DNA of 64,000 nucleotides from assembly GCA_016658885.1 (NCBI GenBank), contig GCA_016658885.1_4807.1. One strand, given 5' to 3'. The DNA is from a phage. Made by a program: the position numbers and the translations under genes. Positions 1 to 64,000 of the stretch are shown here, in pieces (positions within the stretch are counted from its first letter, which is position 1; every line of letters begins with the position of its first letter). The notes beneath the pieces were generated by a model. That model saw nothing but the letters and a program-made list of their open reading frames with translations. It was not told the origin of the DNA and ran no database searches.

Positions 1-1
1 T

Positions 2-1930
2 TATCCCGTTTCATTGGCAGGCGTGCTTGAAGTTCAACAAACAGCTGTCACAGGGTCTGCAGGTTGCGTTCAAATTTATACCACATACTTCAACCTTGAG
101 ACTTACAAAAGGTCTTATTACAGCGGCAGCTGGTCGCCTTGGAGAAGGTTGTTTCATAATCGAGATGTAATCCCTGTAGCAAACGGTGGGACAGGGCAAA
201 CTACCATTCAGGGCATGAAGTCCGCTTTTGGATTTGGACCTGTTGCTGATCAAAGCATCGTCCCAACTTCCATGGGCGGCACAGGATCAGCAGACAATGC
301 TCAAGCTTGGCTAAATATTCGTCCACAAGGGTCAACTCCGCTGGCTGGCGACCCTGTGGACGATTACGATGCTGCAACTAAGCGTTGGGTCGAAAACTTA
401 GTTAACACAGGCACCGTTGGCCCAAGCATGAACGGTGTCATGAACTATGGCGTTGGTGATTTTCACTTACGCGACAGTCGTGCATATATTCAACCGTATG
501 AAGTCGTTGCTGATGGGCAGTTATTAAACCGCGCTGACTGGCCTGAACTTTGGTCATATGCGCAGATGCTGTCGCCTATTGCAGATGCTGACTGGCTGGC
601 GGACCCGCAAAAGCGCGGAAGATATTCCTTGGGGAATGGCACCACCACATTCCGAGTGCCAGACCGCAACGGCGTCCAGACAGGGTCAATAAAAGAGCTT
701 TTCTGCAGAGGTGATGGCGGCAACCCGACAAACGATGGAATGGTGTATAATGCTGCTGCGCCTAACATACTTGCCTATACGCCTCACACAGTGCTCACCG
801 CTGCCAGTACAAAAGGCCAAGTGGCCACTGATGGGTCTTTCACATCAACGACATCCACTAGTGGTGTTTGGCCTACGTCCGGTGGCGAAGGTCTGTATGC
901 GAATATCCGTTTCGACGCTTCCCAATCATCTCCATTGTATGGTCGATACGGAATCGTGGACAACCTGATACCAAAGAACTTTATTGGCGTTTGGGTGATT
1001 CGTGCATCTGGTGGATTTGTTGCCGCGAATACGTCTTGGAGTGTCATTAATGCTGACTCCGTTCGCCCAGCTTCTGGAGTCAAGGCATCATCAGGACAGG
1101 TAAAGGCCCAATACAAAATTGGTACTGTTCTTGAAGCAGATGCTGGATTGCGATGTGATGCATACATGGATGGGCTTTATTATGCAATCCTGTCTGTATA
1201 CAATAAAACAAAAGGGGTGACGAAAGACCTTGCTTTTGATGATGCAGGCACCCTGAGTAGCGACCGATACGCAGCAAGATACGGAAGTCTCATGTCTTGG
1301 AATGAGACTGGAACAAGAATCGGTACTTATGCAACGGTGAGGCAGTCAATAGGTCAAAACTATGCATTCAACAGCCTTTTCAGCGGCGGTCAACAAGTAG
1401 ATACAGGGTATGCAACTACTCTTCATCACGGCTTGATTCATAATAATAACGGTAGTTTTGCGCAGGGGACTTGGCTTGTTGTTGGTGATGACAACGCTCA
1501 GTACAAGACAAGGATGAATATACAGCCTAACTCTCATGATGTATTTTTCTCTGTGTCAATTCTTGGATCAGATAGCTTTTACACTCTTCAGAAGAATGCC
1601 ATCTCTGATGAGAATTTAAAGCATGACATACAGCCAGGAACGGTAGAAAAAGCATGGAGCAACCTTTCATCGCTGGAGTATGTAACGTTCATCTACAACA
1701 ATGATGAAAAGGAGAGGGTGAGAAGGGGCATCATCGCTCAAAAGGCAGAGATAATCGACCCGTTGTATGTAAAAACGGTGAAGTTTTATCCAAGTGAAGG
1801 TGTAGAGGTTGAGCAAAAGCAACTCGACACAACGCCTATGCTTTTGGATACGATGCACGTGGTGCAGGAGTTGATGAAGAAGGTCGAGTCACTAGAGGCA
1901 GAGATAGCCGCGCTAAAAGCAGCAAAATAA
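2..1930 (+). CDS. tail fibre / tailspike protein with C-terminal intramolecular chaperone (peptidase S74-like) domain; 5' end runs off the window
   Basis: Reading frame open to window edge (no in-frame stop upstream of the TTG at 14); GGTGQT / MGGTGS motifs; C-terminus SDENLKHDIQP...RRGIIAQKAEIIDPLYV...LEAEIAALKAAK resembles autoproteolytic chaperone domains of phage fibres. Confidence 0.75.
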   Translation, partial: YPVSLAGVLEVQQTAVTGSAGCVQIYTTYFNLETYKRSYYSGSWSPWRRLFHNRDVIPVANGGTGQTTIQGMKSAFGFGPVADQSIVPTSMGGTGSADNAQAWLNIRPQGSTPLAGDPVDDYDAATKRWVENLVNTGTVGPSMNGVMNYGVGDFHLRDSRAYIQPYEVVADGQLLNRADWPELWSYAQMLSPIADADWLADPQKRGRYSLGNGTTTFRVPDRNGVQTGSIKELFCRGDGGNPTNDGMVYNAAAPNILAYTPHTVLTAASTKGQVATDGSFTSTTSTSGVWPTSGGEGLYANIRFDASQSSPLYGRYGIVDNLIPKNFIGVWVIRASGGFVAANTSWSVINADSVRPASGVKASSGQVKAQYKIGTVLEADAGLRCDAYMDGLYYAILSVYNKTKGVTKDLAFDDAGTLSSDRYAARYGSLMSWNETGTRIGTYATVRQSIGQNYAFNSLFSGGQQVDTGYATTLHHGLIHNNNGSFAQGTWLVVGDDNAQYKTRMNIQPNSHDVFFSVSILGSDSFYTLQKNAISDENLKHDIQPGTVEKAWSNLSSLEYVTFIYNNDEKERVRRGIIAQKAEIIDPLYVKTVKFYPSEGVEVEQKQLDTTPMLLDTMHVVQELMKKVESLEAEIAALKAAK

Positions 1931-1939
1931 TTCACTCAA

Positions 1940-1965
1940 GGCGCTGAAAAGCGCCTTTACTTTAT
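1940..1965 (+). terminator. rho-independent terminator after tail fibre gene
   Basis: Hairpin GGCGCTGAAAAGCGCC followed by TTTACTTTAT. Confidence 0.6.
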
Positions 1966-1999
1966 GCGCTATTAAGTTATACTCATTATACGTTAACAA

Positions 2000-2221
2000 G
2001 TGAGGTGTATTATGGAAATTAAATTATTGTCCGATTTCGTAAAAAGTATTGAAGCCAAAGGCATGACGATCAAGGCAAAGAAAGGTGGCATTGTCTGCAT
2101 CGATAAACAACAAAGTGATCAGAGCATATCTCTTGATGATATCAAAACTATGCAAAAGCTCAATAAGAAAGGCGCGTTGCACGAGTTCTTAACTGATATT
2201 GGGGCGGTGGACAATGGATAA
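2000..2221 (+). CDS. hypothetical protein (73 aa)
   Basis: ORF track; ATG start; no motif recognised. Confidence 0.4.
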   Translation: MRCIMEIKLLSDFVKSIEAKGMTIKAKKGGIVCIDKQQSDQSISLDDIKTMQKLNKKGALHEFLTDIGAVDNG

Positions 2222-2312
2222 AGAATCACGACGCTTTGCATTTTGGGGAACGGTATGTATTGGCGCGCTATTTGGAATTGCTTATGCAATTGTTTACGCT
2301 GCAGCGGCATGA
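2214..2312 (+). CDS. possible small membrane protein (32 aa, MDKESRRFAFWGTVCIGALFGIAYAIVYAAAA)
   Basis: Hand-translated ORF below the 60-aa cutoff; GGTGGA 6 nt upstream of ATG; one hydrophobic helix; fills the gap between neighbouring genes. Confidence 0.25.
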   Translation: MDKESRRFAFWGTVCIGALFGIAYAIVYAAAA

Positions 2313-2315
2313 ATC

Positions 2316-2711
2316 ATGATCATCGATATTGAAAAGGCGCTTAAGCGCGAACTGACGCCAGGTGCGACTCCTGGCGAAGAAGCCTATTATCGACCCAAGT
2401 CGCAGCGCAGCAATGATATTCCGGTCGTTAAGCGGACAGTGAACAAGAACGGTCAGCGGTCGCGACCGCGCTCAATCCGGTCCGGTGAAAGGCTGAAAAC
2501 GATTCGCCAGTGTCTACAACGACTCGAAATCATGGGTTGTCGCGCTTATATCGACCCTGATGGAAAGGTCATGGTGAGAATTGGCAATAGTACACAACTA
2601 CAATACGGATTGCCCTGCGGCGAATCCAGACCAATGGCAAAGACCGACCGTGTGGCTACTGGCCGCGAGATTGAGGAAAGTTGGTTGGGTGCTTTCTTAT
2701 TAAAATATTGA
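2316..2711 (+). CDS. hypothetical protein (131 aa)
   Basis: ORF track; no motif recognised. Confidence 0.45.
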   Translation: MIIDIEKALKRELTPGATPGEEAYYRPKSQRSNDIPVVKRTVNKNGQRSRPRSIRSGERLKTIRQCLQRLEIMGCRAYIDPDGKVMVRIGNSTQLQYGLPCGESRPMAKTDRVATGREIEESWLGAFLLKY

Positions 2712-2718
2712 GGTTAAC

Positions 2719-2967
2719 ATGAATAAAAATGAATCAGTAGCATTCTTGCAATGGCTGGAAGGCGTGGTGGAGTATCGCGCGACAAGCGACCGTTTCATCT
2801 TTCAAGGCAAAAGCTTCAAGCGCAAAGGACAAGCCCAGAAAGCAGCGCGTAAGTACTGGAAGGAAGTTTATTCAGAGTTCTTTCAGCAGATGGGCATCAT
2901 TGGCTCGACCGTATCCGGCGACACAGCACAGGTGGTATCGATTGATGAATCCAATCGTTACAATTAA
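2719..2967 (+). CDS. hypothetical protein (82 aa)
   Basis: ORF track; starts 8 nt after previous stop. Confidence 0.45.
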   Translation: MNKNESVAFLQWLEGVVEYRATSDRFIFQGKSFKRKGQAQKAARKYWKEVYSEFFQQMGIIGSTVSGDTAQVVSIDESNRYN

Positions 2968-2982
2968 CAAACCGATTTGAAT

Positions 2983-3004
2983 GCCGCGCCATGCGGCTTT
3001 ATTA
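2983..3004 (+). terminator. rho-independent terminator
   Basis: GCCGC-gccat-GCGGC hairpin followed by TTTATTAT. Confidence 0.5.
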
Positions 3005-3035
3005 TAATTCAAGTTAATCACCCTTATGAAAGGTA

Positions 3036-3431
3036 ATGAAAGGTAATGATATGTCAAATAAGAATGATTCTATTCACAACACATATACTAAAGGCAGCGG
3101 AATGGCCTTTGGTGGCAGAATCAAAATTGACGTTCCAGCCTGCGATTCTGATGGGTTGGAAGTCGGCAACCGAGACTTAACATGGGTTTTACGTCGCCAA
3201 TCTGATTTAGAAGAGAAGCTGGAAAATATTGAGCGTTCTCTCGAAAGTTTGCGCGACCAGCTTTTTGGTTGTCCTGAAGATGATTCAAAACCTGGACCAT
3301 ATGCATCCAATCATGGTTTGATTGATAATATGCTTGCTATTACCGCTCGATCAATTGGTAAAACTGTGTCCATTGAATCATTGATCAGCCAGATTGCGGA
3401 TGGCTTTGGTGATGCCCATAAGAGCGAATAG
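3036..3431 (+). CDS. hypothetical protein (about 126-131 aa; start may be ATG at 3051)
   Basis: ORF track; no motif recognised. Confidence 0.45.
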   Translation: MKGNDMSNKNDSIHNTYTKGSGMAFGGRIKIDVPACDSDGLEVGNRDLTWVLRRQSDLEEKLENIERSLESLRDQLFGCPEDDSKPGPYASNHGLIDNMLAITARSIGKTVSIESLISQIADGFGDAHKSE

Positions 3432-3509
3432 TGGGTGGATGTCGCTTTAACCGTGAATCGTGGGTCGTGGGTCGCTTAGGGCGGCCCTTTCTTTTGCCTG
3501 CCGCGCAGG

Positions 3510-3775
3510 AGTGTACTGCAAATTTCCTGTGGGTACAAAATAGTACGGTACTGTCTAGGACTTTTTCTTTGAAAAGTTAGTGGGCAAATGTGTCGTATTT
3601 TGATTAGTGTACTGCAAATTTCATCAAGTACCAAAACGCACCAAAAGACCCATGCCATAAAAACCACACGAACGCAATAATCAATCGCCGTTACAGTTTC
3701 CAGCGTTACAATTCGAAAGCGAATGATTCGAAGCATAATAATATGAAGCATAATGATTCGAAAGCGAATGATTGC
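3510..3775. repeat. cluster of short direct repeats in a non-coding stretch
   Basis: AGTGTACTGCAAATTTC at 3510 and 3606; ATTCGAAAGCGAATGATT twice near 3711 and 3754; GAAGCATAAT twice near 3730 and 3746. Confidence 0.55.
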
Positions 3776-4090
3776 GTGTAGGATAATATCGGTGGGGATT
3801 ATTCTAGATGCGTGTAATTTCGCATGCGTACTATTTTCGGGCGAAGGGTCGGCATATTTATCGTTTTAGTTCGGAACGAAGGGAAAGTTTTGCGCCTTTA
3901 TAAAACAACGACTTACGCGACCCTCCCTAACGGTCCGATATAGGTGTCTATATAAAACAAGGACTTACGCGATGTTTTCCATTTAACGTAATACCCGTTA
4001 TGCGAACTAAGGCGCATCTCGACGAAGATTATGCGACGACGAAGGGAAGGATAAAGGAGTTTTCGCGGAGAAGCGCATCGAGATAGGGAC

Positions 4091-4116
4091 GAAGAAAAGC
4101 CGCGACTAAGCGCGGC
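4091..4116 (-). terminator. rho-independent terminator downstream of 4137..4427
   Basis: On minus strand GCCGCGCTTAGTCGCGGC hairpin followed by TTTTCTTC. Confidence 0.55.
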
Positions 4117-4136
4117 CTATTAGTAACGGAAGGGTA

Positions 4137-4427
4137 TTATAAGGAGACGATTTTAAAGAAAGAGTAACGGCCTTCGCCTTCGGATAGCGCGAGATATTCG
4201 CCGCCGAACTCCGTAGCAAAATAAACCTTACCTTCGATAGTAACGCGGAAGGTAGTAATATCTTCCTCTTCGAGTTCCGTAAATTCGCTAAAATCGATAG
4301 GACTATGAAGCTCTTCGATAGTTGCATCTACGTTAAAGAGATAAACGTTTTTAAGTTTTTCGCCAAATACGTTAGAGTTTTCGGAAGTTTCGACGCGAGC
4401 GGAACGGATAGCGGCTAAAGTAATCAT
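4137..4427 (-). CDS. small acidic protein (96 aa), island paralogue candidate
   Basis: ORF track; start context CTAGGAGAATATTATG shared with three neighbouring island genes; Asp/Glu-rich. Confidence 0.5.
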   Translation of the reverse strand: MITLAAIRSARVETSENSNVFGEKLKNVYLFNVDATIEELHSPIDFSEFTELEEEDITTFRVTIEGKVYFATEFGGEYLALSEGEGRYSFFKIVSL

Positions 4428-4451
4428 AATATTCTCCTAGTTAGTCGGGAG

Positions 4452-4472
4452 GGTAGCGACCTATTCGCTACC
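4452..4472 (-). promoter_or_regulatory. 5' leader RNA hairpin GGUAGCGA-AUAGG-UCGCUACC
   Basis: Perfect 8-bp stem and 5-nt loop, 24 nt upstream of the ATG at 4427; covarying copy at 5017..5037. Confidence 0.5.
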
Positions 4473-4494
4473 TCATCCCCTCTCGATATAAAAC

Positions 4495-4525
4495 ATTATA
4501 GTCTTAGTGTACGAAGAAGTAAAGC
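4495..4525 (-). promoter_or_regulatory. sigma70-like promoter for 4137..4427
   Basis: Minus-strand CTTTACTTCTTCGTACAC...TATAAT; same element repeated at 4894..4923 and 4965..4993. Confidence 0.45.
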
Positions 4526-4534
4526 ACTTTTTCG

Positions 4535-4837
4535 TTATTCTGCGATAAAATATTTATAAGCTTTATCGCCTTCTACGTCGATATACTCGACGATAATTAA
4601 CGCTTCGCCGCGAGGCGTAACCGTCTCGATAAGGGTAACGGCTTCGTCGTCGGTCTTCGCGAAGCGGATGGCGCTACATTCGGCGTACTTCATATCATCG
4701 AAGGAAAGGCCGATGAAGGCGACCGCGCGGACCTTAATGGCGCTAGATTCTAGTTCCGCGTTAACGGCGGCGATAAGAGAGCGAACGGTTAAGCGGTCTT
4801 CGTCGTAAGTAAGGATGGAAGAGATTAAAGTAGTCAT
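4535..4837 (-). CDS. small acidic protein (100 aa), island paralogue candidate
   Basis: ORF track trimmed to ATG at 4837 preceded by GGGAGCTTTATTATG; acidic composition. Confidence 0.5.
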   Translation of the reverse strand: MTTLISSILTYDEDRLTVRSLIAAVNAELESSAIKVRAVAFIGLSFDDMKYAECSAIRFAKTDDEAVTLIETVTPRGEALIIVEYIDVEGDKAYKYFIAE

Positions 4838-4893
4838 AATAAAGCTCCCGATGCTAGTAGAAGAAAGGGCCATCGCCCGTCTCGATATAAACA

Positions 4894-4923
4894 AGTATAC
4901 GCGAGTGTACGAAGAAGTAAAGA
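4894..4923 (-). promoter_or_regulatory. sigma70-like promoter for 4535..4837
   Basis: Minus-strand CTTTACTTCTTCGTACACTCGCGTATACT, followed by TGTTTATATCGAGACGGG as in the 4495 copy. Confidence 0.4.
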
Positions 4924-4964
4924 AAAAAGATAAAATAATTTATCGCATTTTTATCGAAAAAGTG

Positions 4965-4993
4965 CTTTACTTTTTTCTACACTATATTATAAT
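4965..4993 (+). promoter_or_regulatory. sigma70-like promoter for 5062..5376
   Basis: CTTTAC, 17-bp spacer, TATAAT; near-identical inverted copy of the 4504-4531 element. Confidence 0.45.
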
Positions 4994-5016
4994 GTACTCA
5001 TATCGGGACGGGATGA

Positions 5017-5037
5017 GTTAACGAATAGGTCGTTAAC
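5017..5037 (+). promoter_or_regulatory. 5' leader RNA hairpin GUUAACGA-AUAGG-UCGUUAAC
   Basis: Same loop and inner stem as the 4452..4472 hairpin with compensatory outer-stem changes; 24 nt upstream of the ATG at 5062. Confidence 0.5.
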
Positions 5038-5061
5038 GCCTCTCCCAACTAGGAGTTTATT

Positions 5062-5376
5062 ATGGCTATCGTTACCCGCTTTACCCTCGAAAACGCAACC
5101 GCCGAAGTCCAGGGCGTTACGCTTACTTACGGCGAAATTCTCGCGAAATTCTCCGGCGTTCGCTTAGGCGAAGAAATTAACGACGCGACGGTAATCGAGC
5201 AACTCGCTGCTTCTCGCTTAGAGCGCGACGAAAACGGATTCTTCGAAGTCGATGCGGAATTAAATTTATGCGGTAAAACGGCGTTTATTAACGAGTTCGA
5301 ACTCGCCGTTTTAGTTAATTACGATAGCAAAGCTTACGCCTTCGCCCTCGAATTAATCGAAGACGACGAAGAGTAA
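5062..5376 (+). CDS. small acidic protein (104 aa), island paralogue candidate
   Basis: ORF track; AGGAGTTTATTATG start context; ends IEDDEE. Confidence 0.55.
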   Translation: MAIVTRFTLENATAEVQGVTLTYGEILAKFSGVRLGEEINDATVIEQLAASRLERDENGFFEVDAELNLCGKTAFINEFELAVLVNYDSKAYAFALELIEDDEE

Positions 5377-5456
5377 GAGAGGATTTTTAGAGCGTCGTGC
5401 GCGGCGCTTTAATAAAATTCTTTCGCGCCTAGCGCCCTAACAAATAGGAGTTTATT

Positions 5457-6083
5457 ATGGTTAGCTTAAATCGCTTTTCTACTAGCGGCGACGTTATCGC
5501 AACTAAGACCGCCGACCTCGTTGCATTCTATAATGCAAATTCCGGCTCAAAACCGATTAAGAAGTTTGCGGACCGCCGGACCGCCGAGACTCGCGTAATC
5601 GCGTTAATCGAGTCCTTAAACGCGCTCGATGCGCCGTCCAACGAATCGCCCATCCCCGACGCTAAGCCGCGCGAGGAAGTGTCCAGCGATGTAAAAACGC
5701 ATAAGGCGCGTGCGGTCGTTAAAAAGGCTGAGCCTACCCAGGAAGAACTCGACGCGATGACCGACGAAGAATATGAAGCCTTCGTTAAGAGCGGTTTAAA
5801 CGATAGTGCAAATTGCGTAGTGCAAAATGGAACTCCTTCCCATCGCCGTTCGAATAGCGAAGGTATTGCAAAAAGCTGGGATAATAAGGAAGTGGCGCAA
5901 AAGCGTCTCACCCGTAACGGCGTTATGGTCGAGGGTGTAGGCGAGTTCAAATCGGTCCGCGTAGCGTTCGGCGCGCTGGGATTACCGGATAGCAAGCACA
6001 TTCGCTTCCGCATGAAGCTTAAGGAAGCTGGGCGCTTGAACTTCGAGTTCGGCAACAAGTCCTACACCTTCCAGATTATCTAA
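5457..6083 (+). CDS. hypothetical protein (208 aa)
   Basis: ORF track; identical AGGAGTTTATTATG context; carries two ATAGTGCAAAT-type motifs internally. Confidence 0.5.
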   Translation: MVSLNRFSTSGDVIATKTADLVAFYNANSGSKPIKKFADRRTAETRVIALIESLNALDAPSNESPIPDAKPREEVSSDVKTHKARAVVKKAEPTQEELDAMTDEEYEAFVKSGLNDSANCVVQNGTPSHRRSNSEGIAKSWDNKEVAQKRLTRNGVMVEGVGEFKSVRVAFGALGLPDSKHIRFRMKLKEAGRLNFEFGNKSYTFQII

Positions 6084-6089
6084 TCGAAT

Positions 6090-6113
6090 GGCGGCCCTTC
6101 GGGGTCGCTTTTC
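6090..6113 (+). terminator. rho-independent terminator
   Basis: GCGGCCC-ttcg-GGGTCGC hairpin followed by TTTTC. Confidence 0.55.
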
Positions 6114-6511
6114 ATAGTGCAAATTGGTGGCTTATGAATACTCTCATTCTCATCGCTACGTTGTCCATCGGAAGTGGTCGCACCTTATCCCTTTATGATC
6201 ATAGTGCAAATTGCGCTTACCCAACGCGCGTTGCGGCAATAGTTAATAGTGCAAATCGAATGCTATTCGAGACTTGTTGGCGGGTCGATAACGAGAAAGG
6301 TCGGGTAGTCTTAGGTTATAGTGCAAATCTGCTGGTGGAGTCGTTCGATTGGACGGTTGAAGGTCGTAAATTGTTACGGAAAGTGACTAAAAGATGACTT
6401 ATAATAATACACTTTCTAACGCGTTTATGGTTGTAACCTTCCCCATCGTATTACCGATGGCCCTAGAAGTGGAGAAAATGTGTTCTAGGGCCGTTTTATA
6501 GTGCAAATTGG

Positions 6512-6985
6512 CTAGTGGCGGGAGAATTGCTCACCTTCTTTGGCCGCCTCTCCAAAATCCTTGTAGAAATCGTCCATAGAACGGCCCATTTTACTATTGC
6601 CGTTTTCATCAATCATCGTGATGCCGTAGATGATATTCAGTTCACGAATAGCATTAAGCTTGGCTGATGCCGCGACTTCTGGATCACGCACAAGCTTGAC
6701 CAAATTGTGAATTGCACCTTTTACGCTCCATAAATCCTTGAGTGGCATTTCTTCCATACGCTTTTTGAAGCGCATTTTGTAGTACGGATTGCGTTGTGCG
6801 CAAAGGATTCGCTGGCCAGTGTAGTTATCCGTTGCAACTTCCATTCCAAATACTAGTGCAAAAGCTGCGCGCATGTCATGGCCCTGAATAACAAGGTCAA
6901 TGAACTCATCGAATAAAGCCTGATTGTGCTCTGCAAATCGCGGGTCTTCAAAGTCTTCAGGCATCGCTACATAATCTTGACTCAT
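6512..6985 (-). CDS. hypothetical protein (about 157 aa)
   Basis: ORF track trimmed to the MSQDY start; no motif recognised. Confidence 0.45.
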   Translation of the reverse strand: MSQDYVAMPEDFEDPRFAEHNQALFDEFIDLVIQGHDMRAAFALVFGMEVATDNYTGQRILCAQRNPYYKMRFKKRMEEMPLKDLWSVKGAIHNLVKLVRDPEVAASAKLNAIRELNIIYGITMIDENGNSKMGRSMDDFYKDFGEAAKEGEQFSRH

Positions 6986-7221
6986 AGTGCAAAATCCCAT
7001 AGTGCAAATTAATAGTGTGAATTATACAATGGATGGACATTATATTCAAGTGCAGATTGATGTTCATTATGGCTATAAACGTACACAAATCATAGTGCTG
7101 AATGGATAACGGACCGTGGTGCGTGGTGTACTGTTTGATACGAATAAAAGAAATCCATCCCTTTCGCCGCTTGCTATGCAAATCAAAGACTTAGCCGCTG
7201 CTGGCTGGTTGAAGCGTATCA

Positions 7222-7590
7222 TGACGTATCATCCGTATTGCCGCAAGTCTTTGTTTTTACTTATATATTACGGATGATACGTTAAATATATAAATTAACA
7301 TAAGTATGAGGATGTAGAAAAAAATTAATTTAAATTAATTCAAAATGGAGTTAATTAATTTTTCAAATTATATATATAACGATGCCCAGTTTTATCCGTA
7401 TCATCCGTAAGATTAATGTACAAGCCAGGCGCGGCAAGGGCTGTACACTGATACGGATAAAAAACCATGACGTATCATGACGTAAGGGTGTACCAATTTG
7501 GAAAGGATGAATCCAGGAACGGCGCGGCCTGTAGCCATGATACGCTTAATTTTTAACCGTATTTTAAGCGTATCAAATGTGTTCAAACAC
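7222..7590. repeat. iteron-like repeat region with AT-rich core (origin-like), copy 1
   Basis: Direct and inverted copies of ACGGATGATACG / CGTATCATCCGTA flanking an AT-rich block at 7310-7380; similar to 60190..60462. Confidence 0.6.
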
Positions 7591-7816
7591 CACGTTTCAC
7601 GACACTAAAATTTCAATCCATAGATATAATCTAACAAACATCACGGACCAATAGACACGACCTATGAAATATATTTCTAAATATTTCCGCACAATCAATA
7701 AATAAAACACAACCTCATAATCATTCCATCGCAAAACACGACCCAAACAACAAAAGGCCGCATAAAGCGACCAATTGCACACATTCCATTCTTCAAAACA
7801 CACAAATCAATGTTCT

Positions 7817-8353
7817 TTATCCGCTGACCTTCCAGTCACCATTCCTTTTATCACGCTTCTTTAACTCCGTTTTAATGACATTATTATCCACAATAACTCC
7901 TAAACGGCGCAATTCACACATGACCTTGTGGCGATATTGTCGAAGCTTTTTGACGTCCATTGTGCTCCTTGAATAAGATAATACCATAAAAATAATATCA
8001 TCATTCATCTTGTAGCGCATACAAGTTTTATAATGCCTTTTGAAAATAGCATTAACGGCATCTGTTTTCAGCAATTCATCCATTAATTCTTGATTCCCTT
8101 CACAGACGTTAATGACCCATTCATCCCTTGATTTTGCCGCTTTCAATCCCCTTAGAGTTAATAACTCATATAATGCCTTTCTGCACTTAGAGCAATCACC
8201 AATTGTCAAACTTGATTCCATTTCTTGAGCATCGGTCAACTCTGTATTGCCTTTGCTGAATTTACCGCACAAGCTGATTTGCTCGCCGTCGTCAAAGTAG
8301 TGGGCAAGTTTTGAGTATCGCGGCTTGCCCCATCCTGCAACGTTACCCATCAC
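7817..8353 (-). CDS. hypothetical early protein (178 aa)
   Basis: ORF track; first gene of packed minus-strand array. Confidence 0.5.
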   Translation of the reverse strand: MMGNVAGWGKPRYSKLAHYFDDGEQISLCGKFSKGNTELTDAQEMESSLTIGDCSKCRKALYELLTLRGLKAAKSRDEWVINVCEGNQELMDELLKTDAVNAIFKRHYKTCMRYKMNDDIIFMVLSYSRSTMDVKKLRQYRHKVMCELRRLGVIVDNNVIKTELKKRDKRNGDWKVSG

Positions 8354-8775
8354 CCCTCCTTAACGACCCGATAAGCAACAATCTTTGCACCAGTCGGGCT
8401 TGTGACTTTATCCCATGTCAAACTATCCGAAGGAACGGCCTCTTTTGATTTATAACCGTTGAGTAATTCAAACTCAACCATCTTCCCAGGCACCGGATTC
8501 TCTCCACCACGCCACACGGTCCACGCTTCATCCTGCTTTTCGCAAGCATCAACATCCACGCCTATAGTGGAAACGACGTCATGTAACTGCTTAACGAGCG
8601 CCGACGCATCACGGACCTGTGAGCGTAATGCAACCAACTCGCGTTGCGCTTCGCTATATTTCTCTTCCAGCGCGGCGTAGTCCTCATATTCAACGTAGCC
8701 GCCTTCATTATCCTTTACAACTTCGCAAGTGCAAGCGTGCTGCGTGCAATAATCAACATCGTAACGTTGTATCAT
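8350..8775 (-). CDS. hypothetical early protein (141 aa) with conserved C-terminal module
   Basis: C-terminus NPVPGKMVEFELLNGYKS...SDSLTWDKV...IVAYRVV is paralogous to the C-terminus of 9924..10430. Confidence 0.5.
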   Translation of the reverse strand: MIQRYDVDYCTQHACTCEVVKDNEGGYVEYEDYAALEEKYSEAQRELVALRSQVRDASALVKQLHDVVSTIGVDVDACEKQDEAWTVWRGGENPVPGKMVEFELLNGYKSKEAVPSDSLTWDKVTSPTGAKIVAYRVVKEG

Positions 8776-9266
8776 TCTAACTTCTCCAAAATTTCAATGG
8801 CAATCTGCGTTTGCTTCTCAAGCGCGAGACGCAACATGTCAATTTGCAAGTCACGATGGGCCAGTTCAGCGGCGATGTCTGACTTGCTGTAAAGTCCTTC
8901 ATGAGTCATGGCATAGATGTGGCGCGTATAATAGCCGCCCTCGTCGAGTTGCTCGATGTCACGTTGCCCGACTGCATATTGGTTATCGGTCGATGGCGCT
9001 TGGTCCTGAATTTTGATTGCTGCCACTTCCTTTAATGAATCGCGTGATGCGGGTCTGTTCTTTTCAAGCATCTTCACTTGGTCGATGCGCTCGCACCAAA
9101 CTGAACCACAGGCTTCATACAACCACTGGCCGCGCCGCTCTTCCCATACAGGTTTTCCCTCATACAACCAAATGCTGCCATTGGAATCGCGCGCAACGAA
9201 TCGCGCACGAGCGTCTATTTCGTATTCTTTACCTTCAAAATTGATGCGCTGCGTTTTGTTAGTCAT
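8772..9266 (-). CDS. hypothetical early protein (164 aa)
   Basis: ORF track; stop/start overlap with neighbours. Confidence 0.5.
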   Translation of the reverse strand: MTNKTQRINFEGKEYEIDARARFVARDSNGSIWLYEGKPVWEERRGQWLYEACGSVWCERIDQVKMLEKNRPASRDSLKEVAAIKIQDQAPSTDNQYAVGQRDIEQLDEGGYYTRHIYAMTHEGLYSKSDIAAELAHRDLQIDMLRLALEKQTQIAIEILEKLE

Positions 9267-9586
9267 TCAAATTTCTCCGTTTCTTTAATACACTGTAATA
9301 CTTCTTCGATGCCAACTTCAACTTGCACATCGCTTTGACGCATCTCATCAATGAAATCATCTTCACAACGTATCGGGTTATGCATCGTTAATATTTCAAA
9401 CACCTCAACGTGACTGACCAGCGGCAAAAGGTGCTTCCTTACTAATTTGATTAAAACGTCGTGCGAGTCCTTGTCTTTTATTTCTGATTCAATATTATTT
9501 TCTTCACAGAAAAGTGACACTGTGTCACCATCCATGAATCCGAACTTAGATGCAAGCGATTGCGCGTGCAAGTGAAGAGTTTTCAT
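9263..9586 (-). CDS. hypothetical early protein (107 aa)
   Basis: ORF track; overlaps neighbours by 4 nt. Confidence 0.45.
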   Translation of the reverse strand: MKTLHLHAQSLASKFGFMDGDTVSLFCEENNIESEIKDKDSHDVLIKLVRKHLLPLVSHVEVFEILTMHNPIRCEDDFIDEMRQSDVQVEVGIEEVLQCIKETEKFE

Positions 9587-9924
9587 TTAACCTTCTCCAA
9601 TTGGAATCTTGTTTCTGGAAAGCCTGCGACAAACATATCACGGCCCTCGACATCACGCTTCACGAACCAACGCATTCCGCTGACTACCGTGAAGACAATT
9701 TGCCTTCCGTCAATAATAAGTCCTTTTGCCTCATAAAGCAAATAGGTCTGACCGACCTTGAAGCTTGACAGTTCTTTGCTTGCGCTGGTGCACTTGAGCC
9801 GCCACTGGGTGAGATTGGATTCGCTCGCCTCGATGTCAACAATCTTACCGCGCAGCGGCGATGTGCGCTGAAGCTCTTTCATTTGCTCGTCGAACGTTAG
9901 CTCACGGCCTTCTTGCTCTTCCAT
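9583..9924 (-). CDS. hypothetical early protein (113 aa)
   Basis: ORF track. Confidence 0.45.
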   Translation of the reverse strand: MEEQEGRELTFDEQMKELQRTSPLRGKIVDIEASESNLTQWRLKCTSASKELSSFKVGQTYLLYEAKGLIIDGRQIVFTVVSGMRWFVKRDVEGRDMFVAGFPETRFQLEKVK

Positions 9925-10430
9925 TATTCCTCCACGACGCGATAAGCGATGATGTCGTCCCCAAAAGGTCTACCAACAATCTCCCATGTCATACTATCCG
10001 AAAGTGCAGGCTTTCTTGATTCATAACCGTCTCGAAGCTTATACATAACCTTCTTGCCTGGTACTGGATTCGAGTCGCTGCCGTCCCATTCAATCCAACC
10101 GTCAACCGTCTTCTTCTCCTTCAAGTGCTCATGCTTCTCACCGATGTGGGCGACAGGTTGACGGCTTCCGTAATAGAATGCCAGGGCGACATCATAGCTT
10201 GGGTGAGTATTCGAAAGACAGATGTCATCACACCAAAGCTCCATGGTGCGCGACTTAAGGGTCATGATATTGATATACCACTCGATGGTGTAGTGGTCGT
10301 TAAGGTTGCCGACGATATAGAAGTTGCGACAAAACACCTTATCGCTATCTGACTTCTCGCGGCGATAGCTTTTGATTGCGCCAGCCTTTACAGCCATTTC
10401 CAGTACTGCTTCGAGTTGTTCTATTTTCAT
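9924..10430 (-). CDS. hypothetical early protein (168 aa) with conserved C-terminal module
   Basis: C-terminus NPVPGKKVMYKLRDGYES...SDSMTWEIV...IIAYRVV paralogous to 8350..8775. Confidence 0.5.
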   Translation of the reverse strand: MKIEQLEAVLEMAVKAGAIKSYRREKSDSDKVFCRNFYIVGNLNDHYTIEWYINIMTLKSRTMELWCDDICLSNTHPSYDVALAFYYGSRQPVAHIGEKHEHLKEKKTVDGWIEWDGSDSNPVPGKKVMYKLRDGYESRKPALSDSMTWEIVGRPFGDDIIAYRVVEE

Positions 10431-10663
10431 TTCTTTGCTCCGAGTTCAATTTGATAGCCGATTGACAATTCATTTTCGCCGATGGTGAATGCATCGACTG
10501 GCTGCGACATCACCGCTTTTAAATAGACCTTCTTGCGTCGCTTCGCCTTGTACAAGCAACGGTCGCCGCTGCGGTTGTAAATATTAAGCCAGGTGCGCTT
10601 ACTAATCTTATACGGCACATGCGGCTTGATGAATAATAAACGGGCCTTAAGATTTGATGTCAT
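10427..10663 (-). CDS. hypothetical protein (78 aa)
   Basis: ORF track. Confidence 0.4.
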   Translation of the reverse strand: MTSNLKARLLFIKPHVPYKISKRTWLNIYNRSGDRCLYKAKRRKKVYLKAVMSQPVDAFTIGENELSIGYQIELGAKK

Positions 10664-10955
10664 AATATTTACCTCCAGCCATATTCTCTTTAATTTCTTT
10701 TAATGCCGCGCGACCTGCTTTTGTCATCACCACGGATGAATAGCGCGTCGGGTCTTTCTCCCCTGGCACCGCCCAATCAACAAGGCCCAACCGGAATAAG
10801 ACAGGGATTGACGGCGCATTGATGTCGTGGAACAGTGATGGCCGCTTTTCATAAGCCTTCTTGCGGTCGCCGCGCAGCATGTATGGCGTTCCATCTTCCA
10901 TTCGGTACAATGTTTGAATTTGCGCTAGGCTTAGTCTCATTGTTGTCTTCTCCAA
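10647..10955 (-). CDS. hypothetical protein (102 aa)
   Basis: ORF track. Confidence 0.4.
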   Translation of the reverse strand: MEKTTMRLSLAQIQTLYRMEDGTPYMLRGDRKKAYEKRPSLFHDINAPSIPVLFRLGLVDWAVPGEKDPTRYSSVVMTKAGRAALKEIKENMAGGKYYDIKS

Positions 10956-11122
10956 ACTGCGTGTAATGTTTTCTGGTCGAACTTGGACAGCGTTTCACGC
11001 TCCGATGCTTTCAGGAAGCGTGTGCCAAAGAACAACATTCCTTGCGGCGTTTTAACGAGCGACACGCCTTTGTTACGGTAAAAGCTTACCAAGGCTGATG
11101 CGTTGTGGACTTCGGTACTCAT
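10937..11122 (-). CDS. hypothetical protein (61 aa)
   Basis: ORF track. Confidence 0.35.
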   Translation of the reverse strand: MSTEVHNASALVSFYRNKGVSLVKTPQGMLFFGTRFLKASERETLSKFDQKTLHAVWRRQQ

Positions 11123-11430
11123 AACTTCCCTCCAAATGTTGCAACACGGATGCCGCGACGCTCGAACGTTAACATCGGGTTAAGGCCGTCAGCGCAAGTG
11201 ATAAACAAATCATCAACGATAAGCTCATATCCGCCAACGTAAAGGATGAACGGGTCATCGCTATTCTTTAAAAGCATGATGGCTGCAATTCCATTTTTGT
11301 TATTGTTAAATCCGTGCACCGTCACTTCACCGACGTTCCTTTCTGTGAACGTTTTAATGGCACCACAGTTCACGGCTTCTTGCAAAGCGTTCAAAACCTT
11401 TTTCTTCATCGCTTCGGTACTCATAATCAA
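11119..11430 (-). CDS. hypothetical protein (103 aa)
   Basis: ORF track. Confidence 0.45.
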   Translation of the reverse strand: MIMSTEAMKKKVLNALQEAVNCGAIKTFTERNVGEVTVHGFNNNKNGIAAIMLLKNSDDPFILYVGGYELIVDDLFITCADGLNPMLTFERRGIRVATFGGKL

Positions 11431-11723
11431 ATCTCCTTAAAAACAAATCCGCTGATAATAGATTGATAGTGTGTCACGCCGCGTATTTCTACGACCTTGC
11501 AACGATGCGCCTGGCCCTTGTATTCTATCCACCATACTTCCATATCAGGAAGGTTGTTTGGTTGCGTAATCCATCCGTGAAACAATTCGTATGTCTCACC
11601 GACCTTAAACGGCTTGAGCACGCCGTAAGAATCATTTCTCAATACGCAGACGACATCTTGGCTGTCTTTGTATACAGCATCATGAAACAGCCCGCTTCTG
11701 CCAAACCTTTCGTCGTAACTCAT
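11427..11723 (-). CDS. hypothetical protein (about 98 aa)
   Basis: ORF track trimmed to internal ATG (MSYDERF) preceded by AAGGAG; the upstream extension is translated repeat DNA. Confidence 0.45.
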   Translation of the reverse strand: MSYDERFGRSGLFHDAVYKDSQDVVCVLRNDSYGVLKPFKVGETYELFHGWITQPNNLPDMEVWWIEYKGQAHRCKVVEIRGVTHYQSIISGFVFKEI

Positions 11724-11770
11724 AATCAATTCTCCTTTGCTTGATGAACTAAGTATAATACAGGCAAATA

Positions 11771-11800
11771 AAAAGGCAAGCATTTAGCTCACCTTTTTGA
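11771..11800 (-). promoter_or_regulatory. conserved 30-bp intergenic element (terminator-like hairpin), copy 1
   Basis: AAAAGGCAAGCATTTAGCTCACCTTTTTGA identical to 13274..13303; about 50 nt upstream of the next minus-strand start. Confidence 0.45.
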
Positions 11801-11801
11801 A

Positions 11802-12062
11802 TTAAATATTCTTCGCCTCTTCGTGGAGGCCGACCGACCTTAGTTTACGCCGCAAGTAAGCTTTCTTCTCGCTTTCCCGTCCGGCTGGAGTAACGCGCCA
11901 GCGTAATGTGTTCTCCAGATTCTTGCGTCGGTTGTGCTCGTCGAGTAGCTCTACCAGTGCCTTTGCATCGTCGAGTGTTAACACCACGGGCCGCGACCCA
12001 TTAACGGCTTGTCGAAGCTTCCGCGCGGCAACGGCCAGCTTAGTCATCGGACCCTTGTTCAC
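11802..12062 (-). CDS. hypothetical protein (86 aa), basic
   Basis: ORF track. Confidence 0.45.
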   Translation of the reverse strand: MNKGPMTKLAVAARKLRQAVNGSRPVVLTLDDAKALVELLDEHNRRKNLENTLRWRVTPAGRESEKKAYLRRKLRSVGLHEEAKNI

Positions 12063-12442
12063 GGCAACTCCTTATTCATCGGCGTTATGGACAGCACCTT
12101 CACTTCAGTGATGTCACGGTTGTATTCGCGCTTGATTTGTAGAATCTGGGATTGGATGCGCGCGATAAAGTGCCACGTGATGCCTTCCTTAACGTTAATC
12201 CAATCCGCAAGTTGAATTGAGTCGATTTCACTTCTCAATGTCATCGGTCTGTAAGCAGCACTTGGTGCACCATAAGCAGGCTGTGTATCGTAAGCTGAAT
12301 ACTTGAATGACACCAAGAACATTCTTTCTTCAAGCTGACTCTCGCTATTAGGATTCTTATCACAATTAGCCATATGCTGCACGAACTCTTCATGCGGAAG
12401 ATGCATCACATCGTGGCAATACGGACAACGTTTCATTCTCAT
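12059..12442 (-). CDS. hypothetical protein (127 aa) with putative zinc-binding motif
   Basis: CPYCHDVMHLPHEEFVQHMANCD Cys/His cluster. Confidence 0.45.
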   Translation of the reverse strand: MRMKRCPYCHDVMHLPHEEFVQHMANCDKNPNSESQLEERMFLVSFKYSAYDTQPAYGAPSAAYRPMTLRSEIDSIQLADWINVKEGITWHFIARIQSQILQIKREYNRDITEVKVLSITPMNKELP

Positions 12443-12675
12443 TTTGCATACTCCATAGCATATTGCTGCAGCTTAAATGCAGCCTTTTGTAATTGTTTAC
12501 GACGCTCATTCAATTCTTTCCATTCTTCTTCAGGGCAATTTAGAGAGTAGGCCTTGTTTGCAATCTTGATTAGTGATAAATGCGTTTGTTGAAAGCGCGA
12601 CACCATGCGCAGCTCGTTACGCTTGTTGAATGACAACTTACCCAGCGCGGCATTCATAATTGCACCTCGACACAC
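12439..12675 (-). CDS. hypothetical protein (78 aa)
   Basis: ORF track. Confidence 0.4.
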   Translation of the reverse strand: MCRGAIMNAALGKLSFNKRNELRMVSRFQQTHLSLIKIANKAYSLNCPEEEWKELNERRKQLQKAAFKLQQYAMEYAK

Positions 12676-12971
12676 GATTCACTAGCCTCGAAGCTCCAGC
12701 CTTCCAGACCGACTTCGCCGCTGCAGCGCACCTTTGCGCAACCAGTCATCAGCCATTGGTGATACTTTTCGAAGTATGTCGGCTTTTCTGAGTAACAATG
12801 GACAAGGCCATCATTGTCAATGGCAACGTAACGCGTCCAAGGTGCAACGGGTACAACTACGTCGGGGTGCGCCTCTGGCCAAGGCTTGATGTGTACAGCT
12901 GTGTTTAATTCTACGTTTAACACGCTTCCTAACCGCTCGTCTTGTTCCTGGTCGATGCCTAAGTAAATCAT
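12654..12971 (-). CDS. hypothetical protein (about 105 aa)
   Basis: ORF track trimmed to ATG at 12971 preceded by AAGGAG. Confidence 0.45.
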   Translation of the reverse strand: MIYLGIDQEQDERLGSVLNVELNTAVHIKPWPEAHPDVVVPVAPWTRYVAIDNDGLVHCYSEKPTYFEKYHQWLMTGCAKVRCSGEVGLEGWSFEASESCVEVQL

Positions 12972-12973
12972 AA

Positions 12974-13222
12974 TCACAACTCCTTGAAAATAGCCAATGC
13001 GCCTGAATCTGGCTGGCAGTGACGCTTCAAAATGTAGAAAAGACCGCTTGGAGCTTTCCAAACGTCATAAGTGACGTGGTTCTTACTTCCTTTTGATCCA
13101 AATTCAATCCAAAAAGTATCTTTGTATGGATAATCAGATTGACAGATGACATATTTACTTCCTTCTACAGCCTCATTCAATCCTGCACTGATCAAGCACT
13201 CTGCATTTACATAATGTTCCAT
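12974..13222 (-). CDS. hypothetical protein (about 82 aa)
   Basis: ORF track trimmed to internal ATG (MEHYVNAE) preceded by GTGAGG. Confidence 0.45.
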   Translation of the reverse strand: MEHYVNAECLISAGLNEAVEGSKYVICQSDYPYKDTFWIEFGSKGSKNHVTYDVWKAPSGLFYILKRHCQPDSGALAIFKEL

Positions 13223-13273
13223 AATAACCTCACTTGTTCGCCTTGATGAAAAGAGTATAAGTATTGATAAAAG

Positions 13274-13303
13274 AAAAGGCAAGCATTTAGCTCACCTTTT
13301 TGA
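13274..13303 (-). promoter_or_regulatory. conserved 30-bp intergenic element, copy 2
   Basis: Identical to 11771..11800. Confidence 0.45.
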
Positions 13304-13306
13304 TAT

Positions 13307-13639
13307 TCATTTTACATAGTGGAGTAGGTCAATCTCTATCTCGTGCCTTGTCCTTGTTATCTTTGTATCACCCGTCCGGTGAGAGAATTGATAGAAGAAA
13401 GAGTCTTTGTGAGCACCTCGTTCAAACATCACACTGGCAATTCTGCAACCGCATATTGCATCAAGCTTCGCTCCGTTAGACAAAAGGTTGAATGTCAATA
13501 CAGTGTTATCCATCTTTGCGTTTTGCTTGATGCACTTCTTTAAGAAGTAATAAGAATCAGCAAAGGCATTGGCCTTCTTCCATACTTCTTTTATCAATCC
13601 ACGCTCATGCGCGGCGAGTATCTGATCACGGGTCACCAC
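13307..13639 (-). CDS. hypothetical protein (110 aa)
   Basis: ORF track. Confidence 0.45.
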   Translation of the reverse strand: MVTRDQILAAHERGLIKEVWKKANAFADSYYFLKKCIKQNAKMDNTVLTFNLLSNGAKLDAICGCRIASVMFERGAHKDSFFYQFSHRTGDTKITRTRHEIEIDLLHYVK

Positions 13640-13872
13640 TGCACCTCTGTTATTCCGGTTATACGAACGATTACGGTGTCATCCAAATTGAACTGCTGCC
13701 GCGCGACGCGCTTGATGTCGTCCTTAAGGTCCGCAATCAACTCCCTTGTTAACACTGTACGCTCTGAAACGTCATATTGAACGTCAAAGGTATACTCGCC
13801 ATAAAATACCGCGCCATTGGGAAGTTGTACGACATAGAATGCCATGTACATCGCATTGATATAATCTTCCAT
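13633..13872 (-). CDS. hypothetical protein (about 79 aa)
   Basis: ORF track trimmed to internal ATG (MEDYINAM) preceded by GGAGA. Confidence 0.4.
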   Translation of the reverse strand: MEDYINAMYMAFYVVQLPNGAVFYGEYTFDVQYDVSERTVLTRELIADLKDDIKRVARQQFNLDDTVIVRITGITEVQW

Positions 13873-14150
13873 CACACATTCTCCGACTCTTGGTGATATT
13901 TCACAAGCCATTTTTGATATCGAAATAAGCAATCGCAAGCCTTTTTATTGCTTTTAAATCTTTCTAAGAAAAGAGTGTCAACTCCCATTATTAATGCATC
14001 GTCAAAGCTCGAACGACCTACCAGCCACAAGCTATAAGTCTGAATGTCCAAACCGTAATTTCTATCAACATTCAAACGTACTTTTAACGGCCTTTCACCT
14101 TGCTCTTTTTCAAATTTCGCCAATCTTTCGTTGAAGGTATCTTTATTCAT
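13872..14150 (-). CDS. hypothetical protein (92 aa)
   Basis: ORF track. Confidence 0.45.
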   Translation of the reverse strand: MNKDTFNERLAKFEKEQGERPLKVRLNVDRNYGLDIQTYSLWLVGRSSFDDALIMGVDTLFLERFKSNKKACDCLFRYQKWLVKYHQESENV

Positions 14151-14504
14151 TTACACATTCTCCACGGGTCGACGAATGAGTTTGCGTAATCCTTCGGGCC
14201 AGACCTTCTTAATGACGGCCTTTGCTGGGCTGGATGAAAGCTTCTTCAGCTTCAATAGGACACATCCTTCATCATCGTTCGGTTGCACCTGGATAACGAC
14301 TCGCGCTTGTCGGTCGATGACCATGACATCCCCAACGCGAATGTCTTTCACCAACACGCCCATCTCCTTCGTGCCGGATACGCCAATCACGTGGTCGCAG
14401 CGGACTCGCGGCGGTAGCAATGTTCCGCCTTCAGCCATCTCACGCACACGCTTCTTGATCTCTGCGCCATACAGCGTTTCATCTTTAACATGAGCCATGG
14501 TCAA
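14151..14504 (-). CDS. hypothetical protein (about 115-117 aa)
   Basis: ORF track; TTG at 14504 or ATG two codons in. Confidence 0.45.
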   Translation of the reverse strand: MTMAHVKDETLYGAEIKKRVREMAEGGTLLPPRVRCDHVIGVSGTKEMGVLVKDIRVGDVMVIDRQARVVIQVQPNDDEGCVLLKLKKLSSSPAKAVIKKVWPEGLRKLIRRPVENV

Positions 14505-14656
14505 CCTCTGATTTGTGACACAAAACGTTTATAATGTTCTTTGGCTAAGACGCGTGCACGCTCTTTTGTATGGCCGCTGGCTTCAAGTACGCGGCGAAGC
14601 TGCTTGATTGCGTCTGCTTTACTGATCTTGTTATCTTTGAACTGAAATTTATTCAT
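14501..14656 (-). CDS. possible small basic protein (51 aa, MNKFQFKDNKISKADAIKQLRRVLEASGHTKERARVLAKEHYKRFVSQIRG)
   Basis: Hand-translated; ATGA overlap with the upstream gene stop and 4-nt overlap with the downstream start. Confidence 0.35.
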   Translation of the reverse strand: MNKFQFKDNKISKADAIKQLRRVLEASGHTKERARVLAKEHYKRFVSQIRG

Positions 14657-14874
14657 GCTTCGCAAGCTGCCTTAATTTGACGTGGAGTAACGATGACCAC
14701 TTCACCAACCAGTGACTTGTCATCTTCTTTTACCGTATCGATTCGAACGCGATAGTGATTGCGACCACGCGAATCAGTAAGGTATTGATCCAGCTCAAGG
14801 ATGGTGCCTGCGCGCATATTCTGTCCTGACATCCAACGGATGCGGTCCCCAGCCTTAAGAGTTTTCTTTCTCAT
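14653..14874 (-). CDS. hypothetical protein (about 73 aa)
   Basis: ORF track trimmed to internal ATG; the longer form overlaps 14882..15160 out of frame and is Arg/Cys-rich. Confidence 0.4.
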   Translation of the reverse strand: MRKKTLKAGDRIRWMSGQNMRAGTILELDQYLTDSRGRNHYRVRIDTVKEDDKSLVGEVVIVTPRQIKAACEA

Positions 14875-14881
14875 CTTCAAC

Positions 14882-15160
14882 TCACTTATAGTATTTAAAC
14901 ATTGCCGCGCAAAAGTCTTGCATGGCATTCTTAATCTGCTTCTTGAACAACGGGTCATGCATCGTTTCAATATTCGTCTTAATCCGAACGTGACCGATAA
15001 CATCAAACGCAGTCGCTGGCATCGGCTCATAGATTTCATGATCGTTCAAGATTATATCTAGCTTTGACTCAGAAATCACGGGATAATTCTTGCCAGCAGT
15101 AAATTGGTCATCAATAGATGATGTGCACTTGACAAAGAATACTTTGTATGTAGTAATCAT
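14882..15160 (-). CDS. hypothetical protein (92 aa)
   Basis: ORF track. Confidence 0.45.
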   Translation of the reverse strand: MITTYKVFFVKCTSSIDDQFTAGKNYPVISESKLDIILNDHEIYEPMPATAFDVIGHVRIKTNIETMHDPLFKKQIKNAMQDFCAAMFKYYK

Positions 15161-15366
15161 AGAGAATCCTTCGGGCCGCAGTAGCGCCCGTCCAGGTAGC
15201 GGTCATATTGGATTAAAGCAAATGTTTTTAGCGAAAGGTTACGGCGCTTAAACAGATGACCAGTTGCTGGATTCTGCTCGTGCGCCGTTGGATAAAGGCG
15301 TGACAGGTAGTGGATGAGGACTTGTAAAGCCCTACGTTGATTTGTTATTCTCCCCTGTGTATTCAT
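15157..15366 (-). CDS. hypothetical protein (69 aa)
   Basis: ORF track. Confidence 0.4.
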   Translation of the reverse strand: MNTQGRITNQRRALQVLIHYLSRLYPTAHEQNPATGHLFKRRNLSLKTFALIQYDRYLDGRYCGPKDSL

Positions 15367-15556
15367 GGCTGAATCTACCCTCTGTCAATATCCGGTCATG
15401 GATGACTATACCAGTGCAGCGCAAGCGGTTGGCATTGCTTCGCGCCTTTGCTGCTTGATGAGGATTGAACAAGCCAAACAAACTAGCCTTAAAAGCAAAC
15501 TGGTAATATTTGATTAAGGTACTAAGTGCTAACTCAATCCTGTCTAAATTAATCAT
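15332..15556 (-). CDS. hypothetical protein (74 aa)
   Basis: ORF track. Confidence 0.35.
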   Translation of the reverse strand: MINLDRIELALSTLIKYYQFAFKASLFGLFNPHQAAKARSNANRLRCTGIVIHDRILTEGRFSHEYTGENNKST

Positions 15557-15595
15557 AATATCACCTCGTCAGAAAAGCAAATATTTTGATGATAA

Positions 15596-16243
15596 TTATC
15601 CTGTGGCCTGCATATTGCGTACATACTTCTGCTCTAATGAATAGATGAAGTCGGCGACCGTAAATCCCTTTGTGTGCCATTCATACATGGTGAAGCCTGT
15701 ATTCAGGAAATAGCCGCGCACCTTGTCCATCGCTTCAGCTTCCTCCATGGAAGCCATCAGCGCGGCGACGTTGTCATAAGAAGGCACAAATCCCTTCTTG
15801 CGTAGCGCATTGCGCAAATCTTTAGTTCTGAATCCAATCTTGCAAGGGTCATCGCGCCCAGTGGATGATGCAACCTTCGGTAGCGCAAGGAACTCTTTAA
15901 GGAACATCGCAATGTTCAAGTCGCCTGCGTCATCAAGCTTCTGGATTCGGTTGCGACCGCGCCCCTTGAATTCACTTGCACGAGGGTGAGCGCCAAAACA
16001 GTGCGCCCCTTCCAGTTTAGGGTCGATGATCATTACATCTTTACCAATGCGCAGCTCTACGTAGTAAAGATAAGACTCATCGACAAGCTTTGTGCGCTTG
16101 CAAGTGATTGAGTCCTTATCATAACCAAAGCCGCGCAACACGGTTGAAATCATCCGGTTCATTTCTTCGCCGTGAACATCACTTTCTTTGTTCAGTTCAC
16201 CAAGATGTTGAAAGAATTTAGCGATGTTGATTGCTTTATTCAT
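15596..16243 (-). CDS. hypothetical protein (215 aa)
   Basis: ORF track; immediately upstream of the primase-helicase gene. Confidence 0.5.
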   Translation of the reverse strand: MNKAINIAKFFQHLGELNKESDVHGEEMNRMISTVLRGFGYDKDSITCKRTKLVDESYLYYVELRIGKDVMIIDPKLEGAHCFGAHPRASEFKGRGRNRIQKLDDAGDLNIAMFLKEFLALPKVASSTGRDDPCKIGFRTKDLRNALRKKGFVPSYDNVAALMASMEEAEAMDKVRGYFLNTGFTMYEWHTKGFTVADFIYSLEQKYVRNMQATG

Positions 16244-17913
16244 CAGAATTCATCCTTATCTCTTCCCAAAGAACGTTTACGCTCAATAACCTTCTTCAAG
16301 AATTCAATATCTTCAGGGTCAGACTCATCGCGGATAAGATACGCTAAGATGGTCATCAAGTCAGAAATGTATTCCCCTGCTTCATTCTTAATCAGCGGCG
16401 TAAAGTAACCGCGCTGGTTGCGATAGGTCGCAGGCTCAAAGCCAAGCTTTGACATGTGCGGCGCAAGGGTACGAGAGAAAGGCGACTTGCCGCACTTCGC
16501 TCTGAATCCCATAGCGATAGCACCACTGGTGATGTGCCAGCGTCCACTGTGATGTCGGTCATAAGGCGCGGTGATGACGACTTCAACAAGGTCGTTGTCA
16601 ACCATCTCATCACGGATAACGCCGCGTGCACGTTCCATTTCGTTCTTGCTGAACTCAGTAAGCATGCGAGATGTTTCACCAACAAAAGCGTTATAGCCTG
16701 CTTCGCCGTGCTTCTCCATCCACGCAGCGCACTCAGCCATAAGCTGCCAAACATCTTCTTTCAAAGTGGAAAGGTCAGCTTGGAAGTCTTTAGACCAGTT
16801 CGGTTGCCCGTCCTTGTCAGCAAGTTGGCCAACAAAGATAGGGTAAACACGACGGTTGCCCGTATCGTCACGCTGCATGCCTGCGTATTCGTTGCCGTCC
16901 ATGATCGCAATCCACTGGCGTGGTTTAACCTGCGTGTCTTCAAATTTGAAGTCCAGGTCATCTTCCGTCTTAGTCAGGAATGCTTTCATGTTTTCGATGT
17001 CGGCCTTTTTAAAGCCTGTCATCTCGCCAACGTTCGCGATAATTGAGCGACCCGTAATAGCTCGCAAGAACGGGTTGAAGTTTTGCGCGGCCAAGTTCAA
17101 CGGAATCGGTGTTGCGTGGCGGTCATTCATAATAGCTTCGCAAAGCAGCTTACTAAAATAACTCTTCCCTGCGTTCTGGCCGCCGATTAGCGCAATGGAG
17201 ATTGGCGCTTGACAGCCAGGGTTGGTCAGGCGGTTATAGAGCGATAGCCAAAAATACACACCGATTTGTCGGTTTAACTCTGTATCGAACGGTCGGAATA
17301 GCTCGATAAGGTATTTCTCAATGCGCGCAGCACCGTCCCATTCAGGCAGCTTCTTGTAGAAGAAGTCCATCAGGTCGTCGCGCTGATAACGCATGGCCCA
17401 TTCCTTATAGGATTGAGCGACCTGCCGTGAGTTTGGGTTGGACAGGCCTGCTGCGTCGACAGCGGCAACTATCTCTGTGACTTCCAACGTCCGGTCGGTG
17501 AATGTTTCGCCGCGATGGTCGACTAAGCGCCCACGAAAAGTATCTTTGTGAGGGAATGGAACAACGCCGCTTCCCTTATCAAACAACGCGTCGAAAACCG
17601 CATAACGGTTCATGTCACTCGTACGGTCCGCCTGAAGAACAAAATCATCTTTCGTCGGTTTATAATGAGGGAACTTGATTACCTGAAGTGAGGCGAGCAA
17701 ACGTGCTCTTTCAACCAAGTCTTCTTCACCGTAGCATTCCATGCGCTCTGAATCTTTTTCAACGGCTTTATGTTGAAGGCTGATTTTAGCTCTGGTGCCT
17801 TGCTGCTCTGCTGCCTGCATTTCTTCCGAAACGCCTGCATCTTGAATTTCGTCAAAGATTGCACCAAATTCATCACCTGTATCCTCTGGAAGATTGTCAT
17901 TATTAATTGACAT
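16243..17913 (-). CDS. DNA primase-helicase type P-loop NTPase (VirE / D5-like)
   Basis: Walker A IALIGGQNAGKSYF, downstream Walker B-like hydrophobic-acidic stretch, 556 aa. Confidence 0.65.
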   Translation of the reverse strand: MSINNDNLPEDTGDEFGAIFDEIQDAGVSEEMQAAEQQGTRAKISLQHKAVEKDSERMECYGEEDLVERARLLASLQVIKFPHYKPTKDDFVLQADRTSDMNRYAVFDALFDKGSGVVPFPHKDTFRGRLVDHRGETFTDRTLEVTEIVAAVDAAGLSNPNSRQVAQSYKEWAMRYQRDDLMDFFYKKLPEWDGAARIEKYLIELFRPFDTELNRQIGVYFWLSLYNRLTNPGCQAPISIALIGGQNAGKSYFSKLLCEAIMNDRHATPIPLNLAAQNFNPFLRAITGRSIIANVGEMTGFKKADIENMKAFLTKTEDDLDFKFEDTQVKPRQWIAIMDGNEYAGMQRDDTGNRRVYPIFVGQLADKDGQPNWSKDFQADLSTLKEDVWQLMAECAAWMEKHGEAGYNAFVGETSRMLTEFSKNEMERARGVIRDEMVDNDLVEVVITAPYDRHHSGRWHITSGAIAMGFRAKCGKSPFSRTLAPHMSKLGFEPATYRNQRGYFTPLIKNEAGEYISDLMTILAYLIRDESDPEDIEFLKKVIERKRSLGRDKDEF

Positions 17914-17971
17914 TTAATCCTCCTGATACGGCTTTGTTATATTGTTGCATGGATATATCCTTTCAGGGTGC

Positions 17972-17999
17972 GGTAAATAAACGCCAGAAATCTGGCGTT
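17972..17999 (-). terminator. possible terminator or attenuator hairpin
   Basis: AACGCCAGA-aat-TCTGGCGTT with weak T-run on the minus strand. Confidence 0.4.
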
Positions 18000-18049
18000 G
18001 TATATTAATATAGTAAAACTCAATTTAAAGCAATATAACTGGTGAACTA

Positions 18050-18340
18050 TCAGCAAGGAAATTGGTCAGCGTATGCCTTTCTCAATTTGTTTACTGATTG
18101 AACAGCATGAAGGTATTGGCAATCGGTGAAGATGCGGCGCAAATGATCCATAGAAGACAGGTCATCGTTAGTAACCACCAGAATCTCTTCCGAAGGACAG
18201 CCAGCTTCTTTGACAATCTCATTGAGATTTGCGCCACTAATTTCTTCAACACGTTTCACCTCATCGATACCGTAAACATCAACGGCAACTTCGATGTCGT
18301 CATCGCTGATATTTTCACCATAAAGAATTACAATATTCAT
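18050..18340 (-). CDS. hypothetical protein (96 aa)
   Basis: ORF track. Confidence 0.45.
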   Translation of the reverse strand: MNIVILYGENISDDDIEVAVDVYGIDEVKRVEEISGANLNEIVKEAGCPSEEILVVTNDDLSSMDHLRRIFTDCQYLHAVQSVNKLRKAYADQFPC

Positions 18341-18459
18341 TTACTCACCCCTGCCAAATAATATGCCATATCCAATACATATAATAGACCCAGGATGATA
18401 ACAAGGGAAATGATTAATGTGTATTTCTTTACGGCTTTCATAAGTATCTATACCTAAAT

Positions 18460-18723
18460 TTACTGTTGAGGATCACCAATGGAGTCTGTCGCATCCCATT
18501 CAACGCGTGCTTTGCGTTCTGCTGGTGGGCAACCTTCGCCAGCGTAAAGCTCCACAACACCTTCATGAGAGCAGCACCGGCACTCTACAAGGTCGCCATC
18601 TTCCCAGGCACCTTCCTCCGCGTTGCGATGCTGCCGCACCTTGATCACATCGCTCGCACAGTTAGGACAAGTCGAGAGATTGCTGGTAACGTTCCAAATG
18701 AACTCGTTACGGAAGGCGCCCAT
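18460..18723 (-). CDS. hypothetical protein with zinc-ribbon-like Cys motifs (about 87 aa)
   Basis: CPNCASD...CRCCSHEG; trimmed to internal ATG to remove overlap. Confidence 0.4.
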   Translation of the reverse strand: MGAFRNEFIWNVTSNLSTCPNCASDVIKVRQHRNAEEGAWEDGDLVECRCCSHEGVVELYAGEGCPPAERKARVEWDATDSIGDPQQ

Positions 18724-18724
18724 G

Positions 18725-19015
18725 CTACACCTCTTGATCTCTTTGCTGCTGAATCGCGGCTGAAGCTTCGTCAAAATTGACTGGCTCAACGGTGAACGTT
18801 GCACTGACCGTAAGATTTTTAATAGTCAGCAGCGTGTTGAATCGCTCGGCCTGAAGATTCATAGCCACGTGCGTGGATACGTTAAGGATTGCACCAACAA
18901 CTTCCTCAACTGCGTAACCTGCAAACAAGGGAAGAATCTGGTTGACAAGCTTAAGCTCGTTTTCAACGCGAAGATTTTGCGCTTCTTCAACAGTCATCAT
19001 TTTTGGTTCGTTCAT
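18725..19015 (-). CDS. hypothetical protein (96 aa)
   Basis: ORF track. Confidence 0.45.
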   Translation of the reverse strand: MNEPKMMTVEEAQNLRVENELKLVNQILPLFAGYAVEEVVGAILNVSTHVAMNLQAERFNTLLTIKNLTVSATFTVEPVNFDEASAAIQQQRDQEV

Positions 19016-19021
19016 CTTTAT

Positions 19022-19165
19022 TCCTTAACAAATTCAGAGTAGTATTGGGCCGCAGCCGCTTGATGGTGAGCCATGACGCCTTGAAGGGTCGGAAGCTCTA
19101 CTGGTTTAGGTTCTAAAAACTTTAACAGACCTTCAACCTCGATGTTCAATTCTTCGCTTTGCATA
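19022..19165 (-). CDS. possible small protein (about 47 aa, MQSEELNIEVEGLLKFLEP...)
   Basis: Hand-translated; GAGGTG before ATG; fills an otherwise empty 200-bp gap. Confidence 0.3.
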
Positions 19166-19222
19166 AATCACCTCTGCTTCAGTTCATAAAATGATTATAG
19201 TTGCTATAAAAATAAAAGCAAA

Positions 19223-20305
19223 CTATTTTATGCCACCTGCACGACGATTTATCATGTCAAGTTGATTCTCAATATAAGGCATTACGATTGCTTCAACAAA
19301 AGCGGTCCAACCTTTCTTGCCTTCCCCTTTCCGGTGACAGTCGTGGGCGCAACCGAACACAAACTCATGTTCTGCACCAGGAATAGGGCCGCGAAAGTAA
19401 GCGCCATACGGGTCGCCGTTGGTGTGCTCTTCACCCCAAGGACATATTATGCGACACTTGCCTGACATGTTCTCGATGACGTCGCCATCAGACCCTTCAC
19501 CCATCTTGTTGCGCGCAAGAATTTGCTGGGCTATTTTATACCAAACAGCATCATACTTGTATTCATCGACGTCAATTTGAATCTCACGCTTTTGCGGCAT
19601 TACAACGTGAAAGCCAAATGCCTGGCAGATGTCTTCGATGGTGTAGCGCAAGGAGTAGTCTGCATGGACAAGTCGGCAGCGGAACGGGTCGCCGTTCTCA
19701 TCGACATATTTATAGGGGCCGTCGTGAGTCACACGCTTATTGTTGATGCATCCAGGAACACGGCCCACGCGCGTTACGTCTTTAATCGTGTTGTCGCCGC
19801 CCTTCTTGAGTACCATGTTAACGAAAGACCCAAGGAACGCTTTGAACTGAATAAGATGGTCAATCGGTTCTTTAAAGAAGTACCAAAGCTGGTGGTTGTT
19901 CGGTGAAGTCTCGACGATGACAGTCGGCTTCAGTCGCTCAAAAAAGAATTCCAAATCTAAATCGCCTTTGGACCCTTTACCGTGACCGATGTCGTCGACC
20001 ATCATCGCCATGCCGTGACCAAAGGCCGACTCTGTACGCCAGTATCGCATCTCACCCGTCTTTGGGTTGGGAGACTTACGCATTGAACTGATGCAAGCAT
20101 AGCCGTTTTGGTGCTGCATGAGCGGCTTGCCCAACTTCCAAGGCTTAGGCCAGAAGCTGCTGTTAATCTTCTTGCCGCGCTCGTCAGTCTGCACCGTTGC
20201 TTCAGGAGCAAACACCGTCATGACGCGCTCATCTTCTGGGATGCCTCTCTGGAGTTCTGTTAAAAACTCTTCAATTATTTTTGCTTCTTCTCTTAAACTA
20301 GCCAT
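19223..20305 (-). CDS. putative DNA primase (primase-polymerase-like) with C-terminal Cys/His zinc-binding cluster
   Basis: Acidic MVDDIGHGKG...DLDLEFF segment and CRIICPWGEEH...FGCAHDCH cluster; adjacent to the primase-helicase gene; assignment tentative. Confidence 0.4.
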   Translation of the reverse strand: MASLREEAKIIEEFLTELQRGIPEDERVMTVFAPEATVQTDERGKKINSSFWPKPWKLGKPLMQHQNGYACISSMRKSPNPKTGEMRYWRTESAFGHGMAMMVDDIGHGKGSKGDLDLEFFFERLKPTVIVETSPNNHQLWYFFKEPIDHLIQFKAFLGSFVNMVLKKGGDNTIKDVTRVGRVPGCINNKRVTHDGPYKYVDENGDPFRCRLVHADYSLRYTIEDICQAFGFHVVMPQKREIQIDVDEYKYDAVWYKIAQQILARNKMGEGSDGDVIENMSGKCRIICPWGEEHTNGDPYGAYFRGPIPGAEHEFVFGCAHDCHRKGEGKKGWTAFVEAIVMPYIENQLDMINRRAGGIK

Positions 20306-20465
20306 CTTTCTTTCCTTTGGTGATCAATACCTGCAGTATAATATTGAGTGATACAAAGTCAACAATATTTACCATTTAGTTCACAATTTCGATTTACTTT
20401 GCTTTATACTATATCTGCAATTATACTATCAGAAAATATTTCCGCACTAACAAAGGTCGCCTGAA
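20306..20465. promoter_or_regulatory. divergent promoter region between minus-strand early and plus-strand replication modules
   Basis: AT-rich 160 bp with several TATAAT/TATACT-like hexamers; strand switch point. Confidence 0.45.
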
Positions 20466-20792
20466 ATGAACGAAAAAGAGACGAAGCAACGCGAACGTGC
20501 AACGCACGTCGGAATCGTTGAGTCCTTCCTTAATACAAGATTGAATTCAAGCCTAACAATCATGCGATTCCTGGGTCAACCAGACAGAATCAAATTTATT
20601 TTTGCCGCAAATCCGGTATCACTGTACATCCCTGTTGAATCCATGGCGTACTTAGTGCGCGACGAGAAAGGATGGAAGATACCAAACACAACTGTTTTCT
20701 TCAGCCATGTTGATGGTGAGATGTTTGAACGAAAAGAAGATTGCCATTTTATTCCAGTATATCTGGACCTTGAAAGCGTAGTGGAGTTATAA
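20466..20792 (+). CDS. hypothetical protein (108 aa)
   Basis: ORF track; TAATG overlap with the helicase gene. Confidence 0.5.
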   Translation: MNEKETKQRERATHVGIVESFLNTRLNSSLTIMRFLGQPDRIKFIFAANPVSLYIPVESMAYLVRDEKGWKIPNTTVFFSHVDGEMFERKEDCHFIPVYLDLESVVEL

Positions 20793-21976
20793 TGAACATT
20801 ACAGAATTTAATGATGAGCCAGTGATTCAGTTTAACGCGCAACAAATCGACGCCATCGAGAAAGCCGTTGCATGGTACAAGCGATTGCAGGACGGTAAAA
20901 CGACGAAGCGCGTGTTTTTCATCGCTGGCTATGCAGGAACAGGTAAAACCTCTATTGCGCGTGAGATTGTGCGCCGTTGTGTCGGTGAGTACGGTGCCAT
21001 TTATATTGCGCCGACCGGAAAGGCAGCCAGCCGATTGAAGCAGAAAGGGTGCCGTGGCGCTAAGACCCTTCACCAGTTCATCTATAACGTGCGCGGCGTT
21101 AACGATGACAATGAACCAATATTCGCAAGAAAGTCAACTCTTGATGAAAGGCCGCATCTTGTCGTCCTTGATGAAGCTTCAATGGTCGGTGAGTGGGACA
21201 CAGAACGCCTTCTTGATCACCGCATCCCTGTTCTGGCATTAGGCGACATTGGACAAGTCCCTCCGGTAAAAGCCGCAGCCTACTTTACTGAAGATGCCGT
21301 CGACGTACTGTTGACCGAAATCATGCGGCAGGGGAAAGAGTCCAACATAATCCGCGCTTCCTTCTTCGTGCGACAGGGCAACCGACTTCCTCCGCGTGAA
21401 TACGATGACGTGAAGGTGTTGGCTGAATCGCCGCGCGTTACCGCTCTGAAGAAATTTATGGGCGAAGATGATCAAATTATTTGCTCTTATAATAGCACCA
21501 AAGATAAATGGAATTCATTATTGCGGCAAGTGAGCGGACGTATAACGCCAATGCCAGGAATCGGCGAGAAAGTTATTTGCACATTCAACCAACACGGGCC
21601 AGGATTCTGTAATGGCGAGCAAGGGATTGTTATTAGCTATGAGCCAGTGCCGGACTTTGAAAGGGATGAAGATGAGTCCAATGAAATAATGTATGTCAAT
21701 TTGCGCTCGCTTACCGATGGCAAAGATATAAAGGTGAAGATAAATCCTCTTTCCTTTTCTACTGATCAGGAAGTGCGCAAAGAGGCCCAACGCTCTGTTG
21801 GCGGCATGGACTATGGCTATGTCATAACGGTGCACAAATCGCAAGGCAGCGAGTGGGACAATGTGTGCGTGCTGGAAGAAATCTTGCGCGGCGTTCCGTA
21901 TGCCAAGATGATGTACACCGCTATTACCCGCGCTAAGAAGAATCTGACCGTGTACCGTGATTTGAAAGCGCGTTAA
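20792..21976 (+). CDS. superfamily 1 DNA helicase (Dda / RecD-like)
   Basis: GYAGTGKTS Walker A, VVLDEASMV, GDIGQVPPV, VITVHKSQGSEWD, YTAITRA. Confidence 0.85.
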   Translation: MNITEFNDEPVIQFNAQQIDAIEKAVAWYKRLQDGKTTKRVFFIAGYAGTGKTSIAREIVRRCVGEYGAIYIAPTGKAASRLKQKGCRGAKTLHQFIYNVRGVNDDNEPIFARKSTLDERPHLVVLDEASMVGEWDTERLLDHRIPVLALGDIGQVPPVKAAAYFTEDAVDVLLTEIMRQGKESNIIRASFFVRQGNRLPPREYDDVKVLAESPRVTALKKFMGEDDQIICSYNSTKDKWNSLLRQVSGRITPMPGIGEKVICTFNQHGPGFCNGEQGIVISYEPVPDFERDEDESNEIMYVNLRSLTDGKDIKVKINPLSFSTDQEVRKEAQRSVGGMDYGYVITVHKSQGSEWDNVCVLEEILRGVPYAKMMYTAITRAKKNLTVYRDLKAR

Positions 21977-22032
21977 TGTTGACGTAAATTTACGAAAAAT
22001 AAAACTGAAAATCAGTTTAATTAAAGTGGCAT

Positions 22033-22067
22033 CGCCGCCAGAGTTTTTAGTTGCTACTGGCGGCGAC
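22033..22067 (+). promoter_or_regulatory. inverted repeat upstream of 22136 gene
   Basis: CGCCGCCAG...CTGGCGGCG arms. Confidence 0.35.
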
Positions 22068-22135
22068 TGAAGGCATAATTAAGTTATCCCAAACGGGGAA
22101 TATAAAATAAACTAATTTATTTAAGGACTGTGAAC

Positions 22136-22975
22136 ATGGCCGAAGCAATCAAAGTATTATCTAAAGAAGAAAAACAAGCAGCTGCAGCAGAACGTCGTCG
22201 CGTGGCTGAAGAAAAACGTCTGGCTAAAAAGAAAGAAGCCGAAGAAAAACGCCAGAAGCGTGAGCAGGAAAAACAAGCCAAGCGTGAAGAAGCTGCGCTG
22301 AAACGCAAGCAGGCTGCTGATGAGAAGGCTCAGAAGCGTGCTGAAGAAGCAGCTAAGAAAGCTAAAGAGCGTGCAGAAAAGGCTGCTGCTAAGAAAGCAG
22401 AGCGTGAAGCTGCTAAAGCAGCGAAAGAAATCGAAAAGGCAAAGGCTAAAGAAGAAGCCAAGCGCCTGAAAGCTGAACAAGCTGCTGCTAAGAAAGCAGA
22501 GCGTGATCAAGCACGTGCTGCAGCGAAGGCCGAAAAAGAGAAGGCCAAAGAAGAAGCTAAAGCGAAACGCAAGGCAGAGCGTGAAGCTGCTAAGATTGCG
22601 GCTAAAGAAGCTGCAGAACAGCAGAAAGAACAGCGTAAGAAAGAAGCTGAAGAACGTCGCAAAGCCATCGCAGAACGTAAGGCTGCTAAAAAGGCAAACG
22701 GTCAGCGTCGTGCAAAAGCAACCCACTTCATCTACACTGGCAATGGCCTGAGCCAGCCGCAAGAGCATTCCACCCGTGGACGCGTTCTGGCTGCGATCAA
22801 AGAAGGCGAAGTTGGCGTGGCGCAGTCTATCGATGAGCTGGGCGAAAAAGTTAAAGATCAACTGTTTGGCGCTTCCGTTCGCTCCTACCTGAGCAAGCTG
22901 GAAGAGATGGGCCACATCGAGTTTGTCGATGTTGAATCCAACGAAGATGCCGAAGACAGTGATCAAGCGGAATAA
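22136..22975 (+). CDS. Lys/Glu/Ala-rich low-complexity protein with globular C-terminal domain (possible DNA-binding protein)
   Basis: About 190 residues of AEEKR/KAEREAAK-type repeats, then a non-repetitive C-terminus; ATG at 22136 after AAGGAC. Confidence 0.6.
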   Translation: MAEAIKVLSKEEKQAAAAERRRVAEEKRLAKKKEAEEKRQKREQEKQAKREEAALKRKQAADEKAQKRAEEAAKKAKERAEKAAAKKAEREAAKAAKEIEKAKAKEEAKRLKAEQAAAKKAERDQARAAAKAEKEKAKEEAKAKRKAEREAAKIAAKEAAEQQKEQRKKEAEERRKAIAERKAAKKANGQRRAKATHFIYTGNGLSQPQEHSTRGRVLAAIKEGEVGVAQSIDELGEKVKDQLFGASVRSYLSKLEEMGHIEFVDVESNEDAEDSDQAE

Positions 22976-23002
22976 CCTTAGGACGGTTATACAGCGGTAA
23001 TT

Positions 23003-23029
23003 GACCCACACTTGTTGTGGGTCTTTTTT
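23003..23029 (+). terminator. rho-independent terminator
   Basis: GACCCACA-cttg-TTGTGGGTC followed by TTTTTT. Confidence 0.7.
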
Positions 23030-23107
23030 CATCTGTACTAAATAAAATGACTTGTTGCTGTAAAATAATTTAGCTATTATACTTCTCATATCACCCACAA
23101 AGGACAA

Positions 23108-24103
23108 ATGAACATGAAACAACCTGTAATGATTATCGGCGGCGGATTGGCAGGACTTATCACAGCGTGTCACTTCCCGAACTCTATTGTGTACGAAGCA
23201 GGGGAGCGAGCGCAACAGCACAAGGCGCTGCTACGCTTTCGCGGCGAAGAAGTAAGCCGTATTACCGGAATCCCTTTTAAGGCCGTGACAGTTGACAAGG
23301 CTGTGTATTTTCGCGGCAACTACTACCACGACCATTGCCCAATCAACCTTGCCAATATGTATTCCATGAAGGTCACCAATCAATTTGGCAGCCGTTCAAT
23401 CATGAAGCTTAAGACTGCAACGCGTTATATTGCGCCTGACGACTTTTATGATCAGCTTGTCGACAAACTGGGTGACCGCATATTCTTTAATACTCCGGTC
23501 GATACTCTTTGCGGCTATAGCGAGACGCCAATCATCAACACGTCGCCGCTGCCAGTCATGATGAAGCTGGCTGGTATTGATCAGAATCTTGACTTTTCAT
23601 TCGATAAAGCAAACATTCGCGTTTACCGCTTTAAGATTAAACGTAAGTGTGAACTTTATCAAACCATTTACTTTCCTGACTACTCCGTCAGAACTTACCG
23701 CGCTTCAATCACTGGCGACACATTGATCATTGAAACAATTCCTTTGGTTAGCGTAAGTGAAGCCGCAGTTGAAGCCGCTGGCGGCATTACTCGTTACCGT
23801 GACATTAAGTTGCGTGCAGAAGTTGACGAAGTGTTGACGGCCTTTGGTCTATCATGGAGTGACATCGCTCTCGAAGAAGTTGAGAAGGTCGACCAGAAGT
23901 ATGGCAAGATTGTCGACATTCCGAAAGACTTGCGACACGCTCTACTCCTACAACTTACCATGGATTTGAACGTGTTTAGTGTCGGTCGCTTTGCTACCTG
24001 GCGAAACATTTTGCTTGATGACGTTGCTCATGACCTTGTTGAAGTTGAAAAACTCATCAAAGCAAATAACTATCAAAAATTTGCTTATATTGCTAATAAA
24101 TAA
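23108..24103 (+). CDS. FAD/NAD(P)-binding Rossmann-fold oxidoreductase (possibly UDP-galactopyranose-mutase-like)
   Basis: N-terminal VMIIGGGLAGLITA dinucleotide-binding motif; C-terminal FSVGRFATWRNILLDDV resembles the UGM C-terminal GRLAEYKY segment (from memory). Confidence 0.5.
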   Translation: MNMKQPVMIIGGGLAGLITACHFPNSIVYEAGERAQQHKALLRFRGEEVSRITGIPFKAVTVDKAVYFRGNYYHDHCPINLANMYSMKVTNQFGSRSIMKLKTATRYIAPDDFYDQLVDKLGDRIFFNTPVDTLCGYSETPIINTSPLPVMMKLAGIDQNLDFSFDKANIRVYRFKIKRKCELYQTIYFPDYSVRTYRASITGDTLIIETIPLVSVSEAAVEAAGGITRYRDIKLRAEVDEVLTAFGLSWSDIALEEVEKVDQKYGKIVDIPKDLRHALLLQLTMDLNVFSVGRFATWRNILLDDVAHDLVEVEKLIKANNYQKFAYIANK

Positions 24104-24169
24104 TTTGCTTTCTGCTTCAATGGGCGTATACTTTAATCATTGAAGCAGAACTCATAAGAGGAAACGAAA

Positions 24170-24616
24170 ATGAAACGCATCACTGGAATCGCTCTTGCCG
24201 CAACTGCTATTCTCGGCACCATGTATATGGAAGCGACTGAAGCCGCTGTCCGTACTTCCGATTCAATCGCCGTGTATGATTGCGAAGCGATGGACGGTAA
24301 AACCGCAGCAACCACTGGCGCAACTATCACGGCTTACATCGGCGTGAACGAGCAAGAAGGTCTGAATATTCAGATTCAAGGATTCACAGGGAAAGGTGCC
24401 AACCGTACTCCGTGGATGCAGCGTTTCACTTTCGTTCAGCCTCGTTCAACTGGCGGCTTTATCAACTTGATTGGTGAAAACCGTTCTGGTGCAGAAATCT
24501 TTACATCAATGAGTTCTAATAATGAACCAAAGAAAAGTTTTCAGTTGCTTTATAACGCACAATTCGTTTATCATTGCACCTTCTCTGGTGATCAGCAACT
24601 AGTGAATTACCGTTAA
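24170..24616 (+). CDS. secreted/periplasmic protein (148 aa)
   Basis: N-terminal signal-peptide-like MKRITGIALAATAILGTMYMEATEAA. Confidence 0.5.
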   Translation: MKRITGIALAATAILGTMYMEATEAAVRTSDSIAVYDCEAMDGKTAATTGATITAYIGVNEQEGLNIQIQGFTGKGANRTPWMQRFTFVQPRSTGGFINLIGENRSGAEIFTSMSSNNEPKKSFQLLYNAQFVYHCTFSGDQQLVNYR

Positions 24617-24629
24617 TAGGATAATTAAA

Positions 24630-25433
24630 ATGAAAGTTGAATTAATTCGATACACCCAAGATGCACTTGACCTTTTGCTGGAAACAAAGAACACGCGCAT
24701 GACTGGTAAGCCCGTCTCTGAGATGACAGAATCAGAGAAGCAAGAGCACTGGCGCTATATGCTTGACACCATCAAGTCACCTTTTGACTTTGTGGACTAT
24801 ATCTTTGATATCACTGATGTATCAAAGAACATGACCCATCAGATGGTACGCACACGCACAGGCGCATATCAAGAACGCACCAGCCGCGCGCAGGAGTCAT
24901 CTGCTTTTGATGCGATTCGTCCGAAAGCGTTTGAGTATGACGACCCTGACAGGGTTATCGGCGAGCGAATCGACGAGCAGCGTTTGAAGTTGGCTAACAC
25001 ATGGGACGACGCCATGGCGACCATTGACGCCCTATACCAAGAACTTCGCGCGGCTGGCGCAGAGATTCAAGATGCACGTGCCGTTTTGCCTTCTAATATG
25101 CAAACTCATATCATGGCAAAGTTCAACTTGCGCACGCTGCAACAGATGGCGTCAAACCGCTTGTGCACGCGCACACAAGGCGAGTATCAAGAAGTATTTC
25201 GCGCAATGGTTGCGGAAGTCCTCAAGGTGCACCCGTGGGCTAATCCTTTACTACAGCCGCAATGCATCGGTATGGGTAAATGCGCGTTTCCTCGTCACGG
25301 CAAAGCCCATTGCCCTTGGTATCGTGATTGGATGGATACTACGGCACAGCAAGAAGAGTTGCGCATCCAGTTTTGGAATGCGATGCCAATCACCAACAAT
25401 CCAGTTGCTAAAGATGGAGTATCAAAAGGATGA
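24630..25433 (+). CDS. ThyX-family (flavin-dependent thymidylate synthase-like) protein with variant active-site motif
   Basis: MKVELIRYT start; VRTRTGAYQERTSR aligns with ThyX RHRxxSYxExSxRY; ARAVLPSNMQT...NLRTLQQMASNR...EYQ parallels the ThyX C-terminal block. Confidence 0.65.
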   Translation: MKVELIRYTQDALDLLLETKNTRMTGKPVSEMTESEKQEHWRYMLDTIKSPFDFVDYIFDITDVSKNMTHQMVRTRTGAYQERTSRAQESSAFDAIRPKAFEYDDPDRVIGERIDEQRLKLANTWDDAMATIDALYQELRAAGAEIQDARAVLPSNMQTHIMAKFNLRTLQQMASNRLCTRTQGEYQEVFRAMVAEVLKVHPWANPLLQPQCIGMGKCAFPRHGKAHCPWYRDWMDTTAQQEELRIQFWNAMPITNNPVAKDGVSKG

Positions 25434-26302
25434 GCATTAAAAACAGCGAAATCTTAAACGTATTCGACCTTGACGGAACGCTGTTTGATGATCGTTGGCG
25501 CTTAGACCGCATTAAGGTGGCAGGTCCGTTGTCAGACTATGATGATTATCACAGCGGTATTGGTTATGATCAGTTCTATCCTCACATTGCATCAGCAGTA
25601 GAGTCGGCATCTCTTCGCGGTGAGGCGGTTGAATATTGGACTGCAAGGCCAGAAAAATACAGACAAGTGACTTTTGAACGTCTGGACAATGTTTTTCCTT
25701 TTGATGAATTTACAATCAAGATGAGAGACTATGGCGACAAACGTACATCAACTATTATGAAATCTGCATGGCTATCGCACGCTTTGCGGCACGGCGATTA
25801 TCGAATCATCAATGTATTCGACGACCGACAAGACGTACTCGCGCGGATGCAAGATGAAGCATTGTATTATAATTCCGTTGCTCAAAATAAAATCGCTTTT
25901 ACATTTAATCTTTGCAAGGCAGGTGAAGTGGTGCAACAATTAGCAATTGATCCAAGCGCAACAGGGCAAGAAGAGACTAAGGCTGTGGAAGTTGAACAAT
26001 CTCCGGCAACTGCCGCCGATATTCTTGATGCAATGGCAGCAACCTTCCGTGAGCGCAACGCTGTCTATGGCGATAACGCTGTGATGGTAGGTCAGGTTAT
26101 GCAAGTGCTTTTCCCTAATGGCGTGACGTTGAAAACGCCGGAAGACTACCACATGTGGCATCTGTTCGAGCTTAAGATTGTCAAGCTTACACGCTTCGCA
26201 ATCAGCGGCCTGAAGCACGAAGACTCTATACACGATGATGGTGTTTACAGCGCCATGTGTGAACGTCTTGTTAACACCCATAATATTAATTTCAATAAAT
26301 AG
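25430..26302 (+). CDS. HAD-superfamily phosphatase fused to an uncharacterised C-terminal domain
   Basis: Motif I VFDLDGTLFDD, later VFDDRQD; C-terminal 110 aa (AADILDAMAATFRERNAVYGDN...) unassigned. Confidence 0.55.
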   Translation: MSIKNSEILNVFDLDGTLFDDRWRLDRIKVAGPLSDYDDYHSGIGYDQFYPHIASAVESASLRGEAVEYWTARPEKYRQVTFERLDNVFPFDEFTIKMRDYGDKRTSTIMKSAWLSHALRHGDYRIINVFDDRQDVLARMQDEALYYNSVAQNKIAFTFNLCKAGEVVQQLAIDPSATGQEETKAVEVEQSPATAADILDAMAATFRERNAVYGDNAVMVGQVMQVLFPNGVTLKTPEDYHMWHLFELKIVKLTRFAISGLKHEDSIHDDGVYSAMCERLVNTHNINFNK

Positions 26303-26348
26303 TTTACTTGTGCGTTTCGATGAGTTATATTTATCTCATCGAAACGAA
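26303..26348 (+). promoter_or_regulatory. sigma70-like promoter with conserved downstream motif
   Basis: TTTACT, 17-bp spacer, TATATT, then TCATCGAAACGAA; same architecture at 33602..33648. Confidence 0.5.
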
Positions 26349-26367
26349 GTCCAAAAAGGATAAATAA

Positions 26368-27051
26368 ATGAAAAAAGTAATTGTTGTAACTGGCTGCAAT
26401 TCCGGTCTTGGTAAATCCATTTTTGACACCCTTGGCGCTTACGGTCATGAAGTTGTCGGTATTGATTTGGAGAACGGCTATGACATCCGTAACGCGAAAC
26501 AGATGAAAGAGCTTCTCTCTCAATACGACGTAGAAGGCTTGATCAACTGCGCTGGCGTCAACTCCAACAACTGGTTCGAAGATGTTAACTACGAAGAGTT
26601 CAATCGCGTTATGCACACCAACGCCTTCTCTTTCGTCAACACGACTCAGGCCGCGCTGAAAAGTCTTATTGACAACAAAGGTTTTGTGATCAACATCGTT
26701 TCCAACGCTGCGCATATTCCTATGACGTCCAGCTTGTGTTATAATGCTTCCAAGGCTGCTGCGCTCATGATTAGCAAGCAGATGGCTCACGAGCTTACGC
26801 CTAAATACGGGATCACGGTATTCTCTATTAGTCCTAACAAGCTACGTGGTACTGGCATGTCCAAACAGATTGAAGATGCTGTTTGCGCGACTCGCGGCTG
26901 GACTCCTGAATACGCTGCTGAATACCAGAAAAAGGCACTGATGAATGGATTGGAGACTGAGCCGCAAGTAATTGCTGACTTCATTCGCCATATCTTAATT
27001 ACGGGCGCATGGCGCTTTATGTCTGGTACTGATATTCCATTCGGTAAATAA
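26368..27051 (+). CDS. short-chain dehydrogenase/reductase (SDR)
   Basis: VVTGCNSGLGKS cofactor motif, NCAG, catalytic YNASK. Confidence 0.75.
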   Translation: MKKVIVVTGCNSGLGKSIFDTLGAYGHEVVGIDLENGYDIRNAKQMKELLSQYDVEGLINCAGVNSNNWFEDVNYEEFNRVMHTNAFSFVNTTQAALKSLIDNKGFVINIVSNAAHIPMTSSLCYNASKAAALMISKQMAHELTPKYGITVFSISPNKLRGTGMSKQIEDAVCATRGWTPEYAAEYQKKALMNGLETEPQVIADFIRHILITGAWRFMSGTDIPFGK

Positions 27052-27147
27052 ATCACGAAAATTTGAGGTTGTCACACCCGCTCCTGAAAAGAAACAGGAC
27101 GAAGACGACACAGTAATTAATCAATAATATTTAATTAAGGAAACAAA

Positions 27148-27699
27148 ATGCCACATTTTAAAATTGAACAAATCGCCCTGTCAATTCCAGGTGCTCAGCG
27201 CGCACAGAATTTCCTGGCTAAAATCGGCCTGACAGAATGGTTCCATGATCACGTTGTTGCTACTGGTCGCGTATTTGAAGCTGATGTCTTTAAGGGTCAG
27301 CGCGGCGATTGCACCAACGAAGCTGACTTGCGCTTCAACTATCAGGCTGGCAACGGCACCGATGGCGGCGCTGGTAAGCCTCTTGAGCTTGAAATTCTTG
27401 ACTATACAAAAGGTTGCAACTGGATTCACGAAAACATCGAATACATCGATGCGCACGACAATCAGGTTAGCCATCTTGGTATGCACGTGACTGCCGCTGA
27501 ACTTGCTGAATGGCGCAAGTTCTTTAAAGAAGAAGGCATTCAGGTTGCGCAGGAAGTTGTGACCGACTCTCACACCAACCCAAACATTGCTGGTCAGCGT
27601 CGTTACAACTATGTAATCTTTGATACTCGTGAAATCATCGGTGTCGACCTTAAATTCATCGTACGGTTGAATCAAGACGGTACTCCGTACACTGTATAA
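27148..27699 (+). CDS. hypothetical protein, possibly glyoxalase/VOC-like fold
   Basis: ORF track; weak beta-alpha-beta pattern only; tentative. Confidence 0.35.
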   Translation: MPHFKIEQIALSIPGAQRAQNFLAKIGLTEWFHDHVVATGRVFEADVFKGQRGDCTNEADLRFNYQAGNGTDGGAGKPLELEILDYTKGCNWIHENIEYIDAHDNQVSHLGMHVTAAELAEWRKFFKEEGIQVAQEVVTDSHTNPNIAGQRRYNYVIFDTREIIGVDLKFIVRLNQDGTPYTV

Positions 27700-27715
27700 C
27701 GAATCGTGAATCTGT

Positions 27716-27741
27716 GGCCGTCCTAATGGGCGGCCTTTTTG
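27716..27741 (+). terminator. rho-independent terminator
   Basis: GGCCGTCC-taat-GGGCGGCC followed by TTTTT. Confidence 0.65.
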
Positions 27742-27753
27742 TAGGAGGCCAAT

Positions 27754-28296
27754 GTGTTATTTCTCCCTTATGACTTCGAAACAACCGGATTAACCGTGCA
27801 CCCGAAAGCGCCGCTTGGGATGCAGCCGCGCCCTATTGAATTTGCAGGTCTGTTGACAGACGGCAAAGAGATTCTTGAAACTTTTGAGTTCATAATTAAT
27901 CCTGAAATTGTGATTGAAGAAATCATCACAAAGATTACCGGATTAACAAATGAAGACCTTGAGTGCAATCCACCATTCATCAATTTCGTTCCGCAGCTAA
28001 AAGAAATATTCAAGAAGACGGATGCAACTATCGCGCACAACCATGCATTTGATAAAAACATTCTTGATTATGCACTACAGCGCGAAGGACTTACACTTGA
28101 TGATGTTAATTTCCCAGAAATAAACATCTGTACAGTTGAGCAAACCTTGCCTATTTTTGGTCGAAGAGTTAAGCTTCAAGAGCTGTATGAATTATATTTC
28201 GGAAAATATGAACAGAAGCACCGTGCATTAGACGACGTAATATTACTGCACAAAGTCTGCCAACAAATTGGCGTATATGACATCTGGAGTAAATAA
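27754..28296 (+). CDS. DnaQ-like 3'-5' exonuclease (DEDDh)
   Basis: YDFETTG, HNHAFDKNIL, HRALDDVILL; GTG start after AGGAGG. Confidence 0.75.
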   Translation: MLFLPYDFETTGLTVHPKAPLGMQPRPIEFAGLLTDGKEILETFEFIINPEIVIEEIITKITGLTNEDLECNPPFINFVPQLKEIFKKTDATIAHNHAFDKNILDYALQREGLTLDDVNFPEINICTVEQTLPIFGRRVKLQELYELYFGKYEQKHRALDDVILLHKVCQQIGVYDIWSK

Positions 28297-28757
28297 TGCT
28301 TGACATAGACTATTTGCACGAGCATTTCGATTATTTTGATGGCCAGCTTATAGTCAAAAAGAAGCCCTATAAATATAGAACTCAGGTTGGTGAACCAATA
28401 GGCTATCTTCATGGAGATAGATTGAGATGTAATCTTCACGGAAGGAAATGGTTTGTTCACCAGTTGATATTCTTCTATCATCATGGCTATTTGCCAGCTT
28501 ATGGAATCGACCATTGGGATAGGAATCCACTAAATAACAGAATCGAAAACTTAAGACCTTGTGACGCATCATCAAATGCTCAGAATATCGAAAGGTCTGA
28601 TGAAGTAGGAATAATCTTGACAATCAGCGGCACTTGGGAAGCGTCCATATCAATTAAAGGCAAAAAGAAGTACCTTGGAACTTTCAAGGAAAAGCACGAA
28701 GCCATTGAAGCGAGAATACGTGCAGAAAAAGACCACTACACCCACTACTGGAGGTAA
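28296..28757 (+). CDS. HNH homing endonuclease with AP2-type DNA-binding domain
   Basis: H..DRNPLNNRIENLR...NAQN HNH core; C-terminal SISIKGKKKYLGTFKEKHEAIEAR. Confidence 0.7.
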   Translation: MLDIDYLHEHFDYFDGQLIVKKKPYKYRTQVGEPIGYLHGDRLRCNLHGRKWFVHQLIFFYHHGYLPAYGIDHWDRNPLNNRIENLRPCDASSNAQNIERSDEVGIILTISGTWEASISIKGKKKYLGTFKEKHEAIEARIRAEKDHYTHYWR

Positions 28758-28758
28758 C

Positions 28759-31659
28759 ATGTCATTTCCACAACTAAGAGTTAGAAGCGGATATTCATTT
28801 AAAGAAGTTTACGGAAGGATGCCTGAAATTTGCTCGCGTCTAATTCAACTTAATTGTCACGCGGCAGCGATAGTTGATAACAATACTTGGTGTCACGTTC
28901 GCTGGGAAAAGGAATGCCAGAAAAATGATATTAAGCCTATGTTTGGAATGGAGATTCCAATCATCGACCCTGATGCGGACCCGAAAAAGGGATTCAAACC
29001 GAAGGCTTGGATATTGGCCCTTGACCTGAAATCCTTTTACAATGCGACCACGCTTGCAACACAGCGCGGCGGATTGACCCGTGCAGAGTTCGGGGCGCTC
29101 GATGGCGTCGTTAAATTCTGTGGCGGGGCCGTGGAGTTGCTGCGGCCAGAGGACTACGATTATATAGACGTCAACCCATCATCGTTCCTTTTGGCCAAGC
29201 GCCAGGTATTGGCTCACCGCAGCAACGGAAGGCCGCTGGTTTTAACCGGATACAATCACATGCCTTCACCTGAGCACGTTGACTTTGCTTATGCGTGGGA
29301 AGTTCGCGACACGGTTAAGCCGCACTGCATCGTTGACGCGGAAGACTTGCGCAAACAGCTTAAAGGAATCTTAACCGAAGATGAGTTGAATCAAGCAACT
29401 GCCAATGCGGTTGACATTGCAAATGGAATCGTTGGGCTTGACCTGAAGCTGCGCAAGGCGCCGATTATCCACCTTGCTGGTGACATGGTAAAACTTGCTC
29501 GTGAGGGTATGGAGTACCGCCTTAAGGCAGGTCACATCAAAGAATGGACTCAGGAATATGAGGACCGATTCAACGAAGAGATTCATCAGATTCAGCTAAA
29601 AGATTTCGACTCATACTTTCTTGTTGTAGCGGACCTTGTACGATTTGCAAAAACAAAAATGCTCGTCGGACCTGCTCGCGGCTCATCGGCTGGTTCACTG
29701 GTTTGTTATTGCCTCGGCATCACGGAAGTTGACCCAATCCCGTATAAGCTGCTATTTGCCCGATTCATCGACGTAAGCCGCGCCGACCTCCCTGATATTG
29801 ATATTGACTTTGAGGACACCAAACGCTATATGGTGTTTGATTACCTTAAAGAAAAATACGGCGAAATGAACGTTGCAAAGCTTGGCAACATCAACACGCT
29901 TAAGGCCAACTCAGTAATGGCTCAGGTTGGTAAGAAGTTCAACATTGGATATCACGAAACGGCCAACATTAAAAACGCATTGCTTGAATACTCATCTGGT
30001 GACGCCCGTTATGGTCACGGTCTGGAGGATACCTTTGCAACAACGACCACGGGCCAAGAGTTTGTGGCTAAATATCCCGATGCCGCGCGTTGCATGGGTG
30101 ACCTTGAGATTCACCCGTCCCACACAGGTGTTCACGCAGCGGGAATTATTGTGTGTAATGACCCAATCTCTGATTACTGTACGGTAACAGCGGAAGGGAT
30201 TGCACAAATTGATAAGCCTGACAGCGAATACCTTAACCTTTTGAAGCTTGATGCGCTGGGCCTTCGTACCCTCGGCATCATTTCTGATACTGGCGTGATA
30301 GATGCTGAAACGCTGTACGGCATAAAGCTTGATGATCAAAGCGTCCTTGACATCCTTAACGAAAACAAGATGTCAGGCATCTTCCAGTTTGAAGGCGATG
30401 CTGTACGCTCAGTGACCAACTTTGTGCACGTTGATAACTTTAACAAAATCGATAACCTGACAGCACTTGGTCGACCTGGCCCGTTGTCATCCGGTATGGC
30501 CCAGAAATACATTGAACGCGCGGCAGGGCGTGCGCCGATTGAATACGACGTGCCGCAGCTTGAGCCGTACTTAAAAGAGACTTACGGCGTGTTTCTTTAC
30601 CAAGAGCAAATCATGGCCGTGGTTAAAGAGATTGGTTCATTCGACTGGGCGAAAACATCCGCTGTACGCAAAGCGATGTCAGGCCGTAAGGGTGAAGAAT
30701 ACTTTAACAAGCTTGGCGAGGACTTTGTTGCAGGCGCAATCAATAACGGCGTACCGGAAGCGGACGCAAGAAAACTTTGGCAAGCGATGGCAACGTTCGG
30801 GTCATGGGGCTTTAACAAGTCACACTCCGTGTCATACGCGGTCGTGACCTACTGGACCTTGTGGCTTAAGCGACACTACCCGTTGGAATTTGCCGCAGCC
30901 TGCTTACGCGCTGCTAAGGACGAAGACCAGACGATTGCGATACTACGTGAACTTGCGAAGGAAGGCGTGGATTATGTGCCAATCGACCCTGATCACTCTT
31001 CAATGAACTGGACCATCGCGAACGGAAAGCTAATCGGCGGCATCATGAACGCGAAAGGATACGGAATGGTGAAGGCAATGAAGTATATCGAAGCGCGTGA
31101 AGCCGGAACCTTAACGCAAAAGCAAAAGGACGCATTGGCCAATGCTGAAGTCAAATACGGCGACCTTACAGAGATGCACACAAAGTTCGGCTGGGCGTAT
31201 AATGACCCGTATCTGATTGGCGTGACTTCCGGCGCTTCAATACGCCAGATGAAGGAAGTCGGTGATGACGAGCGTGCAATAGTAATCGGCAAGTTGACAA
31301 AGAAAGTGCTTGCAGACGAGAACGAAGCGACACGCATCCGTAAACGACTTGAGCGCGGCATCTATACAAAGCACGGCAAGCTTAAAAAAGGTCTTCAAGC
31401 TGATGGCCGCTACGCCGAGTTTGACCAGTACGGGAACAAGCTTGAGACTCAGTTCATCGACCTTATGTGCAAAGACGACTCGACAGACTCGCCAATGCGC
31501 TTCAGGATTCGTCCAGAAAAGTTCCAGAAGTACGGGAAATACATTGCTGAAAACGTCGGTAACGGCGCATTCTTCCTGATGAAAGGTCGTAAGCTTGAAG
31601 GCATTGACATGTTCATCGTCGACGTTATCAAACAGGTGTATCCAGATGGCAACAAATAA
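28759..31659 (+). CDS. dnaE: DNA polymerase III alpha-subunit-like replicative polymerase (DnaE family, PHP domain)
   Basis: GPARGSSAGSLVCYCLGITEVDP...LPDIDIDFE catalytic block; start set at ATG 28759 after GGAGG. Confidence 0.8.
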   Translation: MSFPQLRVRSGYSFKEVYGRMPEICSRLIQLNCHAAAIVDNNTWCHVRWEKECQKNDIKPMFGMEIPIIDPDADPKKGFKPKAWILALDLKSFYNATTLATQRGGLTRAEFGALDGVVKFCGGAVELLRPEDYDYIDVNPSSFLLAKRQVLAHRSNGRPLVLTGYNHMPSPEHVDFAYAWEVRDTVKPHCIVDAEDLRKQLKGILTEDELNQATANAVDIANGIVGLDLKLRKAPIIHLAGDMVKLAREGMEYRLKAGHIKEWTQEYEDRFNEEIHQIQLKDFDSYFLVVADLVRFAKTKMLVGPARGSSAGSLVCYCLGITEVDPIPYKLLFARFIDVSRADLPDIDIDFEDTKRYMVFDYLKEKYGEMNVAKLGNINTLKANSVMAQVGKKFNIGYHETANIKNALLEYSSGDARYGHGLEDTFATTTTGQEFVAKYPDAARCMGDLEIHPSHTGVHAAGIIVCNDPISDYCTVTAEGIAQIDKPDSEYLNLLKLDALGLRTLGIISDTGVIDAETLYGIKLDDQSVLDILNENKMSGIFQFEGDAVRSVTNFVHVDNFNKIDNLTALGRPGPLSSGMAQKYIERAAGRAPIEYDVPQLEPYLKETYGVFLYQEQIMAVVKEIGSFDWAKTSAVRKAMSGRKGEEYFNKLGEDFVAGAINNGVPEADARKLWQAMATFGSWGFNKSHSVSYAVVTYWTLWLKRHYPLEFAAACLRAAKDEDQTIAILRELAKEGVDYVPIDPDHSSMNWTIANGKLIGGIMNAKGYGMVKAMKYIEAREAGTLTQKQKDALANAEVKYGDLTEMHTKFGWAYNDPYLIGVTSGASIRQMKEVGDDERAIVIGKLTKKVLADENEATRIRKRLERGIYTKHGKLKKGLQADGRYAEFDQYGNKLETQFIDLMCKDDSTDSPMRFRIRPEKFQKYGKYIAENVGNGAFFLMKGRKLEGIDMFIVDVIKQVYPDGNK

Positions 31660-32068
31660 CCGTGAGCAGAAATACATATTCGTGCCTTTGAAGAAGCATT
31701 CAGAATCGGTATTGAAGCTTCAACGAATCGAGTCGATGACTGGTGATGGCGTGCCGGACGTAATCGGCACCAACCGGAAAGGGCGCGGCTTTTGGCTTGA
31801 AATGAAGTTCTTTGAATCGTGGCCTGCAAGGGCCACCACTGCACCTTTCAGAAATGCATTTGAGAAAGGCCAATGTAGCTTCCTTTCGTCTTGGAATGAT
31901 TGGCGATACCCATCATTCGTTTTACTCAAAGTTGATGCTGAGAAGATGTTTTATTTAGTCCACCCTTCTATTGAATTAAAGCGTTATAATACTGCAGACG
32001 TTCAACGTGAGATAATCGTGAAGGGAACTATTCATCACATCATCAAGTATTTAGAGGAATTGTCATGA
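31646..32068 (+). CDS. VRR-NUC domain nuclease
   Basis: DGVPDVIG...GFWLEMKF PD-(D/E)xK-like core; immediately upstream of SNF2 helicase. Confidence 0.6.
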   Translation: MATNNREQKYIFVPLKKHSESVLKLQRIESMTGDGVPDVIGTNRKGRGFWLEMKFFESWPARATTAPFRNAFEKGQCSFLSSWNDWRYPSFVLLKVDAEKMFYLVHPSIELKRYNTADVQREIIVKGTIHHIIKYLEELS

Positions 32069-33588
32069 AAACACAAGGAATGCGCCACCAATTATTGGCG
32101 CTTGATAAAGCAGGCCGCAGAAAATACTTTGCTTATTTTATGGAACAGGGTCTTGGCAAAACATGGACCGCTTTGGCAGAGTTTGAAAAGCATTTTACCG
32201 CTGGCGCATTTGATGCCATGGTTGTCATCGCTCCTAACGGTGTCCACTCGAACTGGATTCGTCGTGAAGCACCAGAACACCTTTCCATTAAATGGATTGG
32301 TCACTACTGGCGCGGCAATGACAAGATGAAGACTAAAAAGGGTAAAGCGCTTTGGGAGAAGATGTTTGCTGATCACTATCCTGAAGGTGAAGTGCCTGCG
32401 CGCATTTTCTCATTTAACATTGATACGGTGAATACGCCAGTCGGTTATCAACACATTGAGTCTGTCTTGAAGAAGTACCGCTGTTTGATGATCATTGACG
32501 AATCGACGCGTATCAAAAATAACACAGCCAAACGCTCCATAAAGGTTGTAGAATTGGGACGGCTGGCAAAGGCCCGTCGAATCCTTTCTGGCACTCCGCT
32601 GCCGCGCTCGCCTGCTGATATTTACATGCAGTATCATTTCCTTGAAGCTGGCTTGCTCGGCACCAAATCATTCCGTGCATTCAACTCTGAATTTACAGTG
32701 CTTCTTGAAGCGCACGACCCAGAGATGCAGGCCATTCTCAAGAAAATTGGCGGCAATGGTCATGGTATTCCGCAAGTGCCGCGCAAGGACCAGTTTGGCC
32801 GACCGATGTACAAAAACCTTGACAAACTTATCCGGTTGATGGAACCGCACTATTTCCGCGCCACAAAAGCGGAATACTTGCCGGACCTTCCAGAGAAGGT
32901 GTACAAGTTTATCGACTTCGAGTTGTCGCCTAAGCAGCGCGATGTCTACGATGAACTCAAGAATGAGTACAACTATCTTATGGAGTACAAAGGCGAAGAA
33001 GAAAACGTTAAGTTTGAGATGATCGCATCTCGCACTAAGATGAAGCAGGTGACATCAGGCTTTGTTAAGGTGTATGATGAGATGGTCTACATGGAAGACA
33101 ACCCACGATTCACGGCCTTTAAGGACTATGTGGAAGGGGTGCTGGAAGACGACCCAGAGCGCAAATTCATTGTTTGGGCCATCTTTAAGGAAGAGATGAA
33201 CCAGATTAAGGACTGGCTTGAGTCTGAAGGCGTGGTCACTGGTGTATACAACGGTGAAACATCAAAAGAGCAGCGCGAGTTCTTGATTGATGACTTCCAA
33301 AAGAACACAGTTGAGAACGGTGGAACGCAAGTCTTAGTTTGTCACGCTGCAGCGGCAGGCATCGGAATCACGCTTACCGCCGCCGACTTGGCAATCTATT
33401 ATTCTTGCAACTATGACAACGAGTTGCGCAAGCAATCCGAAGACCGAAATCACCGCATCGGCACCAAATCAAGCGTGTTGTATGTTGATTTTATTGGTGT
33501 TGATACCATCGACGAAGAAATTCAGCGTTCACTAAGTATGAAGTCTATGCTTGCTGATCACATCCTCGATGGCAAAAAGATGAATTAA
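32065..33588 (+). CDS. SNF2-family DNA helicase / translocase
   Basis: QGLGKTW motif I, LMIIDESTRIKN motif II, C-terminal QSEDRNHRIGTK. Confidence 0.8.
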   Translation: MKTQGMRHQLLALDKAGRRKYFAYFMEQGLGKTWTALAEFEKHFTAGAFDAMVVIAPNGVHSNWIRREAPEHLSIKWIGHYWRGNDKMKTKKGKALWEKMFADHYPEGEVPARIFSFNIDTVNTPVGYQHIESVLKKYRCLMIIDESTRIKNNTAKRSIKVVELGRLAKARRILSGTPLPRSPADIYMQYHFLEAGLLGTKSFRAFNSEFTVLLEAHDPEMQAILKKIGGNGHGIPQVPRKDQFGRPMYKNLDKLIRLMEPHYFRATKAEYLPDLPEKVYKFIDFELSPKQRDVYDELKNEYNYLMEYKGEEENVKFEMIASRTKMKQVTSGFVKVYDEMVYMEDNPRFTAFKDYVEGVLEDDPERKFIVWAIFKEEMNQIKDWLESEGVVTGVYNGETSKEQREFLIDDFQKNTVENGGTQVLVCHAAAAGIGITLTAADLAIYYSCNYDNELRKQSEDRNHRIGTKSSVLYVDFIGVDTIDEEIQRSLSMKSMLADHILDGKKMN

Positions 33589-33601
33589 TATCAAAAATAA
33601 T

Positions 33602-33648
33602 TTGACTTGTCACGGAAGATGAGTCATAATTACTTCATCGAAACGAAA
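33602..33648 (+). promoter_or_regulatory. sigma70-like promoter with conserved downstream motif
   Basis: TTGACT, 17-bp spacer, CATAAT, then TCATCGAAACGAA. Confidence 0.55.
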
Positions 33649-33662
33649 TAGAGTAATACAAA

Positions 33663-33926
33663 ATGGTACGCATCCTTGAACGTTACAAAAATGAAGCTAC
33701 TGGCGCAATCGCGTTCAAACGTCTTTTGGTCAAAGAAATTGACGGTCTGTTCCGCGTTGTAAAAGAGTTTGATTATGGCAACGTTGCTGGGGTGAATACC
33801 GTCATTATGCCTGGCATCAAGGCATATAAAACCTTAAAAGGCGCTGAGAAGGCTTTGGCGGCTTGGAAACCTGAACGTTATCAAATGACCCGTGTTGAAG
33901 GTCTAATGCAAGAAGGTAAAATATGA
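33663..33926 (+). CDS. hypothetical protein (87 aa)
   Basis: ORF track. Confidence 0.5.
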   Translation: MVRILERYKNEATGAIAFKRLLVKEIDGLFRVVKEFDYGNVAGVNTVIMPGIKAYKTLKGAEKALAAWKPERYQMTRVEGLMQEGKI

Positions 33927-34480
33927 GTAATATTAATTGGGAAGATGATTTGCCGCAGGTCGCTCCTGAGAGCATTCAAGAGCGCCTTGCGCGCTTAGTG
34001 TCTGAACTGGCAGAACGCCAAGAAGCTTTGACAAAGCTTGAAGATGAAGCTGATGTGCAAAAGCAGCGCATCAGTGAAATCAAAACTGTTCTGCTTCCTG
34101 GCGTTATGGATGAGCTTGGCGTGTCTGAAATCAAGCTTGAGGACAAGACCAACATCAAAGTCGAGTCAAAAGTTAATGCTTCAATTAAGAAAGAAAATGA
34201 ATTGAAGGTATTCGATTGGCTTGTCAACAACGGTTACGGCGGCTTGATCAAGTCCAGCGTCACAGCTGAGTTTGGTCGCGAAGAAATCGAGCAAGCGCAA
34301 GAGATTGTTGCCGCGCTGCGTGAAGACGGTGTTGAAGCCACGTTGAAACAAGGCGTTCATTCTGCTACACTGAAGTCATTTGTAAAAGAACAGCTGGAAG
34401 CGGGTAATCCAGTTAGTGAATATATTAGCGTTTTTGAGTATAAAGAAGCTAAAATAACCTTGCCTAAAAGCAAAAAGTAA
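33923..34480 (+). CDS. hypothetical coiled-coil protein (185 aa)
   Basis: ORF track; heptad-like charged N-terminus. Confidence 0.5.
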   Translation: MSNINWEDDLPQVAPESIQERLARLVSELAERQEALTKLEDEADVQKQRISEIKTVLLPGVMDELGVSEIKLEDKTNIKVESKVNASIKKENELKVFDWLVNNGYGGLIKSSVTAEFGREEIEQAQEIVAALREDGVEATLKQGVHSATLKSFVKEQLEAGNPVSEYISVFEYKEAKITLPKSKK

Positions 34481-34539
34481 TTTAACCTTTATCTTGAAAT
34501 CAGGTTGCCACGAAACTTGATACTATAGGAAAACATCAA

Positions 34540-35400
34540 ATGTCTAAGAAAGAAACTACCGAAGTTGCAGTGAAAAACACCCAGATGTCCGCTATGGCTG
34601 ATTTTGTCGATATGACCGATTTTGGCGCTGGTTTTGAAGGTGCCGATGCCGACGCTTATGCCATTCCTTTTATCGTCGTACTGCAAAAGATGTCTCCGAT
34701 GGTCGACGAAGATGATCCAAAACACGTGCCTGGCGCAAAAGCTGGTATGTTGTACAACACCGTTACTGGTGAATTGTATGACGGCAAGAAAGGTGTGCAG
34801 ATCATCCCTTGCGCATTCAAACGCACCTTCATTCTTTGGGGCGGTCGCGAGTCCGACGATAAAGGCTTTAAAGGTGAATTCACCAAAGAGCACGTTGATG
34901 CAGAAGTCGCGGCAGGCCGCGCTGTTGAGATCAACGGTAAGGTATTCGTGCCGGACGAAAACGGCAAGGTGCACGAGAAGAAATCTCCTTACTACGCAGA
35001 TACACGTAACCACTTCGTGATTCTGTTGAACGAAGAAACTGGTGAATTTGGTAGTGCAATGCTGTCTCTGACTTCTTCCATGATCAAGCCGTCTCGCATG
35101 CTGATGACCGCTCTGCAGCAGAAGAAAGTTCAGACTCCGCAGGGTCTGAAAACTCCGCCGACCTTTATGAACATCGTTCGCATGGGTACTGCGTCTCAGT
35201 CCAAAGACGGCAACACCTGGTCCGTCCTGAAGTTTGAGCTGGAAGGTCTGGTGCAGGACAAAGGTCTGTATGAAGTCGCCAAGGCATTCCACAACGACGT
35301 AGTTGGCGGTAACGTTAACATTGACCGCAGCAAGCAGGAAGAAGCAAGCGGTGCCGCTGGTCCTGTCAATGAAACTCCGACCGACGCAGAAGAGTTTTAA
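34540..35400 (+). CDS. putative single-stranded DNA-binding / annealing protein
   Basis: Acidic C-terminal tail ending DAEEF, as in SSB-type tails; position within replication module; tentative. Confidence 0.4.
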   Translation: MSKKETTEVAVKNTQMSAMADFVDMTDFGAGFEGADADAYAIPFIVVLQKMSPMVDEDDPKHVPGAKAGMLYNTVTGELYDGKKGVQIIPCAFKRTFILWGGRESDDKGFKGEFTKEHVDAEVAAGRAVEINGKVFVPDENGKVHEKKSPYYADTRNHFVILLNEETGEFGSAMLSLTSSMIKPSRMLMTALQQKKVQTPQGLKTPPTFMNIVRMGTASQSKDGNTWSVLKFELEGLVQDKGLYEVAKAFHNDVVGGNVNIDRSKQEEASGAAGPVNETPTDAEEF

Positions 35401-35419
35401 TCGACAATCAAATCAACAA

Positions 35420-35446
35420 GGCTGCCGTTTGGCGGCCTTTTATTTA
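35420..35446 (+). terminator. rho-independent terminator
   Basis: GGCTGCCG-ttt-GGCGGCC followed by TTTTATTT. Confidence 0.6.
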
Positions 35447-35457
35447 TCTGGTGCATC

Positions 35458-35973
35458 ATGATAGAAAGAATTGTACCGCTACTGAAGATTCTGGCCCTTG
35501 TTGGCGCGTTCGCCGCTGGATCATACGTTGAAGACCTTCAGCAAACCAACGCATCACTGGTCAAGGATAATCAATATCTGACAACGCTTAATGAGCGTAA
35601 GGACAAGATAAATGCACTCGAAGAGCAAATTGCATCTTTACAGGTTGAATCGGCATCGGCATATGAGAAGGGTCGCCAGGAAGCGCAACTGGTTGCTGAT
35701 GACACTATTGCTCGTTACAAGTCTGGGAATATCAAGCTGCGCGAGCAACTCAGCTGCTCCCGTGAATTACTCAGGAGTATGCCCGACTCTGCGACCACTG
35801 GACGCCTCTCTATCCCAGAAGGAAACTGTGGACTATCAGAAGAGGATGTCAGATTTCTTGTTCAGTTCGCCGCAGAAACAAATCGATTAAAAGAGAAAGT
35901 TAATAGCTTGATTGATACTTATAATCAGGCTAAAATAAAAATCGATCAATTCAATGCATCAAAGGAAAAATAA
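35458..35973 (+). CDS. i-spanin (Rz-like)
   Basis: N-terminal TM helix, then coiled-coil; contains embedded +1-frame lipoprotein ORF. Confidence 0.6.
   Translation: MIERIVPLLKILALVGAFAAGSYVEDLQQTNASLVKDNQYLTTLNERKDKINALEEQIASLQVESASAYEKGRQEAQLVADDTIARYKSGNIKLREQLSCSRELLRSMPDSATTGRLSIPEGNCGLSEEDVRFLVQFAAETNRLKEKVNSLIDTYNQAKIKIDQFNASKEK
35699..35890 (+). CDS. o-spanin (Rz1-like outer-membrane lipoprotein), embedded
   Basis: MTLLLVTSLGISSC signal with lipobox Cys; Pro-containing mature part; wholly inside 35458..35973. Confidence 0.55.
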   Translation: MTLLLVTSLGISSCASNSAAPVNYSGVCPTLRPLDASLSQKETVDYQKRMSDFLFSSPQKQID

Positions 35974-36597
35974 ATGAACCAGATTTATGCAAACATTCGC
36001 CAGTGGGCTTCTGACCGTAACATCATCCAAGGTTGCGACCTTAAGGACCAATACCCGAAGCTTATCAGCGAGTTTGGGGAGTTAACCGATCACGTTGATC
36101 AACTCCATGACCTTGTGTTCTTCGACCCTGAAATTGGATATACAGAGCAGGCCATCTGTGACTTGCAAGCTGCAATCAAGGACGACATTGGCGATTGTCT
36201 TGTTGTGTTGACCATCCTGGCGGCGCAAAACGGTACTGAAATCGAAAACATTAATGGCGGCGGTTGTGCTGATAAAGGCGCTCACCCTCATTCATTCATC
36301 CTTCGCCTGGCAAAGACTCTCGGACGGCTTGGTGATGCTATTGCTAAGAATCAGACCATGGATATTGACGTCACCATCATGGCCGCAGTCGATTACCTTT
36401 CCGGCGTAGCTCATGATTATGGCCTTCGCTTATCCGACTGTGCGCAAGCGGCCTACGAAGACATCAAGGACCGCAAAGGTGTCATGTACAACGGAACGTT
36501 CATCAAATCTACTGATCCAGCTTATGAGCACTCCTGCAAAATGGTAAAGAAGCTGGAACTTGAAGACCGTGTGATCAGAGAAGTTACAGGACAATAA
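35974..36597 (+). CDS. MazG-like nucleoside triphosphate pyrophosphohydrolase
   Basis: EFGELTDHV and DDIGDCLVVLTILAAQNG helical motifs. Confidence 0.5.
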   Translation: MNQIYANIRQWASDRNIIQGCDLKDQYPKLISEFGELTDHVDQLHDLVFFDPEIGYTEQAICDLQAAIKDDIGDCLVVLTILAAQNGTEIENINGGGCADKGAHPHSFILRLAKTLGRLGDAIAKNQTMDIDVTIMAAVDYLSGVAHDYGLRLSDCAQAAYEDIKDRKGVMYNGTFIKSTDPAYEHSCKMVKKLELEDRVIREVTGQ

Positions 36598-36599
36598 TT

Positions 36600-37562
36600 A
36601 TGACAGCATTAAAACCAATGAAGGGTTGCCAACGTAAGCAGATTATCGAGCGCGGCGAGGACGTGCCGCTGCCTTGCGGACTGTCATTCAAGGTTGATGG
36701 CATACGTGCAATGGCGTATGACAACTTGCCAATGGGCACTTCCGGCATGCCGTTGCGCAACGTTCAAATCAAAAAAGAGTTCCTCTTTTTGGGTGAACTA
36801 ATTCACGGACTTGATGGAGAGCTAATCGACGGCAATCCAAATGATAAGAACGTCATGCAACAGGCCTATACTGCATGCATGAATACTGATGCAATCACTA
36901 ACTTTACATGGTGGGTGTTTGATGACTTCAGCGACCCTGATTTGCCTTTTGAAAAGCGTTATGCAAACTATCGCGCTAGAGTTGCTGAAGTCAATCAGCA
37001 CCTCATCAACCATGGTCGACGCCCATTCCTTCGCGCTCTCGAATATCGAAACATCGAAAATATGGAACAGTACGCGGCGATGCAAATCGAAGCAGACCAA
37101 CTTGGCTATGAAGGCTTGTATGGCAAGTCTTGGACGGGCAAATACAAGCATGGCCGCGCGACGCCAAAGTCACGTGATGTGTGGAAGGACAAGCCGTGGA
37201 CCGATGAAGAAGGACTGATCATAGACTTCGTTGAGATGATGGAGAACAACAACGAAGCATTCATTGATGAGTTGGGTCGCACTAAGCGTTCGAAAGAGGC
37301 TGAAGGCTTAGTTGCAAAAGGATACCTTGGATCATTTGTGGTTGTCAATCCAAAATATGTTGATGAGAAAGGTGAAATGATTCCTTTCCGCGTCTCCGCT
37401 GGTTCAATGCCTATGGCAGAGAGAAAAATGCTTTGGGAGAATCGCGAGAATTATCGCAACAAGTATCTGACATATAAATTCTTCAACTTTGGCATCGTTG
37501 ACGTGCCGCGCTCTGCCTTGTATAAATGCTTCCGTGATATTACCGATATGGAGTATTTTTAA
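36600..37562 (+). CDS. ATP-dependent DNA ligase
   Basis: Adenylation motif SFKVDGIRA (KxDGxR) about 40 aa from N-terminus. Confidence 0.65.
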   Translation: MTALKPMKGCQRKQIIERGEDVPLPCGLSFKVDGIRAMAYDNLPMGTSGMPLRNVQIKKEFLFLGELIHGLDGELIDGNPNDKNVMQQAYTACMNTDAITNFTWWVFDDFSDPDLPFEKRYANYRARVAEVNQHLINHGRRPFLRALEYRNIENMEQYAAMQIEADQLGYEGLYGKSWTGKYKHGRATPKSRDVWKDKPWTDEEGLIIDFVEMMENNNEAFIDELGRTKRSKEAEGLVAKGYLGSFVVVNPKYVDEKGEMIPFRVSAGSMPMAERKMLWENRENYRNKYLTYKFFNFGIVDVPRSALYKCFRDITDMEYF

Positions 37563-37636
37563 CACACTGGATAAATAATTGGTGCGTATAATCTATCGCG
37601 CCGTTTTCTAGAATTTAATATACAGTGTATACATAA

Positions 37637-37664
37637 AGCCGGAAATTTCCGGCTTTTCTTTTAT
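37637..37664 (+). terminator. rho-independent terminator
   Basis: AAGCCGGAAATTTCCGGCTT palindrome followed by TTCTTTTATTT. Confidence 0.7.
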
Positions 37665-37738
37665 TTACCTTTCGCCTTATTTACTTTCAAAACCTTCGGC
37701 CTATACTATTAATATTCGTAATCAAAAGGTGAATTATA

Positions 37739-38281
37739 ATGAAATCGAAAACTTTAAAGATTGTTTTGATCACCATCATGGCTATGCTGACAGTCTTGTT
37801 CTTCACCAAAAGTGCAGCGGCTGAAAGTATGTTTACGCCGCCAAATAGTAATGCCAAAGTGTTAACGAGATATTTTAACAACGGCCAATCGTTCGAATTT
37901 TGCTGGAATAAATATGATGTGATAAAGGAAAGGTTTGACAAGGAAAAGATGTGTGTAATGAATGATCGCGGTCGCCAAGTCGTGTCGTTTGTGTTCGGAA
38001 TGTCAATGGTAAAAGTTGATGCCCCTGAAATCGTTGTCAGGTATAATACATTGGACAGCGGCCTTGTCGACAAGACATACCCTGTTGCAGTAGACAGCAG
38101 GACAGGCGGCGCACTAATACTCACTCCAGAAGATAAATCAGATGTCGTTAACATGCTCATCAACAGCAAAGACGTAATCGTGTTTTATCACATTGAAGGC
38201 GTATCAGACTACCAAATGGCCTACTATCCACTGCCCTTGAGAGATGCTTCAGGTAATGTTAAGACACAGGAAGTGCGTTGA
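37739..38281 (+). CDS. secreted/periplasmic protein (180 aa)
   Basis: Signal-peptide-like MKSKTLKIVLITIMAMLTVLFFTKSAAA. Confidence 0.5.
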   Translation: MKSKTLKIVLITIMAMLTVLFFTKSAAAESMFTPPNSNAKVLTRYFNNGQSFEFCWNKYDVIKERFDKEKMCVMNDRGRQVVSFVFGMSMVKVDAPEIVVRYNTLDSGLVDKTYPVAVDSRTGGALILTPEDKSDVVNMLINSKDVIVFYHIEGVSDYQMAYYPLPLRDASGNVKTQEVR

Positions 38282-38508
38282 CATGGGTGGTAGTTATGCA
38301 GAAAGATTTGGAAGAAAACAAAAGGCTGAAAAAGGCTTTGACGTCTCAAATCTTATCCCTGTTAGTAAAGCTTATTGGGGAGTCAATTAGCAACAAGGTG
38401 GCACGGGCCGCGATTGTGGGTGCAATTGGTATGGCGGGGTATTATTTCGACTTACCAGACATTGATACAAGTTCCGCTCCGCCCGTCCAAGTTGAAGCCG
38501 TAAAATAA
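38278..38508 (+). CDS. small membrane protein, candidate holin
   Basis: Hydrophobic segment AAIVGAIGMAGYYF; convergent with endolysin gene; tentative. Confidence 0.35.
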   Translation: MTWVVVMQKDLEENKRLKKALTSQILSLLVKLIGESISNKVARAAIVGAIGMAGYYFDLPDIDTSSAPPVQVEAVK

Positions 38509-38510
38509 AC

Positions 38511-38535
38511 AAAGGCCCATATGGGCCTTTTTCTT
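38511..38535. terminator. bidirectional rho-independent terminator
   Basis: AAAGGCCCATATGGGCCTTT palindrome flanked by A/T runs between convergent genes. Confidence 0.7.
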
Positions 38536-39178
38536 ACATAACTGCTAGTGCATCTTTGTAACGCTTTCTTCGCAACTCACCGTGGTTTGCTGCGTTCGGC
38601 GCGGCCCCGTTAATGCGCTTAACGGTTGAATCAAAATTTCCTGCATCCGCAAGAGGAATACAGCCGCTATTCTTAAAGAACCATGCCGCGCTGTCAGCAA
38701 TGTATTTTGGTTCAGTCAGAATATCAGGATTGTTCAATGCATCATAACCTGATTGACGCGTATATTCCGCATAGTTCGCCTTACCAGTCAGCTGAATGGC
38801 ACCACGGCCACGGTACTTCCAACCGTCGCCAGATGCTACTGAACCGTTGCCCATGCGGTTTGCATATGTATTATTGGCGATTTCCACAGGTTTACGGGCA
38901 ATCGACAGTGCCAATGAGTTCGGGGCACTTCCAGAGCGACCGTTGACGCTGTAACGACTAGGCCATGTATTGGCAAGACCTTGAGCGGAATAATTCAGAT
39001 TTTCCACAAAGGTCTTCAGACTGCCTGTTTCCACTCCTACGTTTGCAAGCAGCGCCGCGACGGCATTCTTGCTTTTGATTCCGTAGTGCTCACAAGCCTT
39101 CTTGAAGGGGTCGACCCATTTTTCAGCAACATCCATGCTGCATCCGGTCCCTTTAGATATTACGTTTGCATTAATCAT
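38534..39178 (-). CDS. endolysin, glycoside hydrolase family 19 (chitinase-like)
   Basis: NYSAQGLANTW, YRGRGAIQLTGKANY motifs. Confidence 0.7.
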   Translation of the reverse strand: MINANVISKGTGCSMDVAEKWVDPFKKACEHYGIKSKNAVAALLANVGVETGSLKTFVENLNYSAQGLANTWPSRYSVNGRSGSAPNSLALSIARKPVEIANNTYANRMGNGSVASGDGWKYRGRGAIQLTGKANYAEYTRQSGYDALNNPDILTEPKYIADSAAWFFKNSGCIPLADAGNFDSTVKRINGAAPNAANHGELRRKRYKDALAVM

Positions 39179-39186
39179 AAATCACC

Positions 39187-40971
39187 TTATGCGCTTCTGT
39201 ACCAGCCGTTCAAGACGACATATCGCGGCAGAGTTGAAACAGCCGTCGGCACGGACTGTCCTGCATCGCCAGTGTTACCGACCACATCGTGAGTGTGAGC
39301 GGGAAGTGTATAGCTGTGGCTGTGATTGCCGGAAAATTGAATATTCAAGCCATGGGTGTGTGAACCAGAAGATTGAATATTGTGGACATGGTTGCCGTTA
39401 GTTGAAGTGTTGAATTTGTAGTTATCATAATCCGTCTTTCTGCTTCCAATGTTGTTGTTTGTTCCATCATAAACTCCGTATCGAGCTTGGTCGGCAAACG
39501 CCTCGCCCCATCCGCTGTCGTGATGGTGGTTACCAGCTGCATCCATACCGTGAGAGTGAGCACCGTTTTGGCTTGTATCACCTATGTGGTTATGGTTGCC
39601 TGCGTCTCCAGTGGTATTTGACCATGGACCACTTTGTCGCGTGGTAATGTTCACGCTGTGATTGTGGAGTGGAAGCATTGCAGCGGTAAGGGTAACAGAG
39701 TCTGCACCGCCAGTATCAAGACCGTTTCGCGCCGTGCCAGACGTGCGAATCACCATGTTATCAGGCAACCTTGTCCATACCTGACCGTAAGCGCCCAGTT
39801 TAGTATTTGGGTTAGTCCCGTTGGTAAGGAATCGAGTCTCACCAACTTCGAATACGTCGCCCATGGTAATCAACTTCGCGGCAAGCGCGTCAAGTTGCCT
39901 TTTGGTAACAAACTGCTGCGGCTCCGTAGCATCAACGCCGATTTGCGCCGCGCCGAATGCCTGAAGAAGACGCCAAACAGTGCCGTCATAGATGATGGTG
40001 AATGGCAACAGGCCTACGATAGCGCCAGCTGGCAACTCGCCGCCGTCGAATCCAAGGACGGCAACTTTGTTTACACCAATGGTCACGGTGACAGGTCCGG
40101 TAGTCGTTACATCATTGACGATTGTCAGGCGACTACCTGCTGACGGAGGCCATGAATAACCTGCTGGGACGGTAAGGATTATGTCTTGCGCTCCTTTGCC
40201 TGATGCAAGATTCGGCGTTCCAATTTGCACGTCTTGAACAGTGGCATTTTGAATCCAAGCACTCCAAGCACCAGAAGTATAAGAGCGAGTAAACAAATAG
40301 CCATTCATTGATGTATATTGCTGCAAGGCAAAGGTCTGCGCATCGACCTGCCAAGCGCAGACCTGCAGCCGACCTGCAACCTTCGTTGCGCCAACCGCAT
40401 TCGGGATGTTAGAGCACAGAGCGGCGACGGAATCGGATTGAATCACGATAGTTGTGGAAGTCGTGATATTATCGAAGTCCACAAAGCTTGAAATCAATCC
40501 GCGAACGAAGTACGGGTTTTGCGCATCGCCGCCAGCAGGCATCGGAATGTATTTTCGCGCTTCGCTGGGCAGTGTTAATTCCTGCCAAGATTCCGTTTCT
40601 CCGTTGGCTGGGACGGCGCTGGTGTTGCCGTCAACCACGCTCTGGAAAATGCGCCACTCAGGCGCTGAAGGAGTTCCAGAGTTGCTTACTACGATGGCGT
40701 TTTTTGGGTATCCATCCGGCTTCAAGTCAGACGAGAAATACTGTTGAGCGCCGTGGTCCTGGATGAACATCAGGTTGTCGGTGATCAGATTCAACAACCA
40801 GTTCATCGACTCACGTTCAACCGCTTTCGCGGCGACGTTTCCAGCTTCCAGAGCAAGTGCATAGTCAGGGGTGTAGCCGCGCTGGAAGTTCACATAACCG
40901 CTTGGGCTTGCATCCGGCACCACGGATACATCACCGCTTTGCGCGAAAGGTCTGTTAATAAGTGTTGGCAT
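39187..40971 (-). CDS. tail fibre protein with His-rich C-terminal region
   Basis: Repeated HxH (HNHIGD, GNHHHD, HSHSY, HTHD) near C-terminus; start trimmed to ATG 40971 after GAGGAA. Confidence 0.6.
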   Translation of the reverse strand: MPTLINRPFAQSGDVSVVPDASPSGYVNFQRGYTPDYALALEAGNVAAKAVERESMNWLLNLITDNLMFIQDHGAQQYFSSDLKPDGYPKNAIVVSNSGTPSAPEWRIFQSVVDGNTSAVPANGETESWQELTLPSEARKYIPMPAGGDAQNPYFVRGLISSFVDFDNITTSTTIVIQSDSVAALCSNIPNAVGATKVAGRLQVCAWQVDAQTFALQQYTSMNGYLFTRSYTSGAWSAWIQNATVQDVQIGTPNLASGKGAQDIILTVPAGYSWPPSAGSRLTIVNDVTTTGPVTVTIGVNKVAVLGFDGGELPAGAIVGLLPFTIIYDGTVWRLLQAFGAAQIGVDATEPQQFVTKRQLDALAAKLITMGDVFEVGETRFLTNGTNPNTKLGAYGQVWTRLPDNMVIRTSGTARNGLDTGGADSVTLTAAMLPLHNHSVNITTRQSGPWSNTTGDAGNHNHIGDTSQNGAHSHGMDAAGNHHHDSGWGEAFADQARYGVYDGTNNNIGSRKTDYDNYKFNTSTNGNHVHNIQSSGSHTHGLNIQFSGNHSHSYTLPAHTHDVVGNTGDAGQSVPTAVSTLPRYVVLNGWYRSA

Positions 40972-40981
40972 TGCCGTTCCT

Positions 40982-43720
40982 CTACACGATGTATTTAATT
41001 TTTGATAAAAGGGTCGACGCCCAATCACCAGTTAAGTCAGTTATGTTCATGCTTGAAACATAACCGCCAGCAGCACTTCTTGGAAAGTTTACTGTTGCTA
41101 CAACGTCACCATTCGAAGCAATCAATTGAACTCCAGTGGCAAGTGATCCTGGGTTTTTGATGTATATAGAAGTTGCAGTTTTCTTTGCAAAGTCTTCGCT
41201 TGTTGAAATCGCAAGCGCATTCATCGTATCTCCAGACACAAGCATCAAGCTTAAAATATCAAGTTCAAGAGTCGTGCCAACTTCGGTCGGCAAGTCTTTT
41301 CCTGATATCAATCCGATGCTGATGCCGCCTGTTGATCCATCCCAGTTAGCTCCTGCCACAATCTCAGCGGCAAGGTCAATCTCAATGCGCTGTAAATCAC
41401 CAACACCGATGTTATAGAATTTAGGGATATAGCCGCCCATTCCATCCGGTACAGTTACAAAAAGCTTCTGCCCGTTAACCGTGTTGTTTTTGACTATCGC
41501 AATGAATGATAAAGGACCAGTAAGCGTTCCAGTATATTTTGTTGCGAGAACGGCGCGTGCATAACCGGACGTTGGCACAGTCCCTATTGTAGCGGAAAGC
41601 TTGAATGATGGGAACTGGTTGGGCGCTCCGCTTATTGGCGTTGCCGTCACTGTGTTTGCACCATCCTTGACGATGTTACCAAATGAAGTTCCATCATTCG
41701 GCTGAGTATAGCGCCAATAGTTTGTGATGGCTGCACGCGGAATTTCACGACCAAAGTCATCGCGAGAAGCTTTTGAGATTGAATAGTCGTTGACAAGAGC
41801 GCCATCTACGACTTGGTTCACACCTTTCAAAGATTCAAGCTGGCGTATGACGCCGTTGAAGTTGTTAAGCGGCCATTCGTTAATGCCGCCAACTCTGATG
41901 ACGCCATCAGTGTTAATCCACGCAACGCCTTCCGTTTCAAATCCTACTCGCGTGTCCGTTATGTCGCTGACAGTCAAATCAATATCAGATAAGTCTGCGA
42001 CTTCTTGGTAAAGCTGCCAACGTATTCCGGCATTTGCTGGCAAGAATCCTTCATTCCTGTCGCCAACTAGCGTCTTAAAGTTGTCTGACAGGTTGTTGGC
42101 GAAATAAGGTCCGATGACGTATTCCATGTAATAGTCGGCGGTCGGCGGCGGCGGTACTCCATCCAGCCTGCTAACGTTCCATGAGCGTCTGATTCCATCA
42201 GTCTCTGCAATCAATGTGGCGTTCCCTGGGTACGGGTAGCCGCCGATTGAGCCAGAGTATGCAAGTGATGAGCCAGGTTGCATGAATGACTCTCCAACCA
42301 CGCCGTTTCTTGTCGTCAGCGGCCCGTTCGCACAGGAGATGTTATTGAGCGTTCCCGCCGTTACAGACAGGATTGCTGTTCCGTCAGAAGGAGGGTTTTG
42401 CGTTCCATAAAAATAAGGCTCAGGCCCATTAGGGTTTTGAACAGGGTCGCAGACGCAAATCGAGTATCCAAATAAAAGAGCATCAGACCCTTCAGGCAAT
42501 TCACGAGTTTGAGTTGATCCAGCGGCAGTGGCCTTCAACTCTATTGAAAAGCTGGTACTTACTCCAGAAGCAGCGGTTGCCGTCTGCTCTACAATCCAGA
42601 TTCGATACCAATCGCCGCCGATTGCTTTTATGCCACCACGGCTTGATTCCCTTCTTACTCCATCAAATTTTCCTGTAATGAAGTAGCTCAAAGACGGGTC
42701 CAAGTTGAACTGTCCAGTGACGGGATCAAACAGCTTTCCATTACTCGATGCATCACTATTCTCTGTAACAGAAACAGAAGCGACGTTTTCAGAAAGCACC
42801 TTTATGTAGAAGCTATAGCAAACGTTGACGCCAGCCTGCGAAGGAAGCGAAATTGATTTGGCACTTGGATTATTGGCCAAAGAATACACAGGCTCACCGC
42901 TTGAAGCCGTCTTGACTACCCTTACTGCGTTCGCAAAATTCTCTATGGCCTCGCCTGGGTAATCACCACACAACTGTCCATAGTAATCAGGACCACCATA
43001 CTGTCTAGTGTCGCCGCCGACAAGGCCTGTGCCGGAACCATTCCCCCATGAGTACCAATCTGGGTGCGCCATACGTGACACGGTGCCTGACACTCCGCTG
43101 ATGGTAAGTCCTGCGTTGTTGCCATGGCTTAAAAGTATCTGCTTATAATCGTGCTGAATCTCAGTTGACCCTTGCCAGTCGTACAGAAGGAATGAGCCAT
43201 TGGTTGATTCAGACGAAGACACCGCGCCTTGAGTATTGTCGGTCACATATGCGTAGCGTGATGAAGAATAATCCCAAGCCTCTCCACGGTTGAAAATCCA
43301 CTTAAGCATGCGGTTGATGCTTTCGATGCGGCCATCACTTGTAAGCGTCAGATAACGAAGCTTAAGAAGTATGCGCGCTTCTTCGATATTCTTTACAACC
43401 TTCCCGCCAGCACCAAAGAAGTTGCCGCCGATGTTGTCAGCACCTTCAAAGTTGTCGCGCGTCGGTCCGAACGCCCAGTTGTGCTCATAATTGCTTAAGT
43501 CCACAAAGTCTCTTGGTATGCAAAGAATGTCGCACCAAATATAAATGCCCATTGCATCACAAGTGTCAATGTTGAAAATGTTGTTGTACCAGTCAGTCCA
43601 AAACTGATCTTGGTATCTTTCATACCAGTCACTTTTCTTTTGCACCAAAGACGTGATGTTTGGCGCATTGTTCTGCATCCACTTAAGGTTTTGCAACAGG
43701 TTTGTGTCAAACTTTTGCAT
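40982..43720 (-). CDS. large baseplate wedge / tail fibre-associated structural protein (912 aa)
   Basis: Position between baseplate J-like gene and tail fibre; no specific motif. Confidence 0.45.
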   Translation of the reverse strand: MQKFDTNLLQNLKWMQNNAPNITSLVQKKSDWYERYQDQFWTDWYNNIFNIDTCDAMGIYIWCDILCIPRDFVDLSNYEHNWAFGPTRDNFEGADNIGGNFFGAGGKVVKNIEEARILLKLRYLTLTSDGRIESINRMLKWIFNRGEAWDYSSSRYAYVTDNTQGAVSSSESTNGSFLLYDWQGSTEIQHDYKQILLSHGNNAGLTISGVSGTVSRMAHPDWYSWGNGSGTGLVGGDTRQYGGPDYYGQLCGDYPGEAIENFANAVRVVKTASSGEPVYSLANNPSAKSISLPSQAGVNVCYSFYIKVLSENVASVSVTENSDASSNGKLFDPVTGQFNLDPSLSYFITGKFDGVRRESSRGGIKAIGGDWYRIWIVEQTATAASGVSTSFSIELKATAAGSTQTRELPEGSDALLFGYSICVCDPVQNPNGPEPYFYGTQNPPSDGTAILSVTAGTLNNISCANGPLTTRNGVVGESFMQPGSSLAYSGSIGGYPYPGNATLIAETDGIRRSWNVSRLDGVPPPPTADYYMEYVIGPYFANNLSDNFKTLVGDRNEGFLPANAGIRWQLYQEVADLSDIDLTVSDITDTRVGFETEGVAWINTDGVIRVGGINEWPLNNFNGVIRQLESLKGVNQVVDGALVNDYSISKASRDDFGREIPRAAITNYWRYTQPNDGTSFGNIVKDGANTVTATPISGAPNQFPSFKLSATIGTVPTSGYARAVLATKYTGTLTGPLSFIAIVKNNTVNGQKLFVTVPDGMGGYIPKFYNIGVGDLQRIEIDLAAEIVAGANWDGSTGGISIGLISGKDLPTEVGTTLELDILSLMLVSGDTMNALAISTSEDFAKKTATSIYIKNPGSLATGVQLIASNGDVVATVNFPRSAAGGYVSSMNITDLTGDWASTLLSKIKYIV

Positions 43721-43726
43721 AGTTCC

Positions 43727-44998
43727 TCACACAAATTTAACGTTGATGAAGCCGCGCATAGTATTAGCCTTATCCCAAGGATTGGCAATCCACTCGCTGC
43801 CGTAATCGGATGGATAATTTGGCGCTGCCTGTCCGCTTTTTACTGCTGCAATTTTGCAATCTTTAATATACAAGCCTGGATACTCGCAAGACACTGCTGA
43901 AGCAATTTCAAAAGAAGATTGAGATTGACCTACTGTATATCCTTGCTCACCGTTAAAATTTCCATTACCGTAATTCAACACAGCGGCAATAATAGATTCG
44001 GCATCGGCGGTTGCGGTGCCTCTTACAACAGTAATGTCGACATACAAGTCATATATGACAGCAGTGTTGAACTTTACGAAATAAGACAGTTGCGATTCTT
44101 CGTCGACAACTTCTATTCCATCAGGCGAGTTGACTGGATCACCCTGGTTGGTGGCACCAAAGTCCCACGGCTGGCCACCCATCTTTGCCTTGAAAATAGT
44201 CTCAGCAAAAACTTGCTTATCGAACGTTCCGCTTGCGCACACCCAGACACCGTTAGGCGTTGAAAAGGTGATGCCGCGCACCGTTCCAGGCAATCCAGTG
44301 TCATTCTCCACGACCATCACCGATTCCACGCCGTCGACCGACATGGCGCGAGCGCGAATAGCACCAAGCGATGCAACGCCCTGCTGGTAAAGGCGCTTAA
44401 CGCGAGCGGCCTTTAACGCTCCGTCGCCCATGTATTGCGTACCTGGTACGGTCGTCGTTGCTGATGTTGAATACGTTCTTGACCATCCGATGACGTCATA
44501 TCCTTGCACCACGGTGAACTCTTCATCAGGTGCAACAGTAAATGAGCCATACTCTTTTGATGCAAGAGTCATGTTGCTTGTCTTGCCAGTCGAAGTGATT
44601 TGAACGTCTTCAAGAACATACCAGTATGTACCGTTTGAATCCGTTAGCAAACTTCCAGCAGGAATTTCCAACAGCGGCGTTCCTTCTGCGGTAATTCCTT
44701 TCAACATCGTGCTGATGTTTTTCGTTCGCTCAATACCAAGCAACGCCGCGATGGCATCAAGGTATACGCCATATGAATAATTAGGGTTGATGAGACTTCC
44801 CAGCTCGGCGTTGTTCTTCATGACTGAAGTTCTTGCCAAAGTCTCTGTCGCGATTAGGGTGCCTTGCGGTGTCGAGGCATCAACGTCAAGCCCGACCCCT
44901 AATGACTCAATCCATTCACTTTGAACATCAGCCAGCAAATCGGCTGTGTCGATGGTTATTACACCAGTGCTTACTATGTAAGAATATTGTGCACTCAT
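43727..44998 (-). CDS. baseplate J-like protein
   Basis: Size and position; resemblance judged from memory only. Confidence 0.5.
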   Translation of the reverse strand: MSAQYSYIVSTGVITIDTADLLADVQSEWIESLGVGLDVDASTPQGTLIATETLARTSVMKNNAELGSLINPNYSYGVYLDAIAALLGIERTKNISTMLKGITAEGTPLLEIPAGSLLTDSNGTYWYVLEDVQITSTGKTSNMTLASKEYGSFTVAPDEEFTVVQGYDVIGWSRTYSTSATTTVPGTQYMGDGALKAARVKRLYQQGVASLGAIRARAMSVDGVESVMVVENDTGLPGTVRGITFSTPNGVWVCASGTFDKQVFAETIFKAKMGGQPWDFGATNQGDPVNSPDGIEVVDEESQLSYFVKFNTAVIYDLYVDITVVRGTATADAESIIAAVLNYGNGNFNGEQGYTVGQSQSSFEIASAVSCEYPGLYIKDCKIAAVKSGQAAPNYPSDYGSEWIANPWDKANTMRGFINVKFV

Positions 44999-45747
44999 TC
45001 TATCATATCCCCAGTTCTGTTTCCAGGTCCGTTACCTATGTGACCGTGAGTGGATACATTTGTGCCGCCGATTGTTGTGCCAGTCGGAAGCGTTGCCGTC
45101 GTTCCTTCTTTCCCTTCTATACCACCATTGAATGTCGCCTTTCCATTCACTATCAATTGTTGTTCGATAGTGGTAATTGGTGTTTTTACGTTTACCCCAG
45201 CTGATGCGGTTATGTTTATCGAGTCATCACTTAATGCGATTCGGACAGCGCCGCTGAGTGACTGGATTACCATTGAGTCTGCATCTTCTCCGCTTATAGT
45301 GTATTTTCGGAATACATCCGGTATGAACAGTCCATCAGCGAAAGTTTTCACGCGGCCATTGGTAGGCGCGGTCGGCTTCAATTCTTCAAGGAATGTCGAC
45401 AACTCGCGGTCGCCAGCGAATATCCAGCCCAAATCACCTTCTTTCAAAGGGAAGTTGATTACGAAGCCGCCGCCGCCGATTGCCAATACAGGAATTGACA
45501 CCAATGGTTGACGCTCCACTGGTTTATCATCAAGACTTACGAAATGAATAACAGGCTTTATGACTGCTAAATTCTGTTTGCGGTCATAAGATATTACTTG
45601 TGCAGGAATCATGCCGTCAGTGGTATACTTTCCACGGTCCAGCATTCCCTGCAGCGCGGCAAACATACTTGATTTGTCAGTTTGGTTGGGGCTTGTAAGT
45701 TGGGTTAACTTTTCTGCCATCATAGACTCCTTATATCTGATCAACAA
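44995..45747 (-). CDS. baseplate protein (possible spike/hub component)
   Basis: ORF track; position in baseplate block. Confidence 0.4.
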   Translation of the reverse strand: MLIRYKESMMAEKLTQLTSPNQTDKSSMFAALQGMLDRGKYTTDGMIPAQVISYDRKQNLAVIKPVIHFVSLDDKPVERQPLVSIPVLAIGGGGFVINFPLKEGDLGWIFAGDRELSTFLEELKPTAPTNGRVKTFADGLFIPDVFRKYTISGEDADSMVIQSLSGAVRIALSDDSINITASAGVNVKTPITTIEQQLIVNGKATFNGGIEGKEGTTATLPTGTTIGGTNVSTHGHIGNGPGNRTGDMIE

Positions 45748-45780
45748 ATTATAATCTATAAGGAGTCTATAAGCAATATT

Positions 45781-46302
45781 TTAGCGATTTGACTTTGATT
45801 CTTTAATGGCAGCTTCGTTTGAGTAGGCTTCATTAAGTGATTTTGCTATTAGTCCATCAAACATAGCGAATGCATCACGCAATGAATAATATTCTTCCAA
45901 CTCCTTTAAAGAGGCAAGGCCGTTATTTATTAGACTTGCAACCATTGGCTCAAGATAATTAGGCTCTACTGTCGGTGCATCCGCCAAGAATCTATTTGGA
46001 ATCTTGGTGCCTTTCCAATCGCTAAGGAATCCAAAGTTGTGCTTTTTAACGGCTTCCATTAATACTTTCAACACAAGATTAGGCGGCAAGTGATTAGGTA
46101 TGCTTTTCACTTCCTCACTAATTACTTTTTCAGAATTAAGCCTTACTTTGGACCCGTCATATTTGATGACATAACATTCACTCAATAATTCAAGTGGAGT
46201 TAATATGCTTATGTCGTCCACCATTTCGAATGCATCTATTGCGCTGAATTGATGAATTTCATAAGTAACGCCAAACAAGTCAATTACTTTATTCTTTCTC
46301 AT
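45781..46302 (-). CDS. hypothetical structural protein (173 aa)
   Basis: ORF track. Confidence 0.4.
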   Translation of the reverse strand: MRKNKVIDLFGVTYEIHQFSAIDAFEMVDDISILTPLELLSECYVIKYDGSKVRLNSEKVISEEVKSIPNHLPPNLVLKVLMEAVKKHNFGFLSDWKGTKIPNRFLADAPTVEPNYLEPMVASLINNGLASLKELEEYYSLRDAFAMFDGLIAKSLNEAYSNEAAIKESKSNR

Positions 46303-46304
46303 AT

Positions 46305-47177
46305 TTATGCCGATGGTGCAACGCCGCCCGTCACCGTAAATATATCATCACGACTTGCTAAATCATATTCAAGTTGCATGATGACAAATGTGGTGTCGTT
46401 CAAGCTTGGGTTTAAGACTGATTTGAATTTAACACCTTGTGCAAGCTTCAAATCTGCGTTATACATACAAGTGAAGTCTGCACCCCACTCGTTCCACATC
46501 GGTATTCCGACAAATTCCTCAATGACCGTAATCTGGTCTGGATTTAGAATTTTGTCTTTATCCTTGACAATTAACGTATCGTCATCAATGTATGCCGCGA
46601 TGGAGTTGCGTTGATAGTTCTGGATCTCAAGCAGCAGCGCAGCAGCAACATATGTCGTTCTTCCTGGATTCACAAGTCGCTGATTGTTAATCGACGTATC
46701 ACAAATAACAGTATCGATGTCCATTTGTTTTGCAGACCATTCCACAAACTCTTTGAAAGTCGGGTTGGATGGCGCAGCTTGAGTGATGAACTTAGTTCTG
46801 TTTATTTGGTTGGTGTAGCAAGTGATTCTGATGACAATATTCGGCGGCGGCGCTGTTATCTCAACTGTCGTCACCTGTCCCTTGTATACCAAGTTGCTGC
46901 TGATGACATTCCCTTCTCTGTATCCAGCTTCAATAGTCACGTTGACGTAGTTCGCCGCCAGCTGGCCTTGATCACGCAGACGTTTGTTGAATGCCGTGAA
47001 GTTGGAAAGCAGGTACTCTCTCAAGTACCCTGTTAATCCTGCGACTTCAATCGTGGCCTTATTCTGAACGGAAAGTGCTGCCTTTTTGATTCGGCATCTA
47101 AGCATCAATCCTTCGTCAAGCACTTGGCTTGTGCCATCCGGCATGGATAAGGTGACTTTAAGGATTCTCTTTTTCAA
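46305..47177 (-). CDS. baseplate hub / tail-associated protein (290 aa)
   Basis: Directly downstream of tape measure gene. Confidence 0.4.
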   Translation of the reverse strand: MKKRILKVTLSMPDGTSQVLDEGLMLRCRIKKAALSVQNKATIEVAGLTGYLREYLLSNFTAFNKRLRDQGQLAANYVNVTIEAGYREGNVISSNLVYKGQVTTVEITAPPPNIVIRITCYTNQINRTKFITQAAPSNPTFKEFVEWSAKQMDIDTVICDTSINNQRLVNPGRTTYVAAALLLEIQNYQRNSIAAYIDDDTLIVKDKDKILNPDQITVIEEFVGIPMWNEWGADFTCMYNADLKLAQGVKFKSVLNPSLNDTTFVIMQLEYDLASRDDIFTVTGGVAPSA

Positions 47178-47181
47178 ATGA

Positions 47182-49362
47182 TCACCACTTCAAAGGTGTA
47201 GCAGTAAGGTTGTTTATGTCGTTGATATCATCTTGTTCAAGCACGCGCTTAGTCTCAATAGCCGTGCTTCGTGGGTCTTGAGCGCCGTTGACGTTGATGA
47301 CAACGTTTTTCTGACCCATAGTAATATCACGCCCACCAGGTCGACTATTCGCGGAGAGGTCGCCGCCGTATTTCTGGAACGCCTCAAGCTGGAATGCGGC
47401 AAGACGAGCATTCTTCATCGCTTCGGCCTGAATGTTCGGCCTTACACCTGGAGTTGAAGCCAGCTGCATATTTTTAATATAATCCCTTTGCGTTCCAAGC
47501 TTAAGGTAAGTTTGAGCAAAGTCAATATCACCTTTGTTGACTTGTCCCTGCATCAACTGCTCAACTGGTACGTTCAGGTATCCTGCAATGGCTTCTTGCA
47601 ACTGCCTGTATTGCACCGTTTGGCGCGATTGACCTTGTACTGGTGCATAACGGCCCTTTGGTGCTTCCGCTCCGCTACCGCTAAGTACTGGAGTAACTGG
47701 TGCACCTTGCGGCGCTGCCGTGGCATACTCACCATTGGATTGTCGGTCGAGAGCGGCCATGACCTTTCCAGGATAAGCGCGTGTATTCTTGCCCCAGCCG
47801 CTGCGGTCGTAGCCACCGTGATACATCGTCAGCGCAAGATTCCAATCGCCGTTGGCAGCGTTTAAATACTCTTTCAACAGTTGAGCGCCGCCCATAATGT
47901 TTTGTCTAGGGTCGTTGCCGTCTGTGATACCAAGACCCTTGAAGTTGGAAGGCATGATTTGCATCAGTCCGGTCGCACCTGCTCCGCTTACGGCATTGGG
48001 GTTGAATCCAGATTCGACTTCTGTTACGGCCTTCATCATCGCAACAGGGATTCCATAACGCTTGGATGCTTCCTCATAGATTGAGTCGTAAGCGGTCGGA
48101 TTGCCTGATCCCAAGTTGTTGCCTACGGTCGCGCCAGTACTTAGTGCTGGTGTTCCAGGCATGGCAGATTGACCTGCGCTTCGTCCTATTTCACCAGCCC
48201 ATGCAGCCCATGCTTGTCGCTCATCAATGACGCCAGCAAATGTTGAAACGGCGCTTGAAAACAGGTTTATATCGCGAGTGAAAAGTGCTTGCGCAGAACG
48301 TTGTTCAGCTGCGTTTTGCTCCTGGTTCCTCTGGCGTTTCACATCGCCTTCGGCCATCTGCGTGATCCATCTATCAACGGCACGCTCGTGACGCTCGTTA
48401 ACAGCTGCCTGTTTATCAAACGGGTGTTTCAAGTCAGCAATGAAATTGTCGACAAATTCGCTCCATCCGTCAGACATTCTTTGGAACATCATCTGGAATC
48501 CTTCGACTGTATCGGCGGTTTTGCTGACAAGCGTCGAGAATGCAGGCATAACGTTTTCACCGATGACCAATTCAATACGTCGCCAATCTTCTTGAATTTG
48601 CCCCATACTATTTCGTATAGTCTCAAGAGCAGCTTGTTGACGCTGCAGCTTTGCCGTTTCCTCATCGCTTATGCGTGTGCTTTCTTTCACAGACTGGTTG
48701 CGCTCGCGAAGGGCGCGGACTTCATCGGCGGTAAAACCTGCCAGAGCACCAATGGCACGAGCTGTTTGCTCATTAACACTTCTCAGCTTTGTTCCAATTT
48801 CATCAAGCAGCTGATTCGTGTCTTTGATGCCGCCGTTACTGTTGAAAGGACTTGTCCCCATCTTGTTCAACAACAAGTTGTCCTTGTTCATCACATCGGG
48901 GTTGGTGTATGCATTGAATGCCAGATTAGAAGCTTTGCTGATTAAGTCTCGCGACCCCTGTGCGCCAAGGATGCCACCTGAACTTTCATTCAACTGTCGT
49001 TGTAGTTGTTCGACACCCATTGGAGAGAGTCCGGCTTCAAAACCAAGCTTTCTTTGCGCTTCGTATTCTTTTCGAACATCAACGATGGATTTGACGACGA
49101 CTGCCAATCCTGCGACAACAGGGACGAGCGCGGCAAAACGATATGTCAGCCGCGCAAGTATTCCGTCAATTGACCCTAGCTCACCAGTAAGCGGCTTTAG
49201 CTCGCCAAAAACATCTTTGAATGCTCCAGAGAAATCTTTGCCAGCGGATGTTGCCTTTTTGTTTGTCTGATCAACCTTATCTTGCAATTGCTCAAGACGA
49301 TTGATGGACTCTTTCAAGTCCACCGTATATTGAAGCACAAATTTTTCTAATGAGTCAGACAC
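47182..49362 (-). CDS. tail tape measure protein with lytic transglycosylase (SLT) domain
   Basis: EVESGFNPNAVSGAGATGLMQIMP SLT core; N-terminal hydrophobic segment; 726 aa. Confidence 0.7.
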   Translation of the reverse strand: MSDSLEKFVLQYTVDLKESINRLEQLQDKVDQTNKKATSAGKDFSGAFKDVFGELKPLTGELGSIDGILARLTYRFAALVPVVAGLAVVVKSIVDVRKEYEAQRKLGFEAGLSPMGVEQLQRQLNESSGGILGAQGSRDLISKASNLAFNAYTNPDVMNKDNLLLNKMGTSPFNSNGGIKDTNQLLDEIGTKLRSVNEQTARAIGALAGFTADEVRALRERNQSVKESTRISDEETAKLQRQQAALETIRNSMGQIQEDWRRIELVIGENVMPAFSTLVSKTADTVEGFQMMFQRMSDGWSEFVDNFIADLKHPFDKQAAVNERHERAVDRWITQMAEGDVKRQRNQEQNAAEQRSAQALFTRDINLFSSAVSTFAGVIDERQAWAAWAGEIGRSAGQSAMPGTPALSTGATVGNNLGSGNPTAYDSIYEEASKRYGIPVAMMKAVTEVESGFNPNAVSGAGATGLMQIMPSNFKGLGITDGNDPRQNIMGGAQLLKEYLNAANGDWNLALTMYHGGYDRSGWGKNTRAYPGKVMAALDRQSNGEYATAAPQGAPVTPVLSGSGAEAPKGRYAPVQGQSRQTVQYRQLQEAIAGYLNVPVEQLMQGQVNKGDIDFAQTYLKLGTQRDYIKNMQLASTPGVRPNIQAEAMKNARLAAFQLEAFQKYGGDLSANSRPGGRDITMGQKNVVINVNGAQDPRSTAIETKRVLEQDDINDINNLTATPLKW

Positions 49363-49365
49363 AGT

Positions 49366-49782
49366 TTACCCCTTGTTTGGAGTCTCGCCGCTGAGGAATG
49401 GCGCGATTAATCGCATCGATTCGCCGATGAATGCTGCAGCCATTTCGCCGCCAGCTTGTTCCCAGTAGCCTTCACGCTCGGCGTGAGTATCTGGGTTTAT
49501 ACCGTTCTCCATGAGGACTGCTTCGAAGACTTCTTTAAGGTTTTCCCAGTCACCAAGATGGTTGTCAATTAGTGCACCAGTACTTAATGGGATTTCTTGG
49601 CCCACATCAAGCTCGACTTTTGCGAAGCTCAACACTTCCATCGTATACTCTGAACGAAAAGCAGGGTCTTTCGACATTGCAAATTCGACAAAGCGACGCT
49701 GAATATTCCAGCCTTCCATCGCAGTCATTTTGCTGATTTTAATTTCTACTGTACGACCAGTTTGTTTGTTGGTGATCTTCAT
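49366..49782 (-). CDS. hypothetical protein, possible tail assembly chaperone
   Basis: Position between tube and tape measure genes. Confidence 0.35.
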   Translation of the reverse strand: MKITNKQTGRTVEIKISKMTAMEGWNIQRRFVEFAMSKDPAFRSEYTMEVLSFAKVELDVGQEIPLSTGALIDNHLGDWENLKEVFEAVLMENGINPDTHAEREGYWEQAGGEMAAAFIGESMRLIAPFLSGETPNKG

Positions 49783-49783
49783 T

Positions 49784-50344
49784 TTATATTCCTACTGTTG
49801 ATTTTATTTTATTATATAACGAACTCACAGTTGTAGTCAAACTGACTGGTTCTTTAATAGCAACACCATTTGATGATTCGTCTGCAGATTGTTTAGGGTC
49901 GAAGCTTCCTTGAATGCTAAATGACGTTTGCTCGAAGGTTATTACTATTGAAACTCCATTCAAGTTTTCTTCTGACTGGGTTATTTCAACGTCGGACATC
50001 GACATTTTACTGGCAATGATGCTTCGTGAAGTTATTGAAAATGTGACTTCGTCATCATCAAATGAATTTATGATATTTTCAATTGTAGACTGGTCATTGC
50101 AAATTACGTTTAACGCCATATGGGCTGGCATTACAACCTTTGCCGCCTGTAGATTGCTTACTGAGGATGTGCTTGATACTTCCACCACCTGCATTGCCGT
50201 TCCAGCAAGTGGAAATTGAGTGGTTTCTGCTGGTGATGTTATTTCTGCAGATACTGGAGAAAGCTTTGTCCATACAGGAATCCCTGTTGACTCATTCGTT
50301 ATGGTCAAAGATTGACCAGAGAGCAGAATCGAAACAAAGTCCAT
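49784..50344 (-). CDS. hypothetical tail protein (186 aa)
   Basis: ORF track. Confidence 0.4.
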   Translation of the reverse strand: MDFVSILLSGQSLTITNESTGIPVWTKLSPVSAEITSPAETTQFPLAGTAMQVVEVSSTSSVSNLQAAKVVMPAHMALNVICNDQSTIENIINSFDDDEVTFSITSRSIIASKMSMSDVEITQSEENLNGVSIVITFEQTSFSIQGSFDPKQSADESSNGVAIKEPVSLTTTVSSLYNKIKSTVGI

Positions 50345-50877
50345 CAGAACATCCCCTTGATGCCATTCATCACCTTTGTTGCAACGCCAGTGACGCTGGC
50401 AGTGGTTTCTTTTATATAAGCTATGCCGCGCTCGATGACAGTTGAGTCGGCTGCTTGCGCTGTTTGAATAGACACATCCTGCTGTGTTAATATTTCGTGG
50501 AATACCAGTTGTATGGGTTGTGAAGTTATATTGTCAGCATCTTGGCTGAAATTGTTATTTTGCAGCACCATACGTTCAAATATTAGCCCACGAGAATTTA
50601 TTGTGTATATCGTGGACCTGTTTTGCAACATCTTTGCGATTGCGTCGGACGCGCTTTTTGTCTGTGCTATTACAGTCACAGTCAATATTCTAGGCATTTT
50701 GACTCTGCCATCGACGATATAGCTTCCGTCTTCCCTTTGGTTTTTGAATATCTTTGCTTGGAGTCTTATTTTAACGTTAACAATCGCCCAACCAAGCGTT
50801 GACACTTCCCCAAGGTTGAAGCTTCTTATTGTGAAGCTTCTGTTGGAAAGACTATATGACAATAAATCGATAGCCAT
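50344..50877 (-). CDS. hypothetical tail protein (177 aa)
   Basis: ORF track. Confidence 0.4.
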   Translation of the reverse strand: MAIDLLSYSLSNRSFTIRSFNLGEVSTLGWAIVNVKIRLQAKIFKNQREDGSYIVDGRVKMPRILTVTVIAQTKSASDAIAKMLQNRSTIYTINSRGLIFERMVLQNNNFSQDADNITSQPIQLVFHEILTQQDVSIQTAQAADSTVIERGIAYIKETTASVTGVATKVMNGIKGMF

Positions 50878-51374
50878 TAAATTGACCCCAATATGCTCTG
50901 CACCACGCCTTTTGCAATTTGCGATGTGCTCTGTGCGCCGCCGTAGCTGGCAAACACGAATGTGTATCTGTTTGTCTTACGACGACCGGACTGCTCAATG
51001 GAGTCGCCAAGCGGACCGCTGATGATGGTCCCGTTCGAAAACGCCACTCTGCCGCCATCAGGATATGTAATAAGCATTGATGTGACATCCTGGATAGGAA
51101 GCCACTTGAATCCGCCTTTACGAGCGGAAAGCAAAAGCTTTAGGTTTATGTCGTCTTCAGTGTTTGGGATCACTGCAATGGATACGCGAACGACGGCGGC
51201 CTTGTCATAAATACAAATGCCGCCGTCATAAGTAAGTTGATAGCCTACTGATTCAACTTCCTCAATAATTAGCGAATCCTGGTCATCAGACAAAGAACTG
51301 ATATTCAGCCCAACAGGGAAAGATTGGAGAGCGACAATTCTAATGCTTGTGCCAAATCCACTAATATTGACCAT
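50877..51374 (-). CDS. tail tube-like protein, paralogue B
   Basis: MVNISGFGTSIRIVA... paralogous to 52325..52792 along its length. Confidence 0.55.
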   Translation of the reverse strand: MVNISGFGTSIRIVALQSFPVGLNISSLSDDQDSLIIEEVESVGYQLTYDGGICIYDKAAVVRVSIAVIPNTEDDINLKLLLSARKGGFKWLPIQDVTSMLITYPDGGRVAFSNGTIISGPLGDSIEQSGRRKTNRYTFVFASYGGAQSTSQIAKGVVQSILGSI

Positions 51375-51376
51375 GT

Positions 51377-51643
51377 TTACTCCGCAGATGCAGATTTAAC
51401 TGCCGCAAGAATTTCATCCTTATAAGAAAGACCTTTGATGTCAATCTCATGTTCCTTTGCATAAGCCTTCAATTCAGAGACGCTCATTGAATCAAAATCA
51501 ACTTTCGACTCTACTGGCTTCTCTTCTACCTGTTCTTTCTTTTCCGCAACAGGCTTTGAAGTCTTGTTAAATAATTCCGATGCGTCTTCAAATTTTTCGC
51601 CAAATTTCATGACGCCATTAGCAAAATGAATTACTTGTGCCAT
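51377..51643 (-). CDS. hypothetical protein (88 aa) with SAP/HeH-like C-terminal motif
   Basis: MSVSELKAYAKEHEIDIKGLSYKDEILAAV. Confidence 0.4.
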   Translation of the reverse strand: MAQVIHFANGVMKFGEKFEDASELFNKTSKPVAEKKEQVEEKPVESKVDFDSMSVSELKAYAKEHEIDIKGLSYKDEILAAVKSASAE

Positions 51644-51999
51644 TATTGATTACTCACCTTTATACGTTCGCCATAAATAGTCACCACTTCAGCGGTAAAT
51701 CCAAGAATACCGTTTTGGATGGTGACAGTCAATGAGTCGATTCCGGCAACGTCTGCTTTCTTCAGAATAGCATCTGCAATCGACTTTCTCGCACCGTCTT
51801 CATCAACGGGCGATTTGAAAACAGTGCCTAAATAATCGACTCCGTTTTCAACATCGTACAAGTCTTCACCAAGTCGCATTTGATGCGCCGCCTTGATAAC
51901 TTGTACCATGGCCTTTTCTCCTGACAGAATATTCAAATTTCTTCCATCAGGCAGAAACAGGTCATTGTTATCATTAACTTCAATCGTTAGAGTTGTCAA
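51643..51999 (-). CDS. hypothetical protein (118 aa)
   Basis: ORF track. Confidence 0.4.
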   Translation of the reverse strand: MTTLTIEVNDNNDLFLPDGRNLNILSGEKAMVQVIKAAHQMRLGEDLYDVENGVDYLGTVFKSPVDEDGARKSIADAILKKADVAGIDSLTVTIQNGILGFTAEVVTIYGERIKVSNQ

Positions 52000-52325
52000 A
52001 TTGCAAACTCCGCTTCAGCAGTTTTCTGGAATTCAGCCAACTCAGATTCTGACATGTAATATAAATTACAGCCGCCAGAGTTAAAATGCTCATAATCGGG
52101 TACGCTGTCAAAAATAAAGTTGCCGTACCCAATCATGAGATATTTATAAGGCACCATTGGTATACCACCAAAACAACGTACCCCCTGAATCAACAATTCG
52201 CCATTGCGGTAAACATCTGCGCACATGTGCTCAATTGCGGCGAATATGTGCAGCTGCCAATAAGCACCGTCAACGTTAAAGCTGATATTCTGGTTAGGTA
52301 CGCTGTCAAGTGGTATTTGATACAT
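51996..52325 (-). CDS. hypothetical protein (109 aa)
   Basis: ORF track. Confidence 0.4.
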   Translation of the reverse strand: MYQIPLDSVPNQNISFNVDGAYWQLHIFAAIEHMCADVYRNGELLIQGVRCFGGIPMVPYKYLMIGYGNFIFDSVPDYEHFNSGGCNLYYMSESELAEFQKTAEAEFAI

Positions 52326-52792
52326 TATAAAATCTCTTGGTTGCTCACGCCAGTTTTGACTACGTTCTCAAACTTAAAGCGATATTGACGTGTTTTTACA
52401 CGACCCTGAGACTGGATGCCAGGAATCACTGAACCAGTCGTCAAAGTTCCCTTGTTCAGTGTGATGACCATGCCAGAAGGGTAGGTCAGAATAAGGGTGA
52501 TCACGTCTTTCGCAGAGTTCTTGCGCTTGCCTACACGGTTAGCCGCTGCCAGAACATCTAAGTTTACATCGCTTTCAGAAGTAGGGATGATGTTGACGCC
52601 TACTTCAAGAGGGTTGGCACGGTTCCAGACTACCAAGTCACCGTTCAATCCCATTGCCGCTTCAGAGATTTGAAGATCAGGCGCGTCAATCGGATCAGCA
52701 TCATCTGCGAAATCAGAAAGAGTTACACCATTTGGAAAAGTGTTTGATGCCACTAAACGAATCGAAGCGCCAAAACCGGAAACGTTAATCAT
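52325..52792 (-). CDS. tail tube protein, paralogue A
   Basis: MINVSGFGASIRLVA...; immediately downstream of sheath gene. Confidence 0.6.
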   Translation of the reverse strand: MINVSGFGASIRLVASNTFPNGVTLSDFADDADPIDAPDLQISEAAMGLNGDLVVWNRANPLEVGVNIIPTSESDVNLDVLAAANRVGKRKNSAKDVITLILTYPSGMVITLNKGTLTTGSVIPGIQSQGRVKTRQYRFKFENVVKTGVSNQEIL

Positions 52793-52839
52793 TACAGATT
52801 CCTCTCAGAGAGATGGCCGCCAGTTACGGCGGCAATTAT

Positions 52840-54378
52840 TTAGATAAGGACGTCACGACCTTCAACGCGACGCACAGCATCATCTTTAGAGTAGATTAGC
52901 GTGTATGTTGCATAGTATTCGGTGCGCCCATCGGAAGTGGTTTCAGTATCAAAATCTACAGTCAGCCAGTAACCGATAGTTTCAACCTGCCGCCAAGCAG
53001 TGTTGTCACCGGAAGTTTGCGTGATGTATTGTTTCTGAATCTCAGTCAGCGCCTTGCCAACAGAGATGGTGCCGTTAACCTTCGCATTGTCAACAGCAAC
53101 TTGAATCATGGCTTGTACAGTAGCTTTACCTTCTTCGTTTGCAGGCACGCGACCAAGATTCAAGAACATGCTGAACAGCTGAGAAGTGATAGCAGATTTA
53201 AGCCACATCTCGTTGGCATAAGTATTCATGTCAACTGCTGCGGTAGACCCGCCCATCAGAACGCCACGCTGGAAGAATGCGAGCGTTTGACCAGCTTGCT
53301 GAGTAGCGCCGATATAGTTTGCACGGTTTTGATCAGCAGTATCTGCGCGTGAATCAGTCGATACAGTCACATTTCGCGTTTCAAACTGATAATACATGTA
53401 GTTTTGAGTTGCGTTTACAGTATTATAGTTTGTCGCCGCGAGAATTTCAGCAGGTGCCTGGTCGATGTAATCATTCGCGAGGTTGGTTGCACGGATCATC
53501 ATGCCAACGCCTGAGTAACCTTTCAGCGCGGTATAGTATGAGCCGATGTTGGCGAATGCAGTCGAGAACAGATACATGTACATATTGTTCTGCGAGTGAG
53601 TCCAAGCTGCAACAGCTGTGATTTCTTCCAGCGTTCGGTCTGCTCCAGCGAAAAGGAATGAGCCAAAGTTGTTGGAAATCTCTACAGATGCCGCGATGGC
53701 TTCTACCGGACTTGCTACACCCTGACCAGCGACCGTAACGGTGCCAGTAGTCGTCCAACCAAGCGCCTGAGATGGGTCTGTCGGTTGACCTGTTACGTTA
53801 ATCGAAAGGTTTCCAGCACCAGCGGTGGACGGTGCGGCTTCTAAAGTGAACTGCTGGGTGTTGGCGTTCCAATACACTTCTGCATCAGCAAGTGCAGGCA
53901 CAGACGTGCCACCTTCTGCTGCAAACTTGGTATTAATTGCCGTTTCCAAAAGTTCCGCTACGTTGGCAAGGCTTGTTGCCGCTGAAAGGTTGATGGCGTC
54001 AGTCAGGTAGTCTGTGCCGTCATAAGTGATGCTTAGGATAGCGCCAGTGAATGCCTGAAAAGTAGCAAGCGTTTTAGGCTCAGTATCGCCGATAACCATT
54101 GCAGGAATCGCCGTGGATACAACGCGAGAAAAGCTGATTGAATCAGGCGAGTTGATTTGCTTGCTGATGAATCCAAAATACAGTGCTGCGCGCTTGTATT
54201 CTTCGGAAGAAAAACCGAAATATGATCCAACGGCATCAGCAGTTGAAAATTCTGCTACAATGCCTGGCGGCAGAACTGTATTGGAAGTCATGATGCGAAG
54301 CGACAGTTTGCGAACTGCAACAGCCGCGCCTGCTCCGACCCCTGATACAATTTTAATATAACGAGATTGACTGATCAC
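52840..54378 (-). CDS. tail sheath protein (putative)
   Basis: 512 aa, directly upstream of tube gene; no explicit motif. Confidence 0.55.
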   Translation of the reverse strand: MISQSRYIKIVSGVGAGAAVAVRKLSLRIMTSNTVLPPGIVAEFSTADAVGSYFGFSSEEYKRAALYFGFISKQINSPDSISFSRVVSTAIPAMVIGDTEPKTLATFQAFTGAILSITYDGTDYLTDAINLSAATSLANVAELLETAINTKFAAEGGTSVPALADAEVYWNANTQQFTLEAAPSTAGAGNLSINVTGQPTDPSQALGWTTTGTVTVAGQGVASPVEAIAASVEISNNFGSFLFAGADRTLEEITAVAAWTHSQNNMYMYLFSTAFANIGSYYTALKGYSGVGMMIRATNLANDYIDQAPAEILAATNYNTVNATQNYMYYQFETRNVTVSTDSRADTADQNRANYIGATQQAGQTLAFFQRGVLMGGSTAAVDMNTYANEMWLKSAITSQLFSMFLNLGRVPANEEGKATVQAMIQVAVDNAKVNGTISVGKALTEIQKQYITQTSGDNTAWRQVETIGYWLTVDFDTETTSDGRTEYYATYTLIYSKDDAVRRVEGRDVLI

Positions 54379-54390
54379 GTCGGTGTCCTC

Positions 54391-54876
54391 TTATTTAATG
54401 ACTTGGCTGCTGACAGATTGCCACATAAGGCTGGTGTGAATCAAAGGCTTGTCGAATCCCTTCACACGTACAGTATATCTGGCGTTTGGCTGCCACGGTC
54501 CGTTTTTAATTGATTCGACAATCTTTGCTTCCATCGCAAGCCCAATTTGACCCAATGCCTGTCTAGCGTCTATTTTACCGGAAAAAATTTTTTTAGCAAT
54601 TTTATTCTCTATTTCACTGCGCTCACTAACGAATAATTCATAGGCGTATCTCATGAATGGTCTGGGTGGCACTTCTACCCTGACTGGTCCTTGTCCAAAG
54701 TTCAAAACGGCTATGTGACCAAATTCATTAAGCCGCGCAACTTCTGACACCAGAATACCTTCTCCACCAGTTTCTGAAGGGTATCTGGTAGAGTCAAACC
54801 ATCCTGCCTCAACAGTAAGACCCTTCATTGATTGAAGCGCCTTTATCTGTTTTTCTATCATTTTTGATTTTGTCAT
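54391..54876 (-). CDS. hypothetical virion morphogenesis protein (about 161 aa)
   Basis: ORF track trimmed to internal ATG. Confidence 0.4.
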   Translation of the reverse strand: MTKSKMIEKQIKALQSMKGLTVEAGWFDSTRYPSETGGEGILVSEVARLNEFGHIAVLNFGQGPVRVEVPPRPFMRYAYELFVSERSEIENKIAKKIFSGKIDARQALGQIGLAMEAKIVESIKNGPWQPNARYTVRVKGFDKPLIHTSLMWQSVSSQVIK

Positions 54877-54877
54877 A

Positions 54878-55459
54878 TCACACCGGAATATCGCCCAAAT
54901 CGTTATTAACAGCTCTTGCAACAGCAGGCGTGTCAATTGAAATTGCGTTTCTGTGAAGGATTACCAAATCAAAAGAAGGGAATGATTCAAACTGCGACAT
55001 GTCGTCATAGAACTTTTCATTGTTGTTCATGTCGACTCTATATACTGAAGCCTGATGCTTTTTAAACCAATCCCTTAAATTAGCCTTGTGGGTTATGAAT
55101 CTTGCCAAATAAGTCAAAACGTCATTAGCCGTAGGCTTTTCTGGATTGCCAGGGACTTCTGGGAATAAGCCACTAATTTGAAAACGTGTTGCGTATATCT
55201 GATCTTCAATATCTTTAAATTTGCCATTAACGAATTGAGATTCATCATTGACAAATTCATTCTTTCTCATCGACCAACCGAATGGAACTGAGAATAAAAG
55301 GTTAAACCAAATTTGGTCACCAGTCGGAATACCCTGTTGAGTCGGTTGATACTTTTTCTGGACCGGAACAGCAGAAAGGTCTGCACGACTATACGCCGCC
55401 AGACCTTCTTCAATTCGCGTTGCCAGCATGTCAATCAGGTCGACATCTGTCATATACAC
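54878..55459 (-). CDS. hypothetical head-tail joining protein (193 aa)
   Basis: ORF track. Confidence 0.4.
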   Translation of the reverse strand: MYMTDVDLIDMLATRIEEGLAAYSRADLSAVPVQKKYQPTQQGIPTGDQIWFNLLFSVPFGWSMRKNEFVNDESQFVNGKFKDIEDQIYATRFQISGLFPEVPGNPEKPTANDVLTYLARFITHKANLRDWFKKHQASVYRVDMNNNEKFYDDMSQFESFPSFDLVILHRNAISIDTPAVARAVNNDLGDIPV

Positions 55460-55460
55460 C

Positions 55461-55847
55461 TCAAGTAGACACTGGAAAGCTTTGTTTTATTTCCACGGCA
55501 AGGCAAGTCGTCCAACCATCTTGTTCAAACCATGTCGTTTCATCTTCCATTTTATACGTTTTCCCACCAAACACAAAATAGTCGCCGGAAGCGTCGCGGT
55601 CAAGGTCAACGATGTCTTTGTCCACCCAGATTTTGACATAGTTCTTTTGAAGCTCTAATCCAAGCTCGACGTATTGGTTTCGAAGTACAGCCTGCACCGA
55701 AGCAAGTAGAGTGATTGGTTTTTCATAAGTGGTAACATAGTTGCGCATCTTATCAAGGGCGCGCCCCTTGTACATGTAATATTGAATCGGTTGGCGACCG
55801 ATGACCTTTGTCGCAACTCGATATAAGTTTACGCCAGGAATCCTCAC
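55461..55847 (-). CDS. hypothetical protein (128 aa)
   Basis: ORF track. Confidence 0.4.
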   Translation of the reverse strand: MRIPGVNLYRVATKVIGRQPIQYYMYKGRALDKMRNYVTTYEKPITLLASVQAVLRNQYVELGLELQKNYVKIWVDKDIVDLDRDASGDYFVFGGKTYKMEDETTWFEQDGWTTCLAVEIKQSFPVST

Positions 55848-56308
55848 CAGAATACCCCACCAATTTTACGAAATCCTTCGCGCTCTGGAAGACCGCCAAA
55901 CGACAAGCCGCCGACAGCCAGTGCTTGCAGAAGCGCCCAAAGCGCCATGCCATAAGGAGTGCTTGAAAGCCAGTATTCCCAGCCATCACTCGCAGGCGGC
56001 GCGACTTTATTCACTGTGATGTCACCAATTGTTGCGCCAGTCACGAAGCCGCCTTGTTCAACTCCGTCACCAGAAGACACGGACACCTGTTGGTCTGTGG
56101 CTATGCATAAAAGATGAGCCGTCATATATTCCAATGCCAGCTCCAATTTACTGCCATTTAAAACACGACAAGGACTGTCTTGTGATTCAATAAATTCACA
56201 TGCCATGTCATAGAATACTTGAAGCGTTGTGTCAGGGAATTTTACCTGATCAGCAAACTGTGGAAATTTTATTCTGAACTTTTCGTAATCTAATGACATG
56301 GCATTCAC
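55844..56308 (-). CDS. hypothetical protein (154 aa)
   Basis: ORF track. Confidence 0.4.
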   Translation of the reverse strand: MNAMSLDYEKFRIKFPQFADQVKFPDTTLQVFYDMACEFIESQDSPCRVLNGSKLELALEYMTAHLLCIATDQQVSVSSGDGVEQGGFVTGATIGDITVNKVAPPASDGWEYWLSSTPYGMALWALLQALAVGGLSFGGLPEREGFRKIGGVFW

Positions 56309-56313
56309 CTTAT

Positions 56314-56778
56314 TTAAACGCGGAACAAATCATCTTCTTGTTCGCCGCTCAATTTAACCTTGATGCGCTTGTCAGCCGTCTCACGCGTCATAGGTGCGAA
56401 CGGGTCATCTGACATGCCGCGCACTTCTTTAGCGACAGCTTTATGATTGCCAACGATGTCGTGGTTAACCACTTTAACCAGACCTTTTTCAAGGTGCTGC
56501 TTGAATACGTGATGATCTTTTAAATGTTCAAAATCAGCATCGCTTACAACGGTGACGATTCCTTCAGGAGTCCACAAAGGTGCACCATCAGCGCCTTTTG
56601 CCATTTCACCAAAGCCGGAAGTTGCCGAAGTAAGACCAGCACCGCCCTTGATCAGAATCTGTTTGCGAATATTTGGAAGAGCGCCTGAACCAGCTTTTGC
56701 ATTCGGGTTTTCTTTCACTTCCGTATAGAAAGTGTAGTTGACTGACATAGACATAGTTGAAACGATGTATTTTGGCAT
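56314..56778 (-). CDS. hypothetical protein (154 aa)
   Basis: ORF track. Confidence 0.4.
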   Translation of the reverse strand: MPKYIVSTMSMSVNYTFYTEVKENPNAKAGSGALPNIRKQILIKGGAGLTSATSGFGEMAKGADGAPLWTPEGIVTVVSDADFEHLKDHHVFKQHLEKGLVKVVNHDIVGNHKAVAKEVRGMSDDPFAPMTRETADKRIKVKLSGEQEDDLFRV

Positions 56779-56893
56779 TTTGTAGTCCTATTTATATAAG
56801 CCTCAGATAAGCCCCTACAGCCCTTGAGGTCTATTGATATGGGGCGAAGCCTTTCGACCACGCCCCATGTGTTTTACTGTGTAATCACAGCAA

Positions 56894-58033
56894 TTAAATA
56901 CCAGTCATACGGACGACTGCGAACGGACGCTTGAGCAGAACGCCTGCTGTTGCGTTTGCGTAGTCTTCAACGTAGCTCTTAGCACGCTTTTCAACGCCCA
57001 GAGTCATGAACTTGGTTTGAACCAGCTGACTGAATACGGAACCATCATCGCTTGAACCATCGATTGAGGAATCGATGTGATCAGCGTACAGGTATGCCAC
57101 GTTCAAGAAAGTCGGGTCGCTGCCAAGTGCGCCGTTGAGTTCCGGTGCAGACTTGATCTTCATCTTCGGATAAGTCTGGGTGATCCAGTCACGTACAGAA
57201 ATACCGAAGTCAGTGGTGTTTGACAGCCAATCGATAGAGTTGGTCGGCAGCGCCAGAGTCATGTCAACCTTCTCTGGATCAATCTGGTCCTGAGAGTTCA
57301 CACGAATTTGACGAACCATCAAACGGATGTCTGCAGTCACCTGTTGGAAGGTCGCAGTAGCCCAGCCGGAAGTGGTGTTGGAAGTCATCGCCGCTGGCAG
57401 GTTTGGATCATTCAGGAAGCCGAACGTGCGGTTGTTCCCGTTGTACCAACCATAGAAGCCGATTGCGTTACGCATGATTTCCAGAGATACAGCAGCCTGC
57501 TGGCGCTTGGTTTCTGCGGAGTTCAGACGCATCGCAGACGCGCGGCCTTCTTCCAGCATACCAACTGCCATACCCATTTCGCCACGAACGATAGAGCGAC
57601 GTTCAAAGTTTACGTTCCAGCTTGCAAGAGGAATAGCGGTGAAATCACCATATTCAACTGCGGTGCCAGCTGGTTCAACGATGCCCTGAACGATTTCTGC
57701 ATCTTCCCACTGGCCAACGGTATCAATACCAACCAGCTCGTCGATTTTACGAGCGGCGGTCATGATTTTGACGAAGCCAGGCAACCACTGCTGCAGGAAC
57801 TGCAACGGGGTCGGGATTGACGGAGTGGTCTGCGGCGCAGTAAACGCGGCATCACCTACGCGGAAAGCGCCTGCACGGTTTAAGTGCTCAATCTGATCAC
57901 GCACAATCGCGGAATCAAACACAATACCGATACGAGCAAGCTGGGAAACAGCCGCGTCGGTTACGGATTGCATATCAAAAGGACGCACCTTGCTCGCTGG
58001 GAGGCGAGAGTGTGTTTGGCTAATGCGAGTCAT
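56894..58033 (-). CDS. major capsid protein (putative)
   Basis: 379 aa, downstream of protease/scaffold gene. Confidence 0.55.
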
Positions 58034-58047
58034 TATTCACCTGCCTA

Positions 58048-58665
58048 TTAACGAGTCAATTGTGCAATGGTATAAGTGGAAGACTGGACGCTTGGGCCGG
58101 AAAGGGCAATAGCAGTCGGGTCAATCACGATACCGCCTGGAATGGCAACCATGCCAGCTGGCAGTGAGCCAGTATAGGCGATAATTGCACCAATAGGCAA
58201 GTTGTTCGGGTTGTCCGTGCTGGAGATGCCTTTAGGTACATAAGCGAGCAAATCGCCGTAGTTCAACGTCTGCGGGCTGGTGCTTGGGTTGAATACTTCA
58301 ACTACGAGGCCCGTGCACATATCGTAGAACTCGCCTTCGCTATATTGAGGCAGGACCATGCTGGCACCCAAAGGACCAGTAGAGTTGCCATACAGCGCGT
58401 AACGCTTGCTATTGCCGAGGATGCCGTAGTAGTTGGTGCCGCCAAGCTCAACTTCAAAGTCCTGCGCGCCCAAAGTTTTGGTTTGACCAGTACCCATTAA
58501 GGATACGTCAGCCTTAAAACCGAACACACGGCTGATGGCGTTTACGTTTGCGCCTTCGTTGGCGTTGGCAATTCGGCCTGGCTTCCCACGCTGTGGGCCG
58601 TCGCGAACGATGTCGCCAGGAAAGCCAGTTGTATATTGACGGCCTACACTAGTTTGGAAAGTCAT
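58048..58665 (-). CDS. hypothetical head protein, possible decoration protein
   Basis: ORF track trimmed to ATG 58665 after AAGGGG. Confidence 0.4.
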   Translation of the reverse strand: MTFQTSVGRQYTTGFPGDIVRDGPQRGKPGRIANANEGANVNAISRVFGFKADVSLMGTGQTKTLGAQDFEVELGGTNYYGILGNSKRYALYGNSTGPLGASMVLPQYSEGEFYDMCTGLVVEVFNPSTSPQTLNYGDLLAYVPKGISSTDNPNNLPIGAIIAYTGSLPAGMVAIPGGIVIDPTAIALSGPSVQSSTYTIAQLTR

Positions 58666-58667
58666 GT

Positions 58668-60086
58668 TTATTCCCCTTTCAACCAAGCTTCAAATGCTTC
58701 GTCAGTTGCTGCAGAATCCGCAGCGGCCTTTTGTTTTGCGACTACACGCTGTTTTTGACCGTGTTCAACGCCGCGTAGATAATTATCCACCACGTCAAAC
58801 TCAGCACCATCAACGCACTTCAAGCCTAACTTTTTAGCGCCATATTTCGCTACGGACTTGGAGTCCATAGTTGCATGATCAAAGGCACCAACAACTTTAG
58901 ACAGGCGCTGGTAGAGGCTATTCTTACGAGCAGAATCAGCGTAGAAAGCAGCAACTGCTGAATCAGATGCCATTGAGTGTTCCCCTTTTGCTGGACCTGG
59001 CGACGCTTTCGCCGCTTTTGTCGGTTTGTCATCTTTTTCGACCGAAGCCCCCTTTACGTTGCTGTTTTGCAGGCCGCTAACCACATCTTCAGCTTTGTCG
59101 CAAGGTGATACATCTTCAGCCTTGACTTCAACTTCTTCGTCTTTGACTTCGGCTTCAACTTCTTCTTCATCACCTACCGCGCCACCTTTCAGTTTTGCAA
59201 TAAGTGCTTCGATTTGGCTGATCAGTTGCGGAAGCTCGCCGCCAGCGTGAGATTCAGTTTCAACTTCAAACTTCTCTTCACCTTCTGGAGTCTCTTCAGC
59301 TTCTGCTTTGACTTCTGGATCAACCATCACTTCTTCACGTTCTTCGGTTGAATCCTTCTCTTCTGCTTTCACTTCAACTTCGTCCTGATGAGCAGCTTCG
59401 GTGCTCTCTTCATTCAGAAATTGTTCGAGCGCAGGGATCAGTGATTTCAGCTGTTCAACAGCATTATCACGCGCTTTACCTTTTAACGGTTTTGGCATGT
59501 CTAAATCCTCGTTGGATGGTGTTACAGTCGTCAAACAAAGATGGTCAAAGCAACGACCATCCAGCACCCGTGCACCTGGTACTCGACCAACGTCCACGAG
59601 AGCAATGTGGTTGCCGCGAAGAGTTGTTTGTACCACTTCATACGGCTGCCCGTCAAACTCTCCAGACTGTATGATGAATTCACAGTCATAGCCCAAAGAC
59701 AAGTCAACCTTTCCAGAATCGATGGCCTTCTTCAGACGACGGCTAAAAACTTTAAGGTCGCCGCGCATCCATGGCTTGTCATAATAAACATTGCCAGTTA
59801 GAACGCCATCAACGCCATACTCTTCGGGTGCTGTGTTATCCTCATCACCTTCGAATCCAGAAAGCATTTCGTGATTGTCGATGAAAGGGATATTTTTGAA
59901 TGAATCTATCGCTTCGGGGTCTTTCACCGCTGACTCTGGGCGATAAACTTTTACGATGCGATTCGGATCACCATCAAGTCCAACCTGACCTGCAGAATAA
60001 TCAAAAATGCCAAATGACGAAATGGGACAACCCACAATCGTCAAGAATCCATTTTTGTCAATTTCGCGTGCCGTTTGCATTCGCAT
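58668..60086 (-). CDS. prohead protease / scaffold-like protein
   Basis: Globular N-terminal domain followed by highly acidic EEVEAEVKDEEVEVKAED region. Confidence 0.5.
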   Translation of the reverse strand: MRMQTAREIDKNGFLTIVGCPISSFGIFDYSAGQVGLDGDPNRIVKVYRPESAVKDPEAIDSFKNIPFIDNHEMLSGFEGDEDNTAPEEYGVDGVLTGNVYYDKPWMRGDLKVFSRRLKKAIDSGKVDLSLGYDCEFIIQSGEFDGQPYEVVQTTLRGNHIALVDVGRVPGARVLDGRCFDHLCLTTVTPSNEDLDMPKPLKGKARDNAVEQLKSLIPALEQFLNEESTEAAHQDEVEVKAEEKDSTEEREEVMVDPEVKAEAEETPEGEEKFEVETESHAGGELPQLISQIEALIAKLKGGAVGDEEEVEAEVKDEEVEVKAEDVSPCDKAEDVVSGLQNSNVKGASVEKDDKPTKAAKASPGPAKGEHSMASDSAVAAFYADSARKNSLYQRLSKVVGAFDHATMDSKSVAKYGAKKLGLKCVDGAEFDVVDNYLRGVEHGQKQRVVAKQKAAADSAATDEAFEAWLKGE

Positions 60087-60189
60087 CCACCCTCAAATAA
60101 GTATTGTGTATTATATCTAATGAAAAAAACTTAGGCAAACAATAATTATGGTTTGAATATGTATAACAACCGATATAGCCGCGCCTTAA

Positions 60190-60462
60190 TTAGTGTGATA
60201 CGGATGATACGGATAAAATGAGGCGTATTTTTATCCGTATCGGTGTATAAGCCGCGCTATCACTGGTGTGCTACGGATGATACGGATGATACGGATACTT
60301 TTCATATATAAGAGTTTATAAAAAAAATAAAATTAAATTAGATATATAATTTTAAATTAATTTATTTGAATTCCTATAAAGTATCGCGGCAACGCGTATC
60401 ATCCGTATCATCCGTAAGATTCTTTTGAAAACAACTACTTACTTGATACGGATGATACGTCA
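60190..60462. repeat. iteron-like repeat region with AT-rich core (origin-like), copy 2
   Basis: GATACGGATGATACGGATA, CGTATCATCCGTATCATCCGTAAGATT and AT-rich 60300-60370 block; mirrors 7222..7590. Confidence 0.6.
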
Positions 60463-60713
60463 TTATACGCGTGAAATCCTGCGGCAATCCATTGCCAGGC
60501 GATTCAGTGAATATTAAATAGCACTCCTGCAACTAAAACGCCAATCAGCATTGAGTCATAAACAGCCCATTTCCAAGAAAGCAAAGAGTTGCAATTAATA
60601 TTTCGCACTTTAACATAACGTGACTGAATAATCTTTTGCATAACTTCCTCTTTAGTTCATATCAAATTAATAATTGCACAGTTTAAATTGCGCTTATTTA
60701 CAACTATCTTAAT

Positions 60714-61565
60714 TCAGATAATTGGTATTTTCCTGCACTTGCAGTGTATTGCCCATCCAGGAGGACCGATGTCACCCTTTTTGAACTTCAATTCGCCGCC
60801 AACTTCCCATAGGCGCTTGTCATCAAGTTTGAATCTCATTCCGTCGACGTGTTCATGAGAGATTCGCGGCTCCTTTCCTGCTCCTGAGTGCGCCCACTCA
60901 AATTCTTCGACTCCATTCTGGCGCATCCTTTCATCGCTTAGAACGCAATACAATTTGCTTGTCTGGTCTTTAGCGATTAAGTCGACTCTCTTTGCAGAGA
61001 AGTGCTTTACGTTTCGCAACGCCGCCTGAATGCCTGACGTGCCTTGCTGGGCTGGGTCAGGCGAAGTCAGCGAAAGCATGACTGCTTCGTACACTCTGTT
61101 GTGAATATCCTCGCCGACCTTAGTAACTAGAGTCGTGTTAAACGTCTCGCTTGTTCTAAGAGTGTTCTCAACGAATTTGTTATATGTGGCCTTTGGCGCT
61201 TCTATGCCTGCGGACTTAAGGCTTGCGAATGTAGCAGAAGTGGCACCCTTTTCGACCGATTTGATAAAATCAGCGGCAATCTTCGACCCAACACGTGCAA
61301 ATGCCTTTGCCCATTTCAGTTGCAGCCGTTTCATAAGGGTCTGGAATGTCGAATCAGCAGAGTCTTGCGCAAAGAACTTCTGCACCTGCTTCTTTTCAAG
61401 CCACTCTGAAATTCCTGCCTGATAGTCATCAATCATCGCATAGCAAAGACCTTTCATCTCACGACGGTAGGCCATCGCAATAGCGTTTGATGGGATTATC
61501 GGACTGCCGCGCCCGATTCTATCGGGTGAGCGGCGTTCACGTTTTTTCGAAGCTTTAAAAGCCAT
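60714..61565 (-). CDS. minor head / head morphogenesis protein (Mu F-like)
   Basis: Start trimmed to MAFKASKK; position directly after portal gene. Confidence 0.5.
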   Translation of the reverse strand: MAFKASKKRERRSPDRIGRGSPIIPSNAIAMAYRREMKGLCYAMIDDYQAGISEWLEKKQVQKFFAQDSADSTFQTLMKRLQLKWAKAFARVGSKIAADFIKSVEKGATSATFASLKSAGIEAPKATYNKFVENTLRTSETFNTTLVTKVGEDIHNRVYEAVMLSLTSPDPAQQGTSGIQAALRNVKHFSAKRVDLIAKDQTSKLYCVLSDERMRQNGVEEFEWAHSGAGKEPRISHEHVDGMRFKLDDKRLWEVGGELKFKKGDIGPPGWAIHCKCRKIPII

Positions 61566-61566
61566 A

Positions 61567-63942
61567 TCAACCTTGCTTCGGTGAATTAGTAGGATTATTG
61601 AGCGCTCCGTATGCTTGAGAGCAATCACCCTTCAACCACTCCTTGAATGAGTCTACATCTAATTCGTGGATTGAATCGAATCCATTCCAACCGTTACCAA
61701 ATGACGCCTGATAAGCTTCTTTAGCTTCTTCTGCTGAATCGAATCCAAGCATGCATTTGTGTTCATCAAATTCGCCAGAATAATTATCATTTTGGTTAAC
61801 GATGAATACTTTAGGCGACTTCATATTTGGTCCAACAAAGCAGTCGACTTCATCACCATCAGCACCCTTGGTGCCTTTGATGAATCCGTAGTGGTGCGCC
61901 ATTTTGACTGCCCATTCACCATCAAGACTGTTACCCCTGCGAATGCTGTTGCGAGGATTCTCGATGCCAAGAATCATCCCGTGCAACTTCATCTTAGGCA
62001 GCGACGCTGCATCCATCTTCCCTACGTTGTGTCGCAAGTTGACGACATTTCCTTTTACGCTTGGAATCGTGGACGGTTGCACCGACCTTGCATCTTTTTG
62101 AGGGTCAAAATCCACATCCTGACCTTCTTTAAGGTAATAGTCAGCAATACCCTCCAGACCTTCTTTCAGTTGCGTTAGGACATCAACGTGATGGCTTGAT
62201 TCGTCATCGGTATCATCCATGTTAATCTCAACTGGTGCCCTGTCAGGGTTTTCTGCCAACTCACCACGCGCGGCACCTTCCGGCATTATACCAGTCTCGC
62301 TATAGAACTGGCCGCTCATCTTGACAACATCAGCCTTGGCCTGTTCAATATCGGCCTTACCTTGCAGAACTTCACCAGCAGACTTGCCAAGCAATGCCAT
62401 ATTCTCTGGAGACATCCCTGGGGTTTCTTCTGCTGCTTCTTCCGGCAAACGGTTGTAGCCGCTGTTTTTGTCGTCCTTGATGCGGTCGCGCTCTTCATCA
62501 GGGGAGATTACGCCAGCATCGATGAGAGTCTTACCAGTATTCGCTCGTTTGTCGTTAATCTCTGCAAGCTGAGTAGCAGTAAGTGAACCAACTGGCTCCC
62601 ATGCCACTTTAACGTCGACTTCCACGCCTTCAGATTTCAAAAGGATTTTATAGTGACGGTCCAGAATCTTCGTCAAATCGTGCTGCTGACAAGTTTCCAA
62701 TTCTTCGTGATAGCTGACCATCTCGAACTCACCAGTGGCGTTAAAGCCTTTAGGTGACGTCCCTAACAGTTTTGTCGACGGCACTTTTGCGATTGCGGCC
62801 ACCAGCTGGTACTGGTTCATGATGATGCTGTCGAAGTCTGACAAGTTGATGTCGAACTGGTCCATTTCTTCTTTCTGACCAAGCACTTTGACTGCATAGT
62901 TGTCGCGGTACTTGATCCACATCATCAGACGTTCTGCAAAAGACCGCTCATTGGCAATAGCCTTGTCAACGTCGGTCCGCAGCGTCGTTGTACGCTTGGA
63001 CATCGCCAGCAATGGCGCTTCGTTAGCGGTACGTTCAGCGGCATAGATGCGTTCATAAATCTGCTGAGTCAGAGGAATGCCGCCGTAAATATAAGTCGGC
63101 TTGAGAATATCAGCTGGCTCATCGTTGCGCAAGATTATGAGGTGGCTGCGATGATAACGTTGTCCGCTGATTACCCAATATTCTGGGTCATAGAAGTGCT
63201 GTGATGCAGGGTCTGCTGTGTTTTCAGACGTCAGAAACGGCATCATCCAATAAGGGTCAACCTGAATGATTCCCTTATAAGACCCCTTTGTCACACCATC
63301 AATGTTAAAAGGCTTGCTGTAATATTCTGGGTCATCGCTACGCACATCAAATATGATGACGCGGATACCAAAAATATTTTTGAATCGTTCGGCTTCAACT
63401 AAGTGCTCTTTGATATTAAATTCTTTATCAATTTGCTTTAGGCGTTCGCTTGCCTGTACTGACAATTCTGACTCAGAACTGGATTTAACTTCCCAACCTT
63501 TACGGACCGCATCGCGGCCTACCATGGAACACGCCTTGTTCACCAGCCAATGCTGTGCGATGATGGCACAAGCTTGATAGCCGATGAATGACTGTGACAA
63601 ATACCAGTTTTGAAGTTGAATAGGTACTGTGTATGGGTTGACTTGCCCTTCTGAACTGATGTTCTTTAAGGCATTATCCATAACCTTTTTGGATACTGTT
63701 GCGGAATCGACTGAACGACCTTTTATGATTGCAACACCATCGCCATTAATATCAGGCTCATATAAAGGGAAGTCATCAACCGTTTTAAAGGTCGGTCGAT
63801 TGCTTTCAGTCTTTTCCCAGCGTTGACCGCTGCCGCGCCTTGCAAGGCGTTCAAACGGTGCCAATGGGTCGCCTGGCGGCATCTCCGCTGGTTCGGCTTC
63901 TGGTTGCGTCTTCTCCCAGAGTTTTATGCCAAGAATTTTCAT
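61567..63942 (-). CDS. portal protein with C-terminal inorganic-pyrophosphatase-like extension
   Basis: About 790 aa; start ATG 63942 after AGGTGG; C-terminal HYGFIKGTKGADGDEVDCFV resembles PPase NYGYI...DGDPVDVLV. Confidence 0.55.
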   Translation of the reverse strand: MKILGIKLWEKTQPEAEPAEMPPGDPLAPFERLARRGSGQRWEKTESNRPTFKTVDDFPLYEPDINGDGVAIIKGRSVDSATVSKKVMDNALKNISSEGQVNPYTVPIQLQNWYLSQSFIGYQACAIIAQHWLVNKACSMVGRDAVRKGWEVKSSSESELSVQASERLKQIDKEFNIKEHLVEAERFKNIFGIRVIIFDVRSDDPEYYSKPFNIDGVTKGSYKGIIQVDPYWMMPFLTSENTADPASQHFYDPEYWVISGQRYHRSHLIILRNDEPADILKPTYIYGGIPLTQQIYERIYAAERTANEAPLLAMSKRTTTLRTDVDKAIANERSFAERLMMWIKYRDNYAVKVLGQKEEMDQFDINLSDFDSIIMNQYQLVAAIAKVPSTKLLGTSPKGFNATGEFEMVSYHEELETCQQHDLTKILDRHYKILLKSEGVEVDVKVAWEPVGSLTATQLAEINDKRANTGKTLIDAGVISPDEERDRIKDDKNSGYNRLPEEAAEETPGMSPENMALLGKSAGEVLQGKADIEQAKADVVKMSGQFYSETGIMPEGAARGELAENPDRAPVEINMDDTDDESSHHVDVLTQLKEGLEGIADYYLKEGQDVDFDPQKDARSVQPSTIPSVKGNVVNLRHNVGKMDAASLPKMKLHGMILGIENPRNSIRRGNSLDGEWAVKMAHHYGFIKGTKGADGDEVDCFVGPNMKSPKVFIVNQNDNYSGEFDEHKCMLGFDSAEEAKEAYQASFGNGWNGFDSIHELDVDSFKEWLKGDCSQAYGALNNPTNSPKQG

Positions 63943-64000
63943 TGTTAACGCCACCTGACAGTGAAAGGGAATCAATCTATATTATAAATATTCATGTGTT

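Follow-up and report, generated by a model that had tools for sequence, protein, structure and literature searches.

A cap-less HAD phosphatase joined to a DUF6378-like four-helix domain in a ThyX-linked phage gene module

The window analyzed here is a 64,000-nucleotide stretch of phage DNA (contig GCA_016658885.1_4807.1 of NCBI GenBank assembly GCA_016658885.1). At 25430-26302 it encodes a 290-amino-acid protein of a Wifcevirus-like coliphage, which an earlier note described as a HAD phosphatase fused to a C-terminal domain that could not be assigned. The open reading frame list and the sequence confirm these coordinates exactly, and the gene lies, as the note had it, between ThyX-like (24630-25433) and SDR (26368-27051) genes. 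The genes and signals considered in this work are:

23108..24103, + strand: 331-amino-acid protein with an N-terminal GxGxxG Rossmann motif (PHROG 4828)
24630..25433, + strand: ThyX-like flavin-dependent thymidylate synthase, the upstream partner (Pfam Thy1, 104.9 bits)
25430..25433, + strand: ATGA overlap of the thyX stop and the start of the HAD fusion (from the sequence and ORF coordinates)
25430..26302, + strand: complete ORF for a HAD phosphatase, a linker and a DUF6378-like four-helix domain (ATG start, 290 aa plus stop)
26313..26346, + strand: strong RNA hairpin between the HAD fusion and the SDR gene (an intergenic distance of 65 nt), with no T-run after it
26368..27051, + strand: short-chain dehydrogenase/reductase (SDR), a downstream module gene (Pfam adh_short, 110 bits)
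27148..27699, + strand: 183-amino-acid glyoxalase/VOC-like protein, a module gene (weak or faint Glyoxalase_4 matches in homologues)
27716..27735, + strand: intrinsic-terminator-like hairpin, GGCCGTCC..GGGCGGCC and then TTTTT (from a consensus scan, a pattern match only)
35974-36597: MazG-like protein, a separate gene (PHROG 1992)
36600-37562: ATP-dependent DNA ligase (weak ligase Pfam matches; annotated in phage Bas101)

That 25430-26302 is a genuine coding gene and not a chance ORF follows from its conservation across 29 phage genomes (92-97% nucleotide identity), from a match to PHROG 4889 that spans both halves of the protein (1.9e-120) and from purifying selection in the comparison with Bas101 (dN/dS of 0.13 for the whole gene). 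The full HAD-linker-helical architecture is common to more than 100 protein clusters with 30-96% identity; the fusion is thus widespread and already has a catalogue entry, PHROG 4889, whose kinase name is misleading. The ATGA overlap indicates putative translational coupling of thyX and the HAD fusion. The ThyX-like protein scores 81.4 bits against TIGR02170, below the cut-off of 87.9, and a PDB search with it matched ThyX structures. Neither the 331-aa Rossmann protein nor any of its 120 listed homologues has a Pfam match, and its profile gave a non-significant match in the PDB (E 0.16), in which an N-terminal dinucleotide-binding region aligns with FAD amine oxidases. By tblastn this protein is present in 362 phage records, versus 364 with the C-terminal domain of the fusion, with a nearly equal spread over genera. 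Wherever the 80 viral loci reach that far, the SDR gene lies immediately 3' of the helical domain. The VOC-like protein, which some GenBank records name 'glyoxalase family', and the C-terminal domain occur together in 55 phage records, Microbacterium phages included. The hairpin at 26313..26346 has a predicted free energy of -22.1 kcal/mol and a z-score of -6.8 relative to shuffled sequences, and the terminator-like hairpin just past the VOC gene is probably the end of the module transcription unit.

Domain-boundary prediction, which the earlier note had proposed as a check, resolves a HAD core, a linker and a separate four-helix module. In the full-length AlphaFold2 model (pLDDT 90) the HAD core occupies aa 8-173, a linker modelled at low confidence follows at about aa 174-194, and the helices are at aa 195-213, 216-227, 237-258 and 264-280. 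The HAD domain is therefore N-terminal as the note had placed it, but the 110 residues it allotted to the C-terminal region shrink to a module of about 97 aa. The parts of the protein and the catalytic motifs are as follows:

25430..25954, + strand: N-terminal cap-less HAD phosphatase domain of the T4-Pnk phosphatase type (aa 1-175)
25466..25480, + strand: HAD motif I, D13-L-D15-G-T17, read from the sequence, with D13 and D15 invariant
25640..25648, + strand: HAD motif II, T71-A-R73, aligned with S-G-R; T71 is invariant and R73 is present in at least 90% of sequences
25760..25762, + strand: HAD motif III lysine K111, invariant and aligned with the lysine of T4 Pnk 'VVKEE'
25820..25834, + strand: HAD motif IV, D131-D132-R-Q-D135, aligned with T4 Pnk DDRTQ
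25955..26008, + strand: flexible interdomain linker (about aa 176-193; pLDDT 50-75 in the full-length AlphaFold2 model)
26009..26299, + strand: C-terminal four-helix domain, a divergent relative of DUF6378 (aa 194-290)

Linker length varies among homologues, from about 20 to more than 200 aa, and the linker is frequently acidic or of low complexity. The pTM of the full-length model (0.65) gives no confident packing of the helical domain against the HAD core, so that a cap-like closure over the HAD site has no structural support.

HAD enzymes carry four motifs, I DxDx(T/V), II S/T, III K/R and IV (D/E)D or DD; in motif I, the first aspartate is the nucleophile and the second the general acid/base. 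All four catalytic motifs are found in the N-terminal domain (D13-L-D15-G-T17, T71, K111 and D131-D132), and the two strings quoted in the earlier note are present as F12-DLDGTL (D13, D15, T17) and F130-DDRQD (D131, D132, D135). The assignment to the HAD phosphatases is borne out by Pfam family PF25109 (HAD_PNKP, gathering threshold 27.6 bits), against which the full protein scores 33.0 bits and aa 1-170 score 34.8 bits over profile positions 5-130 of 143, and by a family profile whose PDB matches include the T4 Pnk phosphatase domain (5uj0, 1.3e-7; 4xrp, which is Pnkp1, 4.3e-7; 1ltq, 1.5e-6). The PNKP-type identity shown by these profile matches is not recognized in the earlier note. In the alignment to T4 Pnk (5uj0), TaR pairs with SGR and DDReDV with DDRTQV. 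Residues D13, D15, R24, T71, R99, K111, D131 and D132 are invariant in 93 homologues, and in motif IV R133 and D135 are also present in at least 90% of sequences. The spacing between Asp13 and Arg24 is 11 residues, in agreement with D165-R176 of T4 Pnk. The AlphaFold2 model of aa 8-173 (pLDDT >90) alternates strands and helices (E8-12, E66-74, E95-99, E126-131 and others) in a Rossmannoid core. The P-loop (Walker A) pattern GxxxxGK[ST] is absent from all 290 aa, and scans of the protein with Pfam, NCBIfam and PHROG detected no kinase family, apart from the name inherited from PHROG. The database label 'polynucleotide kinase/phosphorylase' therefore claims too much for this protein, which lacks the kinase domain, and the name 'polynucleotide kinase', under which the gene is found in hundreds of phage genomes, therapy Pbunaviruses included, should be dropped.

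The C-terminal peptide quoted in the earlier note, AADILDAMAATFRERNAVYGDN...WHLFELKIVKLTRFA, is located at aa 195-257. The note's view that this region forms a separate helical module agrees with both the full-length model and a domain-only AlphaFold2 model (pLDDT 91.6, four helices). Free-standing homologues of 95-96 aa exist, and the family comprises more than 2000 cluster representatives at 50% identity. Pfam, NCBIfam and PADLOC scans of the window domain yielded no match, nor did a comparison with PF19905 (DUF6378) at E up to 10; nothing was retrieved for the helical domain by PDB sequence searches with the single protein or with a 119-sequence profile, and Foldseek against the PDB matched no solved structure (best E 1.0). 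A profile search of the C-terminal region, also suggested in the note, did reveal a sub-threshold relationship to DUF6378 through the homologues. The closest free-standing ones score 24.3-25.8 bits (E 1.4e-5 to 3.9e-5) against a gathering threshold of 27.1 bits, and 105 of 119 family members match PF19905 at E ≤1 (best E 4.8e-6), across nearly the whole length of the model. A Foldseek search of BFVD, which contains predicted structures only, returned several DUF6378 proteins (E 9e-3 to 0.1, probability 0.96-1.0, TM 0.5-0.64). Because the sequence scores are sub-threshold, we file the domain as a divergent relative of DUF6378 and not as a member. The region called unassignable can thus be placed in a divergent branch of DUF6378, itself a functionally uncharacterized domain; our literature search found no paper characterizing DUF6378 or a fusion of HAD with a DUF6378-like domain.

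DUF6378, which spans about 80 aa and is found in phages and bacteria, shares with the window branch the helical domain and the motif pattern R..YG..N, K-x-T/S-R and DS..D...Y, whereas the window branch differs in being obligately HAD-linked and far more conserved. Both are found beside ThyX, with DUF6378 coming after ThyX in a Faecalibacterium phage (PMC13432834). Residues R209, Y213, G221, M224, F228, P229 and G231, together with K252, R255, D265, S266, D269 and Y273, are invariant across four phage lineages. A candidate His/Asp/Glu metal site (H244, E247, H263 and H268) was rejected: it is conserved in the close family only and, as the Pbunavirus, Rhizobium and Microbacterium versions do not keep it, it cannot define the superfamily.

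The helical domain is strongly constrained. In the comparison with Bas101, all 13 changes in the domain are synonymous and 0 are non-synonymous, a sign of extreme purifying selection. In most relatives, Pbunavirus excepted, it surpasses the other module proteins in conservation: in five metagenomic loci its identity is 58-75%, versus 38-47% for PolIIIalpha, 40-45% for ThyX and 25-32% for HAD, and in 80 IMG/VR loci 59-79%, versus 35-66% for PolIIIalpha. The Pbunavirus helical domain has 43-47% identity although the polymerase has 61%, and it is without His244, Glu247, His263 and His268; given this divergence, function may not be uniform in the family.

The helical domain is also linked to a HAD phosphatase. 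Among the 80 IMG/VR loci, 24 have the two domains fused and 54 have them split with a HAD ORF upstream; none is without a HAD, and two are cut by the end of the contig. In all 78 informative viral loci, therefore, the helical domain is either fused to a HAD or encoded downstream of one, in most cases by the adjacent gene, and the gap in the 54 split loci is 3-240 nt with one exception of 2.3 kb. Further loci, metagenomic relatives included, repeat the fused or adjacent pattern. Beyond the Pbunavirus-like clade, the HAD that accompanies the domain is of another kind and not PNKP-like: in the Rhizobium phage it is a generic HAD, and the Microbacterium phage gp56 HAD has a weak NT5C match (16.7 bits, cut-off 24.8). 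The helical domain is thus coupled to a phosphatase in general. Most of the loci come from one large syntenic phage clade, so the adjacency partly reflects shared ancestry; what supports the linkage independently is its presence in the Rhizobium and Microbacterium lineages and the fact that the two domains are fused in some loci and split in others. Most likely, the helical domain is an obligate partner of the phosphatase.

The Rossmann protein, ThyX, the HAD and the helical domain, sometimes with SDR and VOC, recur in varying order in four phage lineages: Wifcevirus-like phages with their metagenomic relatives; Pbunavirus; the 206-kb Rhizobium phages, where the set adjoins ThyX, dUTPase and RNR; and the Microbacterium Krampusvirus. 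SDR and VOC were considered as universal partners and rejected, both being missing in the Pbunavirus and Rhizobium phages. The obligate pairing with a phosphatase and the recurrence of ThyX and the Rossmann protein offer an experimental entry point to DUF6378 and to PHROG 4828.

The domain identities, the intact catalytic motifs, the fusion or adjacency, the recurring gene set and the extreme purifying selection are the observations on which an interpretation can be built. The one we prefer, to which we would give slightly less than an even chance, is that of a phosphatase and its obligate helical partner in a ThyX-linked nucleotide-tailoring operon of phages. The nucleotide-processing role suggested in the earlier note is plausible when judged by gene context, as it fits both the coupling to thyX and the ThyX, dUTPase and RNR neighbours in the unrelated Rhizobium phage. 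The HAD module is predicted to be an active cap-less phosphomonoesterase of the T4-Pnk phosphatase type. In the mechanism standard for HAD enzymes, nucleophilic attack of Asp13 on the substrate phosphate would yield an aspartyl-phosphate, Asp15 would serve as general acid/base, Thr71 and Lys111 would hold the phosphate, and Asp131 and Asp132 would bind Mg2+. The four-helix domain presumably folds independently, tethered here by the flexible linker and encoded in many relatives by a separate downstream gene. To our knowledge, cap-less HADs have no specificity element of their own, and we therefore infer that the four-helix partner handles the substrate. It might bind or pre-process a phosphorylated nucleotide-type substrate, either free or DNA-borne, likely contacts being the invariant Arg209, Lys252, Arg255, Asp265, Ser266, Asp269, Tyr213 and Tyr273, after which the HAD domain would take off a phosphate. 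This reaction would be one step of a pathway shared with the ThyX-like enzyme, the 331-aa Rossmann protein and, here, also SDR and VOC, and the pathway may supply or modify pyrimidine nucleotides for phage DNA.

The fold itself is ambiguous, as a polynucleotide 3'-phosphatase fits the PNKP type equally well. Conceivably, if unlikely, the HAD domain heals nucleic acid ends by removing 3'-phosphates from broken DNA or RNA for the phage ligase or polymerase, in the manner of the T4 Pnk phosphatase half; the reaction would counter host nucleases, and the four-helix domain would be an oligomerization or targeting module that replaces the kinase domain. The closest characterized relatives are indeed the phosphatase domains of T4 Pnk and Pnkp1, macromolecular substrates are generally known to suit cap-less HADs, the gene adjoins replication genes in a phage that encodes an ATP-dependent DNA ligase, and recruitment domains are typically flexibly tethered. 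However, the ligase gene is not adjacent but about 10 kb distant, neither a kinase domain nor a Walker A motif is present, and translational coupling to thyX, along with the dUTPase and RNR neighbours in the Rhizobium phage, speaks for a different context. The partner HAD is not PNKP-like in the Microbacterium and Rhizobium phages. The helical domain, moreover, is net acidic (about 12 Asp/Glu versus 9 Lys/Arg by sequence count), which is unusual for a nucleic-acid binder, and its top-ranking conservation with an invariant polar set of Arg, Lys, Asp, Ser and Tyr would not be expected of an oligomerization module. Nucleotide context would also suit sequential degradation, in which the helical domain is an all-alpha MazG-like NTP pyrophosphohydrolase that converts a specific (d)NTP to (d)NMP and the fused phosphatase performs the next hydrolytic step, to the nucleoside. 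We consider this scheme quite improbable; it would deplete an unwanted canonical or signalling nucleotide in the manner of the dTTPase/dTMPase of uracil- or hmU-DNA phages. Four helices in about 95 aa with conserved acidic and basic residues are compatible with it, as is the weak resemblance of the Microbacterium HAD partner to the 5'(3')-deoxynucleotidases (NT5C, 16.7 bits, sub-threshold). The MazG metal motifs EExxE/ExxD are nevertheless missing from the helical domain sequence, Pfam MazG, PRA-PH and dUTPase_2 are unmatched in all 119 family members, a separate MazG-like protein is already encoded by the phage, and the Rhizobium phage has a dUTPase alongside. Membership of the helical domain in the MazG-like families was rejected, since neither profile nor fold searches support it.

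The earlier note had also raised the prospect that the C-terminal region is a known HAD cap. If it were an ordinary cap or specificity domain, the protein would be a plain small-molecule HAD phosphatase, a notion to which we attach next to no likelihood. Small helical bundles are, as is generally known, also typical of C1 caps, and a cap-less HAD core needs a specificity element. Caps, however, are insertions in the core, located between motifs I and II in the C1 type and between motifs II and III in the C2 type. The helical domain begins about 60 residues past motif IV, outside both sites, and the disordered linker that parts it from the core varies in length. In 54 of the 78 loci the domain has a gene to itself; it matches DUF6378 and no HAD model, and its conservation far exceeds that of the HAD core, whereas caps usually show the reverse. 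Position, linker and separate genes thus show that the domain is not a HAD cap, so that the outcome which the note would have taken as a refutation did not arise; the cap identity was rejected on topology and on the frequency of the separate gene.

Within the preferred nucleotide-tailoring interpretation, the Pbunaviruses provide a specific case. Roughly one in four thymidines in the DNA of Pbunavirus F8 and 14-1 bears a tetritol-like or pentose adduct, to which no gene has been assigned (PMC12191111). The two phages, divergent in the HAD fusion, bear different adducts, with an adduct mass of 362 against 390. We regard it as a real if doubtful possibility that the HAD/DUF6378-like pair, the Rossmann protein and the divergent ThyX are the missing thymidine-hypermodification machinery of the Pbunavirus/Wifcevirus lineage, with SDR and VOC joining in Wifcevirus-type phages. 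The PNKP-type phosphatase could then trim a phosphate from a nucleotide- or DNA-borne sugar-phosphate adduct, and the helical domain might be a nucleotide-modification enzyme or specificity subunit of a novel type. Hints in favour come from the annotation of 14-1, which, besides ThyX, the HAD fusion and the Rossmann protein, names as enzymes only a MazG-like pyrophosphatase, a DNA ligase and replication proteins and includes no glycosyltransferase or kinase, and from the comparison of F8 with 14-1, where the HAD fusion is among the most divergent genes (79% identity versus about 96% for its neighbours). A hint against is that Pbunaviruses are without SDR and VOC and that their helical domain has diverged much further. 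Wifceviruses resist restriction, and the window nevertheless contains 10 EcoRI, 6 EcoRV and 4 EcoKI sites. With the module, a small set of candidate genes is now available for testing thymidine hypermodification in Pbunavirus and restriction resistance in Wifcevirus.

Among known systems, T4 Pnk (1LTQ, 5UJ0) and Capnocytophaga Pnkp1 (4XRP) belong to the same cap-less HAD fold class as the window HAD domain and have in common with it DxDGT, (S/T)-x-R, the motif III lysine and DDR-x-x-V. Unlike T4 Pnk, the window protein has no P-loop 5'-kinase domain, its phosphatase is N-terminal and not C-terminal, a DUF6378-like domain is attached, and the neighbours are ThyX, Rossmann, SDR and VOC proteins instead of RNA ligase. 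The NT5C/mdN 5'(3')-deoxyribonucleotidases (PF06941), HAD phosphatases that act on pyrimidine deoxynucleotides, are a possible functional analogue in view of the ThyX, dUTPase and RNR context; these enzymes are capped whereas the window HAD is cap-less, and the window protein does not match the Pfam model. For the C-terminal domain a parallel exists in Nmad1/DUF1599 (PF07659, 'nucleotide modification associated domain 1'), likewise a small all-helical viral domain, whose position beside ThyX in the dUTPase-ThyX-Nmad1 block of Asgard archaeal viruses (bioRxiv 10.1101/2021.07.29.453957) resembles the ThyX linkage described here. The link between the two consists of one weak BFVD Foldseek match annotated Nmad1 (E 0.023, TM 0.52), and no profile match to PF07659 was obtained in the 119 family members at E up to 1. 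With the known thymidine-hypermodification pathways, whose enzymes include the 5-hmdU kinase 5-HMUDK, aGPT-Pplase and others (Lee et al. 2018, PMC5889632), the window module shares a replication-adjacent cluster in which a thymidylate-synthase-family enzyme is combined with tailoring enzymes. It is without homologues of the ThyA-type dUMP hydroxymethylase, 5-HMUDK and aGPT-Pplase, and in their place it has ThyX, the Rossmann protein, the HAD and the DUF6378-like domain.

The fusion gene occupies 25430–26302 on the plus strand (ATG start, 290 aa) in the genome of a Wifcevirus-like E. coli myovirus; nucleotide identity of the region to 29 phage genomes, including AV128, ECML-117, WFH, FEC19 and Bas98/Bas101, is 92–97%. 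The HAD motifs reported in an earlier note, DLDGTL (D13, D15, T17) and FDDRQD (D131, D132, D135), and the C-terminal peptide quoted there were all located in this open reading frame, and its placement between the ThyX and SDR genes was confirmed: the ATG overlaps the ThyX stop codon (ATGA), and a 65-nt gap precedes the SDR gene. The dN/dS of the whole gene versus Bas101 is 0.13, which indicates that it is translated and under selection. Entries for the gene exist in PHROG (4889), UniProt and GenBank, where it is misnamed and uncharacterized.

Residues 11–142 match PF25109 HAD_PNKP at 33–34.8 bits in a Pfam scan (curated threshold, 27.6 bits). A HAD family profile made from 93 full-length homologues matches the phosphatase domain of T4 polynucleotide kinase (5uj0 at 1.3e-7, 1ltq at 1.5e-6) and Capnocytophaga Pnkp1 (4xrp at 4.3e-7), with motifs II–IV aligned to these PDB structures. 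In the 93-homologue alignment D13, D15, R24, T71, R99, K111, D131 and D132 are invariant, so that the catalytic apparatus is intact; as judged from its sequence, this is an intact PNKP-type HAD phosphatase and, since its approximately 170 residues leave no space for a cap, a cap-less (C0) one. PHROG 4889 and numerous GenBank records name the protein "polynucleotide kinase/phosphorylase"; this is an over-annotation, because the 290 residues contain no Walker A motif and match no kinase family in Pfam or NCBIfam.

The C-terminal part had been described as a separate helical module without assignment. Its separateness is borne out by the full-length AlphaFold2 model (pLDDT 90, pTM 0.65), in which a HAD core (aa 8–173) and a low-confidence linker (around aa 174–194) are followed by four helices (aa 195–213, 216–227, 237–258 and 264–280); modelled on its own, the helical domain reaches a pLDDT of 91.6. 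The lack of an assignment holds only in part: the window's own domain has no match in Pfam, NCBIfam or PADLOC, but profile searches connect its homologues to DUF6378. These are mostly free-standing phage proteins of 95–120 aa, 60–75% identical to the window domain, that score 24–26 bits on PF19905 DUF6378, slightly below its cut-off of 27.1 bits. DUF6378 is matched by 105 of the 119 members of the helical family, and no second family is matched consistently. The free-standing homologues also match PHROGs 474, 1167, 1485 and 6328, which have either no assigned function or the doubtful name "phosphofructokinase". The family comprises 2088 cluster representatives in an exhaustive profile search, and structural comparison with the viral structures of BFVD returned first the fusion as it occurs in other phages and next DUF6378 proteins along with a single Nmad1 protein. 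A MazG-like identity, the starting hypothesis, was backed by none of the family or structure tests. In many free-standing or long-linker versions (homologous proteins P0023, P0034, P0059, P0074, P0114, P0120 and P0137) a CxxC...CxxC zinc-ribbon-like segment lies directly N-terminal to the domain; one Cys-rich homologue gives a weak DnaJ_CXXCXGXG match.

The two halves also occur as separate genes, a free-standing 95-aa gene lying downstream of a HAD_PNKP gene that encodes 154–203 aa, often directly next to it with a 4-nt overlap and sometimes with 1–3 small genes between.

Arrangement of the two halves in 80 IMG/VR loci scanned with HMMs built from each half of the fusion
Helical domain fused to HAD: 24 of 80 loci
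Split, HAD ORF upstream (gap 3–240 nt; 2.3 kb in one locus): 54 of 80 loci
HAD absent despite upstream sequence being present: 0 of 80 loci
Upstream sequence ended by the contig end: 2 of 80 loci

HAD and helical domain are obligately coupled. Linker length in the fused forms varies between about 20 and over 200 aa; the linkers are often acidic or of low complexity, and some hold Cys-rich zinc-ribbon-like inserts. Together with the fused and split arrangements, they show the fusion to be a two-gene pair in covalently joined form. In one metagenomic relative (L013), the HAD and helical-domain genes are separated by an inserted Acb2/Tad1-hairpin gene (4750–4974; anti-CBASS/anti-Thoeris sponge-like). 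Split-gene relatives have an overlap in place of the gap found between the fusion and SDR genes in the window, which bears a strong predicted RNA hairpin (26313–26346; –22.1 kcal/mol, z-score –6.8) with no T-run after it.

The helical domain is extremely constrained and folds independently; in most relatives no other protein of the region is as conserved. Across five distant relatives it is 58–75% identical, versus 38–47% for PolIIIalpha, 40–45% for ThyX, 46–49% for SDR, 46–53% for the VOC protein and 25–32% for HAD; in the 80 IMG/VR loci the values are 59–79% versus 35–66% for PolIIIalpha. Compared with Bas101, it shows 13 synonymous and 0 non-synonymous differences, against 14.5 of each in the HAD. 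Residues R209, Y213, G221, M224, F228, P229, G231, K252, R255, D265, S266, D269 and Y273 are invariant in four phage lineages, with N216 and T254 nearly so. A cluster of H244, E247, H263 and H268 seems invariant in the close family; its loss in Pbunavirus and partial loss elsewhere rule it out as the definer of superfamily function.

The pair belongs to a ThyX-linked gene set. The window order is the Rossmann protein (331 aa), a 148-aa ORF, ThyX, the fusion, SDR and a 183-aa VOC-like protein; a terminator-like hairpin (27716–27735) then precedes DnaQ, an HNH insertion and PolIIIalpha.

Occurrence of the gene set in relatives
Metagenomic relatives (80 loci): same genes, same order, as far as the contig extends
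Pbunavirus 14-1 and F8: Rossmann protein, ThyX and fusion, without SDR and VOC
206-kb Rhizobium phages (Kleczkowskaviridae): dUTPase and RNR as neighbours of the Rossmann protein, ThyX and a HAD/helical fusion of 240 aa
Microbacterium phage Sparcetus: upstream of DnaE, the Rossmann protein, another type of HAD, SDR and VOC, followed by a 216-aa protein that holds the helical domain

The Pbunavirus helical domain is only 43–47% identical to the window's, versus 61% for the polymerase. The Sparcetus HAD is weakly NT5C-like, and the distance to a ThyX-like gene is 7 kb. Such changes in order and in the type of HAD speak for a functional module and against frozen synteny. In phage-database records the Rossmann protein (362) and the helical domain (364) occur in the same genera with near-identical distributions. 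The VOC protein (55 records, 0 of them for phages of Pseudomonas or Rhizobium) is confined in this database to genomes that have the DUF6378-like domain and an SDR as well.

Several neighbours have features of their own. The Rossmann protein (23108–24103; PHROG 4828) has an N-terminal GxGxxG and no Pfam domain, and its match in distribution with the helical domain includes the 206-kb Rhizobium phages; the names UDP-galactopyranose mutase and polyamine oxidase on a few of its GenBank records have no reproducible support. ThyX (24630–25433) scores 81.4 bits, slightly below the TIGR02170 equivalog cut-off of 87.9; relative to T. maritima ThyX, RHR is replaced by R-T-R and the S-x-R-Y segment by T-S-R-A, and the protein may be something other than an ordinary thymidylate synthase. 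The glyoxalase/VOC-like protein (27148–27699) has no Pfam match by its own sequence. Directly upstream of the module, in a position conserved in Bas101 and Pbunavirus, 22130–22975 encodes a 281-aa protein without a Pfam match, mostly a Lys/Ala/Glu-rich repeat (KAKEEAK-like), with a short globular part at its C-terminal end. The Wifcevirus-specific 148-aa ORF (24170–24616) separates the Rossmann gene from thyX and begins with a hydrophobic stretch that resembles a signal peptide; no homologue was detected in five distant syntenic loci, nor any match in PHROG or Pfam. An HNH_3 homing-endonuclease gene (28296–28757) lies exactly between the DnaQ-like exonuclease and PolIIIalpha genes and is an insertion, as these abut directly in Bas101; for PolIIIalpha, the probable true start codon is the ATG at position 28759.

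A literature search found no paper characterizing DUF6378 or the fusion. ThyX adjacency is also seen for related helical families: in a Faecalibacterium phage, DUF6378 comes after ThyX (PMC13432834), and Nmad1 (PF07659/DUF1599) lies within a dUTPase-ThyX-Nmad1 block of Asgard archaeal viruses (bioRxiv 10.1101/2021.07.29.453957). As a cap-less HAD has no specificity element of its own and the partner has an invariant Arg/Lys/Asp/Ser/Tyr set, we tentatively favour, at somewhat less than even likelihood, a scheme in which the partner would bind or pre-process a phosphorylated nucleotide-type substrate and the HAD would then remove its phosphate, contributing one step to the synthesis or tailoring of pyrimidine nucleotides destined for phage DNA. 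That the protein is an end-healing 3'-phosphatase like that of T4, its helical part serving for targeting or oligomerization, is unlikely. Still less probable is an enzyme degrading NTP to NMP to nucleoside in sequence, whose first step would be MazG-like, a family for which the tests failed. An ordinary HAD cap, the outcome that the earlier note had set against its own reading, has a negligible likelihood: topology contradicts it, and a domain that is a separate downstream gene in 54 loci, and otherwise follows a variable linker, is certainly not a cap.

DNA of the Pbunaviruses F8 and 14-1 contains hypermodified thymidine at about one quarter of T positions, in TG context, with nucleoside masses of 362 and 390 and no biosynthetic gene assigned (Yee et al., PMC12191111). 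O-linked adducts on 5-hmdU would fit these masses (258 + 150 for a pentose – 18 = 390; 258 + 122 for a tetritol – 18 = 362), an interpretation that is ours and not that of the cited work. That the module is the missing hypermodification pathway of the window phage's lineage is possible but doubtful. In its favour, the only enzymes that the 14-1 annotation lists besides ThyX, the Rossmann protein and the HAD fusion are a MazG-like pyrophosphatase, a DNA ligase and the replication proteins, with no glycosyltransferase or kinase; the fusion is also among the genes most divergent between F8 and 14-1, which bear different adducts (79% identity between L018 7940–8956 of 14-1 and L019 7772–8836 of F8, versus 94–98% for flanking genes). 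Against it, Pbunaviruses lack SDR and VOC genes and their helical domain is divergent. The F8 fusion has an expanded EDAA repeat within its acidic linker. The window contains 10 EcoRI, 6 EcoRV and 4 EcoKI sites; EcoRV and XbaI (2) sites are under-represented across it. AAGCTT (HindIII) occurs 58 times in the whole window versus about 18 expected from base composition alone, the sites being dispersed and sharing no extended flanking motif; codon or dipeptide bias may contribute to these deviations.

The coupling of phosphatase and helical domain and the recurring module offer a concrete, testable route into two uncharacterized families and into an unsettled problem of phage DNA modification. 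The window HAD shares its cap-less (C0) state with the T4 enzyme and differs from known Pnk-type phosphatases in its partner, a DUF6378-like domain replacing the kinase.

Follow-up and report, generated by a model that had tools for sequence, protein, structure and literature searches.

The closest known concept to the cassettes described here is that of the PeSLs, the promoter-early stem-loops of T4-like phages, which are composite terminator/promoter cassettes that flank variable ORFs and mediate their shuffling (Arbiol et al. 2010, PMC2839356; Comeau et al. 2014, PMC4122927). Early coliphage promoters served by E. coli RNA polymerase, among them T7 A1, T7 A3 and phi80 PL, offer a further comparison, as do the repressor operators of lambda (OR/OL), the LexA boxes and the Arc/Mnt operators of P22. 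The downstream sequence region of strong T5 promoters (+1 to +20) and the effects of initial transcribed sequences on promoter escape are also relevant, reportedly through the work of Kammerer et al. 1986 and of Hsu and co-workers. In the related phage Pbunavirus 14-1, 26 sigma70-like promoters have been mapped by their transcription start sites and are active in E. coli (PMC10914365).

We set against these systems two intergenic sites, S1 and S2, in a phage sequence (NCBI GenBank assembly GCA_016658885.1, contig GCA_016658885.1_4807.1) of which a stretch of 64,000 nucleotides, referred to here as the window, was analyzed as a whole. The window is from a Wifcevirus, an E. coli myovirus, and the region is 94–99% identical to WFH, AV128, FEC19, ECML-117 and others. 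Wifcevirus genomes are 66–72 kb in size, are distantly related to the PB1-like Pseudomonas phages and belong to the family Lindbergviridae. Both sites are in a block of genes for replication and nucleotide metabolism that runs rightward. A sequence-only reading of the window had described them as a pair of co-regulated middle promoters with an operator at the transcription start. The elements at and around the two sites are as follows.

24104..24150, plus strand: neighboring promoter P4, TTGCTT-16-TATACT, whose -10 is enclosed by a perfect inverted repeat of 13 nt
25430-26302, plus strand: PNK/HAD phosphatase gene, upstream of S1
26303..26308, plus strand: -35 of S1, TTTACT, from the sequence
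26319-26325, plus strand: GATGAGT, the end of the 17-nt spacer of S1, from the sequence
26326..26331, plus strand: -10 of S1, TATATT, from the sequence
between the -10 of S1 and TCATCGAAACGAA, plus strand: TATC (4 nt), from the sequence
26336..26348, plus strand: TCATCGAAACGAA of S1 (the 13-mer), putative start-site and initial-transcribed motif, with +1 placed at A26338 by analogy with T7 A1
26356..26370, plus strand: Shine-Dalgarno sequence AAGGA and the ATG of the SDR gene
26368-27051, plus strand: SDR gene (Pfam adh_short), downstream of S1
32065-33588, plus strand: SNF2-type helicase gene, upstream of S2
33602..33607, plus strand: -35 of S2, TTGACT, from the sequence
33603..33626, plus strand: spacer stem-loop of S2, TGACTTGTC (33603-33611) pairing with GATGAGTCA (33618-33626), 9 pairs of which 2 are G.U
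33618-33624, plus strand: GATGAGT, the end of the 17-nt spacer of S2, from the sequence
33625..33630, plus strand: -10 of S2, CATAAT, from the sequence
between the -10 of S2 and TCATCGAAACGAA, plus strand: TACT (4 nt), from the sequence
33635..33647, plus strand: TCATCGAAACGAA of S2, putative start-site and initial-transcribed motif, with +1 placed at A33637
33663..33926, plus strand: gene of 87 aa, directly 3' of S2

The layout first proposed, consisting of a -35, a 17-nt spacer ending in GATGAGT, a -10 and the 13-mer, holds with every element at the places given for it, and the gene 3' of S1 is an SDR gene as had been said, by its Pfam adh_short match. Two details needed correction: the 13-mer, described as following the -10 about 5 nt later, is present after a gap of exactly 4 nt and begins at the fifth base, and the perfect inverted repeat at S1, although real, extends beyond the 26316-26343 first reported, with 12-nt arms at 26313-26324 and 26335-26346. 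The motif search suggested as a check found the exact 13-mer at S1 and S2 only within the 64-kb window; the window also has an inverted copy with one mismatch, which is the left arm of the S1 repeat. When the sigma70-like candidate sites of the window were aligned in pairs on their -10 hexamers, 7,136 pairs in all, S1 and S2 agreed at 23 of 27 non-hexamer positions and the runner-up pair at 16, and the resemblance of the two sites is far beyond chance. Identical blocks alternate with differing ones, the loop matching at 0 of 7 positions and the -10 at 4 of 6.

Both sites are also highly conserved. Over 10 wifcevirus genomes, the 46-nt cores have one variable column each as against 11–18% in flanking coding DNA, and core identity is 92–100% across 29 wifcevirus records. 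The variable positions are 26334, an unpaired mismatch in the S1 repeat, and 33613, in the loop of the S2 hairpin. P4 is like S1 and S2 in the design of its junction and different in sequence. The heptamer AAACGAA was seen in 3 of 32 leaders versus 8 times genome-wide, which is no more than suggestive of a general leader word.

S1 and S2 are very probably sigma70-type promoters read by the host polymerase, judging from their hexamers and their orthologs. Compared with the sigma70 consensus, TTTACT-17-TATATT at S1 matches at 9 of 12 positions and TTGACT-17-CATAAT at S2 at 10 of 12. At the orthologous junctions of Kylevirus (Kyle, PA1) and Myosmarvirus (MTx, TropicalSun, Hera) the -35, the 17-nt spacing and the -10 are kept while the spacers themselves have diverged, and this retention despite changed spacers, together with the consensus hexamers, bears out the original claim of a promoter pair. 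The S1-orthologous -35 is TTGACG or TTGACT (Kyle, PA1, MTx) and the S2-orthologous one TTGCCT or TTGCCG, and the S1 and S2 orthologs of Kyle and PA1 were flagged as promoter-like. At both sites a leader and a ribosome-binding site separate the promoter from the gene it precedes, and the orthologous position is conserved; in more distant relatives the PNK and SDR genes abut, with neither intergenic region nor promoter. Searches of IMG/VR and metagenomes with the SDR protein yielded no upstream regions of intermediate relatives that could be used, and the DUF7307 alignment, which had just relatives of 30–40% identity, was left out of the analysis.

The class of promoter can be narrowed further. 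In T4 MotA-dependent middle promoters, at least as we understand them, a MotA box, TGCTT, centered near -30 replaces the -35 and lies 11–13 nt before the -10 (PMC4122927). S1 and S2 differ from this, as both have a normal -35 at 17-nt spacing. A sigma70-dependent pause element is a -10-like xAxxxT within the first ~10 transcribed bases, and no such promoter-proximal pause or lambda Q-type hexamer is found in the 12 transcribed bases, ATCGAAACGAAG at S1 and ATCGAAACGAAA at S2.

Variable genes adjoin both sites. The 87-aa gene directly after S2, which is followed by Pam3 gp33- and gp34-like genes, is missing from the S2-orthologous junction of the sister-genus phages Kyle, PA1 and MTx and has ~80% nucleotide identity to a Seuratvirus gene. 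Its protein was modeled with a pLDDT of 76, and a fold search of the PDB with it gave no significant or informative match. Some wifceviruses have extra ORFs 3' of the SDR gene.

Searches beyond the window placed the 13-mer in a much wider setting. A strict GATGAGT-N9-11-13mer pattern returned from IMG/VR the wifceviruses, one chance match in GC-rich coding DNA and nothing else. The notion of a genus-specific element was overturned by short-query BLAST, in which the 50-nt cores gave short, strong matches in unrelated phages, and by a looser IMG/VR pattern. That pattern, TAnnnT-N4-TCATCGAAACGAA, was found in at least 120 stretches, compared with 7 for a composition-matched shuffled 13-mer and 11 when the offset was changed to N6; an N2 offset gave 66 stretches, of which some are N4 cases whose -10 is of the TATAAC kind and most others are unclassified. 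There are at least 110 distinct instances in IMG/VR of TCATCGAAACGAA exactly 4 nt after the -10 of a phage promoter, and among the matches listed their flanks form 47 unrelated clusters with the consensus tTgac-17-TATaaT. A -10 matching at five or more of six positions accompanies 65% of the 110 listed phage instances versus 30% in a bacterial-genome control, where matches to the 13-mer were taxonomically scattered and mostly at chance level. A Shine-Dalgarno sequence and start codon 11–26 nt past the motif were likewise found in 65% of the 110 listed instances and in 20% of the control.

The carriers are diverse. Klebsiella Jedunavirus, Salmonella Felixounavirus and E. coli Nouzillyvirus phages show a hairpin, a -10, 4 nt, TCATCGAAACGAA, an A-rich leader and a ribosome-binding site, and over ~40 nt the S2 core is 82–85% identical to cassettes of Jedunavirus and Drexlerviridae. 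The 13-mer is also found in promoters of T1-like Drexlerviridae, in Agrobacterium jumbo phage Atu_ph07, where at least 8 promoters have it, and in one promoter of Vibrio phage KVP40 that has the PeSL-type consensus TTGCAT-17-TATTAT. In the T1-like promoters of the form ATAGCAC...TTGCTAAAAC-hairpin--10, the sequence ranges from the exact 13-mer through versions with 1–3 mismatches to other A/C-rich leaders, in what is a biased sample. The motif precedes mRNAs, a tRNA gene and the ~400-nt phi80-type N leader. Among the papers searched, none contained the 13-mer or assigned a role to the exact sequence.

Many unrelated phage promoters have the 13-mer at an identical offset, and for this reason it probably belongs to the transcription start and is not an operator of these two sites alone. 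A module common to so many unrelated promoters points to a general property of strong phage promoters, and hence away from the site of a private regulator. The early coliphage promoters help to read it. The annotated start of T7 A1 is the A of GATACT-TACAGCC-A-TCGAGAGG and that of T7 A3 the A of TACGAT-GTACCAC-A-TGAAACGACAG; the 13-mer joins ATCGA and GAAACGA, and its A falls 7 nt past the -10. Given those starts and that distance, TCATC would be the start-site context and AUCGAAACGAA the initial transcribed sequence, with the A of TCATC most likely +1 by this analogy and initiation presumably at A26338 and A33637. T7 A1, which begins ATCGAGAGG, T7 A3, which begins ATGAAACGACAG, and phi80 PL resemble the wifcevirus sites in having a -10, a short discriminator and Y-C-A(+1)-T, although T7 A1 and A3 share just parts of the 13-mer. 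The phi80-type PL reads TTGACC-17-TTTAAT-TACT-CCATCGAAACGAA, and its annotated O-L region stops just before that A. TCATC is at the same place in the PA1 ortholog of S2, in the Kyle and PA1 orthologs of S1, and in a minus-strand promoter of the window at 13254-13282. A likeness to T5 lies in the conserved, purine-rich transcribed stretch right after the start, which in T5 is said to influence late initiation; the sequences are not alike, however, and conservation of the 13-mer, seen so far at the level of sequence, crosses phage families and host classes. Its likeliest role would be in initiation, promoter escape or the fate of the RNA 5' end.

The second shared property of these sites is a stem-loop over the promoter. 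At S2 the spacer stem-loop has a predicted energy of -10.0 kcal/mol in the sense strand versus -6.1 in the antisense (z about -3.5 to -4), and S2-orthologous promoters fold in the same register, with TGCC...GGCA. In an alignment of 8 S2 orthologs, 85% of cells are paired against 27–55% when the partners are slid, and compensatory changes affect five pairs of the stem, covariation extending across 4 lineages. In other genera the S2 stem has changed its bases without losing its pairing, by compensatory substitutions and G.U pairs, and this suggests a hairpin formed in RNA where the upstream transcript ends. At S1 the inverted repeat (26313..26346, plus strand), a variant of this design, has arms at 26313-26327 and 26332-26346 with 14 of 15 positions paired and a 4-nt loop; the -10 is central, the 3' arm is the 13-mer, and CGTTTCGATGAG pairs with CTCATCGAAACG. 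Its predicted RNA fold is -18.7 kcal/mol (z = -4.7). A T1-like phage has an S1-like hairpin, CGTTTCGGTGAG...TCATCGAAACG, around its -10, of -18.5 kcal/mol in sense versus -8.0 in antisense because its pairing depends on G.U.

Asymmetry is also seen across T1-like spacers. Folding energies of -6 kcal/mol or below were found for 42 of 102 distinct T1-like spacers as against 4 after shuffling, the sense strand is more stable than the antisense (Wilcoxon p = 1e-6), and G.U pairs number 65 versus 24. The strand and G.U asymmetries therefore suggest a structure in read-through RNA from the upstream genes rather than a DNA dyad for a protein. Significantly stable hairpins lie between -35 and -10 at each of the P4, S1 and S2 junctions of Kyle, PA1 and MTx. 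In the window itself the hairpin occupies the spacer at S2 and encloses the -10 at S1 and P4. As regards intrinsic termination, the window hairpins are without a U-tract and were not flagged, S2 having T at 4 of the 8 bases after its stem and the S1 hairpin being followed by AAGTCCAAAAAGG; in the consensus scan the Kyle orthologs of S1 and S2 and the PA1 ortholog of S1 were flagged as terminator-like. Rfam covariance models returned no family match. The idea that all promoters of this phage carry spacer hairpins was tried and dropped, strong folding between -35 and -10 being confined to S2 and one terminator-overlapping site.

The best explanation, and one that we consider reasonably probable, is that S1 and S2 are composite promoter/stem-loop junction cassettes, internal host-sigma70 promoters that carry a widespread start-site motif. 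The -35 and -10, with their 17-nt spacer, would bind the host holoenzyme, as their sequence and the conservation of their orthologs suggest, and initiation would follow. TCATCGAAACGAA would act as the start-site module, with transcription from the A of TCATC and AUCGAAACGAA first in the transcript. Over the promoter a stem-loop, joining the -35 context to GATGAGTCA at S2 and CGTTTCGATGAG to CTCATCGAAACG around the -10 at S1, would form only in RNA read through from upstream genes. There, to go by a structure seen through covariation and G.U pairing, it may mark or protect the point where the upstream transcript ends, whether as attenuator, processing site or 3'-stabilizing hairpin. Lastly, as the cassettes adjoin variable accessory genes, they may serve as homology patches for gene shuffling, as proposed for PeSLs. 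This model leaves unexplained why phages of E. coli, Vibrio and Agrobacterium have all kept the exact 13-mer, and why S1 and S2 share GATGAGT and GAAACGAA.

The likeness to PeSLs is considerable: each is a short, conserved intergenic cassette with a sigma70-like promoter, a stem-loop and a Shine-Dalgarno sequence, each adjoins variable accessory ORFs and is repeated within its genome, and accessory genes vary near S1 and S2 (the 87-aa insertion, the extra ORFs after the SDR gene). The differences are equally plain. In PeSLs a stem-loop proven to terminate transcription directly precedes the promoter, whereas the wifcevirus stem-loop is inside the promoter and in the window has no U-tract; a terminator flag is confined to the orthologs in Kyle and PA1. 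Wifceviruses moreover belong to the Lindbergviridae and have two copies per genome, and their likeness to such cassettes is known from sequence.

A stronger proposal, which we put forward tentatively, is that TCATCGAAACGAA is an undescribed sequence-specific start-site element of sigma70-type promoters, kept or converged upon by phages of hosts as different as Enterobacteriaceae, Vibrio and Agrobacterium through conserved transcription or RNA-handling machinery. It is a possible reading, clearly less probable than the composite cassette as such.

Less likely again is that the 5'-terminal AUCGAAACGAA works in the RNA, recognized by conserved cellular machinery such as the ribosome, an RNase or 5'-end-modifying enzyme or an RNA chaperone, with translation or stability set thereby and the S1 hairpin masking the motif in read-through transcripts. 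The folds agree with this, since the first 11 nt of RNA initiated at S1 or S2 are predicted to be unpaired and the same bases are fully paired in S1 read-through RNA; the start codon found 11–26 nt downstream in 65% of the listed phage instances and the conservation across hosts, which points to a universal partner, speak for it too. CAUCGAA is complementary to UUCGAUG, presumably a stretch of E. coli 16S rRNA, and we count this on the same side. However, the motif is found as well ahead of a tRNA gene and at the head of the long phi80-type N leader, with no start codon near, and is therefore not tied to one; its distance to the -10 is fixed (the N4 and N6 scans differing more than tenfold) while that to the start codon varies, and the failure of any Rfam family to match is a further point against.

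Quite improbable, in our judgment, is the reading with which the analysis began, that the shared blocks form an operator over -10/+1 for a sequence-specific repressor, phage- or host-encoded, with a full dyad at S1 and a three-quarter site at S2 through which the SDR unit and the 87-aa/DUF7307 unit would be co-regulated. The 12-bp perfect dyad of S1 covers about -25 to +9, spanning the -10 and start site as in lambda OR/OL, LexA boxes and the P22 Arc/Mnt operators, and its arm centers are 22 bp apart and thus on the same helix face. In the sister genera the orthologs are without GATGAGT and GAAACGAA, so the identity of these blocks between S1 and S2 is specific to wifceviruses, and both cores are nearly invariant in the genus. 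Against this, other regulatory intergenic regions of Wifcevirus are just as invariant, and S2 has a dyad of 5 bp only (GATGA/TCATC), so not every site has one. The 13-mer, far from being specific to a single regulon, is at the same offset in the at least 110 promoters noted above and, among the matches listed, in 47 unrelated contexts from different families and hosts, where it takes the position of the start region of T7 A1 and phi80 PL. GATGAGT is accounted for at S2 as the 3' arm of the covarying spacer hairpin, and in the analogous arrangement of a T1-like phage the S1-type repeat pairs only through G.U, which fits RNA and not a DNA dyad.

The search for a regulator was also negative within its reach. 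Pfam and PHROG assigned no DNA-binding domain among 30 neighboring or early ORFs of a phage in which many ORFs lack an assigned function, and the S1 core had no match at E ≤ 10 in E. coli genomes, a search by which the 13-mer itself would be undetectable. We know of no convincing match of the S1 core to the LexA, Fur, Cra, PurR, CRP or IHF consensus sites. With no candidate DNA-binding protein found, a specific operator is a possible but less likely reading; the case for a hidden repressor circuit is removed, and the proposed operator goes unsupported, as does the label of middle promoters. The motif may still be bound by some factor in its DNA or RNA form.

We give a similarly low probability to recombination alone, by which the sites would be mobile linker cassettes homogenized by gene conversion and the 13-mer would have no sequence-specific role in expression. 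Recombination at PeSLs does shuffle the ORFs of T4-like phages, and crossovers have been mapped to the stretch from the -10 to the Shine-Dalgarno sequence (PMC2839356, PMC4122927). The insertion of the 87-aa gene directly after S2 and the resemblance of the S2 core to the Jedunavirus and Drexlerviridae cassettes are in keeping with it. Most instances, though, share the 13-mer only, with both flanks unrelated, and such a stretch alone is too short for ordinary homologous exchange; carriage by the Agrobacterium jumbo phage and by the Vibrio phage makes recent transfer unlikely, and the alternation of identical and different blocks between S1 and S2 is unlike a single conversion tract. The S2 spacer is an ortholog of the PA1 spacer, with which it agrees at 12 of 17 positions as judged by eye, and the S1 start region is orthologous to those of Kyle, PA1 and MTx; each site thus seems to have acquired the other's block. 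This could have come about by selection for a common factor, by gene conversion in patches, or through convergence imposed by hairpin and start-site constraints.

It is hardly credible that the sites are no promoters at all, their hexamers being incidental and their hairpins serving only to process or terminate the RNA of a long read-through transcript: the hairpins are real and conserved, and promoter-like matches in the region are in only modest excess (39 versus 28.8 in shuffles), but a -35 and -10 at exactly 17 nt are kept in four lineages while the stems change, TTGAC-17-TATAAT emerges from 47 unrelated motif contexts among the matches listed, and the layout agrees with T7 A1 and phi80 PL.

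Read as composite cassettes, two anonymous intergenic regions become transcription-unit boundaries at which the end of an upstream RNA meets a promoter. The 13-mer, at its fixed offset from the -10, is a practical landmark for annotating promoters and start sites in phage genomes and a candidate part for strong synthetic promoters. It also gives a handle on the question of what share the start site and first transcribed bases have in promoter strength or RNA fate; were it a true start-site element, very fast promoter escape or a protected, privileged RNA 5' end would be possible. The covarying hairpins embedded in these promoters carry the composite-cassette idea of the PeSLs beyond T4-like phages and, if the proposal is true, would link the point where one transcript ends to that where its successor begins.

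Besides S1 and S2, two very probable sigma70-type promoters with cores at 26303-26348 and 33602-33647, the window carries further sequence features.

Features of the window beyond S1 and S2
4495-4523, minus strand: early-type promoter, CTTTACTT...TACAC...TATAAT
4894-4921, minus strand: early-type promoter, CTTTACTT...TACAC...TATAAT
4966-4993, plus strand: early-type promoter, CTTTACTT...TACAC...TATAAT
7224-7575: ACGGATGATACG-type repeat array, copies direct and inverted
13254-13282, minus strand: promoter, TTGCCT-17-TATACT-CTTT-TCATCAAGGCGAA
24104-24150: promoter P4, TTGCTT-16-TATACT
27716-27735: strong intrinsic terminator
35418-35439: strong intrinsic terminator
60129-60460: ACGGATGATACG-type repeat array, copies direct and inverted

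Both strong terminators lie 20-40 nt ahead of essential genes, the first preceding a DnaQ-like exonuclease, Pol III alpha and helicases, and the second a 171-aa gene, MazG and ligase. No promoter-like site was found between either terminator and its next gene. Expression of the genes behind both must depend on antitermination or on polymerase reading through the terminator. Comparison of orthologous regions showed the polymerase-side layout to be kept in Hera, Kyle and PA1, the compared region in MTx and TropicalSun ending too early to reach the terminator.

The three early-type promoters form a strong, near-identical and divergently arranged trio, with conserved hairpins (GGGGATGAG..CGAATAGGTCG..) within their leaders. 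In P4, which neighbours S1 and S2, the -10 lies in the loop of a perfect 13-nt inverted repeat (24110-24122 / 24138-24150) with a predicted fold of -18.9 kcal/mol (z = -5.5); the P4 orthologs of Kyle, PA1 and MTx have spacer hairpins, of unrelated sequence. The minus-strand promoter TTGCCT-17-TATACT carries the start-site motif of S1 and S2 in a diverged form at an unchanged offset. The repeat arrays, whose members include CGTATCATCCGTATCA and TGATACGGATGATACG, occupy two large non-coding regions, where they lie on either side of cores that are very AT-rich; they resemble iterons or an origin, or else elements of a terminal repeat.

The 87-aa gene that follows S2 (33663-33926) shares ~80% nucleotide identity with a gene in Seuratvirus CAjan and its relatives, is absent at this junction from Kyle, PA1 and MTx, and is probably an accessory gene gained horizontally. 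Its product is predicted to fold into four strands and two helices (pLDDT 76), with no match to this fold in the PDB.

Outside the window, Drexlerviridae-type phages (T1-like contigs, loci L186-L297; for example L205) hold a highly uniform promoter class, ATAGCAC-N3-TTG(C/T)TAAAAC-[hairpin]-(T/C)ATAAT-N4-YCATCGAAACGAA, in which ~22 nt, rather than 17, separate the TTGCTA box from the -10. AAGGAT(G) is a frequent hairpin loop in this class, and the same loop occurs at the MTx ortholog of S1 and the Kyle orthologs of P4 and S2. At L191, a phi80/HK225/Stx-phage-like PL region, the PL-type transcript begins with the motif. A hairpin resembling a terminator (GGCGGACAGCAAGTCGCC + U5) comes early in this transcript and is followed, further downstream in L191, by a tRNA-like 3' end (GGTTCGACTCCAGCCACCACACCACCA); the stretch concerned lies ~330-460 nt past the motif, and comparison with Rfam gave no matching family.

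Agrobacterium phage Atu_ph07, a jumbo phage of 490 kb with an alphaproteobacterial host, has at least eight promoters of the form TTGAC(A/T)-17-TATAAC-TTAA-TCATCGAAACGAA-..AGGAG..ATG (loci L488, L454, L461, L470, L476, L487 and L491), and the 13-mer and its offset are identical between these and coliphage promoters.

Follow-up and report, generated by a model that had tools for sequence, protein, structure and literature searches.

Gene context and organization of the R2 locus

The stretch of DNA analyzed here, hereafter the window, is 64,000 nt long (GenBank assembly GCA_016658885.1) and represents the near-complete genome of a Wifcevirus, a ~68-kb E. coli myovirus of a genus distantly related to the Pseudomonas phage genus Pbunavirus. 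It is 94–98% identical to phages TH35, WFH, ECML-117, FEC19 and Mansfield. The locus under study lies in the head-gene block, where all genes from the portal through the major capsid protein are on the minus strand. The portal gene (extending to 63975) is followed by a MuF-like gene (60714 to ~61565; Pfam Phage_Mu_F) and a conserved, annotated 45-aa open reading frame (60504..60641) whose product is a predicted membrane protein in relatives. After a noncoding gap comes the gene for a DUF2213 head protease/scaffold (58668–60086), then those for the cement protein and the major capsid protein. Based on the open reading frame map and the annotation of relatives, we designate this entire gap (60087..60503) as R2. 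The preliminary description of the region had counted 630 bp of noncoding DNA between the MuF-like and protease genes. That interval, from the MuF stop (60714) to the protease start (60086), does measure 627 bp, but it is interrupted by the 45-aa open reading frame, so that the truly noncoding DNA amounts to 417 bp (60087–60503) plus 72 bp. At the junction of the MuF-like gene and the 45-aa open reading frame (60642–60713), the window lacks a 921-bp ‘head fiber’ gene that is present in all 29 relatives. Just past the 45-aa open reading frame, a small hairpin read from the sequence, cctggcaatggattgccgcagg (60476..60498, minus strand), may form a weak terminator of the portal–MuF operon; the terminator scan did not detect it.

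The repeats of R2 occupy positions 60190–60462, where ten GATACGGAT units with at most two mismatches, seven of them perfect, are arranged in opposed arrays around an AT-rich core. The core spans 98 bp (60297..60394) with a G+C content of 0.173 compared with 0.461 for the window, and we propose it as an unwinding element. Six units (five plus, one minus) lie below the core and four (three minus, one plus) above it. The inner arm on the low-coordinate side (60270..60296, plus strand) consists of three tandem 9-bp units, GCTACGGAT GATACGGAT GATACGGAT, facing the core, and the inner arm on the high-coordinate side, CGTATCATCCGTATCATCCGTA (60395..60416, minus strand), belongs to units starting at 60392, 60401 and 60410 that together cover 60392–60418. 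These arms form a perfect 22-nt inverted repeat (60272–60293 and 60395–60416) that flanks the core, with the two halves 101 nt apart. Farther out, the promoter-proximal iteron group (60197..60241) has two tandem GATACGGAT units on the plus strand (60197 and 60206) and one inverted unit (60233), with a 13-nt inverted repeat between 60206–60218 and 60229–60241. The distal outer group, TGATACGGATGATACGT (60444..60460, plus strand), is inverted relative to 60404–60416. In addition, a 38-nt composite repeat occurs in two plus-strand copies (60177–60214 and 60250–60287), each opening with a GCCGC box (60178 and 60251), and across the core are opposed GCGGC boxes (60386 and 60481).

Both the repeats and the AT-rich core had been noted at these positions in the preliminary description, and the counts confirm that they are far beyond chance. 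Allowing one mismatch, GATACGGAT has 25 matches in the window compared with 11.1 ± 3.2 in shuffled sequences, none of 100 shuffles reaching 25. The exact 8-mer ATGATACG occurs 12 times in the 64 kb where 1.9 copies are expected. By-eye searches for DnaA boxes and IHF sites in R2 gave partial resemblance only, and we claim neither. A search for known RNA families likewise yielded no member, the top Rfam scores of 20–32 bits being to hairpin-type models with cut-offs of 50–140.

Downstream of the repeats, ~25 nt upstream of the protease ATG, lies a sigma70-like promoter, TTGCCT-17-TATAAT (60110..60138, minus strand), that is invariant in 10 Wifceviruses. An equivalent −10 element (ATATAATACA or TATAAT) with a −35 element ~17 nt upstream is found in Pbunavirus, Serratia phage and uncultured relatives. 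The idea that the region serves as a late promoter hub thus draws weak support from a conserved promoter, but the promoter lies outside 60190–60462 and does not account for the repeats.

A twin module, R1, adjoins the small terminase gene

The preliminary description had also likened R2 to a region at about 7222–7590, and the two sites prove to share both their layout and an exclusive 8-mer. The twin module, R1 (7001..7816), has iterons at 7212–7240, 7267–7282, 7390–7411, 7450–7486 and 7537–7574, with an AT-rich core (7283–7389; G+C 0.178) in the same arrangement. Six copies of ATGATACG fall in R2 (60204–60459) and six in R1 (7215–7544), with none elsewhere in the window. Local alignments of R1 and R2 score high in both orientations (69–102), and we claim no relative orientation of the two in Wifcevirus because the module is nearly palindromic. 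As single-stranded DNA, both fold far better than shuffled sequences (z = −8.6 for R2 and −5.2 for R1). In a scan of the whole window, no third locus had densely packed short repeats at a deep AT trough; Bas99, a relative whose genome is complete, has two iteron clusters only, R1 and R2. Promoter-like sites are located between R1 and the gene that follows it, and a terminator-like hairpin precedes the module.

Directly downstream of R1 is the small terminase gene terS (6512..7000, minus strand), whose product matches the E217 small terminase (PDB 7UXE; E 6e-34) and is 41% identical to gp76 of Pbunavirus 14-1. Wifcevirus genomes have a direct terminal repeat of ~3.7 kb. Its left end, the first base of virion DNA in WFH and Mansfield, corresponds to window position 7346 (minus strand) in the R1 core, ~49 nt from one inner arm and ~63 nt from the other. 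The records of these two phages begin at the identical base with ends determined independently, by coverage and by PhageTerm, and the other end of the repeat is also identical in both (window 3644/3643). Pantoea phage Kyle has a 3603-bp terminal repeat starting in its R1 core, with the left end at −46/+61 from the arms. In the Pbunavirus JG024, the published proposed pac site (59,376) maps to the R1 core. In three genera, then, either the left end of virion DNA or a proposed pac position falls within the R1 core, and on this basis R1 contains the packaging start.

The proposal that the region could be a packaging site is supported for the twin and not for R2. Judged by published ends, none of the 29 Wifcevirus records has R2 as a record end or a terminal-repeat boundary. 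The Wifcevirus R2 core lacks the AACTCC|ATTTTG cut sequence of R1. The R2 core of Kyle retains the sequence around the R1 cut site. We considered a second right-end site near R2 and rejected it, as the right-end sequence is unique in the window (3637–3656); the conserved element CAGTACACTAATCA has zero copies near R2. In SPP1 pac (pacL-pacC-pacR) and P1 pac (hexamer repeats), the repeats flank the cut region. R1 resembles these sites in having repeats on both sides of a ~100-bp centre that holds the DNA end, next to terS. Unlike them, R2 is neither a DNA end nor a neighbour of terS, which is 53 kb away within the window, whereas R1 has the adjacency to terS expected of a pac site.

Conservation within Wifcevirus and across genera

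R2 is kept in all 29 sequenced Wifcevirus relatives at 94–99% identity. In 10 aligned genomes forming two clades, the promoter, low-coordinate arm and core (60087–60378) have 2 fixed differences in 292 nt between the clades, compared with 3 in the first 100 nt of the protease gene. The remainder (60379–60503) is less constrained, with ~17 differences in 125 nt. The core is nearly invariant in these genomes, with one singleton and one change in the length of an A-run, and the inner arm at 60270–60296 is invariant except for one singleton. Phage Bas101 lacks exactly one 9-bp unit (60395–60403) of the high-coordinate arm. A scan of IMG/VR with the 14-mer TACGGATGATACGG produced almost entirely chance single matches, the only true recoveries being FEC19 and ECML-117.

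Beyond the genus, a gap at the R2 position persists in Pbunavirus (515–551 bp), Serratia Myosmarvirus (469 bp), Pantoea Kylevirus (515 bp) and Xanthomonas Carpasinavirus (370 bp), and R2 remains syntenic across genera even though the protease proteins are only 45–60% identical. Pbunavirus, Kylevirus, Myosmarvirus and uncultured relatives keep the R2 layout with repeats of 7–9 nt that are specific to each lineage. Counting Wifcevirus itself, the repeats are GATACGGAT, GGTAATTT, GGAATAACC, ACTTTTCG, GATAGTTG, TAACTAAG, TATCCGAT and GTTGCGG. Among the relatives in IMG/VR, opposed arrays are built from GATAGTTG, TAACTAAG, TATCCGAT, GTTGCGG or AAAAGTA, usually with a period of 8–9 bp. GCCGC and GCGGC boxes flank the core, each type confined to its own side, in all but one of the listed modules from four genera; the exception is the Serratia gap, with boxes on one side only, and the same orientation rule is followed by most IMG/VR relatives. 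Bordetella phage IFTN1 and Klebsiella phage JD001, which are more distant but share this protease family, lack a gap of this kind; the module is accordingly not general to such head operons.

In all three genera for which both sites were read, R1 and R2 of one genome carry the identical repeat. Wifcevirus has GATACGGAT at both, Pbunavirus 14-1 has GGTAATT(T) with 8 of 10 genomic copies inside the two gaps, and Kyle has GGTTATT/AATAACC in both gaps. Because the repeat differs by lineage and is the same at both sites, sequence comparison indicates that the module must be functional and that its reader must be encoded by the phage. R1 and R2 are best described as two copies of a cis-acting module kept at fixed places in Wifcevirus, Pbunavirus, Kylevirus, Myosmarvirus and their relatives. 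The preliminary description had allowed for the region being simply a promoter with no repeat-dependent function; the repeats argue otherwise, being exclusive to two sites in the genome, different from lineage to lineage and almost unchanged inside the genus.

Candidate readers of the repeats

The window encodes a 556-aa SF3 helicase resembling the Rep proteins of SaPIs (16243..17913, minus strand), with a Pfam VapE-like domain. By sequence, it matches SaPI1 Rep1 (PDB 7PDS) with an E-value of 3.9e-11. An AlphaFold2 model built from 48 homologues (pLDDT 88) has a predicted C-terminal winged helix at residues ~436–504. When the model was searched with Foldseek, the best match was again 7PDS (E 1e-16 over ~480 columns, almost the full length of the protein and inclusive of the winged helix), nine orders of magnitude ahead of the next ones, which were the primase-helicases of NrS-1, ASFV and poxviruses, SaPI5 PriRep5 and papillomavirus E1. 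The likely partner of the helicase in the replication module is a RepB-like primase (19223..20305, minus strand; Pfam PF16793, E 4.5e-36). We consider the 556-aa helicase a candidate reader of the iterons, alongside TerS, whose gene adjoins R1 and its packaging start. Pfam and PHROGs searches of the neighbouring and replication-region open reading frames found no other DNA-binding candidate.

The position of the helicase gene (rep) relative to the module varies among lineages. In Pbunavirus 14-1, BcepF1 and the uncultured lineages L238, L241 and L242, the gene order is rep, R1, terS, with R1 directly downstream of rep in all five. In Wifcevirus, Kyle and two other lineages, ~5–8 kb of small genes separate rep from R1; in the window, R1 is 8.4 kb and R2 ~43 kb from rep. 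The module adjoins terS in 11 of 11 lineages, and insertions split it from rep and never from terS. Within the Rep winged helix, the putative recognition helix follows phylogeny and not iteron type across nine lineages. The putative TerS recognition helix has an S-x-H-V-A pattern common to two lineages that share the iteron ATCCGCAAG and unlike the others, while L239 and L241 do not fit this pattern.

Comparison with known replication origins

In the Rep proteins of SaPIs, which are self-loading initiator helicases, short iterons are recognized by the winged helix (Qiao et al. 2022, PMC9371898). A SaPI origin has 6–12 iterons just downstream of rep, half on each side of an AT-rich centre, with at least two iterons per side in opposite directions, and two hexamers load there, one per side (PMC9371898). 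The anatomy of R2 follows this plan closely. Its ten units are within the range of 6–12, the core is central at 17% G+C, flanked by six and four units, and the inner arms are opposed, three plus-strand units (60270–60296) facing three minus-strand units (60392–60418). As in SaPIs, the bearer encodes an SF3-type Rep helicase with a predicted C-terminal winged helix, and the specificity of the element varies by lineage. The units differ in being 7–9 nt long at a period of 8–9 bp instead of the 5–6 nt of SaPI iterons. R2 is not adjacent to rep, and this is the only anatomical feature of a SaPI origin that it lacks. Other departures are the presence of two modules per genome in place of one, the RepB-like primase, and the bearer itself, a 68-kb virulent myovirus of Gram-negative bacteria.

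Two origins at distant sites are known from phage SPP1, where oriL and oriR share the same repeats and an AT-rich unwinding element and are both bound by gp38 (Godinho et al. 2018, PMC6316719). The segment carrying oriR, bracketed by transcription signals, breaks the conserved order of head-assembly genes, and it has been proposed that gp38 bound there stalls forks and sets off the transition to concatemer synthesis (PMC6316719). The window, like 14-1 and Kyle, has two distant sites with shared repeats and an AT-rich element, and R2 is positioned like oriR, with the portal and MuF-like genes preceding it and those for scaffold and capsid following. In contrast to the arrays described here, SPP1 has direct repeats, and the protein that reads them, gp38, is an unrelated organiser acting with a DnaB-type helicase. 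In addition, SPP1 pac is apart from both origins, whereas the twin module R1 contains the packaging start.

A further parallel comes from the satellite phage P4, in which 8-bp iterons at both ori and crr are read by the alpha protein, an SF3 primase-helicase whose DNA-binding domain is C-terminal. The P4 iterons occur in both orientations; crr lies 4.5 kb from ori and comprises two direct repeats of 120 bp. P4 has neither the opposed arms around a core that are found in R2 nor a link to packaging.

R2 as a proposed second origin-type site

The preliminary description had viewed R2 as a second origin-like copy among the head genes. That view gains from the SaPI-type layout, a matching Rep-like helicase in the same genome and the occurrence of SPP1 oriR at the same position. 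For these reasons we read R2 as a second origin-type site recognized by the phage's own Rep-like initiator-helicase, a reading that we hold at even confidence; that replication starts at R2 and that the helicase is the protein binding the repeats are what we infer. Since R1 and R2 are the sole loci joining an AT trough with iterons in both the window and Bas99, there is no other candidate origin of the same type. The finding that R2 is not a virion DNA end also counts in favour of the origin reading. GC skew does not change at R2, which is weak evidence against an origin because skew tracks gene orientation here. Published origin guesses for Pbunavirus based on GC skew point to the polymerase and helicase region and not to R2.

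If R2 works as an origin, the C-terminal winged helix of the Rep-like helicase would bind the 9-bp GATACGGAT units, and the two opposed arrays would position a hexamer to either side of the 98-bp core. The core would then melt, and the RepB-like primase together with a DnaE-like polymerase would start synthesis. As in SPP1, R2, the late-region copy, need not equal its twin in firing efficiency; it may in addition be a firmly occupied roadblock or partner site that influences the change to concatemer synthesis. Transcription would not pass the bound complex, so the head protease–scaffold–capsid operon would restart at its own sigma70-type promoter (60138..60110). The spacing of the −35 element from the last iteron varies, being 35–60 bp at R2 and its equivalents and 105–165 bp at R1, and because of this variation we read the promoters as probable restarts downstream of a bound complex and not as targets of the repeats.

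Alternative readings

Several observations speak against the origin reading. Besides the skew, these are the Rep recognition helix that does not track iteron type, units longer than those of SaPIs and the 43 kb between R2 and rep. In addition, the cut position in the R1 core ties the module geometrically to terminase cutting, and the module adjoins terS in every one of the lineages compared, as opposed to its separation from rep in four. The main rival reading, which we regard as possible, if doubtful, is that R2 is an uncut second docking site for TerS and R1 the cut site. TerS, which we take to be a ring with N-terminal helix-turn-helix motifs, would then read the 9-bp units, and R2 would pair with R1 in synapsis, hold a reserve of TerS, or restrain or activate the head operon. 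Such docking would fit the location of R1 directly upstream of terS, the insertions that never part the two, the first base of WFH and Mansfield between the R1 arms, the left end of Kyle in its R1 core with the cut-site neighbourhood retained in R2, the proposed pac site of JG024, and the S-x-H-V-A pattern common to the two ATCCGCAAG lineages. Against it, R2 is never an end in the 29 genomes, PhageTerm and coverage reporting the R1 end only, the Wifcevirus R2 core is without the cut sequence, and the helix pattern fails in L239 and L241. We know of no pac phage that keeps a second conserved copy of its pac module. A review reports no appreciable DNA binding by E217 TerS in vitro with the substrates used, which also weighs against docking. 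Lastly, a module devoted to TerS would leave the SaPI-Rep-like helicase without any candidate origin.

The terminase evidence and the origin-like anatomy could also be combined. R1 and R2 would then be dual-purpose ori/pac elements whose repeats are recognized by the Rep-like helicase at an early stage and by TerS later, which we think rather unlikely as a complete account; it partly overlaps with both the origin and the TerS readings because both proteins would read the repeats. In a variant, the terminase would recognize the Rep–DNA complex. R2 would in either case be an uncut partner that synapses with R1. If the dual-purpose reading were true, origin firing, concatemer formation and the choice of packaging start would be physically linked. 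The element would then be a new ori/pac hybrid and supply the first defined recognition sequence for the packaging motor of therapeutic Pbunavirus-type phages.

It is improbable, in our estimate, that R2 is a regulatory region of the head operon, in which a phage transcription factor on the repeats activates or represses the sigma70-type promoters of terS (at R1) and of the protease–scaffold–capsid genes (at R2), with the core acting as a bend or an UP-like element. A sigma70-like promoter does follow each module at ~35–165 bp, ahead of a gene needed late, and Pbunavirus 14-1 has promoters that require phage factors. Short tandem operators of 7–9 bp are typical of small repressors, and the units here resemble them. 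The variable distance between iteron and −35 element does not suit such control, however, and a ~270-bp module with ten sites and a 98-bp core far exceeds known operators. Regulation would leave both the R1-core genome end and the resemblance to SaPI origins unaccounted for, and no candidate regulator was found by Pfam and PHROGs among neighbouring and replication-region open reading frames.

That R2 is a functionless decaying duplicate or small non-autonomous mobile element is most improbable: the perfect 22-nt terminal inverted repeats 101 nt apart and the two copies per genome would suit a mobile element, but its position is syntenic across genera with diverged proteases, target-site duplications are absent on reading the sequence, every genome has just two copies, constraint is stronger than in the adjacent coding DNA, and the layout is kept while the repeats change.

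Implications for Wifcevirus and Pbunavirus-type phages

A second origin-type site read by the phage's own initiator-helicase, as we favour for R2, would be an element of a kind already known from SaPI origins and SPP1 oriR, and this instance of it is undescribed for the lineage in the literature that we searched. Origins in these phages have so far been guessed from GC skew and pac has been given as a single proposed coordinate, in JG024; the searched literature describes neither an origin nor a defined terminase recognition sequence for the lineage. Wifceviruses have been reported to replicate unusually fast, and Pbunavirus-type phages are among the Pseudomonas phages most used in personalised therapy. 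Our analysis yields two exact, testable cis elements per genome, the characteristic repeat of each of some ten lineages, and a candidate reader identified by name. In rebooting or engineering these genomes, for which methods exist in vB_Eco4M-7 and JG024, the two gaps are best left intact, and they can be used as lineage-specific handles.

Variation of the iteron modules

The iteron module R2, in the gap before the head protease gene (60087-60503), is uniform among Wifceviruses, whereas its twin R1, directly upstream of the small terminase gene (terS), is not: at least two versions of its terS-distal half (window 7413-7900) occur in the genus, and only 13 of the 29 Wifcevirus records align over this stretch. 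In the relative Bas101, exactly one 9-bp iteron unit has been lost from an inner arm, one of the opposed sets of units flanking the AT-rich core, at the equivalent of window 60395-60403; iteron copy number therefore varies by whole units.

In contrast to the iterons, a GCCGC/GCGGC motif is common to several genera. In modules from four genera, the core is flanked by GCCGC boxes on one side and by GCGGC boxes on the opposite side. These boxes lie at 60178, 60251, 60386 and 60481 in R2 and within 7240-7524 in R1, with equivalents in the relatives' sequences L008/L009, L014/L015 and L005.

Genes beside the modules

Near R2, the window lacks a 921-bp gene (WFH gp023) at 60642-60713 that is present in all 29 sequenced Wifceviruses, where it is located between the MuF-like gene and a 45-aa ORF and is annotated as 'head fiber protein' or 'tail fiber protein'. 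In the window its site holds an unrelated sequence of about 58 nt. The small terminase gene beside R1 (6512-7000, minus strand) is distant from the large terminase gene; it is labelled 'hypothetical protein' in most relatives' records, and the WFH annotation gives a 633-bp version extended at the N-terminus. Several copies of the octamer TAGTGCAA / ATAGTGCA are found around and downstream of terS (window 5751-7150).

Terminal repeat of the virion DNA

Homology with WFH and Mansfield, both Wifcevirus relatives, marks window 3644-7346 (minus strand) as the counterpart of a direct terminal repeat of about 3.7 kb. The same homology places its left end at 7346, inside the R1 core, and its right end at 3644/3643, where the minus strand reads GGGTCTTT up to the boundary and TGGTGCG beyond it. 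Some 30-40 nt outside the right boundary, the element CAGTACACTAATCA (window 3601-3614, minus strand; about 3735 in L010 and about 3640 in L014, both relatives' sequences) is conserved in Wifcevirus and Pantoea phage Kyle alike, and may belong to the signal by which the right end is recognised.

A repeat within an ORF, and the replication genes

A dense GAAGAAGC-type repeat at 22251-22650 falls within a coding region (ORF 22130-22975) and probably encodes a stretch of low-complexity protein that is acidic or rich in lysine. The replication gene set, comprising a DnaE-like (Pol III alpha) polymerase (28675-31659), a RepB-like (IncQ-type) primase (19223-20305) and a SaPI-Rep-like helicase (16243-17913), is unusual for a phage.
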